Shown here: piece by piece, positions 1 to 17,133 of the stretch
How the letters are laid out: each line of letters starts with the position of its first letter
How positions within the stretch are numbered: the stretch's first letter is position 1
Assembly (NCBI GenBank): GCA_039683575.1
Contig: JBDKRC010000296.1
Coordinates: forward strand, 1 to 17,133
DNA from: Armatimonadia bacterium
GTDB lineage: Bacteria > Armatimonadota > Zipacnadia > Zipacnadales > UBA11051
Length of the DNA stretch: 17,133 nt
Reading direction: 5' to 3'
Notes under the pieces: generated by a model
The model's input: the letters and a program-made list of their open reading frames with translations, nothing else
Database searches by the model: none
Told to the model about the DNA's origin: nothing
Program-made: the position numbers and the translations under genes

Positions 1-29
1 TTGACTTAGTATGCTCAATATACTAAGAT
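1..29 (+). promoter_or_regulatory. Sigma70-type promoter candidate for fba with an overlapping inverted repeat
   Basis: TTGACT (1-6), 17-nt spacer, TAAGAT (24-29). The inverted repeat CTTAGTAT(5-12)-N7-ATACTAAG(20-27) overlaps it. RBS AAGGAG at 136-141. Confidence 0.55.
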
Positions 30-148
30 GATGCTGATGGGTGGCTGAGCCGCCCTGCGCCTCTATGGGGAAACACAGCCGCCACCTCTGGCCGCTGACG
101 ATATACCCTCAGGTTTGCGCCTGAGGCAGTAAGGCAAGGAGAAGCAAG

Positions 149-1129
149 ATGCCCCTCGTAACCGGTTTTGAACTGCTGAAGCCCGCCCTCGAGGGCGGGT
201 ACGCGGTTGGCGCGTTCAACGCCAACAACCTCGAGTCCGTAAAGGCCGTCATCGACGCCTGCGAAGAGAAGGAAGCCCCCGTGTTCCTGCAGGTCTCGCA
301 GGGCGCCATCAAGTACGCCGGTCTGGAAGAGGCCGCCGCGCTCGTTATCGCTGCCGCCAACAAGGCCTCGATCCCCGTGGCCCTGCACCTCGACCATGGC
401 ACCAGCTACGAGCAGAACGTCCAGTGCCTGCGCGCTGGCTTCACCTCGCTCATGTATGACGGCTCGAAGGATTCCTTCGAGAACAACGTCGCCGCCTCCG
501 CCGAGATCGCCCGCATGACCCATGCCTGCGGCATCCCCCTGGAGTGCGAGCTCGGTCTCATCCCGAAGATCGAGGACTATCTGACCGAAGAGCAGATGGA
601 GCCCTGCAAGCGCGGCGAAGTCGAGTGCGTGCTCGACCTCATGAGCCCCGAGGAGTGCGCCAAGCTCTACGAGAACAGCACCAATCCTGACATGGCCGCC
701 GAGTTCCGCGATCGCACCAAGTGCGACTCCATGGCAGTAGCCATCGGCGCCATCCACGGCATGACCGGCCGCGGCAGCAAGCTCGACTTCGACCTGCTGC
801 AGATCCTGATGGACAAGGTCGGCCTCCCGTTCGTCCTGCACGCGGCTTCCGGCATTCCGCTGGACCAGATGCAGAAGGCTTGCGCGATGGGCGTCTGCAA
901 GGTCAACGTCGCGACCCGCATCAGCATGGCGCTGATCCAGGGCACGGCGGAGCGCCTGGCCGAGACCCCCGACCAGAAGGACTTCCGCAAGGTCTTCGAC
1001 AAGGGCATGACCCGCGTCAAGGAAGTCGTCTTCGAGTACGTGGACCTGTTCGGTTGCGTCGGCAAGGCTGGCAAGGGCTGGTACCTCGGGCCGCAGAACG
1101 TGGCCATCACGAAGGAATCGCCCGAGTAG
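149..1129 (+). CDS. fba: Class II fructose-bisphosphate (ketose-bisphosphate) aldolase
   Basis: Motifs YAVGAFN, VALHLDHG, GFTSLMYDGS, ECELG, AVAIGAIHG, VLHAASG and KVNVAT. RBS AAGGAG and strong GC3 codon bias. Confidence 0.92.
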   Translation: MPLVTGFELLKPALEGGYAVGAFNANNLESVKAVIDACEEKEAPVFLQVSQGAIKYAGLEEAAALVIAAANKASIPVALHLDHGTSYEQNVQCLRAGFTSLMYDGSKDSFENNVAASAEIARMTHACGIPLECELGLIPKIEDYLTEEQMEPCKRGEVECVLDLMSPEECAKLYENSTNPDMAAEFRDRTKCDSMAVAIGAIHGMTGRGSKLDFDLLQILMDKVGLPFVLHAASGIPLDQMQKACAMGVCKVNVATRISMALIQGTAERLAETPDQKDFRKVFDKGMTRVKEVVFEYVDLFGCVGKAGKGWYLGPQNVAITKESPE

Positions 1130-1150
1130 AGACGAACTCGTTAGCAAACC

Positions 1151-1188
1151 AAAAGCCCCGACCATCTGGTCGGGGCTTTTTCTTTCTT
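1151..1188 (+). terminator. Rho-independent terminator of fba (potentially bidirectional)
   Basis: AAAAGCCCCGACCA-TC-TGGTCGGGGCTTTT followed by TCTTTCTT, about 20 nt after the stop codon. Confidence 0.9.
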
Positions 1189-1272
1189 CTACGCGTGGTA
1201 GGCATGCTCCGCATGCCGGAACATGTCTCGATAACGAGTTCCGGCATGCGGAGCATGCCTACCACGCGTAGA
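1188..1272. repeat. REP doublet (REPIN-like), family A, copy 1
   Basis: Perfect 35-bp inverted arms (1188-1222 / 1238-1272) around a 15-nt spacer. Each arm carries GTAG plus the hairpin GGCATGC-TCC-GCATGCC. Confidence 0.92.
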
Positions 1273-1309
1273 CGTAGTGTAGCTTCGGAATATGAGGGGG
1301 GAGACTGGA

Positions 1310-1804
1310 ATGCGTACATTTGAGGATGTACAAGAGTTCATTCGGGAGCACAGAAAGCTGCCTCATTGGCAGGGACCGGGAGAGACCTACTTCGTCCGCT
1401 TTTCGTTGTCTGACCCGCGCATCGCCGATCTGACCGATGAGAGCTTAGCCCCACACGTCATCAGTGCTCTTCGGCACCACGATGGCAAGAGACACCTGCT
1501 CTTCGACTATACGGTCATGCCGAACCACATCCACTGCATCGTCAAGCCTTTGGAAAGCGAAGAGGGCGCACGCAACCTGTTGGGGGTACTGGGCAGCATC
1601 AAACACTTCAGCGCTGTGTGGATCAACCGGGTCTTGCAGCGTAAGGGGCGTCTATGGCAGGAGGAGAATTACGACCACGTGTTGCGCAATCTTCAGGACT
1701 ACGAGGAGAAGTCACTGTACATCTACATGAACCCAGTGAAGGCGGGGCTTGTGCAGAATCCGGCACAGTGGCCATGGTGGGGCGTGGGAAGTGGATTGCG
1801 GTAG
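1310..1804 (+). CDS. REP-associated tyrosine transposase (RAYT / TnpA-REP, HUH Y1 family)
   Basis: RKLPHW...TYFV, HUH motif VMPNHIH, WQEENYDHVLR and catalytic Tyr region YIYMNPVKAGLV. Flanked by GTAG REP doublets. ATG 1310 chosen because the purine-rich RBS GGGGGAG precedes it (ORF track starts at 1292). Confidence 0.9.
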   Translation: MRTFEDVQEFIREHRKLPHWQGPGETYFVRFSLSDPRIADLTDESLAPHVISALRHHDGKRHLLFDYTVMPNHIHCIVKPLESEEGARNLLGVLGSIKHFSAVWINRVLQRKGRLWQEENYDHVLRNLQDYEEKSLYIYMNPVKAGLVQNPAQWPWWGVGSGLR

Positions 1805-1833
1805 CAGTCTTGACGCATGGTAAGCGCGTTTGC

Positions 1834-1910
1834 CGCGTGGTAGGCATGCTCCGCATGCCGGAACATGTCTCGGTAACGAGTTCCGGCATGCGGAGCATGC
1901 CTACCACGCG
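1834..1910. repeat. REP doublet (REPIN-like), family A, copy 2
   Basis: 77 bp, identical to 1192-1268 except one spacer base (GATAAC vs GGTAAC), in the same orientation. Abuts the uvrA stop codon. Confidence 0.92.
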
Positions 1911-1911
1911 T

Positions 1912-4900
1912 CTAGATTGCTTTACGTACAGGACTCCGCCCGTCAAGCGCCTCCCGCAGATACGGTGCCGTCGCCGACCGGTCGCACGCTGCCACCTCTT
2001 CTGGCGGCCCCGCGGCAATCAGCTCCCCTCCGCTATCCCCGCCTCCCGGCCCCAGATCAACCACATAGTCAGCGGCCTTGATGACATCGAGATTGTGCTC
2101 GATTATTATCACCGTGTGCCCGTGATCCACCAGGCGGTTGAGCACCGCCAGAAGCTGCTTCACATCCGCCACATGCAGGCCTGTCGTCGGCTCGTCCAGC
2201 AAGTACAGCGTGTGGTCGCGAACGGGGCGTGAGAGCTCTCGCGCCAGTTTGACGCGCTGCGCCTCGCCCCCCGACAGCGTCGGCGCCGACTGCCCCAGCG
2301 GCAGATAGCCCAGCCCGACCTCACACAAGACCTGCAAGCGCCGGGCCAGGCGCGGGATCGCCGAAAACAGCTCCCGCCCTTCCTCGACGGTCATCTGCAG
2401 GACCTCGGCGATGCTGCGGCCGCGGTACTTCACCTGCAGGGTCTCAGGGTTGTAGCGCTGCCCACCGCACTCCTCGCAAGTCACCCACACATCGGGCAGG
2501 AAGTGCATCTCTACGCACCGGCTGCCCATCCCCTCGCAGGCTTCGCACCGCCCGCCGCGGGCATTGAAGCTGAAGCGGCCGGGCTTGAAGCCCCGCATCT
2601 TTGCCTCCGGCAATGAGGCATACAACTCACGGATGATATCGAAGGCGCCGATATAGCTCACCGGGTTAGAACGCGGGGTTCCCCCGATGGGCGTCTGGTC
2701 AATGCTGATGACCTTATCCACATTTTCCACACCCAGAACCTCGTCATAGGCCCCCGCCGGGCTTACCGCTTCCTCGGTGCCCAGTTGCGAGACCAGCCCA
2801 CGATGGAGAACGTCGTCGATAAGTGTGCTCTTGCCGGAGCCCGAAGGGCCGGTGACGCACGTCAGTACACCTAGGGGAATCGGAACCGTCAGGTTCTTGA
2901 GGTTGTGCTCGCGTGCGCCGAGGATCGTCAGCCAGCACTCCGGGGCGCTGAAGGGCGGCGGCGGCAAGGGGCGGCGCTGTTCGGGCACGGGGATGGTTAG
3001 CTTCCCGGCGAGGAGTTGCCCTGTGACCGAATCCTTCTTCCTCGCCACCTGGGCAGGCGTTCCAGCCGCCACAATCCGCCCGCCGCGCGGCCCCGCGCCG
3101 GGGCCGACATCTATGATGTAGTCCGCCTCGGCGAACGTCTGCGGGTCATGCTCGACCACGACCACGGTGTTGCCTTCGTCGCGAAGCTTCTTGAGAGCCG
3201 CCAGCATCTTGTCATTGTCCGCCGGGTGCACCCCCACCGTCGGCTCGTCGAGTACATACATGACCCCGGTGAGCCCACAGCCCAGTTGCCCCGCGAGTTT
3301 CACCCGCTGAGCCTCGCCGCCCGATAGCGTAGGGGCGGTGCGCGACAGGGTCAGGTAGTCCAGGCCCACCTCGTTGAGGAACTGCAACCGCTGTCTGATC
3401 TCCGGTAGTATCTCCTGAGCCTTCACGCGTTCGCGTGAACTCAATTCCATCGCCCTGAAGAACTCGGCGCACTCCCGCAGCGGCATGTTGCACACGTCCA
3501 GGATCGTCCGCCCACGCAGGCGCACCGCCGCCGCTTCGGCCCGCACCCGCGCGCCATGGCAGTCGGGGCACACGGTGGCGCCGTCCCAGCTTGTCCCCAG
3601 CCCATAGCACGACCGGCACCAGCCCGCGTAGTGGTTGAACGAGAAGCTGCGCGGCGTGATGGGCTCGTAGCTCGCGCCGCAGTTGACGCAGGAGTGCAGC
3701 TTCGAGAAGCGCCGCTCCTGGCCCTCTCCAACCACAATCACCTCATCGCTCATCTTCAGCGCGGCCTCGACCGCCTCAGCCAGTCGCGAGCGGTTGCGGC
3801 TGCCCACGGTCACCCGGTCCACCACAATCTGCACATCATGCTTGCGGCGGCGGCTCATGGCCTTGCCCTCATATGGCAGCCGCACGACCTCGCCATCCAC
3901 CCGCGCCCGCGCCCAACCGTCGCGCTGCGCATACGCGAGCATCGTGCTGTACTCCTCATTCCCATCCGGCACCAGCGGCGCACACAGCAGCACCTGCTGC
4001 CCGTCATTCTCCGCCAGTATCGCGTCCACGATCTGCGAGACGGTCATCGCCCCGACCTCGACCTCGCACTTCGGGCAGTGCGGCTGGCCGAGGCGCGCAA
4101 AGAGCACGCGCAGGTAGTCGTAAATCTCGGTCGTGGTGCCCACGGTCGAGCGCGGCGAATAGCCCCGCCCCGTCTGGTCAACTGCAATCGCCGGCGGCAG
4201 CCCCGCAATCCGGTCCACCTTCGGCTTCTGCATCTGGCCCATGAACATCCGCGCATACGAAGAAAGCGATTCCATAAACCGCCGCTGGCCCTCCGCGTAC
4301 AACGTATCGAGCGCCAGCGAGGTCTTCCCCGAGCCGCTGACGCCGGAGATGACCGTGAGCTTGTGCCGCGGGATCTCAACCTGCACGTTCCTGAGGTTGT
4401 GCTCCCGCGCGCCGCGCACGATCAGCTTGTCGGACTTCCGCGCCTGCTTCACGGGCTTGCGTCCGTGCGCCACGATCCCGGTGCCCAGCACCTCGCGCAG
4501 CAACTCGGCCGTGGGGCTTTGTGACCCTTCCCACACCAACTCCTCGGGCGTCCCCTCCGCCACCACCAGCCCGCCGCCTGCCCCGCCCTCCGGGCCCATG
4601 TCGATGATGTGGTCTGCCGTCTTGATGACGTCCGGATGGTGCTCGACCACGAGCACCGTATGCCCCTCGTCCACAAACCTGTGCAGGACCTCCAGCAGGT
4701 GCCGGACATCCTCGAAATGCAGCCCCGTCGTCGGCTCATCCAGGATGTATAGCGTCCGCCCGGACTTAGGCCGCGCCAGTTCCTTCGCAAGCTTGATTCG
4801 CTGCGCCTCGCCCCCCGACACCGTCGTCGCGGGCTGTCCCAGCCGAATGTAACCCAGCCCCACGTCCACCAGCGTCTGGAGAGTCCGCGCGATGTTCGGG

Positions 4901-7302
4901 ATATTCCCAAAGTGCTTCAGCGCGTCGCCGACTTCCATCTCGAGCACTTCCGCGATGGTCTTGTTCTTGTAGGTGACGTCAAGCGTCTCGCGGTCAAAGC
5001 GCCGGCCCTCACAGATCTCGCACGTAACCCAAACGTCGGCCATGAAGTCGGAGTCGAGCTTGACCGCGCCGTGGCCCTCGCAGGCGCTGCAGCGCCCCTC
5101 CGGGACGTTGAAGGAGAAGCGCCCGGGCTTGTAGCCGCGCGCGAGCGACTCCGGCAGCTTCGCGTACAGGTCGCGGATGTGAGTGAGCACTCCAGTATAG
5201 GTTGCGGGGTTGCTGCGGGGTGTGCGGCCGATGGGGTCCTGGTCTATGAGCACGACCTTGTCGAGATGCTCAAGGCCCACAAGCTCGTCATATTCGCCCG
5301 GCGTAGCCTCCGCGTGCATCAGGTCCCGCGCCAGTGCCGGATAGAGCGTGTCGGTGATCAGCGAACTCTTCCCTGACCCGGACACGCCCGTCACGCACAC
5401 GAACGTATGCAGGGGCAGTGACACTTCCACATCCCGCAGGTTGTTGTGCCGCGCCCCTCGCAGCGTCAGCCGCTCGCCGTTGCCTTCACGCCGCTGCTCA
5501 GGCACGGGGATGCTGCGCTTGCCCGACAGGTACTGCCCGGTGAGCGACTTGCGATTGCGCTTGAGCTGCGCGGGCGTTCCCTCGGCAACCACCCGCCCGC
5601 CGCGTTCCCCTGCCCCGGGGCCGAAGTCCACTACATAGTCCGCCGCCTCGATGGTCTGCTCGTCATGCTCGACCACGATCACGGTGTTTCCCAGGTCCCG
5701 CAGGCGCAGCAGCGAATCCAGGAGCTTCCCCTGGTCGCGGTGGTGCAGGCCAATGCTCGGCTCGTCAAGCACGTACATGACGTCAACGAGCCCGCTACCA
5801 ACCTGGCTCGCAAGCCGGATGCGCTGGGATTCGCCCCCGGAGAGAGACGGTGCGAGGCGGTCGAGGTTGAGGTAGTGCAGCCCCACGTAACTCAGGAATG
5901 ACAGCCGGTCACGAATCTCCTTGAGAGCATCCTCGGCGATCATGAGCTCCGCCGCCGAGAGTTGCAGCCCCTCGAAGAACTCCCGCGCTGCCTCCACATC
6001 CAGCGCCACAACATCCGCGATGGACTTCCCCGCAATAGTGATCGCCAGACTCTCCCGGCGCAGTCGCTGGCCCTTGCAGTCCGGGCACGTCCCGACGCGC
6101 ATGGCGTCCTCAAACTGCTTCAGTATCGTCCGCGCCTTGAGGGTGCTGTAGCGCTCCTCAAGCTCGGCGATGAGCCCGCGCCAGACCTCGGAATGGGTGA
6201 ACTCCCAGTTCGTCCGTGGGTTGTAGTAGCGAAAGTCAATCTTCTCGCTGCCAGAGCCGTACAGCAGCCCCTTAAGCTGCTCCGGCGTCAGGTCGCGCCA
6301 GGGGGTGCTCAGCTTGAAGCCGTAGTGCTTGGCCACGCCCTCGTACCAGTGCCGCCGCCACGCGCTGCGCAACGACTTCATGAGTGGCACCGCGCCCTGC
6401 AGGAGCGACTTCTTGTCGTCGGGCACGAGCAATTCCGGCACGAACTGCCGCTCCTGGCCGAGGCCATTGCAGGTGGGGCACATGCCGCTGGGGGTGTTGA
6501 ACGAGAAGTGCGCATGCGTCGGCTCTTCAAAGCTCAAATCGCAGCGTGGGCAGGCGTAGCTGGAGGAGAGCAGGATGTCCTCGCCCTTCTCACGCGCGAT
6601 GATGACCTTGCCGTCGGCCTGCTTGCACGCCTCGTCCACCGCCTCGGCAACACGTGAGCGAATGCCGGGGCCGATGGTGAGCCGGTCTAGAATCACGCAG
6701 ATGTCGTGGCGGCGATACCGGTCCAGCGCCAGCGGCTCGTCCAGGCGCACGTCCTGCCCGTCAATTCGCGCCCGCAGGTACCCTCGCCGCGCGAGGTCGT
6801 CCAGTTGCTCCTTGAACTCCCCCTTGCGCCCCGTGTAGACCGGCGCCAGGATCTGCACCTTCTCGCCTTCAGGAAGGCTCAGCACGCGCCCGATGATCGT
6901 CTCACGGGTCTGCGAGCCGATCTCGTCGTGACACTCGGGGCAGTGCCTCTTCCCTATCGCTGCATACAGCACCCGCAGGTGGTCATAGATCTCCGTCACC
7001 GTCGCCACAGTCGAGCGAGGATTATGGCTGCGTGCGCCCTGGTCGATGGCGATGGAGGGGGCGAGGCCCTCGATATGCCCGACGGCAGGGCGGCCGAGCT
7101 GTTGGAGGAATTGCCGCGCGTACGTCGAAAGCGACTCGACATAACGCCGCTGGCCCTCCGCAAACAGCGTATCGAAGGCCAGGGATGACTTCCCGGAGCC
7201 GCTGACGCCGGTGAAGACGATCAGCGAGTTCTTGGGTAACTTGAGGTCCACGCCCCGCAGGTTATGCTCGTGGGCGTGGCGGATGATGATCTGGTCGGAC
7301 AA
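1912..7302 (-). CDS. uvrA: Excinuclease ABC subunit A, double-length (two tandem UvrA modules)
   Basis: 1796 aa. Four Walker A motifs (GVSGSGKSS x2, [18 protein letters not shown]), four SGGE signature motifs, repeated AEGQRR and TPRSNP motifs and CxxC zinc modules. TTG start with RBS AGGAG. Confidence 0.95.
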
Positions 7303-7337
7303 CTGTAGAGACTCCTCAAAACAAAGCAGACGCCCTG

Positions 7338-7366
7338 ATTGTATTAGAACGTCTGTTCTAGGTCAA
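7338..7366 (-). promoter_or_regulatory. uvrA sigma70 promoter with a LexA (Cheo-type) SOS box in the spacer
   Basis: Minus strand reads TTGACC (7366-7361), N17, TACAAT (7343-7338). The spacer contains the palindrome TAGAAC-GTCT-GTTCTA (7345-7360), matching GAAC-N4-GTTC. Confidence 0.85.
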
Positions 7367-7395
7367 ATGATTAGGCGCGCCGTAGGCCACTCTCA

Positions 7396-7447
7396 ACGCG
7401 TGGTAGGCATGTTCCGCATGCCGGAATCCGGTAACGAGCCAAGTTCC
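7396..7447 (+). repeat. Family A REP, single arm plus truncated spacer and second arm
   Basis: ACGCGTGGTAGGCATGTTCCGCATGCCGGAA, then spacer remnant CGGTAACGAG and only GTTCCG of the right arm. Confidence 0.8.
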
Positions 7448-7450
7448 GCC

Positions 7451-7521
7451 TGTCATCCTGAGGAGCGAAGCGACGAAGGATCCCCCGCCGCCGGAGATGC
7501 TTCGCTTCGCTCAGCATGACA
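7451..7521. repeat. Family C palindromic repeat (TGTCAT...ATGACA type)
   Basis: TGTCATCCTGAGGAGCGAAGCGACGAAGGATC...GATGCTTCGCTTCGCTCAGCATGACA is an imperfect long inverted repeat. It resembles a widespread intergenic repeat class I recall near small GIY-YIG nuclease genes (recollection, not verified). Confidence 0.75.
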
Positions 7522-7633
7522 AATCGCTGCTGACTGTGCAAAAGCGGTAATCCTCGCAATAACCGTAATCCTGTTATATACAACGCCCAATGGCGTCAAT
7601 CTGTTTCTGCCAGATACTGAAAGGACCATGTGA

Positions 7634-8722
7634 ATGCAACCCGTAAAACTTGGAGTCATTGGCTGTGGCGTCATCGGCCCGACCCACATGAAGGCCGCCG
7701 CCGCCCACCCTGAGCTTCTCGACCTCGTCGCCGTTGCTGACCTCATTCCTGAGCGCGCGGAGAAGGCCGCCGCGGAATGCGGCGCAGCCAAGACGTACAC
7801 CCAGGGCTCGGACCTTATCGCCGACCCCGAAATCGAGCTCGTGGTGCTGGCCATGCCCACCACCCACCGCAAGGCCCTCGCGCTGGAGGCCTTCGCCGCC
7901 GGCAAGAACGTCCTGATCGAAAAGCCCATCGCCATGAACGCCGAGGACGTCAAGGCCCTCATCGCCGCGCGTGGCAGCCTCAAGGCTGCCTGCTGCTCTT
8001 CCCGCTATCGCTTCATCACCCACCACCAGATCGCCGCGGACTTCATCGCCACCGGCGCGCTGGGCGAGTTGCGCAACGTCTACATGCGGTCTGCCTTCCC
8101 GGCCGGGCCGCCCCCTGCCGGGCCCAAGCCCGAGTGGCGCCTCAAGCGCGGCCTCAACGGCGGCGGCTTCCTCATGAACTGGGGCTGTTATGACATAGAC
8201 TATCTGCTCGGGCTCTGTGGCTGGCAGCTCAAGCCCCTCAAGGTCTTCGGCCAGCATTGGCAGGTTGCCCCGCACATCGCCTGGCATCTCCCCGAGGGGA
8301 GCGATGCTGAGACCTACTACACCGCCCTCGCCCGCTGCGAAGGCGGCACCGTCATCTCTCTCGAGCGCGGCGAGTACATGCCGATCGCCAACGACAGCGT
8401 CTGGCAGATCATCGGCACGAAGGGCGCCCTCCGCCTCACGATGACCGCCGTCACCGCCGCCGGCCCCCAGGCTAAGAACGCGACCAACTGGAAGCAGATC
8501 TACTTTGATGAACTGACTGAGGACCAGGGCACTGTGTCAAAGGTGCTATGGGAGGGCGAGGAGGACTTGGCCATGGTTCACGGTGGACCCGTGACTGACA
8601 TGGCGCGGGCAATCCGCGAGGACGGCGAGCCGAAGACGACCCTGGAAAAGGCCTACATTGTGCAGCGCCTGACGGATGCGATCTATGAGTCCGGATGGAC
8701 CGGAGAAGCCATCAACTTCTAG
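7634..8722 (+). CDS. Gfo/Idh/MocA family NAD(P)-dependent oxidoreductase
   Basis: N-terminal Rossmann motif GVIGCGVIG, AGKNVLIEKP and GGGFLMNWGCYDID. RBS AAGGA. Confidence 0.9.
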   Translation: MQPVKLGVIGCGVIGPTHMKAAAAHPELLDLVAVADLIPERAEKAAAECGAAKTYTQGSDLIADPEIELVVLAMPTTHRKALALEAFAAGKNVLIEKPIAMNAEDVKALIAARGSLKAACCSSRYRFITHHQIAADFIATGALGELRNVYMRSAFPAGPPPAGPKPEWRLKRGLNGGGFLMNWGCYDIDYLLGLCGWQLKPLKVFGQHWQVAPHIAWHLPEGSDAETYYTALARCEGGTVISLERGEYMPIANDSVWQIIGTKGALRLTMTAVTAAGPQAKNATNWKQIYFDELTEDQGTVSKVLWEGEEDLAMVHGGPVTDMARAIREDGEPKTTLEKAYIVQRLTDAIYESGWTGEAINF

Positions 8723-8886
8723 CGCCTCTACGTAGTAATACGTAGAAAAAGACGAGTACCGGTACGCATTGCCCACAGCTCTGATCTGCTGTTTAATGGC
8801 TGTGCTCAGGGTAATCAGGAGTTAAGGCAAGCACGGGAACCGGGTGGATGATGATCTGAGCCTCAAAATGCCATCCGGGGGACCTT

Positions 8887-8921
8887 ACATGGGCAGCCAC
8901 ACAATATGTGGCTGCCTATGT
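8887..8921. terminator. Strong hairpin between convergent genes (terminator or REP-like remnant)
   Basis: ACATGGGCAGCCACA-CAATA-TGTGGCTGCCTATGT, a 15-bp stem with one G-T pair. Only a weak T-rich tail follows. Confidence 0.5.
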
Positions 8922-9001
8922 GTTTGTGTGACGGGGGGTTGGGCGACTGTAGCTGAATTGTGTCTGTTGGAGCGGATCGTGGTGCGCCCTGCTCGCCCTC
9001 G

Positions 9002-9652
9002 CTAGTCCAGGCCGCGCTGCAGTTCCGCGTCGATGAAGTACCGCACCAGTTCGATCTGGTTGCGCAGACCCAGCTTGTGCATGGCGTGGGCCCGGTGGGT
9101 TTCGGCGGTGCGGGTGCTGATGAAGAGCCGCTTGCCAATCTCGGCGCTGGTCAGGCCCTGAGCCGCCAGTTGGATGACATCGAACTCACGCGGCGTCAGC
9201 GCGTCCACTCCCGCGCTCTCCTGCCCCTGGCCGTTCCCGAAGGCATCCAGCACCCGTTGCCGCAGGCACGGCGTAAGGTAGCGGTGCCCCGCGGCGACCT
9301 CACGAATCGCCGTCGCAACCTCGTCAGCCTCCGACTCCTTGAGCACGTACGCCGCCGCCCCCGCGCGCAGGGCCTCCAGCACATAGGCATCGCTCTTGTG
9401 CATGGACAGCACGATGATACCGATCTCGGGGAACCGTTCGCGGAGGGTGCGGATCAGCGCGGCACCCGACAGGCCGGGCATGGTGAGGTCGAGCACGATG
9501 AACTGCGGGTGCAGGCTCTCGGCCAGCGTCAGGGCCTGCTCGCCATTCGCCGCCTCCCCGACCACCTCTATGTCAGGCTCATTGTCGAGAAGCAGGCAAA
9601 GCCCATAGCGCACAATCTCATGGTCGTCGGCGCAGATAATCGTGAAACTCAT
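9002..9652 (-). CDS. NarL/FixJ-family response regulator (REC + LuxR HTH)
   Basis: ADDHEIVRYG, phosphoacceptor in IVLDLTMPGLSG, YVLKES, and C-terminal LTPREFDVIQLAAQGLTSAEIGKRLFISTRTAETHR. Start set at ATG 9652 (MSFTII) with GAGG upstream. Confidence 0.92.
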   Translation of the reverse strand: MSFTIICADDHEIVRYGLCLLLDNEPDIEVVGEAANGEQALTLAESLHPQFIVLDLTMPGLSGAALIRTLRERFPEIGIIVLSMHKSDAYVLEALRAGAAAYVLKESEADEVATAIREVAAGHRYLTPCLRQRVLDAFGNGQGQESAGVDALTPREFDVIQLAAQGLTSAEIGKRLFISTRTAETHRAHAMHKLGLRNQIELVRYFIDAELQRGLD

Positions 9653-9763
9653 GGAGAAGCCCTCTAACGAGAAAGTGCACCTCGACAAGCACCTGTTCGG
9701 CATGAACTACCCGAAACCCTTCAAGGGCAGGTAAATTGTGTGTTAGCGTTGAATCCCTAGCGC

Positions 9764-10255
9764 ATGAACCAGGGATGCCTGAAGACTTTCGCACTCGGAC
9801 TGCTCTTGCTCGGAGTCCTGCTGGCGCTGCTCGGAATCGTGTTCCTGCTCGCCCCCGGGCGGGCGGGTACTGGCCTCATCATGCTGCTGATCGGCGGCGC
9901 GATCATCGCCTTCTCAGCCAGCCGTCTCCGCGTGATGAAGAACCTCTCCCCCGAGGGCGTCGAACAACAGCTACAGGCCGCTGCGGCCGCCTCGGGTGGC
10001 GAATTGACGGTCACCGAGGCCGTCGCGCTCACTGCCCTCGAGGACGGCGTGGTGCGCGCGGGCCTTGAGCGGCTCTTGCACAAGGACCTCGTTCGTCTCG
10101 AGCGCCGCGACGGCTCCGACTACTATATCTTCCCCGGCCTCACCGAGACAAAGATGATCAAAAAGTGCCCCTACTGCGGCAATGAGTACCCTCTGAAGCA
10201 AGCTGGCCGGACCTGCCCCTCGTGCGGCGGCAACCTCGAGATACGCCCCGAATAG
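9764..10255 (+). CDS. Hypothetical membrane protein: two TM helices plus C-terminal zinc ribbon
   Basis: Two hydrophobic segments in about the first 50 aa. C-terminal CPYC-x11-CPSC. Coding-like GC3 bias. Confidence 0.8.
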   Translation: MNQGCLKTFALGLLLLGVLLALLGIVFLLAPGRAGTGLIMLLIGGAIIAFSASRLRVMKNLSPEGVEQQLQAAAAASGGELTVTEAVALTALEDGVVRAGLERLLHKDLVRLERRDGSDYYIFPGLTETKMIKKCPYCGNEYPLKQAGRTCPSCGGNLEIRPE

Positions 10256-10296
10256 GCCGCGCGCCCTGAGAATTTCAGATTTCCCGCAGAATTTGA

Positions 10297-10322
10297 GGAA
10301 CATATTCGCGGTTTTGGTGTAA
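10297..10322 (+). promoter_or_regulatory. ECF-sigma-like promoter candidate
   Basis: GGAAC (10297-10301), N16, TGTAA (10318-10322) in an AT-rich intergenic patch, consistent with generic ECF -35 GGAAC / -10 (C/T)GT geometry. Confidence 0.4.
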
Positions 10323-10327
10323 CATAT

Positions 10328-10471
10328 ATGTGCAGCTCGATCAGGGTAAAGCCCGCTCTCAGTAGGGGGATGTTGGCAGCCAACGGCTGCTTAACCCTAC
10401 CGAAAGCAGCCGCTGGACTTTATACGGGTGGACAGGGAACAGCACCCGTTGTCGGTACAGCGGTTTTTTTT
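10328..10471 (+). ncRNA. Candidate structured small RNA or leader RNA with a 5' segment antisense to prepilin (GFTLIEL) coding sequence
   Basis: Follows the ECF-like promoter. 10332-10361 is the reverse complement of TG AGA GCG GGC TTT ACC CTG ATC GAG CTG C. Stems at 10362-10400, 10384-10412 and 10410-10463, then T8 at 10464-10471. Boundaries are inferred. Confidence 0.45.
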
Positions 10472-10508
10472 GCCTGCAGGTTGACCGTCCTTTGAACGGA
10501 GGCATGTC

Positions 10509-12551
10509 ATGACCTGTCGGAATGCTGTGTCCTTTCTTATCTGCCTCGCCGCCGTTTTCTTCCCCACTTCCTCCCCGCTTTTCGCCGCCGGCCACGACGC
10601 CACCATCGTCGTTCACCCCGATCGGGTCACCGGCAGGGTCAACCCCCTCATCTTCGGCAACAACCAGCTCGCCTACCAGGAGCGCCCCGAGTACAGCAAC
10701 CAGGGCGCGGGCATCTGGGACCCGGTTAGGCACGCCCCCGTACCGGAGTATGTCGAGCTCTCCAAGCAGGCCGGCATCACCATCCAGCGCTGGCCCGGCG
10801 GCTGCACTGCGCACAACTACAACTGGAAGAAGACTGTCGGCCCCCTCGCCGAGCGGCCACAGATGCTGTTCGGCCTCCCCGAGTTCATGCGCTACTGCGA
10901 AGACACCGGCGCCCAGGCCCTGATCACCCTCTCCGTCTACTGGGGCAGCGAAGCCGACGCCGCGGACATCGTCGAATACCTCAACCTCCCCGTGGGCAAG
11001 AACCCCAACGGCGGTCCTGACTGGGCCGCCGTCCGTGCCGCCGATGGCCACCCGCAGCCATACAACGTGATCTACTTCGAGTATGGCAACGAGGACTACC
11101 ACGGCGAGCACAAGACCAAAGACAACCCCAACCCGCGCAAAATCACCCCCGAAGACTACGCCCGCCAGTACCTCGCCTATCAGCAGGCCATGAAGGCCCT
11201 CGATCCCCGCATTCGCCTCGGCGGGCTGCTGCAGTACGGTCTCTGGGACTGGAACAAGGCCGTCTTGCAGGGCTGCGGCAAGCAAATGGACTTCGGCATC
11301 GAGCACACCTACACTCCCGGCTTCCAGGGCGACACGGACGAGACCAGGGGCCGTCTCTACATGCGCGCCTGCGCGGCCTCGGATCTGCACATCCAGCGCA
11401 TCTATGACAAGCTGCACGCCCAGATCAAGGAAGTCTGCGGGCGGGACGACATGCAGCTTGCCATAACCGAGTACAACGGCTGGTTCGTGCAGGAGAAGCC
11501 TGTCCCGTATCGCCAGGCCTTTGCCAACGCCCTGCGCAACGCCGAGCACCTGCGCGTGATGATGCGCCCCGAGAACCGCATCCTCATGGGCAACTTCTGG
11601 GAGTTCGCGAACGAGTACTGGGGGATGGTGAAAGGCTTCGTGGACCGGGGCCAGACGCCGGTTAGGCAGGCCAACTACTTCCCGTACCAGATGTATCACG
11701 AGCACTTCGGCGACACGCTGGTGGCCTGCGACGTCCAGTGCGGCACCTGGGACTTCCCCGGCGGCCCGCTTCCCGCGCGCCAGGGCACGCCCAGTACCTT
11801 CAAGCTCTTCGATGAGAACCTGCTGCCGAAGGATTACGTGTGGGAGCCCCGTCAGCCCGAGCAGGGGGCCACGCAGAAGATCGAGGGGCAGGTCGTGGCG
11901 GTGGAGTTCTCCGGCAATGACGTGAACTACTATTCAGCTCGCACCACCCTACCCGCCGAGGGCGGCATGGGCTATCGTGTGACCGGCTCCATCAAGACCG
12001 AGGGCATCACCGACGCGCATGGCCTCGGCTTCCAGGTCGGCGACGCTCGCGGCTGGACCGAGACCAAGTCCTGCCAACTCGGCGGCAGCGTTAGCGGCAC
12101 GAAGGACTGGCAGAAGGTCGAGATCGAGTACACAACGCTGCCGGACGCCACGCAGATCGAGATCCTCGCCCGCCGCCTCGGCGGCACGGGCAACATCTCC
12201 GGCAAGGGCTGGTGGCGGCTCGACAGCGTCCAGAAGTTCCGCCCGGAGAACAGCGGAGCGGTCCCGGACCTGGGCGTCAACACCGCCCGGCGCGCCGACG
12301 GCACCATCACGCTGATGATCGTGAACAAAAACTTCGACGAGGCAGTGCCGGTGCGGATCGAGGTCGAGAAGGGGAAGCCACAGGCGGGGAAGGCGCGGGC
12401 CTGGCTGCTGACGGGGCCGTCACCCGAGGCCAACAATCTCAAGCAGCCGGATAACATCAAGCTGACCGAGGAGCCAGTGGCAGTGCGCGACGGGGCCTAT
12501 TGGCTGACGCTGCCGGGGTGTTCGATGGCGGCGGTGGAAATCGCACCCTGA
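10509..12551 (+). CDS. Secreted clan GH-A glycoside hydrolase, GH51 (alpha-L-arabinofuranosidase)-like, with an inserted CBM4/9-like domain
   Basis: Signal-peptide-like N-terminus. VNPLIFGNN, QRWPGGC, YFEYGNE (acid/base) and AITEYN (nucleophile). Beta-sandwich segment YRVTGSIKTEG...GTKDWQKVEIEYTT. C-terminus TLPGCSMAAVEI. RBS GGAGG at 10498-10502. Confidence 0.8.
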   Translation: MTCRNAVSFLICLAAVFFPTSSPLFAAGHDATIVVHPDRVTGRVNPLIFGNNQLAYQERPEYSNQGAGIWDPVRHAPVPEYVELSKQAGITIQRWPGGCTAHNYNWKKTVGPLAERPQMLFGLPEFMRYCEDTGAQALITLSVYWGSEADAADIVEYLNLPVGKNPNGGPDWAAVRAADGHPQPYNVIYFEYGNEDYHGEHKTKDNPNPRKITPEDYARQYLAYQQAMKALDPRIRLGGLLQYGLWDWNKAVLQGCGKQMDFGIEHTYTPGFQGDTDETRGRLYMRACAASDLHIQRIYDKLHAQIKEVCGRDDMQLAITEYNGWFVQEKPVPYRQAFANALRNAEHLRVMMRPENRILMGNFWEFANEYWGMVKGFVDRGQTPVRQANYFPYQMYHEHFGDTLVACDVQCGTWDFPGGPLPARQGTPSTFKLFDENLLPKDYVWEPRQPEQGATQKIEGQVVAVEFSGNDVNYYSARTTLPAEGGMGYRVTGSIKTEGITDAHGLGFQVGDARGWTETKSCQLGGSVSGTKDWQKVEIEYTTLPDATQIEILARRLGGTGNISGKGWWRLDSVQKFRPENSGAVPDLGVNTARRADGTITLMIVNKNFDEAVPVRIEVEKGKPQAGKARAWLLTGPSPEANNLKQPDNIKLTEEPVAVRDGAYWLTLPGCSMAAVEIAP

Positions 12552-12557
12552 CCTCTC

Positions 12558-12634
12558 CGCGTGGTTGGCATGCTCAGCATGCCGGAACAACACACCGTAG
12601 CATGTTCCGGCATGCGGAGCATGCCTACCACGCG
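12558..12634. repeat. REP doublet, family A, diverged full-length copy
   Basis: 77 bp CGCG...CGCG. The left arm has GTTG for GTAG and loop TCA. The 15-nt spacer differs in sequence and appears inverted relative to copies 1 and 2. Confidence 0.88.
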
Positions 12635-12643
12635 ACAGAAACA

Positions 12644-12675
12644 ATGCGGCCCACTCGCTCTTGGGTGGGCCGCAT
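12644..12675. terminator. Hairpin terminator between convergent GH51-like and DUF1559 genes
   Basis: ATGCGGCCCAC-N10-GTGGGCCGCAT, followed by TGTTTCT on the minus strand and CATTT on the plus strand. Confidence 0.6.
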
Positions 12676-12705
12676 CATTTCATGCCTCATGTCTCTGCTG
12701 CAGGT

Positions 12706-13374
12706 CTAGGGCCCATTGCAGCCCCACGGCTCGGGGTCTCTCGCCAACGTTGCTGCCTTGAACCACTTGGCGTGGCCGTCGAGGAAGGCGACGTTGCCGC
12801 CCTCGTTGTGCCGGCCCATGTACGTCCAGTCATAGGCGGGTTCCGTTCCACTGCTCAGGTTGCGGGTCAGCGCCGTATAGCCTGCGCAACTGGTGCCGCC
12901 CGGATGCCAGTAGCAGTACCAGGTGTTGGCATCAACCAGCATCATAAGCTTCGCGGGACTGGTAAAGACGGCCAGCGCGTTCCCACCACCGCCATTGCGG
13001 TCTATCCAAACATACCACGTGTGGTTGGTCATCGGGGCCGCATAGCTGCAAGCATCGGGCGACGTCTGGTCGGCAATCGAGTGGCTGGGACAGAAACGGA
13101 CCTGCTTGTTCTTCAGATACGGCTCGCAGGCGTCGAACCAGCGAACGCGAGCGGGAGGGGCGCCGCCGGGCCCAACCCACGCCGCGGGCATTCTCTCATC
13201 ATAGTCCTGGGTATACTGCATTACCCCCAGGCTCAACTGCTTGATGTTGGACAGACAACTGGCCTGTCGCGCCTTCTCACGAGCCTTGGCAAAGACCGGA
13301 AACAGAATCGCTGCCAGAATCGCAATGATGGCGATAACCACGAGAAGTTCAATAAGCGTGAATCCTCGGCGCAT
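12706..13374 (-). CDS. Prepilin-type N-terminal cleavage/methylation domain protein, DUF1559 / H-X9-DG family
   Basis: [47 protein letters not shown] and C-terminal [16 protein letters not shown] (H-X9-DG). RBS GGAGG. Confidence 0.93.
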
Positions 13375-13515
13375 CTTCGGTTCCTCCGCTATTCAGGATG
13401 AGATTCCGCAAGCAAATGTAATAATTGGCTATACATCCTGAGACTTCCTGCAACTTTCTGTGAGAAGTGAGCGATATTTCTCTGACGGAGCGCCCTGGAA
13501 AGGTCTGAGGATGGA

Positions 13516-14880
13516 CTAGCTATACGTGAAATACCCCGTCATCTTGCCCTCATCGCTGCACGTCAGCCGCACCCAGTGCGCGCTGAACCCCGCCGGGAAC
13601 TCGTGGTGCCAGTAGAACCCCGGCTTCAGCCGCATCCGGTCGTACTCCTGCCAACTCCCGTCGCCCAGGAAGTCCACCTCGACCGTCACCTCAACCGGCT
13701 TGTCGCCATGGTTCACCAGATGCAGCACCTTCTGATCGAACCCCGTCATCAGGAACGGGTCCGACGGCTGCCCTGCCGACACGTCCGCCTTCCACCACGG
13801 CCCGCCCCAGCCCTTCGGCTTGCCGAACTGCCACAGGTCGTCGGTCTTGCCAAACCATAGCCCCGCCTGCGGCTGACCCACCAGCAGGTTCGTGTCGCCA
13901 ATTGGCGTTGTCTGGTTGCCCGCGAGCACCAGCAGCCCCCGCCACGAGCAGTAGTCCGGCGTGATCCGCAGATGCGTGCTGATCGGCCGTACGCCCCACA
14001 GCTTGCCCTCATACAGCACCGGCGAGAACTCGTAGAACATGCCGTGGCAGTCCATCAGGTACCGCTCGCTCTCGACCTCGCGAATCCGCGGCCACTCCGT
14101 CTGCCAGTAATGGTCGAAGCAGTGGCTCGCCTTGGGCAGCAGGTACCGCGACCACTTCCCGCCCAAGCACACCCGCAGGATCGCCGACGCCCGGTCAAAC
14201 CCGCTGGCGAAGATCACGTTGTCCCAGTTCGTCCGCCCCGTCACTTCATTGAAGCACGTGCTCTCGATGATCCGCCATTCCCCGTCCACATACTCCGCCA
14301 GCCGCCCCGCGGCGCGTTCGCCCTTGAACTCCGGCTCGTCGTAGGTGTTGTTCGCCACCACGATCCGCCCCTGGCTGGTGTGCGCGCCCTTGTAGTGCGG
14401 CTGCGCGTCCTCCGGCAAGGCCAGCTCCTTGTTCATGTCCCAAAGCTGGGTCGCCTGCAGCGTCTCCACATCCACCTCAAACAGCAGGCCCTCCATGGTC
14501 AGGAAATACACCATCCGCGCCGGGTCGGTCAGGTGCAGCATCGTCGCGGTCAGCCGGTGCCCCTGGATTGCCTCCACGGTCCGCACGTCGCCATCCATGC
14601 TGATGAAATGCGGCCCCATGATGAGTTGGCTCGTGGCCGGATGGATCATGCGGTTGGCATAGGTCCCCACCACACTCGCCGGGTGCTTCTCCATCCGCAT
14701 GTTGTCATCAATCGAGAACAGCCCGGTCCCCCCACCCGAACCCGGCCCGGACGAGGGATAGGTGATCAGCCACAGCCGGTCCGCCCAGGGCATCAGGGCC
14801 CCAATGCCACCCTCCGTCCGCTGCGGCAGATGATCGCAAACCAGCGCCAACTCAGGGACAACGCCGTTGAAGTTGTGCAT
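13516..14880 (-). CDS. Conserved-looking hypothetical protein (Trp/His-rich, probably beta-propeller)
   Basis: Long ORF with strong GC3 bias. Start set at ATG 14880 (MHNFNG) because GAGGT lies 5 nt upstream, while the longer ORF start runs through a REP. No clear signal peptide. Confidence 0.75.
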   Translation of the reverse strand: MHNFNGVVPELALVCDHLPQRTEGGIGALMPWADRLWLITYPSSGPGSGGGTGLFSIDDNMRMEKHPASVVGTYANRMIHPATSQLIMGPHFISMDGDVRTVEAIQGHRLTATMLHLTDPARMVYFLTMEGLLFEVDVETLQATQLWDMNKELALPEDAQPHYKGAHTSQGRIVVANNTYDEPEFKGERAAGRLAEYVDGEWRIIESTCFNEVTGRTNWDNVIFASGFDRASAILRVCLGGKWSRYLLPKASHCFDHYWQTEWPRIREVESERYLMDCHGMFYEFSPVLYEGKLWGVRPISTHLRITPDYCSWRGLLVLAGNQTTPIGDTNLLVGQPQAGLWFGKTDDLWQFGKPKGWGGPWWKADVSAGQPSDPFLMTGFDQKVLHLVNHGDKPVEVTVEVDFLGDGSWQEYDRMRLKPGFYWHHEFPAGFSAHWVRLTCSDEGKMTGYFTYS

Positions 14881-14902
14881 GAGGAACCTCATGAATCGTG
14901 AT

Positions 14903-14931
14903 CGCGTGGTAGGCACACTCCGTGTGCCGGA
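14903..14931 (+). repeat. Family A REP single arm with compensatory stem changes
   Basis: CGCGTGGTAGGCACAC-TCC-GTGTGCCGGA compared with consensus GGCATGC-TCC-GCATGCC. Confidence 0.8.
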
Positions 14932-14951
14932 CTCGCATTGCTTGAGCAATT

Positions 14952-15033
14952 ACGCGTAGGTGGGTGCGTCTCGCACCCACACCACCGGCCACCTCTCGCA
15001 AGGCGTGGGTTCGTCCCGAACCCACCTACGCGT
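14952..15033. repeat. REP doublet, family B (GTAG-GTGGGT)
   Basis: ACGCGTAG-GTGGGTGCG-TCT-CGCACCCAC (14952-14980) and the inverted arm GTGGGTTCG-TCC-CGAACCCAC-CTACGCGT (15005-15033). Confidence 0.85.
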
Positions 15034-15044
15034 CCCTGTAAGAG

Positions 15045-16934
15045 CTACTGCACCTTCCAGCTATACAAATGCGACGCGCTGCCGAAGTAGATCTTGCCGT
15101 CCAGATAGTCCCCGCCCGGCCCCACCGGCACCGGCGACTCTACCAGCAGCTTGATCTCGTACGTCTTCGGGTCCAGCTTCGCAATGCCCTTGCTCAAGAG
15201 GATATAGATCGTGCCATCGGGCGCCTTGACGAAGACCCGCGGCCCCTGCTGGCCATTGGTCCGCCCCAGTTCAGGCTCGATGTCCTTTTCATAGATGATC
15301 TGCCGCGTCTTGGAGTCGAACACAAAGTACCGCTTGGAGTCCGCAAACCCATACACGAGCCCGTCCGGCCCCGCGCACAGGTCCGTGTAGGTGCTCACAT
15401 TCGGCAGCAGCGGCGCATGCCACTCGATCTTCTTGGTCCCCAGGTCAAACACATAAAGCTCCGCCAACTTCGCCTTCACCGCCCCGCCGGTGCCCGCCGC
15501 GATCGTCGAGCCCCCCAGCACCTTCCCATCCGGCAGCGCCACCAGCGACATCGTTGACTGATCGGGCAGCAGCTCCGTGTGCTTGAGCACCACCGCCTCT
15601 TTCTTCTCCCGGTCCCAGATCAGCATCCCGCCGCCCGTCAGCCCATAGCCCGGCGTTCCCACCATGACCAGCGTCTTACCGTCCGGGTGCGCCAGCAGGT
15701 CATGCGGCCGCAGGACCACCTCGCCCGCCTCCGCCAGCCACAGCGGGTTGCCCGCCGCGGCCTTCTTGGTGTTCACCCACGGCTGCGTCGGGTCCCATTC
15801 CAGCAAGAACCCGTGCGTGTAGCCACCGGTATACCACCGGTCCCCCTGCGTCGCGACGGTGTTGAACTGCAAGAACGCCTCCTCGTTGACCCACTTGTCG
15901 GTCTTGGGATCGTACGAGAAGAACCGCATCGGGAACGCCGTCCCGCCGCACAGCGTCTGGTTCGGCGCCACGTTCACGCCCATCAGATGCGCCCCATCGC
16001 TGGTGTAGTCGAAGTCCACCGTCCGCGTCTTGCCTTCCTTGTCCGCCACCACGAGCTTGCGGTTGATCAGATCAAGCTGCTTGAGCGCCTGTCCGTCCGC
16101 CCAGCGGTTATGAAATAGGCTCTGGCTCGAGGCGATGATCGGCTTGAGCTTCATGTCAGGCTTGGCCGGCAGGTCCGTCCGTACCCCTTTGTAAAGCTCC
16201 ATCCACTTCCCCGGCGTCCCGCCGTCATGCCCATAGACCTTCCCGTTCAGGTCCCGGTAAACCGCCCCGCTGCCATGGGCGCGGTCGGCCTCGGGCACCA
16301 GCGGTGTCGCCTCGCCCGTCACAGGGTTGAGGCCGATGATCTGGCTCGCGGTGCTTCCGATGCCGAAGTAGATGTAGCCGGTGTCATCGGCGGCAACGTA
16401 ACGCGGATACTGCGCCCAATTCTGCTTGTACAGGGACCCGTAGTCCCTGAACTCTTGCGTCTTGGGGTTGTAGGATACCAGCCCGCTGTTGGGGTAGGTG
16501 GCCGACCAGATGGTCCCGCTGTCATCCTCGGTCATGCTCATGGCCATGCAATGCGCGGTCTTGTGGAAGCTCGCCCACTTACGCGCGACGGGATCGAATT
16601 CGAAGAAGTAGGGGCCATAGTGGGTATAGAAGCGATTGTTGCTGGCGAGAATGGACGCGAAGGGGGCCTCCCCACCAGTGGGAGCAGGCATCGGAAACTC
16701 CTCCGCCTTCCCGGTCTCAGCATCGACCATCAGCAGTTCGTAACCGCCACGATGGTCCATCAGCCACGACAAAACGACATTTCTTCCGGTCCCATCCACA
16801 GTAACCACAGTCCCGCGATGATTGCTCATAGGCGTGGCGACGCCATGGTCAGTAAAGCCATTGCCAAGGTCCTTGCTCGCAGCAAAGGCACCAGTAGCGA
16901 GTAATGCGAGAGCGACGATAAGCCAGTTGTACAT
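15045..16934 (-). CDS. Secreted beta-propeller repeat protein (PQQ/Vgb-like repeats), function unknown
   Basis: Signal peptide MYNWLIVALALLATGAFA. Repeated blade-like motifs (PDGKTLV, LPDGKVLGG, GPDGLVYG, APDGTIYI, YDPKT). RBS AAAGGA. Confidence 0.8.
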   Translation of the reverse strand: MYNWLIVALALLATGAFAASKDLGNGFTDHGVATPMSNHRGTVVTVDGTGRNVVLSWLMDHRGGYELLMVDAETGKAEEFPMPAPTGGEAPFASILASNNRFYTHYGPYFFEFDPVARKWASFHKTAHCMAMSMTEDDSGTIWSATYPNSGLVSYNPKTQEFRDYGSLYKQNWAQYPRYVAADDTGYIYFGIGSTASQIIGLNPVTGEATPLVPEADRAHGSGAVYRDLNGKVYGHDGGTPGKWMELYKGVRTDLPAKPDMKLKPIIASSQSLFHNRWADGQALKQLDLINRKLVVADKEGKTRTVDFDYTSDGAHLMGVNVAPNQTLCGGTAFPMRFFSYDPKTDKWVNEEAFLQFNTVATQGDRWYTGGYTHGFLLEWDPTQPWVNTKKAAAGNPLWLAEAGEVVLRPHDLLAHPDGKTLVMVGTPGYGLTGGGMLIWDREKKEAVVLKHTELLPDQSTMSLVALPDGKVLGGSTIAAGTGGAVKAKLAELYVFDLGTKKIEWHAPLLPNVSTYTDLCAGPDGLVYGFADSKRYFVFDSKTRQIIYEKDIEPELGRTNGQQGPRVFVKAPDGTIYILLSKGIAKLDPKTYEIKLLVESPVPVGPGGDYLDGKIYFGSASHLYSWKVQ

Positions 16935-17110
16935 GAAGCTGTCCTTTCGTTACACAGCCTGCGACGCGGGGAGGTTTCGGTGGGCAGGGGGAGGATACCT
17001 GCCGGCACTGATCCGGACAGTTTCGCAGTAATGTGGAAGAAAACGGAGGGACACAGCATGAAGATGATGAAGATGCTTATGTCGTTATTCCACCAGGGAG
17101 GGGAATTCCC

Positions 17111-17133
17111 ATGCTACGACGAGTCTTTGTGGT
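17111..17133 (+). CDS. Possible 5' end of a downstream gene (truncated by window edge)
   Basis: GGAGG RBS shortly before ATG CTA CGA CGA GTC TTT GTG (MLRRVFV, signal-peptide-like). An alternative ATG at 17058 also has a GGAGG. Confidence 0.35.

Follow-up and report, generated by a model that had tools for sequence, protein, structure and literature searches.

The window, as we call the 17,133-nt stretch of Armatimonadia DNA analyzed here, houses a candidate small RNA (sRNA) gene in the 253-nt intergenic gap at 10256-10508. Judged by how its sequence is kept among relatives, the locus is a conserved gene of Armatimonadota and no pseudogene scar, and its product is probably a trans-acting, ECF-dependent sRNA by which many prepilin/DUF1559 mRNAs are repressed through pairing near the start of the coding sequence. 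A first-pass annotation of this DNA had named the elements of such an RNA, namely the promoter GGAAC-N16-TGTAA, a stretch antisense to GFTLIEL, several stems, and a T8 tract, and all of these were confirmed from the sequence. The features referred to below are as follows.

9764-10255, plus strand: zinc-ribbon protein gene (163 aa), the 5' flank of the gap
10297-10301, plus strand: -35 element GGAAC of an ECF-sigma-type promoter, assigned from sequence and kept in 14 of 15 copies of the bacterial family
10318-10322, plus strand: -10 element TGTAA (YGTWA in relatives), after a 16-nt spacer from the -35 element
10328-10332, plus strand: predicted transcription start, placed by its distance to the -10 element; conservation begins there in alignments A1 to A4
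10332-10353, plus strand: 5' seed GCAGCTCGATCAGGGTAAAGCC, antisense to the G-F-T-L-I-E-L codons and located in the unpaired 5' end
10355-10407, plus strand: helix P1, 10355-10367 with 10395-10407, around hairpin P1b (RNAalifold consensus)
10375-10391, plus strand, within P1: hairpin P1b, 10375-10381 with 10385-10391, variable (RNAalifold consensus)
10408-10465, plus strand: helix P2, 10408-10416 with 10457-10465, the terminator stem around P3; 8 of 9 pairs changed on both sides
10424-10449, plus strand: hairpin P3, 10424-10430 with 10443-10449, with a 12-nt loop; 5 of 7 pairs changed on both sides
10435-10442, plus strand: near-invariant loop motif GGGAACAG, the proposed second pairing site, antisense to CTG TTC CC (L-F-P codons)
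10464-10471, plus strand: T8 tract, the U-tail of a Rho-independent terminator, from sequence and a terminator scan; T7-8 in 15 of 15 family copies
10509-12551, plus strand: arabinofuranosidase-domain gene (680 aa), the 3' flank of the gap
12706-13374, minus strand: prepilin-type DUF1559 gene (Pfam N_methyl and DUF1559/SBP_bac_10), the only gene in the window that belongs to the putative target family

The genome from which the window derives spans 6.23 Mb in 352 contigs, with 63.5% G+C, and holds 161 intact prepilin-type N-termini, defined as the motif F[TS]L[IVL]E[LVM] ahead of a hydrophobic helix. At the sRNA locus the minus-strand frame reads RAGFTLIEL and continues as HIYVTPKPR without a hydrophobic helix, in agreement with the earlier remark that the pilin similarity ends abruptly here; a listed open reading frame (ORF) at 10171-10383 on the minus strand spans the antisense motif. 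Because, in a genome with 161 intact N-termini, this locus is the only truncated copy away from contig ends, the prepilin-motif match, taken at the level of sequence, is no chance event. The candidate sRNA is also outside every RNA family catalogued in Rfam, in line with the first-pass annotation, which knew of no described RNA like it: Rfam 15 gave no matches to the whole window at gathering thresholds, and a search of region 10200-10560 with E values up to 10 returned one chance match only (AdoCbl-II, minus strand, 13.1 bits against a threshold of 36.5).

ECF promoters have a consensus of GGAAC at -35, a spacer of approximately 16 nt, and a CGT-type -10 element. The sRNA copies of the same bacterial family carry (C/T)GT(T/A) 16-17 nt after GGAAC, and in relatives the -10 element reads CGTT, CGTC, or GGTA at the same spacing. 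The pattern G[GA]AAC-N15-18-[CTG]GT[ATC] was found upstream of 39 of 55 sRNA copies, compared to 0.8% of random 70-nt segments of the genome, and its end lay mostly 8-13 nt (range 3-15) before the first position of the covariance model. From this motif, conserved at a fixed distance, we infer that the promoter of the sRNA depends on an ECF sigma factor. Transcription would start at about 10328-10332, and the seed would therefore be the very 5' end of the RNA. At the 3' end, the terminator scan also reports a stem at 10446-10463, directly before the T8 tract. At the motif level, a promoter of its own together with a U-tailed, Rho-independent terminator marks the gene as an independent transcription unit. 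The genome also encodes Hfq (a PF17209 match of 59.3 bits to an 81-aa open frame of contig C27).

The element is conserved far beyond the immediate relatives of this genome. BLASTN detected it in each of the other three genomes of the genus, at 77-85% identity, and in one further genus at 70%. Covariance model R1, based on five sequences, recovered a single full-length copy per genome in 15 of the 16 family genomes; the one without a match is 66% complete. A second model (R2, 15 sequences), run under Infernal's stricter filters, had matches in 38 of 67 genomes of the order, distributed over all seven families, and a third (R3, 44 sequences) matched 15 of 151 genomes sampled across the phylum. 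Fourteen of these matches are real and include three further families; the other, in genome G126, is false and sits on a real prepilin gene. In most genomes the sRNA is single-copy, and the copies in two genomes (G058 and G065) have 5' ends unrelated to the seed. These searches bear out the expectation of the first-pass annotation that promoter, antisense seed, stems, and U-tract would be conserved with covariation, in that all four are kept well beyond the genus, with compensatory base-pair changes.

A gapped pattern searched against one genome for each of approximately 186,000 species gave 24 matches, 16 of which were confirmed by the model; this range is understated, as the pattern catches only copies with the given seed variant and loop. 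Fourteen of the 16 confirmed matches come from genomes titled Armatimonadia, Armatimonadota, or Candidatus Zipacnadia, one from a genome titled "bacterium", and one from candidate division WS1. The remaining eight came from other named phyla; the model confirmed none of them, and their number is close to a rough chance estimate. Motif-coding sites for prepilin-type proteins were present in all 151 genomes sampled across the phylum, with 3-165 sites each and the highest number in the genome of the window. Carriers of the sRNA are inclined to higher numbers of such sites (10-165), but several non-carriers have 76-132. Relatives are not independent, and we therefore claim no link between the presence of the sRNA and family size; large prepilin families exist without the sRNA, which is therefore not needed for such families.

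The conserved region is predicted to be highly structured. Region 10325-10475 folds with -58.5 kcal/mol (z = -2.64), and 2 of 200 shuffled sequences were as stable. In addition to the changes in P2 and P3 listed above, substitutions on both sides of a pair were found at 8 of 12 pairs in helix 1 and at 6 of 7 in helix 2. Across the 15 family copies, 93.5% of cells were paired and both-sided changes occurred at 27 of 35 pairs, in an alignment that was fitted to the structure of the model and is thus biased toward it. None of 500 shuffles reached the observed values and slid controls were paired at 36-56%. In an independent MAFFT alignment of five sequences, RNAalifold identified compensatory changes at 10 of 42 pairs.

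The reverse complement of the seed GCAGCTCGATCAGGGTAAAGCC reads GGC TTT ACC CTG ATC GAG CTG C, and its core is identical across the five closest genomes. Among 42 copies, a count that leaves out the G058 and G065 copies with their unrelated 5' ends, mean column entropy was 1.21 at seed positions facing the third codon positions of the targets, compared to 0.73 and 0.45 elsewhere (permutation p = 0.017), and the difference was negative in both shifted frames. The rest of the seed variation lies mostly opposite the first base of Leu codons, where changes are likewise synonymous. Two genomes have an A-to-G change opposite the second base of a Leu codon, which turns an A:U pair into G:U in an RNA duplex and would turn Leu into Pro in a minus-strand peptide. 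On the minus strand, the frame has stop codons beside the motif in many relatives and a hydrophobic helix in none of 44 copies. Within these alignments the constraint on the seed is shown to follow the reading frame of the putative targets, as it would for an antisense seed.

The complementarity between the seed and the prepilin genes of the genome is broad. In 120 of the 161 genes the start codon lies four or five codons ahead of the Phe codon, and the seed duplex would therefore cover approximately +10 to +34 of the coding sequence. At least 18 of 22 positions pair with the seed, G:U allowed, in 151 of 161 family members; the extended complementarity that the first-pass annotation had anticipated for prepilin mRNAs is thus found in most prepilin-like mRNAs of the genome. 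Sites with at least 19 of 22 pairs number 141 genome-wide, and 117 of them are prepilin-type N-termini; other high-pairing sites include the sRNA's own locus and several prepilin genes at contig ends. The median seed duplex is -25.8 kcal/mol, compared to -15.7 for random genomic 60-mers, and 100 of 161 seed duplexes lie past the 1% tail of the background and 133 past the 5% tail. Enrichment for the family is partly built into these numbers, the seed having been noticed by its prepilin likeness, and they measure breadth and not discovery. The in-window gene at 12706-13374 is a poor match to the seed: its strongest duplex with the seed has -22.6 kcal/mol, which does not surpass shuffled sequences (mean -21.3), and the loop pairs at 13306-13293 with -15.1, compared to a shuffled mean of -10.9. 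Separately, we observed in the same genome a mobile element with about ten insertions, all at a single position within the conserved prepilin coding stretch; we found no link between this element and the sRNA.

The second region of the RNA with complementarity to the family is the loop of P3. That this loop is antisense to L-F-P codons is a new observation, absent from the first-pass annotation. The motif GGGAACAG is the most conserved part of the scaffold and is present in nearly all copies. CTG TTC CC, to which it is antisense, is the commonest codon series for L-F-P in the family (CTG in 80, TTC in 121, and CCN in 159 of 161 genes). The exact 8-mer CTGTTCCC occurs 57 nt after the Phe codon in 57 of 161 family genes, and 271 times genome-wide on both strands. 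When all 7-mers of the RNA were ranked by their Watson-Crick complements in the 5' regions of the family, which alone are informative, as the scan with G:U pairs is too noisy, GGGAACA (73 of 161) and GGAACAG (58 of 161) had the most, and the next-best 7-mer (32 of 161) was located in the seed. Loop duplexes lie past the 1% tail of the background in 78 genes and past the 5% tail in 105; both sites are past the 5% tail in 89 of 161 genes. The 5' seed faces the upstream site in the mRNA and the 3' loop the downstream site, an order opposite to that of a colinear antisense gene remnant, which counts for a trans-acting RNA.

The loop varies in a few lineages. Five copies have the loop GGGAAG, in which C is replaced by G opposite the third base of the Leu codon. 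In a compact form of the RNA in family f10, hairpin P3 is absent and GGGAACAG is placed in the terminator loop. Copies from family f6 lack the GGGAACAG hairpin.

We also asked how well the seed of each lineage fits the genes of that lineage. In the genome of the window, the own-genus seed is the best among the seeds of all lineages, covering 117 of 161 genes with 103 for the runner-up. Among the 16,384 alternative sequences at its seven wobble-facing positions, 94% cover less of the family than the actual seed does, and its coverage corresponds to the 80th percentile among perfect antisense sequences of a random family member; descent of the seed from a family member could explain how it covers its own pool. 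In three g4 genomes, the gene pool is matched no better by the g4 seed than by the g1 seed: with an 18-nt core and at most one mismatch, the g4 pattern has 1, 3, and 6 sites and the g1 pattern 4, 16, and 13. All four seeds of family f7 correspond to G-F-S-L-I-E-L, and their own genes encode G-F-T at 26-49 sites per genome; the Ser pattern is found in f7 genomes at the sRNA loci and one other site only. A compensatory change of seed and gene was looked for in f7 and not found, and Ser for Thr is a mismatch.

The -35 sequence GGAACA resembles the antisense of L-F-P codons, and lies 34 nt from the antisense Leu-Leu codons at this locus, compared to about 43 nt in an inverted prepilin gene. The sRNA may have been born from the inverted 5' fragment of a family member, with its promoter carved out of the L-F-P codons.

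The region is represented, at 95-100% identity, in contigs of three metatranscriptome runs from one study and of one run of unknown kind. These are assembled contigs, and carry no information on strand, ends, or expression level. They cover the following positions.

10345-10612: RNA-library contig X1
10344 to beyond 10800: RNA-library contig X2
10268-10430: RNA-library contig X3
10169-10561: assembled contig X11

One metatranscriptome contig begins at 10268, approximately 60 nt upstream of the predicted start, and two pass the terminator, reaching 10612 and positions past 10800. That contigs overrun both predicted ends could be due to read-through or to carried-over DNA. The contig starts at 10344 and 10345 were not read as a 5' end, because they fall inside the seed, where an assembly graph would be broken by a repeated sequence.

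The proteins that neighbor the sRNA gene in the window are absent from the loci of relatives, as would be required of an element conserved independently of its neighbors, and an intact minus-strand prepilin gene, which the first-pass annotation had named as the mark of a simple pseudogene scar, is present at the locus in no relative. An MFS_1 gene lies 3' end to 3' end with the sRNA in 19 genomes. The orthologue in the genome of the window is on contig C100, apart from the sRNA, and the element is kept without the MFS gene in three genomes (G000, G001, and G004). An all-against-all comparison of ORFs within 1.5 kb of 51 loci revealed no recurrent neighbor besides MFS_1. The convergent layout fits an independent gene with a shared terminator region, and not a leader or a 3'-UTR product.

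In the mechanism that we propose, an ECF-type sigma factor would transcribe, from GGAAC-N16-TGTAA, an sRNA of about 142 nt encoded at about 10330-10471 on the plus strand. Its single-stranded 5' end (10332-10353) would pair with the G-F-T-L-I-E-L codons, partly within the footprint of the initiating ribosome, and the loop GGGAACAG could bind the L-F-P codons, which lie approximately 57 nt farther along the mRNA. Initiation is reportedly blocked by pairing within about the first five codons, as Bouvier et al. are said to have described in 2008. Hfq may assist pairing, and the outcome would be blocked initiation and/or decay of many of the approximately 160 prepilin/DUF1559 mRNAs; when stress activates the sigma factor, the membrane would thereby carry a smaller load of class-III-signal-peptide proteins. 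It is also quite possible, although we put this wider claim forward tentatively, that the RNA is a stress-induced sRNA, conserved across Armatimonadota, that reads the G-F-T-L-I-E-L and L-F-P codons to throttle more than 100 pilin-like envelope proteins, a counterpart of miR482 that arose from an inverted fragment of its targets.

Several other readings of the locus deserve consideration. The RNA could be a real, structured sRNA with another role, such as protein binding or titration through the GGGAACAG loop or the control of few unrelated targets, with a seed that is mainly a relic of its birth from an inverted prepilin fragment. The lack of tuning of the seed to the gene pool of each lineage, the f7 seeds that mismatch all of their own genes, and the two copies with different 5' ends are in line with this, an invariant loop is also typical of a protein-binding site, and the likeness of GGAACA to antisense L-F-P hints at an origin from a prepilin fragment. 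A relic should decay, however, and the positions facing first and second codon bases are fixed across the seven families of the order and beyond while those facing the wobble base drift. Moreover, two separate parts of the RNA complement two conserved stretches of one gene family, and the seed is located in the unpaired 5' end. We consider a different role with a relic seed rather unlikely. That the locus is the decayed remnant of a prepilin gene, or a short ORF on the minus strand, with no RNA function is a reading to which we give next to no credence: seven codons of the prepilin motif can be read on the minus strand and the ORF at 10171-10383 is listed there, but many relatives have flanking stop codons, none of the 44 copies has the hydrophobic helix, two copies have Pro for Leu, and it is on the plus strand that the structure covaries and that promoter and terminator are conserved.

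The two readings that tie the element to a protein partner or to an adjacent gene fare little better. The first-pass annotation raised the alternative of a guide RNA, whose 5' guide and 3' scaffold would direct a protein effector to prepilin-family DNA or RNA. The layout, approximately 22 nt of 5' guide and then a structured scaffold, does resemble guide RNAs, and the roughly ten insertions of the mobile element at one position indicate that something recognizes the conserved stretch. Against an effector, no conserved partner gene emerged among the 51 loci, where the convergent MFS transporter alone recurs within 1.5 kb; guide RNAs of known effectors, such as tracrRNA/sgRNA-like RNAs, omega RNAs, and IS110 bridge RNAs, are encoded beside or inside the gene of their effector or transposase. 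Most genomes hold one copy of the sRNA; it comes with a stress-type promoter and a U-tail terminator of its own, in a genome that encodes Hfq, and no guide-RNA family of Rfam matches it. We consider a guide function very unlikely. It is likewise highly improbable that the element acts in cis, whether it serves the convergent MFS gene as a bidirectional terminator or 3' structure or forms the leader of the arabinofuranosidase-like gene. The 3' end of the sRNA faces that of MFS_1 in 19 genomes, and RNA-library contigs continue into the downstream gene here; yet the MFS orthologue of this genome sits on a different contig, the element persists without MFS in G000, G001, and G004, and the neighbors in the window are absent from relatives' loci. 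A terminator, furthermore, needs neither a conserved promoter, a 5' seed, nor a P1 domain. A trans-acting antisense sRNA remains our preferred reading, and most of the checks proposed in the first-pass annotation favored its interpretation.

Armatimonadota and their neighbors have tens to hundreds of prepilin/DUF1559-type genes per genome. If the trans-acting reading is true, the sRNA would be the first regulator proposed for the prepilin/DUF1559 family and, as far as our literature search shows, the first sRNA family described for the phylum. It would also be, to our knowledge, the first bacterial case of the plant-miRNA logic of targeting the conserved motif codons of a gene family and, on the wider and more tentative reading, would act after transcription as a master switch for an entire paralogous secretome. 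The proposal further connects an ECF sigma factor to the pilin-like secretome in a way that can be tested directly. The literature search, which left supplementary files outside its scope, returned only cis-antisense pilin RNAs, no paper on an RNA of the present kind, and none joining DUF1559 with an sRNA.

Those cis-encoded RNAs are PilR of Synechocystis (PMC5924778) and the pilE antisense RNA of Neisseria meningitidis (PMC4402397). They share with the candidate described here that an RNA is antisense to a (pre)pilin gene, and they reportedly lower pilin expression. They are encoded on the opposite strand of a single target, whereas the sRNA here is encoded elsewhere and would use about 22 + 8 nt common to a family.

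A closer parallel is provided by the sigmaE-dependent envelope-stress sRNAs of Proteobacteria, RybB, MicA, MicL, and Vibrio MicV/VrrA, and by FoxI/FoxJ of Fusobacterium (PMC4102768, PMC6694218, PMC9546586, PMC11005410). The sigmaE sRNAs reportedly have in common with the present candidate an ECF-type promoter, a conserved 5' seed, a Rho-independent terminator ending in a long U-tail, and an Hfq gene in the genome. They reportedly stop the production of outer-membrane proteins during envelope stress, and the regulatory logic that we propose is the same, in that stress would make the cell produce less of an entire class of abundant envelope proteins. The candidate has no sequence or structural homology to the RybB/MicA/MicL class (no Rfam match) and comes from a different phylum, and is a functional analogue at most. 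Its seed would read the motif-coding stretch of approximately 160 paralogues, whereas the sigmaE sRNAs reportedly pair with unrelated sites in different mRNAs. Unlike them, it also has a possible second site in a loop.

In target logic, the candidate resembles plant miR482/2118, which targets the P-loop codons of the NBS-LRR family and whose diversity among copies faces the third codon positions of its targets (PMC5026261). In both, one small RNA complements the codons of a conserved motif and thereby a very large paralogous family, and variation lies opposite third codon positions. miR482/2118 is a eukaryotic 22-nt miRNA that works via Argonaute, whereas the candidate would be a bacterial sRNA of approximately 142 nt that brings its own scaffold; the two are not related by evolution and resemble each other in logic only. 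As analogies, then, the sigmaE-dependent sRNAs are the closest working one among bacteria, and miR482 is the closest in target logic.

In 19 genomes from four families (RNA-bearing loci L034, L036, L039-L048, L060, L079, L084 and L090-L093), the putative sRNA is convergent with a gene for an MFS_1 transporter of roughly 450 aa, and the two face each other with their 3′ ends. The site next to this gene is probably the ancestral position of the RNA. In the window's genome, the MFS_1 orthologue lies on contig C100 (2910-4187).

Several relatives carry RNA copies that depart from the standard form, either at the 5′ end or as tandem pairs of a divergent subtype:

L079:1001-1141, minus strand, family member with an unrelated 5′ end (genome G058)
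L082:98-237, minus strand, family member with an unrelated 5′ end (genome G065)
L072:1006-1144 and 1261-1400, plus strand, tandem pair of the divergent subtype (genome G034)
L075:1001-1140 and 1267-1406, plus strand, tandem pair of the divergent subtype (genome G038)

The G058 and G065 copies retain the scaffold and terminator, while their 5′ ends bear no relation to the prepilin motif, and these deviant ends may reflect a seed swap toward other targets. The G058 copy also retains a promoter motif of the ECF type; upstream of the G065 copy, no such motif was found. The tandem-subtype sequences have the seed ...CAACTCAATCAAGGTGAAGCC and, in most, the loop GGGAAGAG. These copies lack the GGAAC promoter motif in both genomes, and G034 carries a standard RNA copy elsewhere in addition to its tandem pair.

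Some prepilin-like genes of the window's genome are interrupted. At 19 contig ends such a gene is broken off at one common position in the conserved stretch encoding V-V-I-A-I-I (...ATCAT | GTAGCCGCTGAA..., with the bar marking the break):

ends of contigs C14, C40, C180, C237, C277, C278, C286, C298, C335 and C337, 5′ halves
ends of contigs C91, C150, C169, C228, C243, C300, C301, C339 and C341, 3′ halves

Beyond the break point lies either of two 100%-identical repeat sequences, type A at 9 of the 19 ends and type B at 10. The pattern suggests a mobile element that has short inverted ends and is present in about ten copies, and that appears to insert site-specifically, in both orientations, into the conserved sequence coding for the N-terminus of this family. 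No transposase of this putative element was found.

Elsewhere in the window, a response regulator gene of the LuxR/GerE type (9002-9703, minus strand) lies directly upstream of the zinc-ribbon gene that precedes the RNA. A further ORF has matches to UvrA interaction, UvrA DNA-binding and ABC domains:

1912-7302, minus strand, UvrA-like ORF of 1796 aa

Many overlapping P-loop NTPase families, STAND-type models included, match it as well. Standard UvrA is about half as long, and the ORF may therefore encode a duplicated or fused UvrA-like protein.
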